Assembly: GCA_951406725.2 (NCBI GenBank)
Contig: OX597824.1
Location: 31,868,001 to 31,932,000 of the forward strand
Direction: 5' to 3'
Length of the DNA stretch: 64,000 nucleotides
From: Octopus vulgaris
Taxonomy: Eukaryota
Shown: piece after piece, positions 1 through 64,000 of the stretch
Layout of the letters: each line of letters begins with the position of its first letter
How positions within the stretch are numbered: the stretch's first letter is position 1
The notes under the pieces: generated by a model
Seen by the model: the letters and a program-made list of their open reading frames with translations, nothing else
The model's database searches: none
Told to the model about the DNA's origin: nothing
Translations under genes and position numbers: made by a program

Positions 1-538
1 TCTCTCTCTCTTTCTGACACACACACACACACGTACACACGTCCCTTTCATATATACTGTAATTAATTAATAAATAGATGCCAATGAATGTTTACTGGCT
101 GATGTTTATTGATTGATTATCCTCTCCATTTTCATATTTGCCTTATAAATTCTGGGTAAATTTCTGCTTAACCCCCACTCATACCTATTATTCAATTGCA
201 CTACTGCCCTGCAACAGCAAGCACTTGCATATGAATACATAGGTATACATCCAGTAGTATATTGGATATTTATTATCCCTTAGATGGTTGTTTAACCTCT
301 AACTCATATAGACATATATATGTATGTATATATTTGTGTCTGTATTTGTCCCCCACCATCACTTGACAACCTATGTTGGTGTGTTAACATCCCCATAACT
401 TAGTGTTTTGGCAAAAGAGACCAACAGAATAAGTACTAAGCTTACAAAGAATAAGTCCTGGGATTGATTTGTTCGACTAATGGCGGTACTCTAGGATGGC
501 CACAGTCAAATGACTGATACAAGTAAAAGAATAAAAGA

Positions 539-636
<98 letters not shown>

Positions 637-644
637 ATATATAC

Positions 645-893
645 AAGCAAAACGCCCCTCCCCCCATTTTATATATATTCAACATGTGACCGCGTGTGTA
701 TCGTTGGCGATTTATTTTCCTGCATCTTCCCTTCCTTGAATCTTTCCTTTTTCTATGTTTCTGATGAAGAGCTCTGCTCGAAACATTAAATTCTCCTTCT
801 TTCTTTCCTTTCCTGAGCGTCCAATAACTCTATACTTGTTCCATGTCCTCACGTTGTTGTATTTTCTCTTTGTGTTTTCATGTTTGGTTTAAC
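645..893 (+). mobile_element. Solo PLE terminal repeat related to 36567-36790, with decayed HHR at 757-791
   Basis: gttt CTGATGA agagctctgctc GAAAC ATT aaat, plus the shared downstream tttcctgagcg...ttgttccat...tttgg(a/t)ttaa. Confidence 0.65.
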
Positions 894-1347
894 TGTGGTA
901 CCAGTGCCGGTGGCACACAAGAAAATCATCCGAACGTGGCCGTAGCCAGTACCGCATAGACTGGCCTCCGTGCTTTGGGGACGTAACAAACACCATCCGA
1001 TCGTGGCCGTCCGCCAGCCTCATCTGGCACCTGTGTCGGTGGCACATAAAAACACCATCCGAGCGTGGCCGTCTGCCAGCCTCGTCTGGCACCTGTGTCG
1101 GTGGCACATAAAAACACCATCCGAGCGTGGCCGTTCGCCAGCCTCGTCTGGCACCTGTGTCGGTGGCACATAAAATCACCCACTACACTCTCGGAGTGGT
1201 TGGCGTTAGGAAGGGCATCCAGCTGTAGAAACACTGCCAGATCTGACTGGCCTGGTGCAGCCTTCGGGCTCCCCAGACCCCAGTTGAACCGTCCAACCCA
1301 TGCTAGCATGGAAAACGGACGCTAAATGATGATGATGATGATGATGA
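893..1347 (+). mobile_element. 3' UTR fragment of RTE-type LINE with 62-bp internal tandem repeats and (GAT)n tail
   Basis: Matches 35800-36142 and ends catgctagcatggaaaacggacgctaaa(tga)n. Further copies or fragments at about 10101-10170, 14085-14290(-), 15200-15500, 15950-16182, 28725-28775, 28860-29200(-), 30250-30660, 54608-54915(-) and 55015-55230(-). Confidence 0.8.
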
Positions 1348-1350
1348 TAT

Positions 1351-2403
1351 GGATAAGTTGGAAATTTGTACAGTTTTGAAATATGAGTTCTTTCTTGGAA
1401 ATACAGCATCACAGACAGCTCAGAATATTAATGGAGTATTTCATTCTAATTACACAGCAGACAGTATCAAATTGGTTTGCAAAATTTCATTCTGGTAACT
1501 TTGACCTCACAACTGAGCAACATAGTCGACCAGAATCAAAAGTGGATAATGATGAACTGGAAGTCACCATTGAGTCAAATCCATGTCAAAGTGCCCTTGA
1601 ATTATCATTGTTGTTTGGTGTTAGCAAGCAAACAATATTGATTCACCTAGTTCAAATCGGTACAGTGAAAATTTGGATAAGTGGGTTCTACATGAACTCA
1701 ATGAAAATCAGAAACAGCAATGTTTGGAAGCCTGCATTATGCTACTTTCTTATCACAAAAATGAATTATTTTTGAATCAAATTGTAACATGTGATGAGAA
1801 ATGAATCCAATACAACAACCATAAACATTCAGCACAATGGTTAGACAAAGACAAGCCACCAAAACATAGTCCAAAAAGCAAAATTCATTAAAAGAAGCTG
1901 ATGGTGTGTGTTTGGCGGTTTGGCGCAAGTGTGATCCATTATGATTTCATTAAACCTGGCCCATCAATCACGGCCGAAGTATACTGCAGCCAGCTGGACC
2001 AAATGATGCAGTAACTTACAACATATCCACTCCTATTTTATTGCAAGACGACGTCAGACCACACATCGCAAAAATGACATTGGCAAAACTACAGAAGTTG
2101 GAGTTGGAAGTTCTCCATCATCCACCATACTCACCTGATCATGTCCCCACTGACTACCACTTTTTCCAGAATTTGGATAACTTTTTGATAGGAGAGAAAT
2201 TTAATTCCAACGATGTTGTAAAACAGGCCTTCAAAGATTTTATTGCCAGGCTTTTACAGTTCTGAGCTGGACATGCTACTGCTGAAATGGCAAAAGTGTA
2301 TTGACAATATGGGTGCATAGTTTGATGAAGAAAACTATTCCTTTTATAAAACATTAGCAAACAGTTTTTCTTTTCTACAAATTTCATACTTGATGACCTA
2401 ATA
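1351..2403 (+). mobile_element. Decayed mariner (DD34D) DNA transposon
   Basis: Broken transposase: TVSNWFAKFHSGNFDL..SRPES, IVTCDEK, K.MVCVW, LQDDVRPH, HPPYSPDHVPTDYHFF. Imperfect TIR aagttggaaatttgta / tacaaatttcatactt; ends in gacctaaTA. Confidence 0.88.
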
Positions 2404-3779
2404 TAAGTAATGTAAGAGCGTTGCTGGTGAGTTTAGATACAATAACAATTCTATATTTAATGGCATAAAAGATGCATGAGCATTTTAAACATACCCCCAT
2501 TGCAGCAGCACATATTCAGGAAAAAGAGTTTAGTGCATTAAAACAATAATCGCCCAGTGTTGCATATAGGACCTGAAGTGACATTTTTTTAAGACATTTT
2601 TTGGAGGTGGAGTGAGTGCATCTTATATGCCATCAAGTATGGTTGTCTCATTGAACGTCTTAAGGATGATGGGCCACTACTGAGTGACAGATAAAAACAA
2701 ATACTTTACCCTGGTAGATCTGGTTAAACAGAAGCTTTGCTGGCTGTCACTGAGAGGGAAAAAAGAAGAAAGACTCAAAGTATTGGAGAAAATAGTTAAA
2801 AACAGCTGTATCTATCACATATGAGAAGTTGATAGTTCAGAGAGATCAGAGAGATTAGAGAGATTGTTCCTGTCTATGTAACCATTTCAAGATTTGGGAT
2901 ATATTCTAGGAAAGGGAAAGCTTGAAGAGTTATGTCAGGGGTTAACTATGAAGCACACAAATTTGAAGGGCATTACCAAGGCTTATGACTTTATTGGTTT
3001 GAAGCGATCGGAGGTATTTTAACACATGATGTGTGTGAAAGGAGTGACAGGGCTGAAGAAGAAAAGTTTGGCAGAAATTTTATTTCAAAAGTGTGTATTG
3101 CTGAATTGAAATCAAAATGGAAAAATGATTTAGAAACTAGTAACAAAATATAATTGGCAGGGCAGCTACAGAGCTAGAAAAATATTTATTAAAATATTAC
3201 TAATATAAATAGAAATGTGTTGTAGATAAATTTTAGCAAATCAGAAACAAAATGAAATAAAGAAAACCATTCAAATAATTGTAATATTTTAGCAAAATAT
3301 TACTATTAAACATGCACTATAGTAAGTACAATGAATATTTTCAATAGAGTACAATACAAAATTTTGGACAAATAATAAAAATGTCAAATGATACAGTGAA
3401 TATGAATAAGAACCATCAAAGACAAAAGAGAACATTGAATAGTTTGTTCAATGACTGCAGTAAAATATGTACATCTAAACATGACTAAAATATGGGGAGT
3501 GGTGGTATAATATTTCAAAAACGGTACATCTTTTATCTTTTACTTGCTTCAGTCATTAAACTACAGTCATGCTGGAGCACTGCTTTGAAGGGGTCTTAGT
3601 CAAACAAATCAATTCCAGTATTTAACTAATGAATCATAAAGGGAGAACAAAACAGTTTGTTTAAAATACAAAATTAAGATGTAACATGTGTAAAAATCCT
3701 AAGGCCTAGGATTTTTAACGACCTTGAGGATTCTAGTTGCCAGCTGTTCATTATTTGAGAGGGATGTGATACTACTTGC

Positions 3780-4700
3780 TTGTTTGGTGTAGTGACTGCA
3801 TCTTTGTGTTGAGGAAGACAAGATTGGTATAATTTCATTGAAGGATGTTTTCGAGACAACTGTTGAGATATGATCGGGGGGGGGGGGCGTCTTGTTACAT
3901 GTGGATGATGCTTGAATTCAGAACCTTACAAAAAGATATAGGATGCTTCATCTGTATAGGAGTAGATACTACTGCAAATTATCCCATGTAGGTCATTGGT
4001 TTGTAAGAAGAAGAGTGTGGGGAAGGAGGAGAGAAGATTGAGTCTTGGGCGCATGGGAATTAGTAACATGTGGGTGGGTGAGTGCTCTACCAGCATGTGG
4101 CATGATGGTGCAATATGACTGGAAATCGCTGATCTATGAAACAAGAAGGTGGCTAGAGTCAATTGGTGAACAGGTTTTTTTAGGAAATTTGCATGCAAGA
4201 CACAGCAGTATTTTCACCAAATTTAACAATGGCGCACTAGTGAGTAGCATGGGAGAAAATATTTTCAGTATACCTTGCTTTACAAATGCTGTGGTCATGG
4301 TCATTTTAGAGAAGGTTGTTATTAAAGGCTGTTGGCATAGCTTTGAGGTGTTGAAAGTGAGTTAGGACAATAACTGGTAAGGTTAGAGTCTTGGGCTCTT
4401 TTTGAAAATGGGACATACTATAGTGTGTTTCAAAAGACCAGAATTGATCAATAAAGAGTGAGGGAGAGGGAACGTGAGAGTGAGGAATGGAAAGAGAGAG
4501 GTGGGAGAGAGAAATTGAAGAGGTTGGCAAAGATACAGGTTATGTCTAGGGTCAATTGTTTAATGATAATGGCAGGGATGTTGTGAGAACCAGGAGTTTT
4601 GTTGGTTTGAAATTACCAGAGATATTTTTACACCTAGCACGTGTGTGTACATGATGGGGATACTAGTGAAGTGAAAATGGACACTTTAGGAGATTTACCA
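3780..4700 (-). mobile_element. Highly decayed LINE RT remnant
   Basis: PTLFFLQTNDL..IYSYTDE resembles the RT YADD region. Similar decayed remnants at about 46500-48300(+) and 50700-51290(-). Confidence 0.45.
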
Positions 4701-4807
4701 CGTCTTTGTGTCTGTATGTGTGTGTATATACATATGTAAAACATCAGTGAAAAAGAAGCACACTCTAAACGTCTGAGCAGTAGTGTATTTACAGGAGGTT
4801 AATTATG

Positions 4808-4888
4808 CAGCCAATCATAGAGTGACCAATGGTTTCACTTCCATAAAGCGCTTAGCCTTATAGACAACTTGTCAGACACCAATGGCTG
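4808..4888 (-). ncRNA. Decayed hammerhead motif (G8A)
   Basis: gt CTGACAA ...tctataagg/ctttatgga... GAAAC CATTG GTC^ ac, with distal cagcca/tggctg pairing. Confidence 0.6.
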
Positions 4889-5013
4889 TGGAGATTATAA
4901 GTCCACAGCAGTTGCGGTTTCACAGGTCGTCTAAAAGGCTAAATGCTTTAAAGATGCAAAACCATTGGCCACTTTACAACTGGCCACCATATAATTAACT
5001 AATTAATTTCCTG

Positions 5014-5058
<45 letters not shown>

Positions 5059-5148
5059 CGGCATCAGCCATATAATTAACTTCCTGTAAAAATATATATA
5101 TATTTATATATATAAATAGATGTGTGTATTTTTCCCTTGTTAAACTCC

Positions 5149-5202
<54 letters not shown>

Positions 5203-5769
5203 ATCAGCCATATAATTAACTAATTAACTTCCTGTAAATATATATCACACACTTTCTCTATAGTCTGTGTCTTTCTCTTTCCTTGCCTCTGATTCTTCCT
5301 CCACTCTATCACATTTCTCCATCTTTCTTACTTTGCACCATTATTTCTATTGCTAAGCCAATCCTGTTTCTTCTCCCCTCTTTAATTCCTTCCTTCTCTC
5401 TCTCTCCCCCTTGGTGCCTTCGTCCCTTTCTTTCTCTCTCTCTCTTTGATTCCTTGCCCCCTGCTTTTCTTTCTCTTTCTTCCGTCCTCTCATGTGACCG
5501 CCTTCACTGGTCTTTCCAGCTTGACCACTGCCATGTTAACACTGTTGTCTTCGTTTGCCGCAAAGGCATTTTTCAAATACGCCAGCCAAGATAAGTTAAA
5601 AATTGTCTGAAGTCGTAAGACACCCACTGTTTTGTCCTGTTATTACTATTCTTGTTTTTTATTTCTATTTTTTGTTTCTTGTATTTATATTCATGTGGCA
5701 TCCTGTCTTTGTTTCATATACATTTGATCCTCTTTCCAAGAAATCTAATGCCCGTAGCTTAGTTTTTCC

Positions 5770-6006
5770 AACTTCTAAAAGCAAATTCACTGCAGTTACC
5801 AAGGTGAAAAAATTCTCTCTTATGGTAAAAAGGTGTAAAAACACCATACCTGTCCAGTGCTGACAATGGCTAAAAAGCTAGAAGTACAGCATCTGGGAAT
5901 AAGAGGAGGGCAACACTGGACAGATATGGTGTTTTTAATATCTATTTACTATAAGAGAGAGTTTTTTCTCCACAGTAACTGCAGTGAATTTGCCTTTAGG
6001 AGTTAA
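5770..6006. repeat. Imperfect palindrome or MITE with arms of about 90 bp
   Basis: aaattcactgcagttac..aaaaacaccata..tgtccagtg is mirrored by cactggaca..tatggtgttttt..gtaactgcagtgaattt. Confidence 0.75.
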
Positions 6007-6267
6007 AACATGTCACTAACATTTTAACTAACCTAAATTTCGCTGAGAGAGAGAGAGATGTAGACATAGGAACAAATCAAGTTTATCTATAATTCCGTTG
6101 ATTGGAAACTGATTAACACTCTTAATTGATTTTCAGTCCTTATTGAGGTCCTACCAGAGGTGTCTGTATCCTTTGGCTGATCCCAGAGAAACAAGTAACC
6201 AATCCAGTAGTAGCACAACAGACCTATGAAAATGTGTGCATCTCAGTGGAACTATGAATGTTGATGT

Positions 6268-6565
6268 TTGTTCCTTCTCAAGCTATGCCTGGCTCATTAG
6301 GGCCAGTTTTCCAGTTTCCTTGGCGTATAGGTTCCCCACCTGGATGGGACGCCGGTCCGTCGCAGGTGAGGTGCAAGATGCAGGAGGAAAGAGTGAGAGA
6401 AAGTTGTGGCAAAAGAGTCAGCAGAAGTTTGCCATTACCTTCTGCCTGAGCCACATGGAGCTTAGGTGTTTCGCTCATAAACACACACATCGCCCGGTCT
6501 GAGATTCGAACCTGCGATCCCTCAACCGCAAGTCCGCTGCTCTAACTACTAGGCCATGTGCCTCC
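6268..6565 (-). mobile_element. SINE family D copy
   Basis: Colinear with 47657-47956; a related subfamily copy lies at 9246-9553(-). Confidence 0.8.
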
Positions 6566-6574
6566 AACAATGAA

Positions 6575-7010
6575 TGTGCAGGAGTATGTACAGGCTGCTC
6601 ATGCAGAAGTAACATCACCTGTCGACTTAACAACCTTTGCAATACAGAAACCATTATGTATGAGGGAGAAGTAGTATCAAAGGATTCCAATGGAGCAACT
6701 GGCATTGAGAATCTGGTCCTTCAGGACCAGATTCAGCAATCACCAGTCCCTGTTTAATATCCAAGAGAGGCAAAATGCCACATCTCTAGTGAAGCATATA
6801 TGGATATTGAAGGAGTATATTGCACATTACATCATCAAGTGGTGGATGCTGGAACACTTAGACCTTCATTTAACAGTAATAGAAAGAATGGGCTCTGCTT
6901 TGCAGAGAAAAGGATTGTACTAAAGAACTCTCTCCACTCACCATCTACCTAAACTTTAAAAGTGAATTTTTTTTCCCTCCTGCCCTTATATGCACAAACT
7001 CACCCAAGTA
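6575..7010 (+). pseudogene. Decayed PLE GIY-YIG endonuclease remnant
   Basis: CSC..SPV..LCNTETIMYEG, GATG, FRTRFSNHQSLF, ATSLVKHIWILKE..IKW; resembles the C-terminus of the 60153-62276 protein. Confidence 0.6.
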
Positions 7011-7140
7011 TACTTGCCAGCCACACCTTGAATCTAAGTACTGGAGCACCACCATCCATTGTTTTCTCCTCCTCACATAAATCTGAGGAATCAATGTAAG
7101 ACTTGTTACACCAGACTGTGAGATACATGCATTCATACAT

Positions 7141-7515
7141 TATTATTATGGCTGCCACCTCGTTATCGAGTATGGCCATTGCACGAAGCTTAACTGTTAC
7201 TGGTGCTGTGATCGAATGTGACTTTTTAGCTCAGCTAAAGATCTACAATGTCTCGTACAAAATTGACAACTAAAACCTTTAATGGTAATAGCCGGCTGTA
7301 GTTGTAACTGGGCTTCATGTACCTTTGAATGTCGTTTAAGTCCTCCTGCCGAATTACACTCTCTTCCGCATGCCCGACAGATATGATTAGTATGGTGTGT
7401 TACACCACCACCAGTGGCCAGGTTGTCACTCATCTGTCTCACTTTATGACTACGAAGATGACTCTTGAGTCCAGCTTTACTGAGGCAGGGTCTTGCACAG
7501 ACATTGCATTCATAT
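7141..7515 (-). mobile_element. 3' end of a LINE (probably RTE-type) encoding three C2H2 fingers, with (TAA)n tail
   Basis: CNVCARPCLSKAGLKSHLRSH, CRACGRECNSAGGLKRHSKVH, CQFCTRHCRSLAELKSHIRSQH*, short 3' UTR, then ataataataa. No TGEKP linkers. Confidence 0.65.
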
Positions 7516-7900
7516 ATATACATATAAACATACATACATACATACATACACACACATTTATATAAATATCCACACATGTACACACATACGTACAAATACA
7601 TACACACATATACACACCCACACACGATTTTAAAATTAACCTTTCTCACCATCCTTTCCCTGTTTTTATCCCACCTGTCTTTACTTCAGCCCAACCCAAC
7701 TCTTCAGGTAAATATCTTCTATAATCCATGGAGGCTCTTTTTGCTCCCCATCAAAGGGGCATAACTCCAATGAACTAATGAAATGTTTTTCCTGAGTTTC
7801 CACCTGGGCAATTTCATTCCAGTATTTTTACAACTGTGAGACCTGCAAACTGGATGTGACAGTATATCTATGTGCATGCGTTTGTGTACACACACACACA

Positions 7901-7959
<59 letters not shown>

Positions 7960-8376
7960 TGAAGGCATGTGGCTAAGTGGTTAGGGTATTCAGCTCATGA
8001 TTGTAAGGACATGAGTTCAATTCCTAGCCATGCTTTGTGTCCTTAAGCAAGACACTTTATTTCATGCTGCTCCTGTCCACTCACTTGGCAAAAATGAGTA
8101 ATACCTGTATTTCAAATGGCCAGCCTTGTCACACCCTGTGTCATGCTGAATCTTGTTGTGAACTACATTCAAGGTACATCTGTTTGTGGAGTGCTCAGCC
8201 ACTTGCACGTTAATTGTATGAACAGAATGTTCTGTTGATTGGTTCAACTGGAACTCTTGTCATCATAACTGACAGTCCCAGCATTTTTTTTTTATGGAGG
8301 GATGGGTGGATGAATGGATGGATGGATGGACAAAGAGAGAGACAGAATATGTATAATAAAAATTGTTAGCACGCTG

Positions 8377-8610
8377 GAGGTGGTGAGCTGGCAGAAACGT
8401 TAGCATGCCGGGCAAAATGCTTAGCAGTATTTCATCTGCCGCTACGTTCTGAGTTCAAATTCGGCCGAGGTCGACTTTGCCTTTCATCCTTCCAGGGTCG
8501 ATAAATTAAGTACCAGTTATGCACTGGGGTCGATGTAATCGACTTAATCCATTTGTCTGTTCTTGTTTGTTCCCTCTATGTTTAGCCCCTTGTGGACAAT
8601 AAAGAAATAA
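8377..8610 (+). mobile_element. SINE family B copy
   Basis: Colinear with 14567-14797. Confidence 0.8.
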
Positions 8611-9551
8611 GAATATGTGTACATGTATTTGCTAGTATTTTTCTGTCTCCAGATCCTCACTCTGTCTTTATATTGATATTACTTTTAAAATGGTGACCTT
8701 TATTTATATATGTAACAAAATGGTTTGACGAACAGAGACCAGTATTATAAAGTAGCAGACTTAATTAAAAACAAATCACAACAAGCATCATCATTACTAT
8801 CAATGAAAACCCTTCAAGGCAATGCTCCATTATGGCCACCATGATTGAAACATCATAACACAAATATATAAAATAGTAGGTTCCTCCACCTATGCAACAC
8901 AAAAATTATTCAAGTAAAATGTAAAACTTTAATTACTACTGTTGAAAATTCCTTTTGTGAAATTCCTGGAGCCAAAAGCACGTGCATAGACCTTGGAAGA
9001 CAAAATTCATCTGTCATTGGAGCCGGAATTTTCCATATCTATTGGATCTCCTCAGAATTTCATCTGCTATAATCTATGTGTGTACTTTTATGCACTAAGT
9101 CCTTATATGAGAGGATCTCTCATGCCTAAAAACGCAATATTTGGTCTTCTAACAAAGCGTTTATGTTAACTTGGATATAAAGACAGCCTTTTGATATTAA
9201 TACTGCTTCCATCAATAAAAATATATATATATATATATATATATATCACCATCACCGTGACTGACCAGGCGATCAGATGTTGCTACACATCACTGGTCAC
9301 AACGCGCTTTGCACTGTTTTAGCCTTCAAATGACACCACCCCGCTGGCTAAGCGAGCAGGCCAACAGAAGAAAGAGTGAGAGAAAGTTGTGGCAAAAGAG
9401 TGCAGCAGAGATCGCCAGCACCCCTTGCTGGAGCTTCGTGGAGCTTTAGGTGTTTTCGTTCAGTAAACACTCACAATGCCCGGTCTGGGAATCGAAACCA
9501 CGATCCTACGACTGCGAGTCTGCTGCCCTAACCACTGGGCCATTACGCCTC

Positions 9552-9601
<50 letters not shown>

Positions 9602-10344
9602 CATGCACATACACACACACGTACATACACACACACACACCTACATTGATGGCACTTAGACTTGCCAACTGATTAAAATATGTTTCTCATTGGAGCTCTA
9701 ATGGCACCAAAATATGTTTCTATTGATCAAAAATTGACTTTTTTTTGTTGCTTTTAAATTTTAAACATCCTCATTAACAACTGGCTAAATCCATGTTTTT
9801 CAAAGTTTTTCAGCTCCTATATTATGTGAGACTTCAGGACACTGCCCATAGATTCGTGACAGATGAAGTGTAGACAGGAACTTCGCTGCAGGCTGGCTAG
9901 CTAGCAGGTTGGTCTGCAGGGAAGGGACTTCTGGTGAGGTTGGAAAAGAATCTGGTGATTTAGATGACCAATCGTACTTACCCTCATGTTGTAGCTGACT
10001 AAAGCAATATAAACAATACACTGACACACTCTTGTTCCTGGGCAGAATTGTTAGCACGCCGGGCGAAATGCGTAGCCGTATTTCGTCTGTCGCTACGTTT
10101 TGAACCGTCCAACCCATGCTAGCATGGAAAACGGACGTTAAACAATGATGATGATGATGATGATGATGATGTATATGTGTCTTGCTCAAGAATGCAACAT
10201 ACTGGTAGGTATCAAACTCATGACCTTACAATCATGAGTTGACTACCTTAACCACTAAGCCAGTGCCTTTACTCACTTTAAAACAAGAAGTTTATACCAT
10301 AGAACCTAAAGCAGTTTGAGGTGGCTCTGGTATCAAAAGTTCCA

Positions 10345-11162
10345 TTAAACCCTTTAGCATTTAAACCAGCCATATCCAGGCTAAGTATTCTATCTGTTTT
10401 ATATTCAAACTGGCTAGATCTAGCTTCTCACACCTACTCTACAATGTCATTCTAAAAATATGCTATCACATAAACAAAATCTCAAAGCTATCAGTTAATA
10501 CATGATTAGTTCAAAACAATATTAACCCTTTTGAGACATATGGTGTTTTGGTATACTCTTTACCCTTTTACTCTTTTACTTGTTTCAGTCATTTGACTGC
10601 GGCCATGCTGGAGCACCGGGACTTATTCTTTTGTAAGCCCAGTACTTATTCTATCGGTCTATTTTGCCGAACCACTAAGTAACGGGGACATAAACACACC
10701 AGCATCGGTTGTCAAGCAATGCTAGGGGGAGAAACACAGACACACAAACACACACATGCATATATATATAAACATATATACGACGGGCTTCTTTTAGTTT
10801 CCGTTTACCAAATCCACTCACAAGGCTTTGGTTGGCCCGAGGCTATAGCAGAAGACACTTGCCCAAGGTGTCACGCAGTGGGACTGAACCCGGAACCATG
10901 TGGCTGGTAAACAAGCTACTTACTACACAGCCACTCCTGCGCCTATGCGTATGTGTAGCTGAAAAGACCAAAATATTTTTCTATTGAGATACATCTACTG
11001 AAAGACAATACCTGATTAACTATTACACTTCAAAACCAACCATTTACAACATTTGTTCCATTGGGCCAATGGATCAGCCTCAAAGTCCTTTGAGCTTGTA
11101 TCACTTGGGCCGAGGGTTAACAAATATTATATTTGACAGAGTAATCTGAATGCTAATGGGTA
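10345..11162. mobile_element. Nested TTAA-type (piggyBac-like) MITEs
   Basis: Outer TIR ccctttagcatt / aatgctaatggg; inner element ttaaccct(10522)...agggttaa(11120). A similar short element at 26398-26541. Confidence 0.55.
10563..10945 (-). mobile_element. SINE family A copy
   Basis: Reverse complement of 49777-50175. Confidence 0.85.
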
Positions 11163-11504
11163 TCTGAAGTATTGTATGTCAGTTAATGTGGGCAAAGAGA
11201 GGAGATGGCTCAGTAGTGGATAGGTCAATGTAAGGTCATAGCCTCAGCAGTGGTGGTTAATATGGTCAGTGGTGGATTAACCATTAAGTTTAGGGCACCA
11301 AAAGATGTAGAGCACTACAGAAAAGGTAGATGGTTTACAACATGAAAGAAATAACTTTAAACTTGCTAAAATAATATTCAAAGTAGTTTATAATATCGGA
11401 AATGTAATTTCAAAATGTTCATGATGACCTAGTAAAGATCTGATCAAAGACTTAGCAATTAAAATAAGTAGGAGAAAATTTTTCAAATATAAATAAGGGG
11501 GAAC

Positions 11505-11920
11505 TCTTTTACTCTTTTACTTGTTTCAGTCATTTGACTGTGGCCATGCTGGAGCACCGCCTTTAGTCGAACAAATCAACCCAAGGACTTATTCTTTGTA
11601 AGCCTTGTACTTATTCTATCAGTTTCTTTTGCCAAACCACTAAGTTACGGGTACGTAAACACACCAGCATCAGTTGTCAAGCAACGTTGGGGGGACAAAC
11701 ACACACACAAACATATACACACACATACACATACACATATATATACATATATATGACAGGCTTCTTTTCTGTTTCCGTCTACCAAATCCACTCACAAGGC
11801 TTTGGTCGGCCCAAGGCTATAGTAGAAGACACTTGCCCAAGGTACCATGCAGTGGCACTGAACCTGGAACTATGTGGTTCATAAGCAAGCTACTTACCAC
11901 ACAGCCACTCCTACGCCTAG
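11505..11920 (-). mobile_element. SINE family A copy
   Basis: Reverse complement of 49777-50175. Confidence 0.85.
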
Positions 11921-12259
11921 GAGTACATAAAAATAACAATTACTGTTTGTTTTGTTTCATTTTTTAAAAATAAAAGTTTATTTTATGGTATATTTTTTGC
12001 TAATATTTTGAATGAGCAAAACGCCCCCCACCCCGTCCAAAGGACGGTGCTGAATCATATCTGCTGAATAAAAAGCAATCAGTGTTTTCTTTTCATTAAA
12101 AAATAATTTAGCATGCCTTTATTTCAATAAAATTTTGGGTTTTGTTAAACAAAGTTAAGATGAAAACAAAACTTCTTGAGAAACCAAATAGTCTTTCCTT
12201 CCTTCATGACAAGTTTGAAGAAAATATCTCTTTTGCATCTTACTTTTTTGGTCTCTTAA

Positions 12260-12569
12260 ATATACTGCATTTTGTGGCATTATTTCAAGCCAGCTGGCGT
12301 TTTTTGCGCAAACTGCACATGCATTTTTTCACATACACGTAGTATCAAACACAACAACTGATGTACTTGCGCGTACAAATGCACGTTCCCATGGCTTTAT
12401 CGATCGCATTCTCACCTAGAATTGATTTTTGTAATGTTTTTCAAGACTTATACACGCCCTGATACCATCGGTATCTACATATCAAATTTGAACGCAATCA
12501 AATGGAGGATGCCCGAGATCCTAGAAGACACACACACACAGACAGACAGAATGGATTTTATATAATAGA
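12260..12569 (-). mobile_element. 5' part of a Helitron-like element
   Basis: A|TCTATTATATAAAA followed by (tctg)n, as in the other Helitron 5' ends here; no 3' end found. Confidence 0.4.
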
Positions 12570-14566
12570 TTACATTTACATGGTGGTAGTCTTAATACTT
12601 CCCTGCATATAGTATTCACAAAGCTAAGTAATAGGCAAATAGTTGAAGCATAAGACTGAAGTATAATCTATTCTTAAGTATATAACATTTGCTTTTTGAG
12701 GAGTATTGTATGTGTGTTGGGGGGAGGCATGTGTGTTAGTGTGTGTGTGTGTGTGTGTGTGTGCAGTGAGTGTATGTGGGTGTGTGAGTGAGTGTGTGCA
12801 TGTGTGTGAGTGAGTGTGTGTGAGTGCATGAGGTGTGGGTGTGTATGAATGGGTGTATGCATGTTAGTGTGTGTGTGTGTGTGTGTGTGTGCAGTGAGTG
12901 TATGTGGGTGTGTGAGTGAGTGTGTGCATGTGTGTGAGTGCATGAGGTGTGGGTGTGTATGAATGGGTGTATGCATGTTAGTGTGTGTGTGTGTGTGTGT
13001 GTGCATGTCGCACGTGTGAATTGAGTGTGTGTGGGGGTGTGAATGAGTGTGTGCATGTGTGAGTGTACTTGAATGTGTGTGTGTGTGTGTGTACTTGAAT
13101 GTGTGCGTGTGTGAGTGTGTGTGTGAGTGTGTGTATGTGTGCACACGCATATGTGCATGCATACATGTGTGTGAGTGTTTTAGAGAATGTGATCCAGAAT
13201 TTAAATATGTAATATGGTAACTTTTTCCAAGATGTTTGAAGCATTCCATTGCTGCGTGAATTCATACCCACTACATGATCAGCCAAAATATTTCCCCAAC
13301 CAGAAAAGGAAAGCCTTATCTTTATGTTGATAGCTCTGACTATATGATATATGTTGTTACCATCTAATTAGTACAAGTTCTCTGTTGTATTTATGAGGTT
13401 AAAAAAAAGAATGTCAATTCTCTCCTCCTTCTCACTGTAGCTCTCCTCCTCTCATACTTTTTACTTTCTGTCCTTCTTTTACCTCATCTTCCTTCTCTCT
13501 TACTTCTCTCTGTTATAGTAATTATTTTCTCACTTGCATTACTCTGACCTTATTTATATTATATCACTCTACACAATGCTAAATTTCTCTTATTCCTCAC
13601 AGTGTAAAATATATTCCACTGTTTTAAAACTTGTGTTAACTTTTCCGTCATATTCTACTCTTTTACAGAATAAAAGAAGTATTTGCTGTGTTTTCAAATA
13701 CCATTCAAATATCATGGTGGCATTTAAAACAAGAAAAATAAGTAACACAAAAACTGTAGTTACATTACTTGACCATCTGAAACAAAGATGCTAAAGTTAC
13801 ATAACTTTACTAAAACAGCCTCTGTACTTCTGAATTAGCAAGCTAACCCACGGCACCTAATTATTCTCCTTTTGTTGTATCTTCCGCGACTTATACTCAC
13901 TGACATTATATTAAGCATTTTCACACCAACCTGTCCCCCCACAGTTTCAATTTTTCCTTTCCTCCCCATTTTTTTCCCTTTACAATCAAAAGTTCACACT
14001 GAACATATAAAGATTTCTCTAATCTGAGAATGCCAACAAGTTGGTATGGGATTTGTTCTGCTGTTATAGATTCCTCATTATTGTTTAATGTACATTTTCT
14101 TACTAGCATGGGATGGATGGATGGTTGGACAGGATCTGATGAACAGCAGAGCAGTGTCTGGTCCCAAAGTCAGCCTTGGCATGGTTTCTATAACTGGATG
14201 CCCTTTCTAATACCAACCACTTTACAGTGTGTACTGGGTGCTTTTTGTCATGCATTGTTGAGGTTGCTGAGTAACTTGCAAGACAAAATAAAGAAAGGAA
14301 AAGCCCTCTTGGTTAAATGGGAGCGTATTTGAGAGAGGAGGTGGTGGTTTTATCACAGGGGTTGAAAACTAAAGTATGAAGAAGGAAGGCAAGCACAAGT
14401 GTCTTGCTATAGATGAGATTCATAGCTACACTGCATTATGTGAGGATGACTGGTAGTAGTAGTAGGAAGAGAGATAAAGATAGTGGTAGCAGAGTACCAG
14501 AGTGCACTCTTCAAGGTAGAGGAAGATGAGTAAGAGAGAGAATATAATCTGTAGATCAGGTAGGAA

Positions 14567-14797
14567 GGCGGTGAGCTGGCAGAAATGTTAGCACGCCGGG
14601 CGAAATGCGTAGCCGTGTTTCGTCTGCCATTACGTTCTGAGTTCAAATTTCGCCGAGGTTGACTTTGCCTTTCATCCTTTCAGGGTCGATAAATTAAGTA
14701 CCAGTTACACACTGGGGTCGATATAATCGACTTAATCCATTTGTCTGTCCTTGTTTGTCCTCTCTGTGTCTAGCCCCTTGTGGGTAGTAAAGAAATA
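14567..14797 (+). mobile_element. tRNA-derived SINE family B (Meta-domain-like centre)
   Basis: ggtgagctggcagaa..gagttcaaat B box, central gactttgcctttcatcctt..ggtcgataaattaagtaccag. Confidence 0.8.
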
Positions 14798-16138
14798 TGT
14801 AGGAAGGAAGGATTAAAAAATCAAAATATTTATTGTTACTGGAAAAACCTTTAAAATTAGTGAAGGTAAAACACTGAAAATTGGGACTAGCACAGTCTAT
14901 TTTAAGATGGAGGAGTTAATGAAGGAACAAGGATTAAAGATTATATCATCAGAATATATCAATAGTTTCAGTGAGGCCCCAAGTAAAAAAAGACCATTTC
15001 AGCGAATTCTAATATCCCCTTCCTCATCCTACCTGTTGTTCACCTCACACTTAAGCAAACTTACCCATTCCCCTGTCCCCATCACCATCAAATTCATCCT
15101 CTTGAACCTTGAAGGTATGTCCTGACACCTCATCACCTCTCCTTTTTCCAACTGGGGTTACCATCTATCTCCCCAACAGCACCTGTTCCTATCTCTCAAT
15201 CATAATCTTGCCTTTTAGCACATGACAGCCTTCTCCCTCTATACTGCATCCACCTCAATGAAAGGGTCCTCTCTTGTGAGCTACTTAGCAACCTTATTAG
15301 TACTGGTAACATAAAAAAAAAGCACACAATACACTCTGTAAAGTGGTTGGCATTAGGAAGGGCATCCAACTGTAGAAACCATGCTAAAACAGACAATGGA
15401 GCCCAGTATGCTCCAGGCCTTACCAGCTTCTGTCAAACCATCCAACTCTTGCTAATATGGAAAATGAATGTTAAATGAGGATGATGATGACGATGATGAT
15501 GTTTATACCTAAAAAAGATGGAATGGTCATGAGTGAAAAGCCGTTGAGTATTGGACTGCTTGATAACATAGAAATTTGAGTTTAAAAGAACACTTCATTA
15601 ATAAGGAGCCAACAACTGAGGCTCTGTGAAGTCATTCAGTTTACTATAATTGGCAGCCCAACAGTAAATACACCTGGTTATAACAAATTTATCTTATATG
15701 AATAAATTTGTATCACATAAAACTTCACTTGTTAAGTATCTCTGCTGTTACAGCAAAGAACTATAACAAACAGTGGGGGCCGGAGAACTGAGCCCTGATG
15801 AATACCTACCAGCATGCTAAACTCTTTACTAATACATTGCCAACTGTTCCTTTGGTGGTGGCAACTGGCTCTCACAATCTTTTATCTCCACCTTGTTTTT
15901 TTATTAACGACTACTGCAACATGATATACGTAATGCAATGCATGGTGCCATGTAAAAAGTACTCATGTTGGTACCATTTTAAAAATACCCAGTATGCTCT
16001 ATGGAGTGATTGGCATTAGGAAGGACATCCAGTCATAGAAAGTATGCTGGGATGGACAGTGGTGCTTGGTATGGCCCATAAACTTACCAGCATCAGTCAA
16101 ACTGTCCAACCCATGAAAGCATGGAAAACAGACGTTAA

Positions 16139-16182
<44 letters not shown>

Positions 16183-17356
16183 ACCATTTCAGAGGTATTC
16201 TCCAGGTTGCTAAGTATGACTGGTTTACCCTCACCTTAGAACTTTTCTCATCTTAGAAGTTTTCCTGTGGTTGTGATATGCAACAGCCACACGCAAAAAC
16301 AAATCTCTTCATATTTTATAGTGATCACATGAAAAAGTCTTTGTGTGGGAGTGCATGTGTTTTGACGGTGTTAAAGGAAAACAAGTGATGTGAACTGAGT
16401 CAGAACAATCCTTTCTAACTTTGGTACAAAGCCAGCATTTATGAGGGGCGAGGGAAGTCAATTGCATCGACCCCAATGCTGAACTGGTACTTACTTCATT
16501 CACCTGCAAAAGAATAAAAAGTAAAGTTGACCTCAGTGGCACTTGACCACAGAACAAGAAGAGCTGGAAGCGACATCACTGAGGTAGAGCAAGGAAAATA
16601 AAAAAGACTCATAGGCAATATAATTGAAAGAGAAGAGAGGGGAAGGAAAAATGAAAATGTGCATTAATGACATGTTGTGCTTTGTGTTGGGGCAACAAAA
16701 CATTCCTTTTGTGTATCAGAGTTGTTCTCACATCCTTTTTTTTTTAATATATATATATATTTTTTCCTTTGTGCTTAAACTCGTTTCAAAAGCCCAAGGA
16801 TAGTATTTCATCCTGACACAAATCTGAACTCATTTTATCTAAATTAATTCTCTTCTTATTCAGCTTGCATTAAATAAGACTTTCTGTTTCAGTACCATGT
16901 CCATCAATTTGATGTTTCATATATATATAATATGTGTGTGTGTGCGCATTTAAGCTGGTATTGTTTATGCTGTCTTAGTATGTCCCAGCAACTTAGTGGA
17001 TTCACTAATAGAGGTTGTTAGGAAAGTAAGCTGTAAACTGTGAATACTGGGAGCTATTATAACAGATTAAACCTTCAAGGTTGTACTAGCATTGTTGGAG
17101 TTCAATGACAGAAATCAGTAAACGAATAAAGGTTTGAAAGTAAATAGGAAAGGGAGCGGGGTCCGAGTCAACTAATGAAAAGAAGAAGAAAAAAAGAGAC
17201 ATGGGCGGAATGATGGAGAGGAAGAGGGAGAGCAAGGAAAAATGAGGTGGTGCTTATTTAGTAATGATTCATTGGATTAATGTTGTAACAGCAATACCTC
17301 TCTCTCTTTCTATGTCTGTCTCTCCCTCTTTTTAGTATCTGTATTCATGTGTGTAA

Positions 17357-17586
17357 GGTGGCGAGCTGGCAGAAACGTTAGCACGCCGGGCGAAATGCTT
17401 CGCGGTTTTTCTCTGCCGCTACGTTCTGAGTTCAAAACTCTGCCGAGGTCGACTTTGCCTTTCATCCTTTTGGGGTCAATAAATTAAGTACCAGTTGCAC
17501 ACTGGGGCTGATATAATCGACTTGATCCGTTTGTCTGTCTTTGTTTGTCTTCTCTGTGTTTAGCCCTTTGTGGGTAGTAAAGAAAT
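17357..17586 (+). mobile_element. SINE family B copy
   Basis: Colinear with 14567-14797. Confidence 0.8.
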
Positions 17587-17602
17587 ATGTATTCATGTGC
17601 GT

Positions 17603-17633
<31 letters not shown>

Positions 17634-18297
17634 CACAGATATATTTGCTCATGAATAAACCTATTTAAAAACAACATTGAATTTTAATAATTCCAACCTT
17701 ATTTTCTTTACTTTCTCTTTATCTAATATGTATTAAGTAAACATGACTCTGTGCCAATTACGGCATTTCAGTGGACCTTAGAAAAGCTTGGTAGTGCCCA
17801 TCTCCTCTCTAAGTGTTCAGTCCCTCACTAAGTTTACCCTGCCAGTTGAAGCAGTTACCAGGGTGAGGTTGAGAATGGTCTGTGAAACTCCTAGAATTTG
17901 CTAGCACTCACAAGCTGACCTTAACCAACACTCTGTTCCCTCACAGGACCCCATGCAGAACAACATAGCATGCACCGAAAAGCAAAACTCACAACCAGAT
18001 TGACTTCATTCTTGGGCCTCAAAAGTTCAAGTACTGCATCAAGAAGGCTAGGACTAGGTCTTTCCTTGGTGTTGGTGTCGACAGTGATCATAATTTGGTC
18101 TTACTGACAATGAGGCTCAAACTGAAAAGGACTTTGTAGCATGACTGCATTAGCATTAGCTTAAAACATACATTTTTAATCTCAGGTAGGCTCAAATGAC
18201 CCTGTAAGTTTACAGCTCTACTTAGTTTCTGATTGGTCGAATAAATAGGCTCCCTCTAACAGGAGCTCTCCACTACATCTGATTGTCCCTTATATAT

Positions 18298-18528
18298 ATT
18301 TCTTTATTGCTCACAAGGGGTTAAACATAGAGGAGACAAACAAGGACAGACAAACAGATTAAGTCGATTACATCAACCCCAGTGCGTAACTGGTACTTTA
18401 TTTATCGACCCCAAAAGGATGAAAGGCAAAGTCGACTTCGGCGGAACTTGAACTCACAACGTAACGACAGACGAAATACGGCTACGCATTTCGCCCAGCG
18501 TGCTAACGTTTCTGCCAGCTCGCCACCT
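18298..18528 (-). mobile_element. SINE family B copy
   Basis: Reverse complement of 14567-14797. Confidence 0.8.
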
Positions 18529-19869
18529 TGTTGTCCCTTATATAATGTGGCTGGCACCATGCTTAATTGAGTTCCTTTCTCTTCATTTCTCTGAAGGACT
18601 CCTGGCTGGTAGTTTGGTTCTATCATATAGGCGCTGGCATCTCACATACATGAACAACCCTTCTTCCACGTGCGCCAGCAGAATCAACCAAACTCAATGC
18701 CATTATCTCATGCTTACTAGAAACATTTCTATCAAGATTCTTTCTATGTACACAAAGCATATCTAATGTCTTCATGCTTTCATTCATTCACCACTACCAC
18801 ACTATAGACAACTCTATAAGAACACAAAACACTTCTTCACCAGAACCCTTGTACATGACATTAACATTGTACATAACTCACTGATGTGAATAAACTTTAC
18901 TATTGAACAAGTTGAGTTTTGTCCATCAATTTTTGTATACCAATTACTATTGAACTAACACACAGACACGGTGATCAACAAGCTACCACCACCAACATTG
19001 TCACAGACTGTGAACACTCCACCCTGTTATAGCAACAATCTACACAGATAGTGAACTCACCACACTGGTGATACCATCACTAAACTGATGACCGAATTTT
19101 ACATTTAATTAGTGAGTCAAAAACCCATTAAAACTCAAATAAAAAAGTCACATGTATTAAGTTTGACATAGACCAACTGAAAGATTCCAGGGTTGCAGTG
19201 GTGTTTGGGGCAAAAGTGGGTGGCTTTTAGAAGAAAAAATAAACTCTCTAACATCAAGGAAACACTTCAGGAAATGGCTCTAGAAATGTTAGTGCAAAGG
19301 AGGAAAAAGGAAACCATTGTTCACTGATAGCATCTTGGACCTATGTTACTTAAGACAGGACCTGAGGAAAGTCAAGCAGCTTCAGTGACCATATAGAGGC
19401 TCTCTCATTAGCCCAGATTAATTTACAATGTTGTTATTTAATCCTAGGTCATACATATTTATCAACCAAACTTATGATTCTGTGGGTGAATGCTTGGATA
19501 TTATAACATTTGTGTATTTGTTGAGATCGGCTGTGAATTGAACCTGAGTCTTTGGACTCAATTTATGAGCACAGCAGCTACACTACATCACTGTTATTAA
19601 TTCCTTACAAGGTTAGGTTCAAAACATCATCTTTATCAGGATATGAAAATGATAAATTGGTGATAAGCACAAAGATCACAGAAAGTATATTAAGCAAAAT
19701 AATTGATATGACTGAAAATTACTACAGATATTAACTCTAACATCATCAAGAAGTAAGAAACAATGGAGAAATAGTGAAATATTTTGACAGAATAAAAATC
19801 TGTGGAATATATATATATATATATATATACAACCTGAACATTAGCTTTAAGGTTCATCCAAAGCTGGGA

Positions 19870-20185
19870 CCACGGACCATATGTCCCTTGACCAATTCAG
19901 GATCAGAACATATAAGTACCCTGCGACACAATTTCTTTTACTCAACAGGCCCTGCCCTGTTTAACATTGTCCCAAAACTGACCAAAGAGGAAAAGGATTC
20001 TATCACCTTTAAACGGAGTCTGGACAAATTTCTTCAAGGAATACCAGATAAGCTACTGATACAACTCACTCAACAAGAACTCACTACTTGAATGGAGCAT
20101 GATATCACAAAACTTGACTTAAAAAGGATTTAGATAATCCTATCAGGTGGTTCTATTAAGTTAGACATAGCCTGGACCAATCTTT
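19870..20185 (+). mobile_element. 3' fragment of CR1/L2-group LINE
   Basis: GPALFNIVPK..FKRSLDKFLQGIPD matches the LINE C-terminal motif seen at 55330-55596. Confidence 0.55.
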
Positions 20186-20244
20186 GGTCAAAACACATAT
20201 AAGTTTATATATACATATATATTGATATATAAGTATTTATGTAT

Positions 20245-20287
<43 letters not shown>

Positions 20288-20493
20288 GTGAAATAGAAAG
20301 ATGAATAATCTTGTAGTAGATTAATCAAAAGTTTAACCGATACCTTAGTAGCAAAAATCACAGCAGTAAACAGCACGGTTGGAGGTACAACCATATGGTG
20401 TTGCAACCGTGCGTTGGTGCGGATAATTGAAATTAAAACATTATTGGTGAATTGAAGAAATGGAGCTGAACGCAGATTGAACAGAAATCGTTT

Positions 20494-20587
20494 TATTTCA
20501 TTCTACACGTGTTTCGAAAGGCACAAATTACCAAAATCCGATTGAATAATGGGACCATATTGTGTCTATCTCTTCAGGAAGAAAATA
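20494..20587 (-). ncRNA. Type I hammerhead ribozyme, intact core
   Basis: tattttcttc CTGAAGA gatagacacaa...ttgtgcctttc GAAAC ACGT GTA^ gaatgaaata; perfectly palindromic stem III ACACGTGT. Confidence 0.82.
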
Positions 20588-21296
20588 GGAAATCCGTTGG
20601 AAAAACAAAAACAGAACAGAGGCGGAGCAAAAACAAATCGAACTATGCTCCTAAGAGCCCATGGCGAAACTGTTTATCAGTGTATGTTGAGAACTGGTGG
20701 CTGAAGAATTTAACGGGTCAGGCATCGGTCAATCATGTGGGTGAGGGTGTGTGGGTGTTCTTTGTGACCGAGAATAAAGTTCTGACTATTTAAGGAATAT
20801 TGGATGTTTTATAAGGGGCGAGAAAAAATCTACTTAGAGACGTGTGTGTGTGTATACTGTTCTATATATGTGTGTGTTGGCGTAGGGGTAGAAAACATTT
20901 TTTGTGTACGTGTGTGTGTTTGATCGTTCAGCTGTCAGTGGCTACTGCCGCGAGAACCGTTGGGTGGCAAAAAAAAAATATATATATTATGTTTTATGTG
21001 TGTGTGTGTTCATCTAAGCCTGCCTTGTCAAGGAAACCCCCCGCTGTGAAAAAACCAAGCCCCGTTTGTCTTACAGGAGTAATTCCCCTTGCAGTGGTTA
21101 ATCGTAGATATCTTAAAGGCTATTTCAGAATTTGTTACCAAGGGCTATGGGTGCCGGTATTATTTATAAACGCTATTTAAAAGCCACCGGTTCTCAACAT
21201 ACACTGATAAACAGTTTCGCCATGGGCTCTTAGGAGCATAGTTCGATTTGTTTTTGCTCCGCCTCTGTTCTGTTTTTGTTTTTCCAACGGATTTCC

Positions 21297-21390
21297 TATT
21301 TTCTTCCTGAAGAGATAGACACAATATGGTCCCATTATTCAATCGGATTTTGGTAATTTGTGCCTTTCGAAACACGTGCAGAATGAAATA
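21297..21390 (+). ncRNA. Inverted copy of the same HHR with cleavage triplet mutated GTA to GCA
   Basis: CTGAAGA at 21307-21313, GAAACACGTGCA at 21369-21380. Confidence 0.7.
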
Positions 21391-21480
21391 AAACGATTTC
21401 TGTTCAATCTGCGTTCAGCTCCATTTCTTCAATTCACCAATAATGTTTTATATATATATATATATATATAAATATATAGG

Positions 21481-21816
21481 GTAAGGGTAAAGACCCCCTT
21501 CGGTCATGAATGACCATGGGATTGCACCTAGAAAGTTACCCTCCTAGACACAAGTCTGGGCATGGTTGTTTATGGAAGACCAGCAGTCGCCCATGCATAC
21601 CAGCCTCCCCTCTCCACGCCACCAGTGTTATCCAAGGGAAAGACAAAGGTCGATACAGCTTGGCACCAGTGACGTCGCAACTCATTTCTACAGCTGAGTG
21701 AACTGGAGCAACGTGAAATAAAGTGCCTTGCTCAAGAACACAACACGCAGCCCGGTCCGGGATTCGAGTTCACAACCTCACGATCGTAAGCTCGACGCTC
21801 TAACCACTGAGCCATG
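21481..21816 (-). mobile_element. tRNA-derived CORE-type SINE family E
   Basis: Head tggctcagtggttagagc..tcgaatccc, CORE-like tgtgttcttgagcaaggcactttatttc. Confidence 0.8.
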
Positions 21817-22364
21817 TATTGATATATAAATATATATATATATAAAGATATATATATATATAGATGAAAGAAGGTTTGAAAATGCAATTTTAAAAGATGT
21901 TTATTCACTTGACCCGTCAGTCCATCTCAAATTCTTTGTAAACTCCTAAATGTATCTCCTTTTGTGTATATATATATATACCACCAAAATATGACCTTTT
22001 TGAACTCATAAATTTCTGTGTATATATAAAGATACTTCCAAACAGACATCATTTTTAATGAAATCCTAATATTTTTTATGAACTTTTTAATATTTTCTCA
22101 AGATTTTTCCTGTAAACTGTTCTTAACATTTTCTTATTATTATCAAAGAATGTATATATGTATTGTAATATTTTGTGACAACCAGTATTTAACACAAAAA
22201 AGGTCTTACAAAGCTTTCACATTTTACTTTTGACAATCTTATTTTTAATGAAATCCTAATATTTTTAATGAACTTTTTAATATTTTCTAAGGTTTTTACT
22301 TGTAAACTGTTTTTAACATTTTCTTATTATTATATGTAACTATTTTGTTTTAACTATTTTAAAG

Positions 22365-25300
22365 TGTTTCAGCTGTATGGCTGCAGTCATGCTGGGGCAC
22401 CACTGTTGACTGAGCTGCACCACTATTTGGAATGTGCTCTGATCTGTGGCATCTGGTCAATGAGGGAATTTGATGCTGCAGCCCTCATCTGTGTTCCCTA
22501 CCATGAGGTAGGTTCCTCTAGAACTCGTAACAGGAAGATATCCAGTTTTGCTTTAAGGACACTTACATCTACACTACACAGGTCTCTCTGGCATTTTGGA
22601 AATATATCAAAGAGGTGTGGGCCCTTGAAGACCAAGCTGATGCAGTATCTGGTTCTGTATTTTGATGGTGATTCTGGGATCTTTGGCACTATGCAGTGGT
22701 GCCCCATTCTGCAGTTTGAGTAACTTTCAATGCCAAAGTTTGGTACAAGGCCTTCTAGGATATTCCAGATGTATATCACTGCATATCTCTCTCGCCTTCA
22801 TTCCAGGAAGAAGACTTTTAATTCTTTCAATCTTTCCTAGTAGCTGATACGTTGTATCAAGATGATTTTCTTAGTGTAGTTTCGTTGGATTGCTTCGAGT
22901 TCCACCATGGGTTTTATAGTGTGTGGTGACCATTGTTGGGAGCAGTAGTCCAAGTGGATGAGAATGTATGTCCTCCAAAAGATCACTAAAGTCTCTTTTT
23001 CTCTTGTTTTGAAATTTCGGAGGATCCATCCAGCTAGCTGTCTGCATTTTATTACTAAATTTGTATTATGCACTTGGAAAGATGCATCATTGCTCATGTA
23101 AATGCCCAGGTCACACACTAATTTTAATTCAAGGATTTCAGTTTCTCTTGGTCCAGTGTATCCTGTCTGCATGTCATTTAATTTTGTGTGCTGGTAGCGT
23201 AGGGCCTGGAATTTTCTTGCATTAAACAGCATGTTGTTGCCCTCAGCCCACATGTATACTGCGTCCAACTTCCATTGCAGATGTACAATGTTTCCAGGAT
23301 TTTGCATTGTCTGAAAGACTTTTGTGTCATCTGCATAGCTAGCAAGGATGGCTATCTGTGCAGCCGAGGGCATGTCTGAGAGGGCCACTATGAATAGCAG
23401 TGACCCCCAAGACAGTGCCCTATGGAACACCACTTGCAATTTGTATTTCTTTGGATCTGGCTCCATAGGCCACTACTGTCTGACATCTATCCCTTAGAAA
23501 TTGGTGCAGCTATTCTCCAAGTTTTCCACATATGCCAAGATCATGCAGTTTGTGACATACCATACCATGGTCAACTTTATCACAGGATTTTGCAAAGTTG
23601 GGATATATCATATTCATGCTCAAGTCATTCAGCAGCTGTTTTAACACCCAGTGTAGTGTTGCAGGAGAAAATTCAGACAGCTTCTACCTGGACGAAATCC
23701 ATGTGGGGTGTCAGTCAGCAAGTCATTTTCTTCTAGAAACGTGATTAGTTTCTTGCAGACTATTCATTCCATGACTTTACTGATGTGTGAGGTCAGAGAG
23801 ATAGGCCTATAGTTTTCGGCATCTGGTCTGCTTCTTCCCTTTATGGATAAGGTATATTATCCCTTTCTTCAGTTTTTCTGGGAGTTTAAAACTTGCAAGG
23901 ATGCTCTGGAAGAGAATCTGCAGTGGTTTTGTAAGGGCTTGCTTGCATGATTTGAGTAGGACCACTGGATATTCATCTGAGCCAGCCACTGAGTTTGTAT
24001 TAACTTCATCTATGGCCAATATTATATCTTCTTCTTCAATGTTTATGTACTAAATTTTTTTAACCTCTTTGGTTTTAAGTAATGTGGCAAAGAGTTCTGC
24101 TGGTTTGTTTACTTGTCTGTGTCCCAGCAGTATAGTGAACACACTTTGGAACTGTTCGTTCAGTATTTCACTTATGGGGTTTCCTGTGAGGGAGCCATCT
24201 TTTTGGAAGAGGGGTCCTGTCTTGTGGCATATTGAGGCTGTTTCTTTGTCAAACTTAAAGAAAGCTTTAGGGTTTGACTTGATATTTTCTATAACCCAAG
24301 CTTCTTTATTTGCTCCCTCCTTTTCATGAGATTGATTCAGATGTTTCTCACTACTTTGGGGATGTTTGCTCAGGCAGTTCTTAATCTTTGTCCAACGTCT
24401 CAAAAGAATCTTCCTTTCTCTGTGGATCCTGTTTTGGTGTATGTTGGCCTTGCACAATGGGACTGATTTGTTACATATGGCTTGTAATATAGACATGAAA
24501 TGTTTGTGTTTCATGTCAATATCTGGTGTGGAGAGACATTTAGGCCAATCCTGTTTGAGGATCTCTTTCTCAATCAGCTTCCAATTTTCTTTGTGAAAGT
24601 TTAGTTTGGAGAGATTTTGGGTGCTTCGTATAGGCTGTATGTCTGCAGGAGCTTTTGGACCATACATAGACAGCTCTATTATATTGTGATCCGAGATCAG
24701 TGTCAGTGTCAATTTAACATTATGGATAATGTCCCTATTGTTTGTGAAGCAGAGATTCAGTATATTATTTGATCTGGTTGGTTGCAGCACAATTTGTTCC
24801 ATGAAAGAGGCATTGGTAAGGTGGAGCAGGGACTCTGCCTGTGCTTGCTGTTAACGTGTCATTCTTGGGGGAATCTGGCCTCCAGGCCATCCCATGTTTG
24901 GGAAGTTAATGTCACCTAAAAGGAATACATTAATGTGTTGTTCCAGTTTGATGAGAACTTCTCTTATCTTTGTTAGGTAGTCTTCAAATTTGCCCGTATG
25001 ACTCGGAGCATCTGGTGGGTGATATGTAGTACATATAACAAAATTAAGTTGTCATATGTGTTCAATTTGAGTGTCACACACTGAATTAGAATATGACAAC
25101 ATATTCTAATAGATGTATTTCTGCATCCCCTATATCAAGTCTAAGATGCATTTCTACAAGTGCCATGCATAAAGCTTAATTGCATGCCACAAGGTCTCTC
25201 AGGAACAAGATTTTTGATTTACAGTTGCCATGCAACAACCTATATTCAAAAGAAATATCTTTGTGATATGTGCGTTGGTGTTAGTGGTGGACCATTCTGT

Positions 25301-25820
25301 ATCTGTTGTTGGTGATGGCCTTGTGTGGTGGCAGGCATAGCTCCTGGTTTGGGTTTGAAGCCAGGTCAGTTGCTGGACAATCTTTTGTATCATGCACAAA
25401 AAAGATTGCTGTTCAGCTGCTGCCCTTTTCACGTCTGGGTGAAGCTGGCCGTTTGCTTGGTCATGCACTACATCTGCATATCATCTTCCGGAGGTAGACA
25501 GTGCACTATTTTTACATTTCTATTGCCTTTCCTTCTGTCCTCCTCAGGGAAGGGAGTGTTGTCTGGGGCCCATGTGGTTTTGGCAGACCTTCTGGTGTGC
25601 AAAGCGACAGTTTGCACAATAATCACTGTACCAGCAGTGTCCTTGCAGGTAGAATTTGTGAGTGCTCCTGCTTTTGCCCTTCAACTCCTATAGCTTCTGT
25701 TGGGGGTCCTCCATTTCTTACCAGTATTTTCGATTGTTTCTTCTTTCCTTTCTTTGACTCTTCGTTCTTCTTTACTTTTGTTTTGTTGGGTTTGTGTTCA
25801 TCTTGCCTCTGATATAGCAG
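22365..25820 (-). mobile_element. Decayed CR1/L2-group LINE (ORF1 remnant, APE endonuclease, RT)
   Basis: PTRSNNILNLCF and SDHNII (APE); YRPISLTSH-like, YADDTK, DLGI, HLDYCSQQWSP, LEAIQR. Cys/His-rich upstream remnant at 25200-25820. Confidence 0.88.
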
Positions 25821-26845
25821 ACCCATTGCATACTTTTATTGTTAGCTTGATGAATTGCTAACTTCAAGACATAGTGGGACACAATACACAATTTAACAAC
25901 AAATGAAAACACATGCACATACATGCTAGGTGCAAGATTGAGTGTGTGGTCGAGAAGTTTGTTTCTCAATATTCAGTCTCTCTGCATGGTACCATGGGCA
26001 AGTGTTTCCTACTATAGCCCCAGGCCAACTATAGACTTGTGACTGAATTTGGTAGACAGAAACTGCAGTATTGTTCATCAGAAAATGACTGACAAACATG
26101 TTTATAAAGAAAATTTGTTTGCTTCATACTCCTCTTGTGCCGATTCTGCCCATAAGAAAGGAACAAATAATACTATGTGGCTGTAGGTCATAACACCTGG
26201 GCAACACTGGGGTGCATTGCTAATACAATAATAAGTTATGAAGAATGAGACATCATAGAAATAAAAGGTGGTAAACGTTTTATTGGATGATTTAAAAAAG
26301 AGCCATGCAACAAAAATAATAAATGGTTGGTTCAGTGAAGGTAGCAAAATAAGGACAATGTTAAAGGCAAACAACACAAAAAATCATAGAACACAGTTTA
26401 ACCCTTTGAGTCCTGACCTCTTGAATCTTATTTGATAATATGCCTGGCTTCTTGATGCACTCCACTGGTAGAGCACTGCTACAATACAGAGAAAAATAAG
26501 CCATCCACTGGTAAACCAGTGCTATGGGCTCAAAGGGTCAAAAGACATTTGGTATTAAACAGTAGTTATACAGAAAGCTATATCAATAGGGTTACTTTTG
26601 TATATGTGAAAATGAAATAAAGTTGCCAAGGTCTATTAACTCAAACATTTGAATACAAAGGGATTGTAGTTGTATTAAGTATGCCACAAAGTTTTTATTG
26701 TAAGACAATATAATAGGTAGATTGATTTAGAATATCTTGGTTAGTTTTGCAGAATAGACATTTTTAAATTTGAATACAAACACTGGTAAGTTTTAAAATA
26801 TATATTGTTCTTAAAAAATTCTCAGTTTAACAAAATATGTAAATT

Positions 26846-26926
26846 TTATGCTTGAAGTATATATGCTGGAGGAGTAGTGAACGCCTGGCCGGATTGCATG
26901 TCAACATTACTAGTAGTTTGTACAAC
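26846..26926 (-). CDS. MS4A-like gene, last coding exon (VVQTTSNVDMQSGQAFTTPPAYILQA*)
   Basis: tatattttacag acceptor, phase 0, PPAY (PPxY) motif, TAA at 26848-26846. Minus-strand AATAAA near 26694-26699. Confidence 0.75.
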   Translation of the reverse strand, partial: VVQTTSNVDMQSGQAFTTPPAYILQA

Positions 26927-29474
26927 CTGTAAAATATATAAATTTTTAACTGATTAAATCCCTTTAAGAGTAAAATATTTTTGCTTAGAAGCAACTTTTT
27001 TACTATTTCTTTCAATAGACATTTAATTACTTACACCACACACAAACACACTCACACACATGGAATTGGCTAATACTCTTTAATTAGAAGTAAAACTGAA
27101 GGGTGTAGAATAGTTATTGCATTATAAACTTAGCAGTTTAATGAGGAACTCACTGAATTAGAAACAGAAACAATAACAGATAATGAAGTAAAAAAGTCCA
27201 CTATTTGTTGGATCGACAAAGTTCTGATGTACAATCACTTCTTGAGTGTACATACCATCATTTAGGCTTCCAATAGTTCCTGGTTGTTATTTCCCCTTTA
27301 ATTTTATTTACTTTTTTAATCACTACATACTGAAGAATTACCCTAAATTGGGGCTAAAATGAGGAATGACTAATTTCAATAATTTCTTCTCTTTAACGTC
27401 ATGGTGCATAAGTGTACCAGGAACAGAACCAGGTGTAATTCTGCTTCAAGCACCCCATATTACCCTTGTAACTTTCCTTGTTAGTTTGTCACTCAGATGA
27501 ATCCATGTATTTCAATATCTTTCTTCCTATAAATACATTTAATAGCATTTAAGCAAAATATTTGGACTGCCTGTATTTTAAACTGTGATTTTTAAAAATT
27601 CAAAATATTAAAAATAAAATAATTCTTTTTAAATTTCGAAAAGTTAAAAAAAATTTTTTCATAATCATATGAATTCCCTTTCGAAGAATGCAAATTTGCA
27701 CAAATTTTCTGAAAATTCCAAAAATTATAAAAAGATTACATAAGGTTATAAGGGGTACCTAAACCAGAATTCTGCTGAGAGTCACTCCTGCAAATTGTAA
27801 AGAAACTATAGAGAATATTTTACAGTGAATTTTTTTATCTTTTTGAGTTTTGATAATTTCATATCATGCCATTTTCCTGTGATTCTTTACATTTGACCTA
27901 GATATTACAATTTTTTTTTTGAATTTTTGATCTTTGTGGTATCTAAGAATCAATATTGATGTGTATGAGTTAAAAAAATTTTTTTTTTCAAATGCAATTC
28001 TGGAGAATTGAAGGGGCATTTACTTAATCTTGTCTTACTCATTTTGCCACATCTAAATTATCTTCTGTATGCTCATAGAGAACAGAGATGATTTTCTGAA
28101 ATAGTGTTCTGAATATGTTATAGTGTTTTTAATGTATTTAGAGCTGATGTAGTTTTTGTTTGGAAGTGAACACTTGTAAAAAATTTAATTTTCTCAGAGT
28201 TAAAAATGCAGAAATATTATTCATTGTGCCCACCACTCCTTACAGGAAACTGAAAAAGCAGACTTTCGGAGCACCTGTCATATATGTTAGAATTTCCATG
28301 TCTATGTCAAGATTTTCCATTTCTTTCATGCATTGTAAAACAATGGAGGGAATCATTTTTAAAACAAAAAGTTTTTAAATCTCTGTCTTTTAAATGCTCA
28401 ACTCCCTCCCACACACACTCACCATGCCTTTGGAAAAGCAACAACTACTAAAATTATATACTTTTCTTTTTCATAATTTTCTGTCATTTTATCATTCTAT
28501 ATTCTGAAACATTTGTAATTTGCATTAGAGAAAAATATCTTAACCCCACTTCCCTCCTTCGTTGTACTTTTCACAATGAAGGAAAAGTCAAACACTGCAA
28601 GAGGATGTGTGAGAAAAAAACTTTGAAAAGTGTATCTATAAAGCATCATTTTCAGTTGTTTGTTTAAACTTTCTCTGCTAATACGCCAAATTCCTTATAT
28701 ACAGTATATGGGTTTTGAAATTACCAACCCATGCTAGCATGGAAAGCGGACGTTAAAAAACGATGATGATGATGATTAAGATATTTCTTCTTAATATGAA
28801 ATCAATGGTAGTCTTAATACACAAATAAAGAGTATATATATATATATTTGTACACCTTCATTATCATCATCATCATTATCATCATTTCATGTCCATTTTC
28901 AATGCTGGCTTGTCATGCATGGTTAGACTGGAGCTGACAAGCTGGAGAGCTTCATTAGCCTTAAGTTATCTATTTAAGCACAGTTTCTATGACTGGATAG
29001 CTTTGCTAACTCCAACCCACTTTACAGAGTGTTCTGGACAGTTTTAACGTGGCACTGGCACCAGTAGGGTCGCTAAGTAACTTGTAAGACAAGGACCTCT
29101 TAGTAGAGAGAGAGAGTGGAACTGAGCGAAGTGGCTATGTGCCAGGTGAGAAAGTGTGAAAGAGGGACAGAGATAGGTGTCTTACTATAGATGAGATACT
29201 AGGCTATCCCAGTAGGTAAAGGAAGGTGAGAAATAGTTAGGCAGAGACAGAGTGAAAAAGAGAGGGAAATAGATGGTGTTGGAGATGTATTGGGGTCTAC
29301 CCAGAGGGAACAGTGGTGGGGAGTATAAACAGTACAGAGGTAATATGTTTAGAGATTTGGTCGATACCAATCTAAAAAGAGCAACTGTCACACATTGTAA
29401 GAAGGCATAAAAGGTATGAATTTTTCTTCTTGAAATAATAGAAATGATTATTAAAGAAAATAAATTGAACTTAC

Positions 29475-29594
29475 TCTTGTTCCTGAACAGCAACAGCAAA
29501 TTGATGAAGAAACAATAGCCAAAATAAATTCCACACTCATAACAAATGCAGCACAAGCAAATAAAACATGTAAGCCATAAATGCCATAGTAAAG
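29475..29594 (-). CDS. MS4A-like gene, coding exon 4 (LYYGIYGLHVLFACAAFVMSVEFILAIVSSSICCCCSGTR)
   Basis: tttctttcctttacag acceptor, 120 nt, GTAAGT donor, phase 0-0. TM4 carries the EFxxAIxSSxxCC signature and a juxtamembrane Cys cluster. Confidence 0.87.
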
Positions 29595-31039
29595 CTGTAA
29601 AGGAAAGAAAAAACAAAAAATATTTTAATGAGAAAGAAAATGTCATAGCTGATCAAAAAATCAGTAATAACCTTGAATGTATGCAAATCTGTCAATTTTT
29701 TTAAAATCCAAATTCCCCTTAGTATCTTATTTTTCATACTTATTCACACTTACAAACATTTTCTTTCATGTATTTTAATACCATAACCTTACAGAATAAA
29801 AAGTTGTTAAGAAAAAAAATGCTTCAATGACTTCAAGATTCCAAGCTCAGATATATCAGTGTAAAGTAATCTTTTTTGTAAAAAGTAAAACTCTGCCACA
29901 AACTATGAGTGATTTTCATTGCTTAGTTGAAAGATGGCTTAGCTCTTCTAAAAAAATAAAATAAAACAAAACAGCCACCTGTTAAATATTTAAAAAGTTT
30001 GTTTTATTTTCTATAAAGTTTATTTTGATAAGTTCTTATGAGGCACTTTCTGATAATATTGATAGGATTTTCTTCAGATTTCTAAATGTTTAATGTTAAA
30101 CATTGTTTGTTAAAAATGATACACTAGCAAAATAACTTTAGCAGAGAAAACAAAACAGAATTTAAAATAGTTAATGTGTCATATTTCTTGAAATTAGACA
30201 GCTAAGATGCATCTATATTTTGTTTTAAAATAATGTATATATTATTTTACTCTACTTGTGAAGACCTGTTGAGGTAAGTGGAAATCAAATCAAATCAGAT
30301 CAAAATCGAAATCGATCAACGTCAATGGAAATTGTAGCTATGATACCAGTGCCAGTGGCACGTAAGAGAACCATCCGAACACGGCCATTGCCAGCACCGC
30401 CCCAACTGGCCTCCATGCCGGTGGCACATAAAAAGCACCATCCGATCATGGCCGTTGCCAGCCTCGTCTGGCAGCTGTGTCGGTGGCACGTAAAAAGCAC
30501 CCACTACACTCACGGAGAGGTTGGTGTTAGGAAGGGCATCCAGCCGTAGAAACATTGCCAGATCAGACTGGGCCTAGTGCTGCCTTCTAGCTTCCCAGAC
30601 CCCAGTTGAACCGTCCAACCCATGCTAGCATGGAAAGCGGAAGCTAAACGATGATGATGATATATATATTTTGAACACACCATGATTCAGAATAGCTGAA
30701 GCATGTGTAAAGTAAGCCTTAGCTGTGAAGATTAACATGATGTGAAAATATACTATTGTTCTCTTCAGTAAACATAAAAATAATTGGGAATCTTCTTAGC
30801 AATCAGTTTTGGGATAATTGTCTTGTCCCTCATTAAAAATGTATCGCTATTTTTCAACAATCCAGAACTTTTTTTTTTTATCTAAATTACTATATTTATA
30901 GCAGTAACTTAACAATATAACATTAACAACAGTCTTAACTTGTATATTTTGATTTAATTTTCCCATTCCATAGACAAATCATTTAAGTACTTTGTACTAA
31001 AATGCTTCTACAGAAAAATTCAATTAAAATACTACTTAC

Positions 31040-31129
31040 AATCCATACTGAATGAATACTAAAACAAGTCATTCCAGCAATTGCGAAGAAACATGCTGAC
31101 AAAATGGCAAGGACCATGTAGGCAATTTT
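31040..31129 (-). CDS. MS4A-like gene, coding exon 3 ([30 protein letters not shown])
   Basis: atttctttacag acceptor, 90 nt, GTAAGT donor, phase 0-0; TM3. Confidence 0.85.
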
Positions 31130-31454
31130 CTGTAAAGAAATATCAAAGAATTATTTGGCATATATATTTGTGTGTGTGTGTGTGTGTGCACGTGCATGTG
31201 TGTGTGCACGCACGTGTGTGTGTGCATATGCATGTTTTTATATGGCCAAAGCTGTAAGCTTATACACTTATACATATAAGTATATATTCTATGTTTCCAT
31301 GAACACCCGTGTAAATATGCGTGATTGTATGACAGAAACAAAGACACTGAGCTATGTGAAAACTAAATATGCATTTATGTTTATGAGTAAGATAATATAT
31401 CTAGTATTGGTATTGCTAACGAAAAAGTTAAATAACTTTGCTGTAATTATAGAC

Positions 31455-31462
31455 TATATATA

Positions 31463-31500
<38 letters not shown>

Positions 31501-31755
31501 CACACACATACACATATATATATATATATATATACGTATATACATATATATATTGTGTATATGTATATATATGTATATATATATGTATATATATGTATAT
31601 ATATATATGTATATATGCATATATATATATGTATATATGTATATATGTATATGTATATATATATGTATATATGTGTATATATATGTATATATATATATGT
31701 ATATATATATGTATATGTATATATATATGTATATATATATATGTATATATATATA

Positions 31756-31802
<47 letters not shown>

Positions 31803-31865
31803 GTATGTATATAAATATATATATATATATATGTATATATGTATATATATATATATATATATGCA
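31455..31865. repeat. Compound (TA)n/(TG)n microsatellite, representative of many in the window
   Basis: Directly visible. Other long tracts at 541-640, 12720-13180, 34020-34211, 52360-52438, 53610-53828 and 62555-62674. Confidence 0.95.
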
Positions 31866-32735
31866 TACAAAGGAGCCATACCCAATGATGGGTGTAGCAA
31901 TTAGAGCAAGGTCGTCAACTGCTACAAAGGTAAAGTAATGCTTTAGATACAAATAATTACATAGGTATGAAGCCGTTGGATCAGGTAATGAAGGTCACAG
32001 AGAGGGTCATAGCCCAACTAATTAGGAGAGAGTCAGTTTAGATGATATACAGTTTGGGTTCGTGCCAGGGAAAAGCACCACTGATGCTATATTTCTGGTA
32101 AGACAGCTGCAGGAGAAATACCTAGCCAAAGATATATCTCTATACCTGGCTTTCATTGACATGGAGAAAGCCTTTGACAGGGTCCCCTGATCCCTTATCT
32201 GGTGGTCAATGAGGAAACTAGGGATAGATGAATGGTTAGTGAGAGCTCTGCAAGCCATGTACAGGGATGCTGTCAGTAAGGTGAGGGTTGGCAACGAGTA
32301 CAGTGAAGAATTCTGGGTAGAGGTAGGGGTCCACCAAGGTTCAGTCCCCAGCCCCCTCCTATCATAGTCCTCCAGGCGGTGACAGAGGAATTCATGATAG
32401 GATGCCCCTGGGAGCTCCTCTATACTGACGACCTTGCTCTAATTGCTGAGTCACTATCAGAACTCAAGGAGAAGTTTCAGGTGTGGAAACAAGGATTAGC
32501 TAATACCAAAGTCCTAATAAGTAGGAAGGCAGGCAAACCACAAATCCCTTCAGGTAGATGGCCCTGCTCAATCTGTAGATAAGGCGTAGGTAGAAATTCC
32601 AGATGTACCCAGCGTAAGCTATGGACTCATAAGAGGTGCAGCAATATCAAAGAACTGGGAAGATAACTTTTGTATGTTTCAGATGCTCAGAAGCAATAAA
32701 CACTAAAAATGTGCAAAAAACAACTTCCGCAACAC
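31865..32735 (+). mobile_element. Second fragment of the same RTE LINE family
   Basis: Colinear with 34211-35070, more decayed; ELLYTDDL motif. Confidence 0.88.
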
Positions 32736-32991
32736 AGTAATATAATTTTTCTCAAACACTTTAACAGAGCAAGAAGATGGGAGCTGTCATCTCACTCTTG
32801 TCCTTTATTGTAAACAGACACAGGCCTCTAGTCTTAGATTTAGTAGTTGATAAAGAGATATATGAATTAGAAAGCTGTAACCCCAATGGGTTTCATGCGA
32901 TTCTTGAAAATGTAGTCTATTCTTAGCTCCAATAGCAACAACATTAATTTCTTCCATCTTGTGGACTTGGTATATAAAAACGGAAAGAAGC

Positions 32992-33056
<65 letters not shown>

Positions 33057-33082
33057 GTATGTATGTATGTATGTACATGCAC

Positions 33083-33116
<34 letters not shown>

Positions 33117-33580
33117 CAACATCACAATCAAGGAACGGCCATTTATAGGCCATTCACCCACTAGAAATAACAGCCAAAGCTTCAACCGCAAAATAACATT
33201 AATTCCGCAAACCAGGAGAAAATTAAAAAACATTTACCCTGTAATTTCTTATACGATGCACCGTTTCATCTACTGTTTAATGGTAAACTAACCTGATTAA
33301 ATTAAATCAAGCCAATCTTCCATAGGCCCTTAGATTCGTCAGTAAGAAATAGCCACATCGGAACAGATATTTTCACGAGGCATTTTTGTCCCTGCCTCGG
33401 CAATATCTGACCTAAAATTTTCAAATCATCGCACTCGCGCCAAATTTATCGGCAGCAAATAAATATAAGCCGCCGATTCCATTACGGAATCAACCAGAAA
33501 ATTCATAATTAATCAATATAGGGTGCCAAAAAAATTTTGTAGAATTTTTTTGCCACCAGCGGCCTATATTGATTAATTAT
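33117..33580 (-). mobile_element. PLE-like terminal repeat fragment inserted in (TA)n
   Basis: Unique block between TA tracts that carries a complete HHR; a 16-bp inverted repeat (aattaatcaatatagg/cctatattgattaatt) marks its 5' end. Confidence 0.6.
33244..33350 (-). ncRNA. Complete type I hammerhead ribozyme
   Basis: atttctta CTGACGA atcta...tagat GAAAC GGTGCATC GTA^ taagaaat. Perfect 8-bp stem I, long extended stem II, near-palindromic stem III ACGGTGCATCGT, GUA triplet. Confidence 0.88.
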
Positions 33581-34014
33581 ATATATATATAGCTATATCT
33601 CTTTGACTGCTATTTCTAAATTCGGTGTGTTGGTGAGGCAACTCGTTGCTAAACCCTTAATTACTTAGTATATATATATATATATGTATGTATGTATATG
33701 CATATATACATATATATATGATGGGCTTCTTGAGAAAAATTATATTGTGTACAACTCGTTAAAATTCTATTTATGTATTTGTGCAGCTGATGATGGCACT
33801 CCATTTAAATTGAGGTAATGATTGCATTGTTCAATTAAAGGGTTGTACTGCAACGCTACTTGATATCCTGTTGATTATTTTGATTTAATTCACCTTACTT
33901 TGAGCTGTGCTGATAATATTAGATTGACTTGGTGCTTCAACAGAAGTACCTAATTCAACTGAATCTCAAATATATAATATATATATATATACATATATAA
34001 TTATATTTATATAC

Positions 34015-36177
<2,163 letters not shown>

Positions 36178-36221
36178 TATATATATATATGTAAATATAA
36201 TATATATACATACATACATAC

Positions 36222-36263
<42 letters not shown>

Positions 36264-36321
36264 TTATATGTGTGTAAATCAATGCATGCTAGCTTGGAAA
36301 GCAGATGCTAAATGATGATGA

Positions 36322-36372
<51 letters not shown>

Positions 36373-36416
36373 TATATATATGTAAATATAATGTATATAA
36401 ATACATACATACATAC

Positions 36417-36471
<55 letters not shown>

Positions 36472-36660
36472 TATATTTATATGTGTGTAAATCATAGCAT
36501 GCTTGCATGGAAAGCGGATGCTAAATGATGATGATGATTATATATATATATATATATATATACATATATAATTTTAATCCAAACGGGAAACAAAAAAACA
36601 ACAACAATGGAACAATTACAGTATTATTATTAATAGGCGCTCAGGAAATGGAAGCAGGGA

Positions 36661-36700
36661 GGTATGACGTTTCGAGCGGAGCTCTTCGTCGGAAACATAA
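36661..36700 (-). ncRNA. Minimal hammerhead motif (U4C variant) at the end of the Neptune-type PLE
   Basis: gttt CCGACGA a-gagc-tcc-gctc GAAAC GTC^ atac; stem III reduced to the ACGT palindrome. Confidence 0.6.
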
Positions 36701-39390
36701 AGAAGGAAGAGAGAGGAAAGAAAGATCCCAGAGCGGGCAACGGGGATAGAGAAAAAAAAACGACTGGTGTTTAGGAGTTACACATGGTGAAAGGCGGATG
36801 TTTACGATAACAAGAGCAAAGTGGGTTTTTAAAGGCAAAAGAGTGGAGACAAGGTTGGTAACGCAACAGATGTGTGTGTATGTGTGTGTGCGTGTGCGTG
36901 TGTGTATGTGTGTGTGTGAGGCGAGATAAAAAAACAAAAAATATATGTATGTGTTAGTGTGTGCGTCTGTGTGTAGGCGTGTGAGGTAGGGCGAGACGGT
37001 GGTCAGCATAGCAGCAGCATAGCAGACAAAGGTCAGTAGTAAGAAAAGGAAGGAAGGAGGAAGGGAGGGAGGGGAAGGGAGGGAGGGGAAGGGGTGGGGG
37101 CGTCTGTAGCGTGCCAGCGTGTGTTGAGTAGTAGTGTGTGTGTCCAGTGTCGTGGTAGTATTAATGGCGAGTAGATTGAATGTGTGTAAGAGTAATGTAT
37201 ATATTTAAGCAATGTGTGTATATGTGTGCGCGTGTGTGTAACGAAAAAGGGGGGGTTAAGGAAAAGGACTCCAGCTGAGGGGAAGATGGAAGAGTGGTTC
37301 CGCGGAGACGGGCGTGGGAAAACCCAACGACAAGCGACGATCCCAGGAACGGGCGGGAGGTCTCGTCGGGTCCAAGGGCGAGGTGCATGCGGCGCGTATG
37401 CGTGCGCCTGCGAGTCTGCGCGTAAGTATGTGTGTGTGTGGATGTGTGAGTGTGTCTGTGTGTATGTCTGGGTGGCAGTGTGTCCGATGAATGTATGTGA
37501 GTATGTGTGTATATATGTGTGTGCATAGATGTATGTCCGTGTGTGTGTGTGTGTGTGTATGTGTATGAGTGTGTATGTATGTACGTGTGGGTGTGGGGAA
37601 GTGTGTGTATGTGCATGTGTGTGCGCGAACATACAGGTGTGTGAGTGAGTGTGTGTGTGTGTATGTATGTGTGAGTGTGTATGTATGTGTGTGTAGGATG
37701 CATGTATGTGTATGGGTGTATGTATGCGTGTGTGTATGTATGTATGTGTACGTGCGTGTGTGTGTGTGTATGCGTGTAGGTGTGCGCGTGTGCATGCATG
37801 CATGCATGTGCGTATGTGTGTGTGTGTGCATGTGTGTGGGTATATATGTATGTGCGTATATGTGTGTGTATGTGCGTACATGTGTGTGTGTATGCATGTG
37901 TGTGTGTAGGTGTGTAGGCGTGTGTGTATAGGTGTATGTATGTAAGTATGTATGGGTGTGTCCGTGTATGTGTGTGTATGTATGTGTGTGTATGTAGCTG
38001 TGTGGGCGTGTGTATATGTGTGTGTATGTAGGTGTGTGGGCGTGTGTATATAGGTGTATGTATGTATGTCTGGGTGTGTCCGTGCATGTTTGTGTGTGCG
38101 TGAGTATGCATGTGTATGTAGGTGTGTGTGTACGTGTGTAATGTATGTGTGTATGCGTGTGTATGCGTGCGTGTGTGTATGTAGGTGCGTGTGTATGTGT
38201 GTGGGAGTGTAGGTGTGTGTGTGCGTGTGCGTGTTTATGTTGGTGTGTGCGTATGTGAGTGTGAGTGTATGGGTGTTTGTCATGCATGTGTGTGCGCGTG
38301 CAGGTGAGTGTGTGTGTAAGTATGTGTGTGTGTATGTTTGTGTGAGTGTGTATGTGTGTATGTCTGTGTGTATGTATGTGCGTATAGGAGTATGTAGGTA
38401 TGTGTGTGTGTATGTATATGGGTGTATGTATGTATGTGTGTGTGTGTGTGCATGTGTATAAGTATATGCGTGTGTGTGTATGTGTATGTGTGTGTGTTTA
38501 TGTATGTGTGTATGTATGTGTGTAGGCGTGAGTGTGTAGATGTATGTATGTATGGGTGTGTGTTTGTGTGTGTGTGTAGGTAGATGTGTGTGTCTGAGTG
38601 AGGGTATGGCTGTGTAGGTGTGTGTGTGTATGAATGTAAGTGTGTGTGTATACAAGTGTGATGTATGTATGTAGGTGTGTGTGTGTGTGTGTATGTGTAC
38701 GTGTGCGTGTGTATGTGTGTGTGTGTATGCGTGTGAGTGTGAGTGTATGGGTGTATGTCTGTGTGTGTGTATGTCTGAAGTGGGTATGTGTGTGTATGTA
38801 TGTATGTGTGTGTGTGTGCGGGTATGTGTGTGTATGTGTGTGTGTGAGTAGGTGTGCGTGTATGTATGTGGGTAGGGATGCATGCGAGTGTGTGGGTATG
38901 TATGCATACATACGCATGCGCACATCCGAAGCAAGCCCACACACACGAAGCGCGCTCACGCACACAACGCACAAGCAGTACAACGCAAGCCCAAAGGGGC
39001 CGACCAAGCCCCAGCGCGCGCCAAGGCGCGTGAGCGCAAAGGCCCTCGAAAGCCCCGCTACGCGGGAACCGAGGATCCATCAGCCATAACAGGAAAGCAG
39101 AAAAGAGGGGGGCTGCCTGGATGCAAAAAGGTGTATGTGTGTGTGCATTCAGTGTACGGGTGTGCATGTGTGGGTATGTATGTATGTATGTGCCTACATG
39201 TATGTGTGCATGTGTGTGTGTGTGAAGTATGTACGTGCGGTGTGTGTGTGTGAGTGTGTGTGTATGTATGTGCGTATGTATGTGTGTGTGTATGTGTGTA
39301 TGTATGTCTGTGTGTGTGTGTGTGTGTGTAAGTATGTATGCGTGTGTGTATGTATGTATGTGTGTGTGTATGTGCATGTTGGTTTGTATG

Positions 39391-40530
39391 TTAGTGTGTG
39401 CATGTGTGTCTGTAAGTGTGTGTGATTAAATGTGTGAATGTATGTACGTAGATGGGTCTACGTATGTGTGTGTGTGAACAGGCGTGTGGGAGGTAGGTGG
39501 GTGGGTGTGTGTGGGTGGTGTGTCCGGAAAAAAAAAAACGGATCTCAAGAGGAGGGGCTGTGTTAAGTCCGTGTGGGGTGGTAGTTTGTAGGGTGAAGAT
39601 GTAGCGTTGCTCCAAGTGGAGCCTGGAAAGTGGGTGACCATTGTGGGGGGCGAGACCAAACACTGAGATGTCATCTCGGGAATGGCCGGCCGAGCGGAAG
39701 TGGCGTGCGACGGGAGAAAAAGAGTGTAGGCGAACGTCCCTCAAGTGTTCAGTGAAACGGTCGGACAACCGGCGTCCCGTCTGTCCTACATACAGCATCC
39801 CGCATAGGTTGCATTTAATGCAGTAAATAAGGCCAGACGAGGTGCACGTAAAAGAGTGCCTAATGCGTACAGTATGCAGGTTGGAGCCGGTGACAGCGGT
39901 GGTGCTGGTGATGAAGGGGCAAGTGTTGCAGCGGGATCTAGAGCAAGGGAATGATCCGTGTGGGACTGAGGGGGAAGGAGAGAGGGTGCTGTGGACCAGG
40001 AGGTCACGCAGATTGCGGGCTCGTTTGAAAGAGGACAGGGGTGGGTTAGGGAAAATGGGGCGGGTGGTGGGATCAAGCTGGAGGCGACGGAAGGCACGTA
40101 GTATCTTGCGACGAAGGGGTAGGGTAGAGGGGTGGAAAAGGAGGGGGAAGGGGGTGCGGTTGGGGGGTGGGCGGGGGGAAGGAGACAGGGCGGTAGTGCA
40201 GTCGATGCGACGGGCGCGGGTGAGGGCATCAGAGAGGAGTGTGGGTGGGTAACCTCGGAGTCTGAACATGCGGGCCAGGTATTGAGATTGGGTCTCGAAA
40301 TCCTAGTCGCGGCTGCACAAACGTCGGAGGCGGAGGAACTGGGAGTAGGGGATGGCTCGTTTGGTGTGGAAGGGGTGGGAGGAAGAGAAGTTGAGATAGA
40401 GGTGGGAATCCGTAGGTTTGAAGAAGGCGGTGGTGGTGAGAGAGCTGGAGGGGTGATCGATGCAGAGAGAGATGTCAAGGAAGTTGACAGAGGTGTTGGA
40501 GATGGTGGAGGTGAATTGAAGAGAGGGGTA
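39391..40530 (-). pseudogene. PLE RT C-terminus + GIY-YIG endonuclease (Neptune-type), one in-frame TAG
   Basis: VNFLDI..KPTDSHLYL..SSHP..IPYSQFLRLRRLCS, TAG at 40305-40303, then the same frame continues RGYP..CSRSRCNTC..GLIYCIKCNLCGMLYVGQT..RFTEH..EQRYIF..PHGLN. Confidence 0.88.
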
Positions 40531-40576
40531 CACACACACACACACACATATATATATGTAAATATAATATATATAA

Positions 40577-40621
<45 letters not shown>

Positions 40622-40629
40622 CATACATA

Positions 40630-41024
40630 TCTTTATATATAAAAATAAGGTTGTGTGCTGTCTGTCTCCTACGATTTAGATTCCTAACTACTCCCACATT
40701 TTGCGGTGCAGTTTAACCAAAACCGGATATCTTATAGTCGTGATTCATATCAAGCCCTTCTGGGTATTAGCGCGCGTCTATGATGAGTCTACGATTTAAA
40801 AAAAAATTTACCATCAATTTTTCCCATTTTAATGCATTTTTGGCATATATAAGGGAAGTAACTCTCTAAAAATTTATTATTAAATCTCAGAACGTAAAAA
40901 TCTACAGTAACCCCCCCCCTTTGTGGTTAGCCATGTTGAGATGGCTATTATACTTTACATCTCTAAAAATGCTTATATAGTTATTTCCCTTACAAACCCG
41001 AGCAACGCCGGGCGATACTGCTAG
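40630..41024 (+). mobile_element. Non-autonomous Helitron
   Basis: A|TCTTTATATATAAAA 5' end, subterminal hairpin cccgagcaacgccggg, CTAG|T 3' end, no TSD. Confidence 0.82.
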
Positions 41025-41202
41025 TTATATATATTTTAGGAGTACTACTGCATTACTTAAATCCATATATTGTGATTTAAATTTACACACACACCCAACA
41101 GGCTTCTTTCAGTTTCCATCAGCCAAATCCAATAACATGGCTTAGGTCAACCAGGGTCTATATGGTTGAAAAATGACTTTTTTACCACACAGCTTTGCTT
41201 GC

Positions 41203-41255
<53 letters not shown>

Positions 41256-42232
41256 TGTGTGTGTGTGCGTGTGGCTCATGCATTTTATCAAACATACAGT
41301 AACAAAAGGTTCTTAAAACATAGGTTTTTGTATACATTAGTTGTATCAATTATACTTTGTACATCAGATTTATTTCACCACCACTCCCTTTGGAAGGAGG
41401 TTATTTTTCATACTTGAATACCTTTCCCAATATTAATATTCCTTACTATGAGCTAAAACTAATACTTATCATCTGGCCAGAAATTAGATTGAAGTCAAAA
41501 ATTGAAGTTAAATTCCATATCTTGCCAAGTAGATAACTTTTGACCTAACCATATCTTAACCACTTAGCAGCTAATATGTCTAACGTGTATTAGAATTGAC
41601 AGAAATTTCAACAAAAACAAAATAAACAAACAAACAGCCAAAATGTCTGAAAGCGTCGCTTATCTAGATAAGTGAAATCATAATGTATTTAAAATAATCA
41701 AGTAAAATGAAAATATTAAGTATTTTGTTCCTGGTGAAATAAGAGAGACAGACAGACAAACAGGGAGAGAGAGAGAGACAGAGATGTTGGGAAAAAAAAG
41801 AGAATAGAACTTTGGATTCATCTCAAAGATTAGCAATTACTCAAGTATAAGAATTGGAACCAAAAATCAAATTGGAATTAATCAGACAATTTAAAAAAAT
41901 CTTAGCATTTCAAGGTACAGGACACAAATTTTTTTAATAATTCAGAGATTATAGATAACATATCTTTGTCCTGTACATCTAGAGGAACAAAGGGAAAAGA
42001 AAAGAATGAGCAAGTGTTGGTTGCAGCCAGTTTAACTAATAGAAGAATTCTGAATAATGTAATGGTTATTGTTGTTGTTCTTGTTGTTGCTATCTTAGTT
42101 TCTCTTGGTTGCGAAAGCCTGTGCTCTAAGACATTCTAATTTATGGGATTCCTGTCTTTTAAAAAATGTCTATATTACCAAATGAGTCATCCCTTGTTTT
42201 AAAAATGGTGGATTATTTGGTTGATATTTCTT

Positions 42233-42613
42233 AAGGTTGTGTGCTGTCTGTCTCCTATGATTTAGATTCCTAACAACTCCCACATTTTGCGGTGCAATTC
42301 AACCAAAACCGGATATCTTATAGTCGTGATTCATATCGAGCCCTTCTGGGTATTAGCGCGCGTCTATGATGAGTCTACGATTTAAAAAAAACTTTACCAT
42401 CAATTTTTCCCATTTTAATGCATTTTTGGCATATATAAGGGAAGTAACTCTCTAAAAATTTATTATTAAATCTCAGAACGTATAAAGCTACAGTAACACC
42501 CCCCCCCCTTTGTGGCTAGCCATATTGAGATGGCTATTATACTTTACATCTCTAAAAATGCTTATATAGTTATTTCCCTTACAAACCTGAGCAAAGCCGG
42601 GCAATACTGCTAG
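42233..42613 (+). mobile_element. Non-autonomous Helitron, same family, 5' tip missing
   Basis: Near-identical to 40647-41024; ends tactgCTAG|T. Confidence 0.82.
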
Positions 42614-42646
<33 letters not shown>

Positions 42647-42652
42647 ATATAT

Positions 42653-42705
<53 letters not shown>

Positions 42706-42725
42706 CACATACATATATATATATA

Positions 42726-43900
42726 CTAGCAGTATCGCCCGGCGTTGCTCGGGTTTGTAAGGGAAATAACTATATAAGCATTTTTAGAGAGTTATAGCCA
42801 AAAAATAGCAAAAAAATGCATTAAAAATTTTTAAAAGTTTAAGGTAAATTTTTTTTTAAATCGTTGACACATCGTAGATATTTTTAGAGAGTTACTTCCC
42901 TTATATAAAAGCGAAAAAAATGCATTAAAATGGAAAAATATGATGGTAAATTTTTTTTAAATCGTAGACTCATCGTAGACGCGCGCTAATACCCAGAAGG
43001 GCTCGATATGAATCACGACTATAAGATACCCGCTTTTGGTTAAACTGCACCACAAAATGTGGGAGTAGTTATGAATCTAAATCGTAGGAGACAGACACAC
43101 AACTTCACTCTTATTTAAAGTTGCTTTTTTTTTCAGTCATAGAGTTAGATTTATGAAGGTCTCCAGTAGAAAATCCTTCGAATTCTGACTCGCTGCTTGA
43201 TATAATGAAATTCGTATCCATTTTTTGTCAGAATTACAAATTTTGAAAACACAATAGGAACAAATTTCGGAAAAAAATCTCCCATAATTCACGGAATTAA
43301 AATTACACTTCGATTTTTGTACAAAACTGTATTTGAAGTGTTTACGAAGTATAATACGTGTTTTCACGAATGTACTAAAGAGATTTACTCTGATATTCTC
43401 ATTTAAATATGAATAGGTAAATTCGGGCGGTTTGGTAACGAAAGGATTTATATAAGTGTCGTCTGTTTATACATAAACACTGTTTCATACTTTCAGTTTA
43501 GTCTTCCTCAAATCACTCTGTCGCTATTTACTCTCTTCCAAGAACATTTTCACTCACTGTTATCTGTTAGCTTGCCATACATTTTACTCATGTATCTATC
43601 AGCGTGATAGACAGAAACAAATATTACATCTAGTTTCACTTTATTCGTTGCACACTGTGTGTGTGCGTTTGTGTGTGCTGTAAACCAGACTAAGAAAAGC
43701 ATTTGACATACACACCAGAATGTGAGTTTTCTGTAAATTTTGCTTAATTGGAGTTTAAATTTTAAAAACTGGACCTGGCAAAACCCGATGCATTCTACTC
43801 TTAAAAATGCTAGGTAAATTGTAATTGAAGAAATCCTATATTGTAGATTTCTATAACTGACAAAGGGAGGCAGATAAAATCTGCCTTTTATAATAAGAGA
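42726..43900 (-). mobile_element. Composite non-autonomous Helitron
   Basis: 5' TCTCTTATTATAAAAGG at 43900 and an internal family copy at about 43120-42726 that ends in hairpin + CTAG. Confidence 0.65.
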
Positions 43901-44331
43901 TATATATATATATATATTAGGGAACTATTAGACCTGACACCGTGTATTAGCCACTGTTTTCAAAGTGATGAATAGCTTTTTGCGGAAACCATGGTTCGCT
44001 TTGTTTTCTGACTTTATTATCATCCTATAATCATCTCCTAACAATGACTTTTATGACTTTTATTACTACCTCAGTCCATCTAAATGTATATATTTGTCGT
44101 TACCTGTTATAAAAAGTCTTTTTTATTTGCAATGAGCATTTTCATTGATTTTTCATCTTTTACTCTTACATTTCCACGTGTATTTTATAATTTCTTTTTG
44201 TGACATATTTCTACTATATATATATATCTTTATATGTGTGTAAATATAATATTATATATATAAGAATTTTTTTGCGTAATGAGATAAAAAAACCAAGGCT
44301 GTGTAGATATTAGAACATTTATAGATAGAAA

Positions 44332-44383
44332 GTCTTACACCTGTTTCCAGGATATTTGTTAATTATATCCCTTCATCAGAGAC
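44332..44383 (-). ncRNA. Type I hammerhead ribozyme, tandem copy 1
   Basis: gtct CTGATGA agggatat-aattaacaa-atatcctg GAAAC AGGT GTA^ agac. Confidence 0.78.
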
Positions 44384-44687
44384 GGTGTGAGAGGATGGTT
44401 AAGTCATAATTAGTTTAGATGTGATACAAAATAGAGAGTGAGGTGGAAGAATGAAAATTGATGCAAGATATGTAGGGATATTGAAGTTTTAGATCCATTT
44501 TTTAAGGCAGAATTGTATATATGTCATATTCCAATACCCTATGAGTAAAGTCCAAAAGTCCAACAGAGTTTTAAATGGGTCCTTCCAAATATAGAGTTTA
44601 TACACTATGTATGATTCCCTTATGAATGAGATCTAGCAGTTTTTGAAGTTGGTCATGTATTACAACACATATTTTTGATATATATAA

Positions 44688-44726
<39 letters not shown>

Positions 44727-44949
44727 TTTGTATCTATGTATGCATTTATATGTGGATGTATGTATGCATTCTGTTATTTTAGTTTAGGGGTAACTTTAAC
44801 TAATATACTTAGTAGCAAAGTTGTGAAAGAAAACATTTTGTGTAAATATAATATAATATATATATATATATATATATATAAGAATTTTTTTGCGTAATGA
44901 GATAAAAAAACCAAGGCTGTGTAGATATTAGAACATTTATAGATAGAAA

Positions 44950-45001
44950 GTCTTACACCTGTTTCCAGGATATTTGTTAATTATATCCCTTCATCAGAGA
45001 C
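44950..45001 (-). ncRNA. Type I hammerhead ribozyme, tandem copy 2
   Basis: Identical to 44332-44383. Confidence 0.78.
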
Positions 45002-45306
45002 GGTGTGAGAGGATGGTTAAGTCATAATTAGTTTAGATGTGATACAAAATAGAGAGTGAGGTGGAAGAATGAAAATTGATGCAAGATATGTAGGGATATT
45101 GAAGTTTTAGATCCATTTTTTTAAGGCAGAATTGTATATATGTCATATTCCAATACCCTATGAGTAAAGTCCAAAAGTCCAACAGAGTTTTAAATGGGTC
45201 CTTCCAAATATAGAGTTTATACACTATGTATGATTCCCTTATGAATGAGATCTAGCAGTTTTTGAAGTTGGTCATGTATTACAACACATATTTTTGATAT
45301 ATATAA

Positions 45307-45345
<39 letters not shown>

Positions 45346-45852
45346 TTTGTATCTATGTATGCATTTATATGTGGATGTATGTATGCATTCTGTTATTTTA
45401 GTTTAGGGGTAACTTTAACTAATCATCTACTTAGTAGCAAAGTTGTGAAAGAAGACATTTTGTGCATTTATCCTTTAAAACTTAAGTGGGTTCACAGATT
45501 TTTATTGTCTCAGTTATCACGATCATTTGCAGTTTATAAATGAAGGAGCTGTGTTCTCTCCACAAGAACCAAGAACTTTGCTCCAGACAGGATGGTGTAT
45601 ATCCTGTTGCTCTAATTATTTTAGGTATAAAACTGAAATATTAGGTACTGTTCTTTCTGTCAAGTACAAAGTTTGTTAATGAAAAACTGAATGGATATAA
45701 GATTTTCTACTGTGTTACTAGCTTTAACTAGATATAGTTAGTATGTGTGTAGTTATACAGTTATTACAATAACTTTTACTCCTTTGTCTTTTTAAGCATT
45801 AAAAATGCATTGAATAACTGAGAGAAAGGGTAAATGATTAGAGAATTTTTAC

Positions 45853-45924
45853 CAGTGAATTGGTTCTGTGTTCAGGATTTGACTTCAAACCAGTAAGAAT
45901 TCCAAGTATTCCAACTGCAATAAT
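45853..45924 (-). CDS. MS4A-like gene, coding exon 2 (IIAVGILGILTGLKSNPEHRTNSL)
   Basis: gttttgtttag acceptor, 72 nt, GTAAAA donor, phase 0-0. Joins exon 1 to give W-II-x-GILGI, typical of CD20-family TM2. Confidence 0.85.
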
Positions 45925-47656
45925 CTAAACAAAACAAATATTATGCAATAAAATAATCTGCAGAGAAAAATTGGAAATATTAAAATAAATGCGAAATTTT
46001 AAACTAAAGTATTAACGAATTGAAAATAGCATCAAAAATAATAAATAACATAAATATATATTTTGCCTTCATCCACCATACTCCATCCAGATTGACTGTT
46101 AAAAGAACGTTAGTGTTTTCTTGATACCATTATAGCTCACTGCTACTTTCCAATAACTCATACCACCTTCTGAGATAATTCAGGGATCTTCAAGGTGGTT
46201 TTTCATTTCTCAAATTCCATATAGGTGATAGAGCCAAATTTATTTTTTGGCATCTCTCTGTGGTCAAGTTTATCTGTCAACAGCAATGTGTTGCAAGAAC
46301 ACAGCCGGACCCTTTACTTGTACTAATAAATAAAGCTGAAGGGTAACCTATATTAGCAAACTGTTTATACATATGGGAATGTGATGCTGCTGTGACATGA
46401 AAATGTCCAAGAATACATTAAAAGGAAATCATAAGCGATTTGACTGGTTAGTAAATACTTCTTCATAAATTCACTACATCAATCTGTTTAGATGGTTTGT
46501 TTCTTCTTCATCTACATACTATAAAGAACTGTTCCAAACTTACAAGCAATGGCCTACTTCTACTTCAGCCCACCTAATGTAGTTATTTATCTTCTAGTGT
46601 CCTGATGGTGTCTGAGTCATAAATCTTCTACTAAATAATTTGCTCCATCATTCCTCATTCGAACTCTTTCATTCTGAAATATCTGTTCTACAGAAGTTAA
46701 AGTTTTACATTAACTGCTTTAATTTTACCAGTCTGAGAGAGCCTCCATGGAGAAAAACTTCCCCATTCACAGCTCACTTTGCACTCAACTTCATACTATG
46801 CATACTTGATCCATCTCCTTTAACCCTAACACTTTCCACTCTACCAACATCTCAACCTTGCATACAACTATGCCATGTACAAAAATACTCTTGATTGCTT
46901 CAAACTAGTAAGGCCACTGATACTGACAAGGTCCCATCTGTTACATTCAGTTACATTTTACACCGGATCTTAGAACTTGCTCTTGTACTCCACAAACTCC
47001 CTTGAAACATGCTATAGTGTGTGCCATTTCTAAGAATGGTAATTCCACTGACTCATCAACCTCCATCTTATTTCACTTACTTAATTATTTTTATGGTTAC
47101 AGAGATGACTACTAAAAGTGACACTCTCTAACATCTTGAATGTCCCTCTCTCCCTCTATCTCCTCATTGACCACCAGTATGGCATCTGTAGAACCAAATC
47201 TATCAGAGAACTATCCAAGGGATTTCATTTTAGGTTCAGTGAAAATAATCTGAAGGTTTTTGCTCTAGGGTTTTACCCTGCTGGCCAGCATGTGAATCTC
47301 CTGTTGTATCATCCCACTTACAAGCACAATCCATCTCTCCTCTCATAAATCTGTAGCTTTGTAGATGATCACACAGTCATGGGAATGTGATAATGAAGCA
47401 TTTATTGTCTAACTCTCAACCAATCAGATATGCCCCAGGATTCAGTTTTGTTCCCTAAACTCTTCGCTCCATACATCAATCATCATTTACTGTTACATTC
47501 AGTAATACTCACTCAAATTATAACTCTTCATTCCTCTTTAACTTTTCCAACCATGCATCATCCATACACAATCTAGAAAAAACATGTTGAATATGCACAT
47601 ATTCTATGAATGGAGATCTCATATGTCACCTCCATAGAAGCCGAAACAGTATTATT

Positions 47657-47956
47657 TGTTGTTCCTTCTCGATCCATGCTTGGCTCATAAGGGCTGGTTT
47701 CCCGGTTTCTTGGTGTATAGGTTCCCCACCTGGACGGGATACCAGTCCATCGCAGTTGAGCTGCAAGATGCAGGAGGAAAGAGTGAGAGAAAGTTGTGGC
47801 GAAAGAGTCAGCAGAAGTTTTGCCATTACCTTCTGCCGGAGCCACATGCAGCTTAGGTGTTTCGCTCATAAACACACACATCGTCCAGTCTGAGATTCGA
47901 ACCCGCGATCCCTCGACCATGATTCCGCTGCTCTAACCACTAGGCCATGTGCCTCC
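47657..47956 (-). mobile_element. tRNA-derived SINE family D
   Basis: Head ggaggcacatggcctagtggttagagc..gggttcgaatc (A and B boxes). Confidence 0.8.
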
Positions 47957-48958
47957 AAAGAGTATTGTACTATAGCCTCAACTACAATCTTCACAATTGC
48001 TCTAATTGTTGGGTCCAACTATCACTGAAGACCTTTCCTTAACATAGCTAGGATTGTATGCCAAATACTGACCATTCTTTTCTGGGCTACAAAATATTTC
48101 TGCCTCAACAACTGCCGACACTTTACAAAGCTCAACTGAGGATTACAATGAAGTATTACTCTCATCTGGGACTGTGTTTCTGCTACATATATTCACATTC
48201 TGGACCATATTCAGAGAAGAAAAAGCCCTAGATCAACAAGCATAAAATCAGGCACAGATATGTTCTAACCTTTGGCACACTGGTGTACTATATCTTCTCT
48301 TATCTGGGACAGTGTTCCTGCTATGTATACTGAATCTCTGGACCAATATGTGGTCCCCAAATAGTCTGTAAGGGAATTAGGTCTCAAATAAAACTAACAC
48401 TGACTATGATGACCCATCCAGCCAATACCAGCATGCAAAAGCAGAGGTAAAATGAAGAAAATGGCTTAAATATTTTAGCAAATAAACAATGAAAAATGAA
48501 TTAAAGTAGAAATTTGAATCCTTTTCTACCAATAAAATACAATTATTATTTCCATGGAATATGAGGCATTCCCAAAATAAATTAAATAAACACTTGGTGT
48601 CATCATTATCAGCCAAAGGCATTACTTTATGGATATTTTAAACCTGTGAATTCATTTGTTATCCTAGGATATTTGAAACAGTTTGATTTCTACTGTAAGA
48701 TATTTTATTGCATGTTCAGTTTGGGAGTACTCCAAACCATTTTGGGTAGGTTTCAATTAGTCTTAACTATCAGCCTATGACCCCAACATCAAAAATGGTA
48801 GTATTGGTACCTCATAACAAATAAAGAAGAAACAGTTTGAAAACTAAGTCAAAAGTTCAAAGGTTTTTTTTTCCATCAATAAAAACAACTGAAAAATTTA
48901 GTTGTATCAATACATCTTTGATCAATATAAAACTGTCACAAAGAACACCAATACTTAC

Positions 48959-49162
48959 CCATAGACTTGCAGTAAATGATCCAGCAGCAATCCTTACAGA
49001 CAGATCATCATAAAGATAACTATCATAATAAGAACCATGGTAAATGTTGTAGTATCTGTGTGTTGTAAAACCGATTATTGAACAAATGAGACAAAATATT
49101 CCAAGAGTCAAATGCATTGCTCCCGTTATTGTCATCGCAAGGTAGTTGAAACCAACAATCAT
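48959..49162 (-). CDS. CD20/MS4A-like tetraspan membrane protein, coding exon 1 (68 aa)
   Basis: Acceptor tttctttatatttag ends at 49176, ATG at 49162. Reads MIVGFNYLAMTITGAMHLTLGIFCLICSIIGF...AAGSFTASLW, followed by donor GTAAGT at 48958. Contains hydrophobic TM1 and the start of TM2. Confidence 0.88.
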
Positions 49163-49776
49163 CTTGAGTGCTTATCTAAATATAAAGAAAAGTTTAAAAT
49201 TTTAGCTATGAACAATGTAACTTTTGCTGTTGTTTCTCAAATAATCTCAACTTACAAATATTATCGAGTGAACTTGCTTGTTTGAAGCACCAGGATATTT
49301 ATTATCAAGATTAAAAAGAAAGAAAAAAATGAAAAATAAGTAACTTAAATTACTTGACTACCTATAAGTTGATAGCAAAGCTTTACATGACTACAATAGT
49401 CACTTCACTGGTGAAATAGTAAGCCCGCCCATGACACTTAGCTCTTCTCATTTTCTTGTATCTTCTGTGAGTTACTCACACTGACTTTGTATCAAACATT
49501 TTCAAACTTTTGGATAAACTCTTTTCTTAATCATATTTTCTTTACAGAATTTGACATTTAAAATTCCAAATTCAGCATATGCAAATTTCTCTAGCCTGAG
49601 AATGATTGCAAGCTGGTTTGAGATTTGATCTGTTTCTCCTGGACTAAATAATGAAAAATATTTGCTGACATTGTGAAGATCTTTAAAGTTAGTGTTAGAA
49701 AGATGAGAAACAGTGCCAAGATATGCAGTAGATATGGTAATGTTTAACATCAGTCTGACACAAACGATACACATAT

Positions 49777-50175
49777 AGGCACAGGAGTGGCTGTGTGGTA
49801 AGTAGCTTGCTAACCAACCACATGGTTCCGGGTTCAGTCCCACTGCGTGGCATCTTGGGCAAGTGTCTTCTGCTATAGCCCCGGGCCGACCAATGCCTTG
49901 TGAGTGGATTTGGTAGATAGAAACTGAAAGAAGCCTGTCATATATGTATATATATGTATATGTATGTGTGTGTTTGTCCCCCTAGCATTGCTTGACAACC
50001 AATGCTGGTGTGTTTACGTCCCCGTCACTTAGCGGTTCGGCGAAAGAGACCGATAGAATAAGTACTGGGCTTACAAAGAATAAATCTCGGGGTCAATTTG
50101 CTCGACTAAAGGCGGTGCTCCAGCATGGCCACAGTCAAATGACTGAAACAAGTAAAAGAGTAAAAGAGTAAAAGG
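49777..50175 (+). mobile_element. tRNA-derived CORE-type SINE (family A), full length
   Basis: A box tggctgtgtgg, B box ggttcagtccc, CORE-like cttgggcaagtgtctt, internal TA/TG tract, (gtaaaaga)n tail. Confidence 0.85.
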
Positions 50176-51937
50176 GTAGATGTAGTTTTGGGGATAAGAA
50201 ATCTTCTTTGTGAGATTAGTTTGAAGAAGTACAAGAAATTTAGGTATCCGTGAGTTTACTAACTGACATAGAAGAAAAGGAAAAGAAAAATTGAAAAATT
50301 AGTTGCTCAATTCATCTAACATTAGTAAAAAAAATATCTTCACATCTGGTGAGCCCATGCCTTAGTTTTATAGCAAGTAAATCTCATCTTGTAAAGTTTG
50401 CTGTTATCCCATATAGAAACATAGTCAGTTGTCACTACTTACTATATTTGCTCACGCTTGGTAAAACTTTTCTCACTCTATTGCTTTCCACAACCCCAAT
50501 CTCACCACCTTGCATACATACACACTAGGTGTGAAAAAAAAAATCTCCAGGTGCTTCAAACAAGCAAGTTCACCAGCCCTAACAACGATCTTCTATTAAT
50601 TTTAAAGAAGTTCAAACAGGGTCAACTCATATACCCACCAAACCCTTTAGTCTTTCATTCTGTACTGGGATATGTTTTGATCTTCAAAAACATGTTGTCA
50701 TGAGCCCAAATTTTAGATAGGCAACACACTTCAATCTGTTAACTATCATCTTATATCTCAAAGGTAACGTGTAAACGATTTATAATGATGTTCTCTAACA
50801 CCTTGAATCTTTTTATCACTTTAAAGGTCATCAGTATGGATTCCATAAAATTTGATCCTCAGGGACCAACTCTCTTACTCATAGTTCAGGTCTTTTCCTT
50901 CACATCAGAGAAGTTCAAACAAAAGCTTCCTTAAGCCAAATTTCTAGATAAACTTGCTAACATTTCAGGTAAAACTTGATTTGCATATGTTCTTTGAATG
51001 CTAGCATCTTTTAGAGATTTTAGTTGTCTGACATTCAGGACTTTGTTAGAACTGTAGCTCAAAATTTACCAACTGTTGTTACCCTTGACATCAGCTGAAC
51101 ATTTGATTTTGTTTGACAAATGATTCCTCCACCAAAAGTGTTCACCTATGGTCTCCATAAGTGTGGGCCTTCACCAATCAAGCACCATCTATAAATAATC
51201 TGTACATCACATGCCTAACTTATACTAGCTTTTGCTCCATAAACAGAAACTACAAAAGCATCTCCAATAGGGACACAGCAAAACAACACAAGTACCTACA
51301 TAAAAAAAAAACATCATTACACTTGTCCCTCACCCTTAAAATGAGCACACATCCATACATAAGAGATGCACATACATTGTCACACAAACCCATGCACAGA
51401 CACACTTAAACAATCACACACAAGGAAACAGAGGTACACATACACACACAGACACACACACGCACATACAAACACACACAACATAAACACACAAGTACAT
51501 TGATATGCAGAATACATACATACAAATGTGCACTCAAGCATACACACACATACATACACACATATATGCATACATAGATACATATGTATATATGCACCTA
51601 CACTGACGCACATGCTTGCATACAGAAAAACAGAAACACAATTCCAATAATGGACAAAGGCTGCATGATGAAAATTTTAGTAGAAAATAAATAAATGAGT
51701 GGAAATTGGACTGGTGAGTGTGTTGAATTAATATGGCAATAAAAGAGAATGACTCTCCCTAGACACAATTATAAATATATATACATACATACATACACAT
51801 ATATATATTAGAAGAAATGAGGTACTCATATATATATATATATATATATATATCTTTATGATATATGTATGTAATATATATATACATATATTATATATTA
51901 TACATATTATTCATTCATTTTTTTTCATTTATTAATT

Positions 51938-52328
51938 TACTTGTTTCAGTCATTTGACTGTGGCCATGCTGGAGCACCGCCTTTAGTCGAGCAAATTGAC
52001 TCCAGGACTTATTCCCTGTAAGCCTAGTACTTATTCTATCAGTCTCTTTTGCTGAACCGCTAAGTTACGGGGACGTAAACACACCAGCATCGGTTGTCAA
52101 GTGATGTTGGGGGAGGGGGACAAACACAACACACAAACATACATACATATATATATACATATATACGATGGGCTTCTTTCAGTTTCTGTCTACCAAATCC
52201 ACTCACAAGGCTTTGGTCAGCCCGAGGCTATAGCAGAAGACACTTGCCCAAGGTGCCACACAGTGGGACTAAACCCAGAACCATGTGGTTCGTAAGCAAG
52301 CTACTTACCACACAGCTACTCCTACGCC
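51938..52328 (-). mobile_element. SINE family A copy
   Basis: Reverse complement of 49777-50175. Partial copies also at 335-540(+), 3530-3620(-), 25930-26070(+), 41095-41190(-), 57056-57250(-) and 58790-58865(+). Confidence 0.85.
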
Positions 52329-52351
52329 TTTATATAAATTTATATAAATTT

Positions 52352-54983
<2,632 letters not shown>

Positions 54984-55249
54984 TATATATATCATATATA
55001 TATATATATATATAATCATCATTATCATCATCATTGTTTAACATCCGTTTTCCATGCTAGCATGGGTTGGATGAATTGACTTGGGTCTGGGAAGCCAGGA
55101 GGCTGCAGTCTGTTCTGGCAGTGTTTCTACTGCTGGATCCACTTCCAAACACCAACCACTCCGGAAGGGAATCCAGCTGTAGAAACACTGCCAGGTCAGA
55201 CTGGAGACTGGTGCAGCCTCCTGGCTTCCCAATATATTTTTTTTTTTTA

Positions 55250-56930
55250 ATTTTATTTTATCTAGTTTCAGATCACGAGCTGTGGCCATGCTGGGGCACC
55301 GCCATTTGGTGTTGCTACATGATTTTACTTCACGAATGCTCTTTAGCAACTGCCATTTGGTGCATGAGAGAGTTCGATGCAGCTGCCCTCATCTGCACCT
55401 CCTGCTGTGAAGTTGGTTCATCCGGGACACCTGACAGGAAGAGATCCAGTCCTACTTTAAAGACATCCGCATCCACCCCATGCAGGTCCCTCAGGCTCTT
55501 CGGGAGGACATTGAAGAGCTGTGGGCCTCTGAAGCCCAGGCTATTACAATATCTTGTCCTACATCTTGATGGCAAATTTGGAGTCCTTGGCACCACACAG
55601 TGGCGCCCAGTTCTGGCATTTGTGTAACTCTCGATGCCAAAGTTTGGGACAAGTCCCTCCAGGATCTTCCAGATGTATATTATGGCATATCTTTCTCACC
55701 TACGCTCCAAGGAATAGAGTTTTAATCTGTTGAGTCTTTCCCAGTAGCTTATATGCTGCACAGAGGCTATCTTCTTCGTGTAGCTTCGTTGGATCGCCTC
55801 AAGTTCTGTGATCAACTTGACACTGGATGGTGGCCATAGCTGAGAGCAATAGTCAAAGTAGCTTAGGACAAGTGTCTTCCAGAGGACCATCATGGTTTCT
55901 TGTTCTCTTGTTCTAAAGGTTCTAAGAATCCATCTGGCCAGCCGTCTACATGTCATTGCCAATTTAGCAACATGTACATGATAGGTTGCGTCATCACTCA
56001 TGTAAATACCCAGGTCACGCACTGATTGTACCTCTGGGATTGCAATCCCTCCGGGTCCAGTGTATTCATTGGGTATTGCATTTAGTTTTGCATACTGATA
56101 GCATAAAGCTTGAAACTTTTCAGCATTGAATTGCATGCTATTCTTTTAAGCCCACTTGTATATTTTGTCCAGCTCACATTGCAGGTGCTTAGTGTCTTCA
56201 GGGTTCTGTATTGCACGTGAAACTTTTGTATCATCTGCAAAACTTGTGATCGTGGCTCTCTGCGTGGCTGAGGGCATGTCTGAGAGGGCCATTATGAACA
56301 GTAGTGGTCCCAAAACAGTGCCCTGCGGAACACCGCTCACTATTTGCGTGTTAATGGTGCTACTACCACCTGACTTCTATCCTTCAGAAAGTCATGAAGC
56401 CATTCTCCCAATTTTCCAACTATGCCAAGATCACACAGTTTGTGACATATCATTCCATGATCGACTTTATCAAAGGCCTTTGCAAAGTCGAGATATATCA
56501 CTTCCACATTTGAGTGGTTGAGCAGTCATTTCAGCACCCAGTCATAGTGTTGTAGGAGCTGAGTTAGGCAGCTTCTTCCTGGTCGGAAACCATGTTGGGT
56601 GTCAGGCAGCAAGTCATTTTCTTCAAGGAAGGTGATTAGTTTCCTTCTGACTATTCGTTCCAAGACCTTGCTGATGTGTGAGGTCAGAGAGATAGGTCTG
56701 TAGTTCTTGGCCTCTGCTCTGTTACCTCCTTTATGAATAGGGCATATTTTACCTCCTTCAGTTTTCTTGGAAGTTTGCCAGTTGCAAGGAAGCTCTGAAA
56801 GAGGAACTGCAGTGGTCTTGCTAGGACTCTCTTACATACTTTTAGAAGGATTGCCGGGAATCCATCAGGGCCAGTAGCTGAGTTTGTTTTCATTTCATCT
56901 ATAGTCTTTATTACATCGTCTTTCTTTATT
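55250..56930 (-). mobile_element. 3' half of a related CR1/L2-group LINE
   Basis: ATGPDGFP, SGVPQGTVLGPLLF, FADDTK, RDLGI, DYCSQLW, LEAIQR, LYSLERR; 3' tail ggcggtgccccagcatggccacag...ctgaaactagataaaa. Confidence 0.9.
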
Positions 56931-57277
56931 GTATATAATGTATATAAATATATAATATATATATATCCTGTATATATATTATATATGTGTATATTTAATA
57001 TATATATATATATTATACATATACATAAATTGTATATATATTATACTTGTATCGCTTTTACTTATTTCAGTCATTTGACTGTGGCTATGCTGGAGAACCA
57101 CCTTTAGTCAAGCAAATTGATTCCAGAGCTTATTCTTTGTAAGCCTAGTACTTATTCTTTCAGTAACTTTTGCCTAACCGCTAAGTCACAAGGATGTAAA
57201 GATACCAACATCCGTTGTAAAATGATGGTGGGGGGAGAAACACACACACAAACATATACACACATACGTATATATAT

Positions 57278-57336
<59 letters not shown>

Positions 57337-57473
57337 TATATACAATAAGAGGCTTCCAAATAGGAAAGTGTTGTGCTAGAGAGAGTCATGACCGAAGGAG
57401 GTCTCAACAAGAATATATATATACATATATATATGAAAGAAGATTTGAAAATGCAATTTTAAAAGATGTTTAT

Positions 57474-57518
57474 TTACTTTACCGGTTTCACTCTTTGGAA
57501 AAAGATTGTCAAAAGTAA
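57474..57518 (-). ncRNA. Hammerhead-like motif with U3/A8 core
   Basis: ttactt TTGACAA tcttt-ttcc-aaaga gt GAAAC CG GTA^ aagtaa; 6-bp stem I and ACCGGT palindrome. Confidence 0.5.
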
Positions 57519-57721
57519 CTGGTAGAAGTTTGGTTGCGTTAATTATTGGTTGTTACAAAATGCTCTTTTTTTTCCAAAGTGTGAAACTGGTAAAGTAAAT
57601 AAACATCTTTTAAAATTGCATTTTCAAACCTTCTTTCGTATGTAATTCCACTCGTGCGGTACCCCTTTGTTATATACATATATATATATATTCTCAACAA
57701 GAATATATATATATATATATT

Positions 57722-58078
57722 CTTGTTGAGACCTCCTTCGGTCATGACTGACCATGGAATTGCAGCTAGAAAGTTACCCTCCCAAGCACAAGTCTGAGGC
57801 ACAAGTCTGGACAAGGTTGTTTATGGAAGACCATCAGTCGCCCATGCATACTGGCCTTCCCTGTCCACGCCACCAGTGTTATCCAAGGGAAAAGCAAAGG
57901 AGCCGATACAGCTTGGCACGTGTGACGTCGCAACTCATTTCTACTGCTGAGTGAACTGGAGCAATGTAAAATAAAGTGTCTTGCTCAAGAACACCTCACG
58001 CAGCCCAGTTCGGGATTCGAACTCACAACCTCACGATCGTAAACTCGACTCTCTAACCACTGAGCCATGCGCCTTCAC
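57722..58078 (-). mobile_element. SINE family E copy
   Basis: Colinear with 21481-21816; a related head and core at 7958-8270(+). Confidence 0.8.
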
Positions 58079-58700
58079 ATATATATATATATTATATACA
58101 TATATATATATGTAATATATATATATATTCCCTGTATCTCTCTCTCTCACTCTTCCTCCTTGACTCTCTCTTTGTTCACACATGACCAACAGCTATCCAT
58201 TTTCTTTCTTCCACTTCCTTCCTAAAAACGATGTGCTTTTACCTGTTTCTTCTCAAAGCTCGTTTTTCCAGCATTCACCACTTCACACTGTCTTGACTTA
58301 ACAGCCCTCACCGTTTGTTTTTACTACTTTGTTCTCACTGTCCTGTTTTTGTTACCACTTTCACCCTCCGCAAAAAATCCCAAATTTTATTTAATTGTTT
58401 TGCAAGAAGGACATTTTTAACGAAGCTGCGTCATGTCCCTACCTTTGAAACGCGGAGTAGATAAATCAATGGACAACTGATGAAGGGAATGTTATGATGA
58501 TTGTCCCGTTTCAATACTTATTTGTTTCGTTGTTCAAAAAAATGTTCATTTTCTATGTTTTTTTATGTTCTCTTTCTCTTTTTGTTCGTGTTTCTTTGAT
58601 GTCCTGTACCCATATAAGCATGTATGTATACATATGTATGTAGGTATGTACATATATGTATGTATGCATATACTTATATAATATTTATATATATATGTAA

Positions 58701-58749
<49 letters not shown>

Positions 58750-58989
58750 CTATATCTATATCTATCTATCTATATATATATATATATATATAAGAATGAG
58801 TCCTGAGGTCAATTTTCTTTATTAAAGGCGGTGCTCCAGTATTGCTGCAATGAAATGACTGAAAGAAATAATACATATATATACACATATACACATATAC
58901 ACATATATATATAAATATACATATAAATATATATATACATATATATATATAAATATATATACTTTATTTAAAGCAGCAGAAAATTCAAC

Positions 58990-59037
58990 AAAATCTGTTA
59001 CTCTGAGTTTCTCGTTGCCGTTCATCAGACAGTTTTT
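58990..59037 (-). ncRNA. Minimal type I hammerhead ribozyme in 3' pLTR
   Basis: aaaaactgt CTGATGA a-cg-gcaa-cg-a GAAAC TCAGA GTA^ acagatttt. Stem I ctgt/acag, stem III is the interrupted palindrome ACTC-A-GAGT. Confidence 0.8.
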
Positions 59038-60152
59038 GCTAGAATGGAACCGATATATCAATTCAATCTAGACTCTTACAAACGCTACACCTTTAAAAAA
59101 ATGGACTTGTTTGATTGGCCCTTTAGAAATAACGGTCAATCTTCGAGCGATAAACAAAAAAAGCTCAAAAATATATGTATATATATATAAAAAATTATTA
59201 AAATTATAAAATTCGAGGAAAAAACCTTACATTGAATAAAATACATATTGACGTTAATGAAGAAAGTATAATTAATGCATAGAAATTAAAACTTATTACC
59301 AATATTACACTACAATACATATTTATATTAAAGTGTACATATATATATCAACATACACAGAAGGATGCGTGCAAACGCCATACATATACAGACGTATAAA
59401 TATAAATCTAAAATATACACACAAATGCATTCATACATATATGTCCGCAATCTATCTCGCACGCAAGTTAAAATCATCGGTGTAGCGATTCTCATTTACT
59501 GAGTAAAGCTTAAGTAAGAGGGACGTAAAGTTGTATCAGTATCAGTTAGAGAAAAAAACGAAAGAAAGGAAGAGAGAGAAAAAGGAACGAAGAAGGGGGA
59601 AGGAAAAAAGAAAAAGGAGGGGTGGGGAAAAAAACGAAATAAGAAAAATTATGTATACAAGCTATGTAACCGCGTTATTGACATATATGGAGACAAGTAT
59701 ACAAATACACAAGTTCGAATGGATACATACACATACAGTCGTGTATATGTGTGCTTAAGCACAAACATACGCTCACTTACACATACACATATACGCATGC
59801 TTACAAATACATATCCATGGCTGTACACATACTTATATCAAAATTCTAATTTTTGACAACATTGCTTTTTAAAAAAAGGTGGGTGCAATGATGAAAAATA
59901 TACGAAAGACATATAAAATATAACACCCTATTTTGGATCATCTATAAATTAAAAATCAAGGTAATCCTATACAATACAATAACATGAAATAAACAAAGTC
60001 GAAGGTTTTTCCTAATGTATATGTAGAAATATAAGACTTTGCTATACGGAATGAAATCTGCATAGCGCGAAACAAATCCATCGTCGCGTTTACATAACTA
60101 GTTCAAGAGTCAAAATCAAAATTTCAAAAATCAAAAATACAAAATATATACT

Positions 60153-62276
60153 CTATCCATGTGGTATATTTATATTTGACATTTTAAATTTGGTTGCGTG
60201 CCTACATAAGTTCATTAGCTCACTTCTTTGATTCAAAGAATTATTGTCTTTGAATAAAATGTACATTTTTTCTAATAGGCAAAGCTTGCATTTAAAATTA
60301 TTTCTGTGTGCTCCATGCCTGTATGGTGCCGCTCTGTCCAGAATGCTCCATGTCACGTTGAAAGGTGAGGTTTCCTTTTCTTTTAGTTCCCAGACATATT
60401 TTGCTAGGCTGGTCCTCATCCTATTCTCTGGGTATTTAAATGAATTTTTATGTGAATAAAATCGTGTTTTAAATGAATTTTCTGAAGCCCCTGTGTATGT
60501 CTTGTATTCTGATGAGCCTTCTACTTGCACCTTGGCTCTATAAACTACTCCTTTCACTAGACATTTCCCTTCTAACGGACAGGAGTTTTCGTTTTTGAAA
60601 TTGCATTTCTTAATGGGCTCGGCACCATATCTAATCTCAATTAGCTTCCTATTATGCTGGCTAATGTAAGAGGCGAAATTTCTGCAACAAGAATAGCTAA
60701 CCTTCAGGGTTCTTCTATTAAATATCCTATAGAATTTATGACCCTGCTTAAAATGCTTAGAGACTAATCTCAAAAATTCCTTACCTATATTAGTCCTTAC
60801 GGCCAAATTGAAAGCCGGGTTGAACCACAAAACTTTCCTGGTCCTAGTTCTTCGTGCAGCATTATTACCAGCATTAAGCTGGTTGTACTGGATCTTCTCA
60901 GAGAATCCACTATTCTTTAATGCGCTATCGTAATAAGGTGCAGCATTATGGAATGCTGCCTCGTCCGAAGAAATTGAAGATATTCTTCTACCTACATTGC
61001 TGACTAAGTTCCTAAGGATAACTGGTGGATGGTTCGAATCTTTGCTAATATACGATAGCTTTTCATTGGGCTTACGGAAAGGTTTAAATCTATCCGACCT
61101 TACATTAAAATTTACGTCTAAAAAATCTACACTATTCAGGTTAGCATCTATTGTAACCCGTAAGCCCATCCTTTGAAAGAAAGCAATAAGTCTATCTGAT
61201 TCATGGCCGTTTAGATTATGCGTGGCTATAAGGCCGTCATCCCTATATAAACCTGCATCTATAAATGGGAATTCTATTTTTAGATTATGGAGAATAAAGG
61301 CTCCTATGAGCATACATAACTCAGCCCCGTCGTATGCTCCCATCGGTACATCGAAAAGAGAGTCCTCAGTCTTCTTAATCCAGGTGGAATCCTCGAAAAA
61401 AAGAAGCGATTTCCTCGCATGCATAATAATATCAATTTCCGAGCTATCGATATTGACATACTGCTTGGCGAAGTCCAATGCCCTTAGGAGAAACGTCCTA
61501 GATATTGACGGGTAAAAGTCAATAATGTCGAATTGTGTGAAACTACAATTATTCTTATAGCTAATACCTTTAAACCACTCTATGACTGACTTACTATTCT
61601 TCCAAATTCTCAAGTCTACTTCACTATCTAACTTAGCTAAAATACGGTCCAAAATATTTTTGCTAATAATTCCTATCTCAGTTTTAGCCGGATTTATCAA
61701 TCTACATTTGGGGTTTCTATTAAAATTGGCTTTATGGTCTTTCAGAGTAATAAAAGCTGGTCGTGGTGAAATATATTCAATCCTATCGCTAATCTTAAGA
61801 TCGTTAGCTATTCCTCTTGCTTCTAAGTTCACCTCTTTGTATATATTCGTGTTATCTTTTTTGTATGTGTCTGTGACACTATTCGAAATCAGGCGCTTAT
61901 AAACGTCCTTATCAAGTGCATATAAGTTCCTTGTCTTATCAGAATTAACGAAGATCTTATTCGAGTTGTTAATCTCCTTAATTTTTTCTCTCATATTTCT
62001 CTGTAATTCGTTGGTATATTTGCGGAATTTAATTTTCCTAATAAGCTCGAAAAGGTCTTTCTCGAAGGCTTCTAATTCCGGAATAGGTGGCGGGTTTCTG
62101 GGAGATTTAAATCCATATTTGTTTCCTTCTATTTTCTGTTTAGTATCAAAGAAGAAGGCTTTCCATCTCAATCTTCGAATAAACTCTTCCGTTTTCTCTA
62201 TAAGACCTTTGAGATATTGCTTCCGTGCAGGGATAGGTATATTTTTCTGAGAAAAATCCAGCGGGTAAAGTTCCAT
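60153..62276 (-). CDS. PLE reverse transcriptase with C-terminal GIY-YIG endonuclease, 707 aa
   Basis: N-terminal KNIP...FIRRLRWKAFFF, SDKT, RT motifs KDHK, CRLINP, FDIIDFYPSI, PMGAYDG and YRDDG. Endonuclease region SYSC..HN..CPLEGKC..GVVY..YTG..FKTRFYSH..CKLCLLEK..LNQRSEL..CRH. Confidence 0.93.
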   Translation of the reverse strand: MELYPLDFSQKNIPIPARKQYLKGLIEKTEEFIRRLRWKAFFFDTKQKIEGNKYGFKSPRNPPPIPELEAFEKDLFELIRKIKFRKYTNELQRNMREKIKEINNSNKIFVNSDKTRNLYALDKDVYKRLISNSVTDTYKKDNTNIYKEVNLEARGIANDLKISDRIEYISPRPAFITLKDHKANFNRNPKCRLINPAKTEIGIISKNILDRILAKLDSEVDLRIWKNSKSVIEWFKGISYKNNCSFTQFDIIDFYPSISRTFLLRALDFAKQYVNIDSSEIDIIMHARKSLLFFEDSTWIKKTEDSLFDVPMGAYDGAELCMLIGAFILHNLKIEFPFIDAGLYRDDGLIATHNLNGHESDRLIAFFQRMGLRVTIDANLNSVDFLDVNFNVRSDRFKPFRKPNEKLSYISKDSNHPPVILRNLVSNVGRRISSISSDEAAFHNAAPYYDSALKNSGFSEKIQYNQLNAGNNAARRTRTRKVLWFNPAFNLAVRTNIGKEFLRLVSKHFKQGHKFYRIFNRRTLKVSYSCCRNFASYISQHNRKLIEIRYGAEPIKKCNFKNENSCPLEGKCLVKGVVYRAKVQVEGSSEYKTYTGASENSFKTRFYSHKNSFKYPENRMRTSLAKYVWELKEKETSPFNVTWSILDRAAPYRHGAHRNNFKCKLCLLEKMYILFKDNNSLNQRSELMNLCRHATKFKMSNINIPHG

Positions 62277-62442
62277 CTTTTTCAGCTGTTTGTTCTTCCT
62301 ACTTGTGCAGAGTCGCTCAAACTTTTATAAGGAGCGGGTTACACCGGAGTAAACACATAAATGTGAAACAAGGTGGAAAAAAGAGTACTCAAATACCAGT
62401 GGTAGAGTAATATGCTTTATTTAAAGCAGCAGAAAATTCAAC

Positions 62443-62490
62443 AAAATCTGTTACTCTGAGTTTCTCGTTGCTGTTCATCAGACAGTTTTT
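62443..62490 (-). ncRNA. Minimal type I hammerhead ribozyme in 5' pLTR
   Basis: Same motif as 58990-59037, with one substitution in stem II (acagcaacga). Confidence 0.75.
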
Positions 62491-62580
62491 GCTAGAATGG
62501 AACCGATATATCAATTCAATCTAGACTCTTACAAACGCTACACCTTTAAAAAAAATATATAAATATATATATACACATAA

Positions 62581-62673
<93 letters not shown>

Positions 62674-62677
<4 letters not shown>

Positions 62678-64000
62678 ATCAAGCCCTATGCATAGCACTC
62701 GTGGAAACTCACCTCAGCCCTGATATAGAGGACGCAGAAGTACACATACCAAACTATGCCATACTGCGAACAGACAGAAGGGAAAGGAGCCATGGTGGAG
62801 TTGCTGTATACATTCGAGATGACCTCACACCCCAGGTCTTAATGACATACTCAAATTCGGTATGTGACACTTTAATTGTATACATAAGACAACATAATAT
62901 AGTCATATGCAATACATATTGCCCACCGGATGCCCCATATCACATAGGCAAGTTTGAAGATTGCCTCACAAGAATTAAAGAAATACTCATGAATCTGGAA
63001 CACCACGTGAGCATATTTCTTATGGGTGATTTCAACTTCCCCAACGTCAAATGGCCCGAAGGTCTGATACTCTCAGGAATGAATCATTGCAAGCAAGTAC
63101 AGGTGGAGTCCCTGCTCAACCTCACCAACGCCTTATTCATGGAGCAAGTTGTACTCAAACCAACTAGGGTGAATAACATTCTGGATCTCTGCTTCACGAA
63201 CAATATGGACATCATTCATGATGTGAAAGTGACACCGACATTAGTTTCAGATCACAACATAATAGAGCTGTCTATGTTTGGGCCAAAAGTAACCAGAGAC
63301 ATACAGCCTCTAGGAAGCACCCGAAATCTCTCCAATCTGAACTTCCACAAAGCAGATTGGAAATCGATCCAAAAAGAGATCCTCAGAGAGGACTGGCCGG
63401 AATGTCTCTCCACACCAGACATTGACACGAAACTAGAATGTTTCATGTCTTCTGTGCAAGCCGTATGCCAGAAATATGTCCCAGAGCACAAGGCCGAAAC
63501 AAATAGGAGCAAGATTCCAAGAGATAGGAAGATCCTCATGAGACGACGGACGAAGGTTGCAAATCGTCTCAACCAACATCCCAAAACTAGCGAAACGTCC
63601 TGCCTAAAAACAACACTGATGGAGATCGAAAAAAGGCTACAACAATCCTATGTGAGGGAGAAAGCAGACAAAAAAGCCTGGGTTATAAAAAACATTAAAT
63701 CAAACCCAAAGGCCTTCTTTCATTACGCGAAAGAAACAGTCTCAGTGCACTACAAGATAGGACCCCTCCTCCAAAAGGATGGCTCCCTCACAGACAGTCC
63801 AACTAAGATCAGTGAGATGCTGAATTACCAGTTCAAAAGTGTCTTTACCACCCCGTTGGAACACAGACAAGTGAACGAACCAGTGGACTTCTTTGCCGCC
63901 TCACCTATAACCAGCGAGGCGGTTACAATAGAATGTATTGACATTAGCGAAGATGTCCTACTAGCCATAGATGAAGTGGACACAAACTCAACTGCTGGTC
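62674..64000 (+). mobile_element. CR1/L2-group LINE, APE endonuclease region, continuing past the window end
   Basis: Reads [55 protein letters not shown]; homologous to 24000-25100(-). Confidence 0.88.

Follow-up and report, generated by a model that had tools for sequence, protein, structure and literature searches.

We consider it very probable that the hammerhead motif in this stretch of the Octopus vulgaris genome is the ribozyme of a 489-nt non-LTR retrozyme, present as a single copy shorter than one unit in an intronic (TA)n tract. The copy was likely inserted by a Penelope-like reverse transcriptase/endonuclease; it is probably a near-neutral passenger of its host gene and is predicted to be a poor cleaver without a partner ribozyme. 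The passenger reading follows from the youth of the insertion and the high copy number of the family. As a regulator of the host gene, the hammerhead probably counts for little, being among a great many recent insertions. The window, here and below, is the whole 64-kb stretch of DNA that was analysed. The parts of the motif are as follows.

33244 to 33350, minus strand: type I hammerhead (stem I of 8 bp, CUGACGA, stem II, GAAA, stem III, GUA)
33350 to 33343 and 33251 to 33244, minus strand: 5' and 3' strands of stem I, 8 bp
33342 to 33336, minus strand: CUGACGA core
33335 to 33331 (AUCUA) and 33272 to 33268 (UAGAU), minus strand: outer part of stem II, 5 bp
33317 to 33305 and 33298 to 33286, minus strand: inner helix of stem II, 13 bp, beyond an internal loop
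33267 to 33264 and 33254 to 33252, minus strand: GAAA and GUA
33253 to 33264, minus strand: self-complementary stem III, predicted to pair between two ribozymes
33251/33252, minus strand: predicted cut, 3' of A17 in the GUA triplet by hammerhead numbering

The first-pass annotation had described a hammerhead with all core nucleotides, an 8-bp stem I, a stem II extended by a long inner helix and a cut between 33252 and 33251. Each core base was found on the minus strand between 33350 and 33244, the two helices are present at the positions listed above, and the cut agrees with the hammerhead numbering. The cleavage triplet is GUA and not GUC. The motif has the CUGANGA, GAAA and UH elements and the three helices of a type I hammerhead and is open at helix I, and internal loops follow both stem I and stem II. 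Stem II measures 68 nt, which bears out the remark that the motif is larger than the usual minimal hammerhead of Penelope-like elements (PLEs). The full type I descriptor matched once in the 64-kb window and in none of 100 locally shuffled windows. The 116-nt hammerhead stretch folds with z = −3.4, and none of 200 shuffles was as stable. An Rfam scan of the window returned 128 matches at E ≤ 1, none of them to a hammerhead family, probably because the 68-nt stem II defeats the models. The hammerhead, with a complete core and in sense orientation in an intron, is a real motif.

The ribozyme lies within a 465-nt insertion (33116–33580) in a (TA)n tract. The insertion is 98% identical to a 489-nt tandem repeat unit, which we numbered from the predicted cut, and it has the following parts.

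33116 to 33566, minus strand: long arm, 451 nt, made of unit 174–489 followed by 1–135, with one ribozyme
33566 to 33580, plus strand: short inverted second arm, about 15 nt (unit ~221–236), which ends at site B and is followed by (TA)n
33116 to 33133, minus strand: site A (unit ~124–135), a fixed 3' end abutting (TA)n and putative priming site of the reverse transcriptase
33505 to 33523, minus strand: site B sequence (unit ~218–236) inside the long arm, the second fixed end of the family
32986 to 33115, unstranded: target microsatellite rich in (TA)n, lying 3' of the element

The long arm differs from the family column majority at five positions (about 1%), and the insertion thus appears young. 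Tandem arrays of the unit have a period of 489 with 99% matches between units, and one array runs to about 14 units. In a search with 461 nt around the ribozyme, the 40 best of 1,163 candidates yielded 257 matches, many of them in tandem. A 26-nt word from the 3' half of the ribozyme has 716 exact matches in the genome and a 19-nt unit word has 3,279, with zero matches to the reversed control in each case. For the circular form of the unit the predicted folding energy is −147.4 kcal/mol (z = −5.7, 60 shuffles), with 63% of the bases paired. The unit is short, non-coding and tandem, carries one type I hammerhead per unit and is dispersed over many loci. Its GC content is under 50%, and, to judge from ends that directly abut (TA)n, it has no arrangement of LTR, PBS or PPT. 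By its sequence, the family is a non-LTR retrozyme with thousands of copies in the genome. This membership explains the size and conservation of the motif without a role in the host; the hammerhead is not a host element but belongs to a young insertion of a high-copy family, which the first-pass annotation had missed. The window copy, at 451 of 489 nt, lacks the two consecutive ribozyme-bearing units by which Li et al. define an active copy and, with one ribozyme, cannot excise a unit. Other loci of the family do carry two consecutive units. Target-site duplications are unreadable inside (TA)n. Related fragments of an RTE-like LINE (31676–32787 and 33970–35678) flank the (TA)n tract of the retrozyme, 2.3 kb apart. 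We also noted a retrozyme subfamily with a GUC triplet and units of about 493 nt (loci L148, L149, L154, L156, L159 and L160).

The octopus family resembles the metazoan non-LTR retrozymes in its non-coding tandem units with one type I hammerhead each, in a GC content under 50%, in its self-paired circular fold, and in the presence of dispersed monomers, multimers and PLEs in the same genome (PMC7229834; bioRxiv 10.64898/2026.07.22.740005). Solo monomers such as the window copy are a described class of metazoan retrozymes (bioRxiv 10.64898/2026.07.22.740005). The unit of 489 nt compares with 170–400 nt in the invertebrate account (PMC7229834) and with 51–972 nt in the 2026 survey (bioRxiv 10.64898/2026.07.22.740005). 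The 68-nt stem II and the cephalopod host set the family apart from the retrozymes in these accounts, and its fixed A and B ends, two-armed layout and (TA)n targeting are absent from the retrozyme descriptions compared (PMC7229834; bioRxiv 10.64898/2026.07.22.740005). The hammerhead is large and canonical, unlike the minimal form in PLEs (PMC4209133). Known retrozymes occur as circular RNA, whereas the octopus family is known here from DNA and RNA contigs (PMC7229834). Judged on these features, it is an additional member of the known non-LTR retrozyme class. Searches of the open-access literature (main texts) turned up no work on retrozymes of cephalopods or on the ends of these elements.

Conservation of the ribozyme was assessed in 42 loci with a full ribozyme, taken from 69 loci on contig C1 for which the site-B end was the sole selection criterion. 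No deviation occurs at the 11 fixed core positions (0/462), against 190/4,032 elsewhere. Variation in working hammerheads is tolerated at certain positions, and it is at these that the family varies. Position N7 is C in 10 loci, G in 5, A in 9 and U in 18, and N17 is A in 28 and C in 14. One pair of stem II is A–U in 28 loci, G–C in 10 and mismatched in 4. The covarying changes are each confined to one subfamily or shared by related copies, so they represent few independent events. The comparison of copies indicates that selection on the ribozyme acts at the level of the family. An intact core is no guarantee of activity, since one of nine predicted Xenopus retrozymes cleaved in vitro (bioRxiv 10.64898/2026.07.22.740005).

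Stem III has 4 bp, including one G–U, with a UGCA loop, and is palindromic. Its predicted energy is −0.1 kcal/mol as a hairpin versus −17.5 kcal/mol as an intermolecular duplex. The earlier claim that stem III is long enough to fold as a monomer holds only marginally: the 4-bp palindrome has a predicted monomer pair probability of 0.00–0.04. The loop centre is GC in 32, AU in 9 and AC in 1 of the 42 loci. The double change from GC to AU, found in one subfamily, keeps the palindrome and would therefore matter only in a dimer. In equilibrium predictions, which leave out tertiary contacts, the bare ribozyme (127-nt motif) forms stem I with a probability of about 0.8 (0.81). With the intron flanks included, the active fold is predicted to lie 2.1–9.4 kcal/mol above the minimum with a stem I probability of 0.00–0.31, in part through pairing of the upstream flank with the stem I 5' strand. 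Stem III is thus predicted to be built for dimers, and the single window copy, without a partner ribozyme, to be a poor cleaver alone. A short palindromic helix III is described as impeding cleavage of the monomer, which a second copy nearby restores (PMC4209133). Counting against a strict dimer rule, co-transcriptional cleavage of retrozyme monomers with a short helix III reaches ~0.8 per min in coral and ~0.1 per min in mussel (PMC7229834).

The host gene was mapped on the minus strand, with the following coding exons.

48959 to 49162, minus strand: coding exon 1, from homologous proteins mapped back; X1 and X8 contigs show its splice to exon 2
45853 to 45924, minus strand: coding exon 2, donor of the ribozyme-holding intron
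31040 to 31129, minus strand: coding exon 3; the cut lies 2.1 kb upstream of its acceptor
29472 to 29594, minus strand: coding exon 4, approximate (tblastn ends)
26849 to 26929, minus strand: coding exon 5, approximate (tblastn ends)

The ribozyme lies in the 14.7-kb coding intron 2; about 2.1 kb separate the cut from the start of the following coding exon at 31129. Since the host gene is on the minus strand, the hammerhead is sense to it; the orientation and the distance to the exon 3 acceptor given in the first-pass annotation agree with this exon map. That annotation had also placed the motif in intron 2 of an MS4A-like gene. The intron number stands for coding introns, but the family label falls below the Pfam cut-off: CD20 (PF04103) scored 13.7 bits against a cut-off of 27.9 (E 0.067) in one of three homologues. 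A Pfam search with coding exon 1 alone gave no family. The three homologues, found among 18 candidates in a search with coding exon 1, are uncharacterised Octopus proteins in the naming of the source. By eye, the host protein has four hydrophobic segments and a Cys-rich end, and the MS4A-like label is plausible but unproven. The lengths of RNA contigs suggest one more, non-coding exon upstream. Exons 1 and 2 are joined at canonical ends in contigs of two of the four runs (X1 and X8), and in X2 and X11 the contigs do not cover the host exons. With 12–15 differences from the window in 217 letters, the exon 1–2 contigs must derive from a paralogue or relative and are uninformative on the window allele.

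The host region is duplicated 57–59 kb away at 97–99% identity, as part of a tandem segmental duplication (window ~14800–64000 versus C11 ~31941000–31999000, offset 57–65 kb, 94–99% identical). The duplicated copy holds two insertions that are identical to the window insertion over 461 nt; they lie 2.3 kb apart in the same orientation within C11:31957979–31960733 (loci L002 and L001). Double cleavage there would release a 2.3-kb intron piece, which could circularise. As a separate observation, the divergence between the duplicate gene copies is greatest in the coding-exon-1 loop (91% amino acid identity), and the two named homologues show the same pattern. These mosaic differences suggest gene conversion or fast evolution.

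The amniote ultraconserved intronic hammerheads are single-copy, deeply conserved and sense, and lie in a long intron upstream of an exon. The octopus copy shares with the CPEB3 intronic ribozyme a single sense self-cleaving motif (cleavage here being predicted) in a long intron upstream of an exon, whereas the CPEB3 ribozyme is single-copy and deeply conserved and the octopus family young and high-copy with a dimer-type stem III (PMC10919898). From the same retrozyme origin, the copy could act as an accidental or co-opted attenuator, cleaving the pre-mRNA as a monomer so fast that host mRNA falls or that splicing has to bridge a broken intron. Intronic cleavage of the host pre-mRNA is physically possible, and the sense motif with its intact core 2.1 kb before the acceptor would be placed for it. 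An engineered intronic hammerhead lowers Actg1 mRNA (PMC12069562), the CPEB3 ribozyme modulates its own mRNA (PMC10919898), and the co-transcriptional cleavage of the coral and mussel monomers (PMC7229834) and the predicted stem I of the isolated ribozyme (about 0.8) point the same way. In the duplicated gene, the stems III of the two identical ribozymes, 2.3 kb apart, could pair in cis. Against this, the native flanks are predicted to cut the stem I probability to 0.00–0.31, with monomer stem III at ≤ 0.04, and the polymerase at the cut is 2.1 kb from the acceptor compared with 9.9 kb in Cpeb3 (PMC10919898). The insertion is also young, differing from the family majority by about 1%, and retrozymes often sit in introns as passengers: 42–44% of Xenopus copies are intronic (bioRxiv 10.64898/2026.07.22.740005). 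The single copy expected of a co-opted intronic ribozyme is also missing, with 716 exact copies of the ribozyme word in the genome. We therefore regard an attenuator as improbable and prefer the passenger reading. Sense intronic copies, if polymorphic, would be natural experiments on the tolerance of a cut intron.

The outer ends of the insertions fall at two sites that abut (TA)n: A at unit 120–146 (mostly 127–135) and B at 227–242 (mostly 236). In its commonest form, site A has 465 exact junctions in the genome, and site B has 947 exact junctions with (TA)n. Among 74 loci selected by their ribozyme, 48 are two-armed with the arms joined 5'-to-5'; 43 of the 48 have A+B ends, none A+A or B+B, and five have one end off-site (for loci L052 and L066, only the first two arms entered this count). 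The 69 listed site-B junctions of C1 include 55 two-armed insertions, 48 of them B+A, seven B+off-site and none B+B; 12 loci are common to the two sets. Opposite arms of one insertion differ by 0.74% (285/38,501) and units within an arm by 0.76%, compared with 2.61% between insertions, and the opposite-arm difference is the lower one in 43 of 45 loci. The values of 0.74% and 2.61% imply that both arms come from one template. The arm junctions (n = 63) show microhomology of 1–7 nt in 37 cases, extra bases in 19, a blunt joint in two and longer overlaps in five.

This layout carries the insertion footprint of PLEs: an AT-rich target, partial tandems, an inverted 5' copy and a tail at one end. 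A PLE protein cuts and extends both strands of AT-rich DNA and has two internal start sites for reverse transcription (PMC11167929), and PLEs leave inverted 5' copies with a tail at one end only (PMC8557442). The octopus family resembles EN+ PLEs in its AT-rich or (TA)n targets, partial tandems and inverted 5'-truncated copy, and further in its two internal starts, its tail at one end and a 3' end downstream of the hammerhead (PMC11167929; PMC8557442). It differs from them in having no ORF, and its A–B distance of about 105 nt, longer than the published PLE tail of 30–40 nt (PMC11167929; PMC8557442), counts against the PLE reading. The RT plus GIY-YIG ORF of an autonomous PLE was found neither in the window insertion nor in the arms of the 69 site-B loci. 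The family was likely spread by Penelope-type enzymes, to judge from these footprints. Earlier work proposed, on the grounds of co-occurrence and resemblance to pLTRs, that PLEs mobilise retrozymes and that the template is circular, but offered no mechanism (PMC7229834; bioRxiv 10.64898/2026.07.22.740005). The A+B rule, the single template and the stop confined to the first pass described below name the exact RNA, priming sites and target for such a mechanism.

The family, its tandem arrays, (TA)n targets, A and B ends, A+B layout, shared template and conserved core are directly visible in the genome, and we propose the following route from them. Transcripts of the arrays would self-cleave, most readily when the palindromic stem III pairs two ribozymes as a dimer, and the monomers would be ligated into circles. 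A PLE enzyme would nick both strands of a (TA)n tract and prime two cDNAs on a single RNA, one from each of the sites A and B. These cDNAs would then be joined 5'-to-5', often at microhomology of 1–7 nt. The templates would be partly cut linear RNAs, on which both arms stop just before the cut, and partly circles or uncut multimers. Retrozyme sequence occurs in contigs of all four sequencing runs compared (28–30 of 30 bins covered), two of which contain RNA by their spliced joints; contigs cannot show circles. In the same four runs another intronic repeat is far deeper than the retrozyme, and read-through could give the retrozyme contigs. A ~300-nt repeat at 47659–47957 of the window, probably SINE-like, has very high summed contig depth in four runs.

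The 5' ends of the family pile up just downstream of the predicted cleavage site. In the full contig-C1 series of site-B loci, from which the stop statistics were taken, 73 of 121 arms extend past the cut, and the length of 42 exceeds one unit. On the first pass, 21 of 94 arms (22%) stop in unit 1–30; the remaining 30-nt bins give 24/500 (p = 3e-7). In 7 of 47 insertions the two arms share such a stop (p = 4e-4). Later passes, for which the numbers are small, show no significant excess, with 4/44 against 67/1,162 in other bins (p = 0.26); over all loci they give 9/132 against 148/3,088. The pattern suggests two template classes: a linear RNA cut by the ribozyme, and an RNA without an end at the cut, which is most simply a circle. 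Uncut multimers are a possible second class. The window copy crosses the cut site once and would thus come from the class without an end at the cut.

We lean, with slightly better than even confidence, towards reading the genome as a record of retrozyme spread in which a dimeric Penelope-type enzyme primes both (TA)n strands at two fixed RNA sites. It would copy either cut linear RNA, with both arms stopping at the cut, or a circle, with arms of up to ~14 units and no further stops. If true, this would be direct genomic evidence for germ-line hammerhead cleavage in vivo and for rolling-circle reverse transcription. Copying only from uncut or partly cut linear multimers, with no part for circles, is a less likely account that we would still give perhaps one chance in a few. 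Uncleaved RNA is the dominant in vitro substrate of the anole PLE (PMC11167929), a multimer transcript of the homogeneous arrays (0.76%) would also give matching arms, and a few multi-unit arms do stop in unit 1–30 (the 4/44 later passes). Random partial cleavage or pausing at the ribozyme fold would, however, give a similar rate on each pass, and the observed rate drops from 22% on the first to near background on later ones (9/132 vs 148/3,088). It is very improbable that the repeat is a terminal repeat (pLTR) orphaned from an autonomous PLE, or that DNA recombination spread it as a satellite. Xenopus retrozymes resemble pLTRs (bioRxiv 10.64898/2026.07.22.740005), and the window itself holds a PLE with minimal hammerheads in its repeats. 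None of the 69 consecutive listed site-B loci, however, has a PLE ORF in its arms, and a dispersed family whose 3' ends are fixed, whose 5' ends vary and whose arms are inverted bears the marks of retrotransposition, not of recombination. These features largely refute the pLTR and satellite reading. 

We searched for an autonomous partner and identified none. Twenty site-B loci without the exact ribozyme word are all retrozyme fragments or subfamilies, none of them autonomous. The genome contains a young Neptune-type PLE family with 6.2-kb tandem units, open frames of 884–1,009 aa and 1,284 exact end words. Close to the 3' end it carries the variant core CCGACGA; the family terminates in (TA)n, and its end word before (TA)n is similar to that of the retrozyme (GGATTAAAATTATA vs TGATTAATTATA). 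The retrozyme unit had no significant match in 30 Neptune-type loci, taken to 1.5 kb past the matched ORF stretch (best E 0.54), and an A-like word near the end of the Neptune-type element had no match at a (TA)n junction. Without significant shared sequence or a shared second site in these comparisons, this family was not accepted as the partner and is at best a candidate. The window holds the following further elements.

~36567 to ~40529, minus strand: 5'-truncated copy of the young Neptune-type PLE, in the same intron as the retrozyme
60153 to 62324, minus strand: Penelope-like element; its 723-aa frame, measured from stop to stop, shows RT-like and, at the C-terminal end, GIY-YIG-like motifs by eye
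44945 to 45010 and 44328 to 44392, minus strand: two identical hammerhead-like motifs in the same intron, sense to the host gene

The PLE at 60153–62324 has direct repeats, each with a minimal hammerhead core (62481 and 59028), next to (TA)n; a Pfam search with its 723-aa frame gave no match. The two hammerhead-like motifs consist of CUGAUGA, a 25-nt stem II region, GAAA, a short palindrome-like stem III and GUA. They lie in a ~616-nt tandem duplication and belong to a family different from the 489-nt retrozyme. Elsewhere in the window, an inverted repeat of 269 nt (20434–20702 and 21182–21450; 99%, 479-nt spacer) is a possible MITE.
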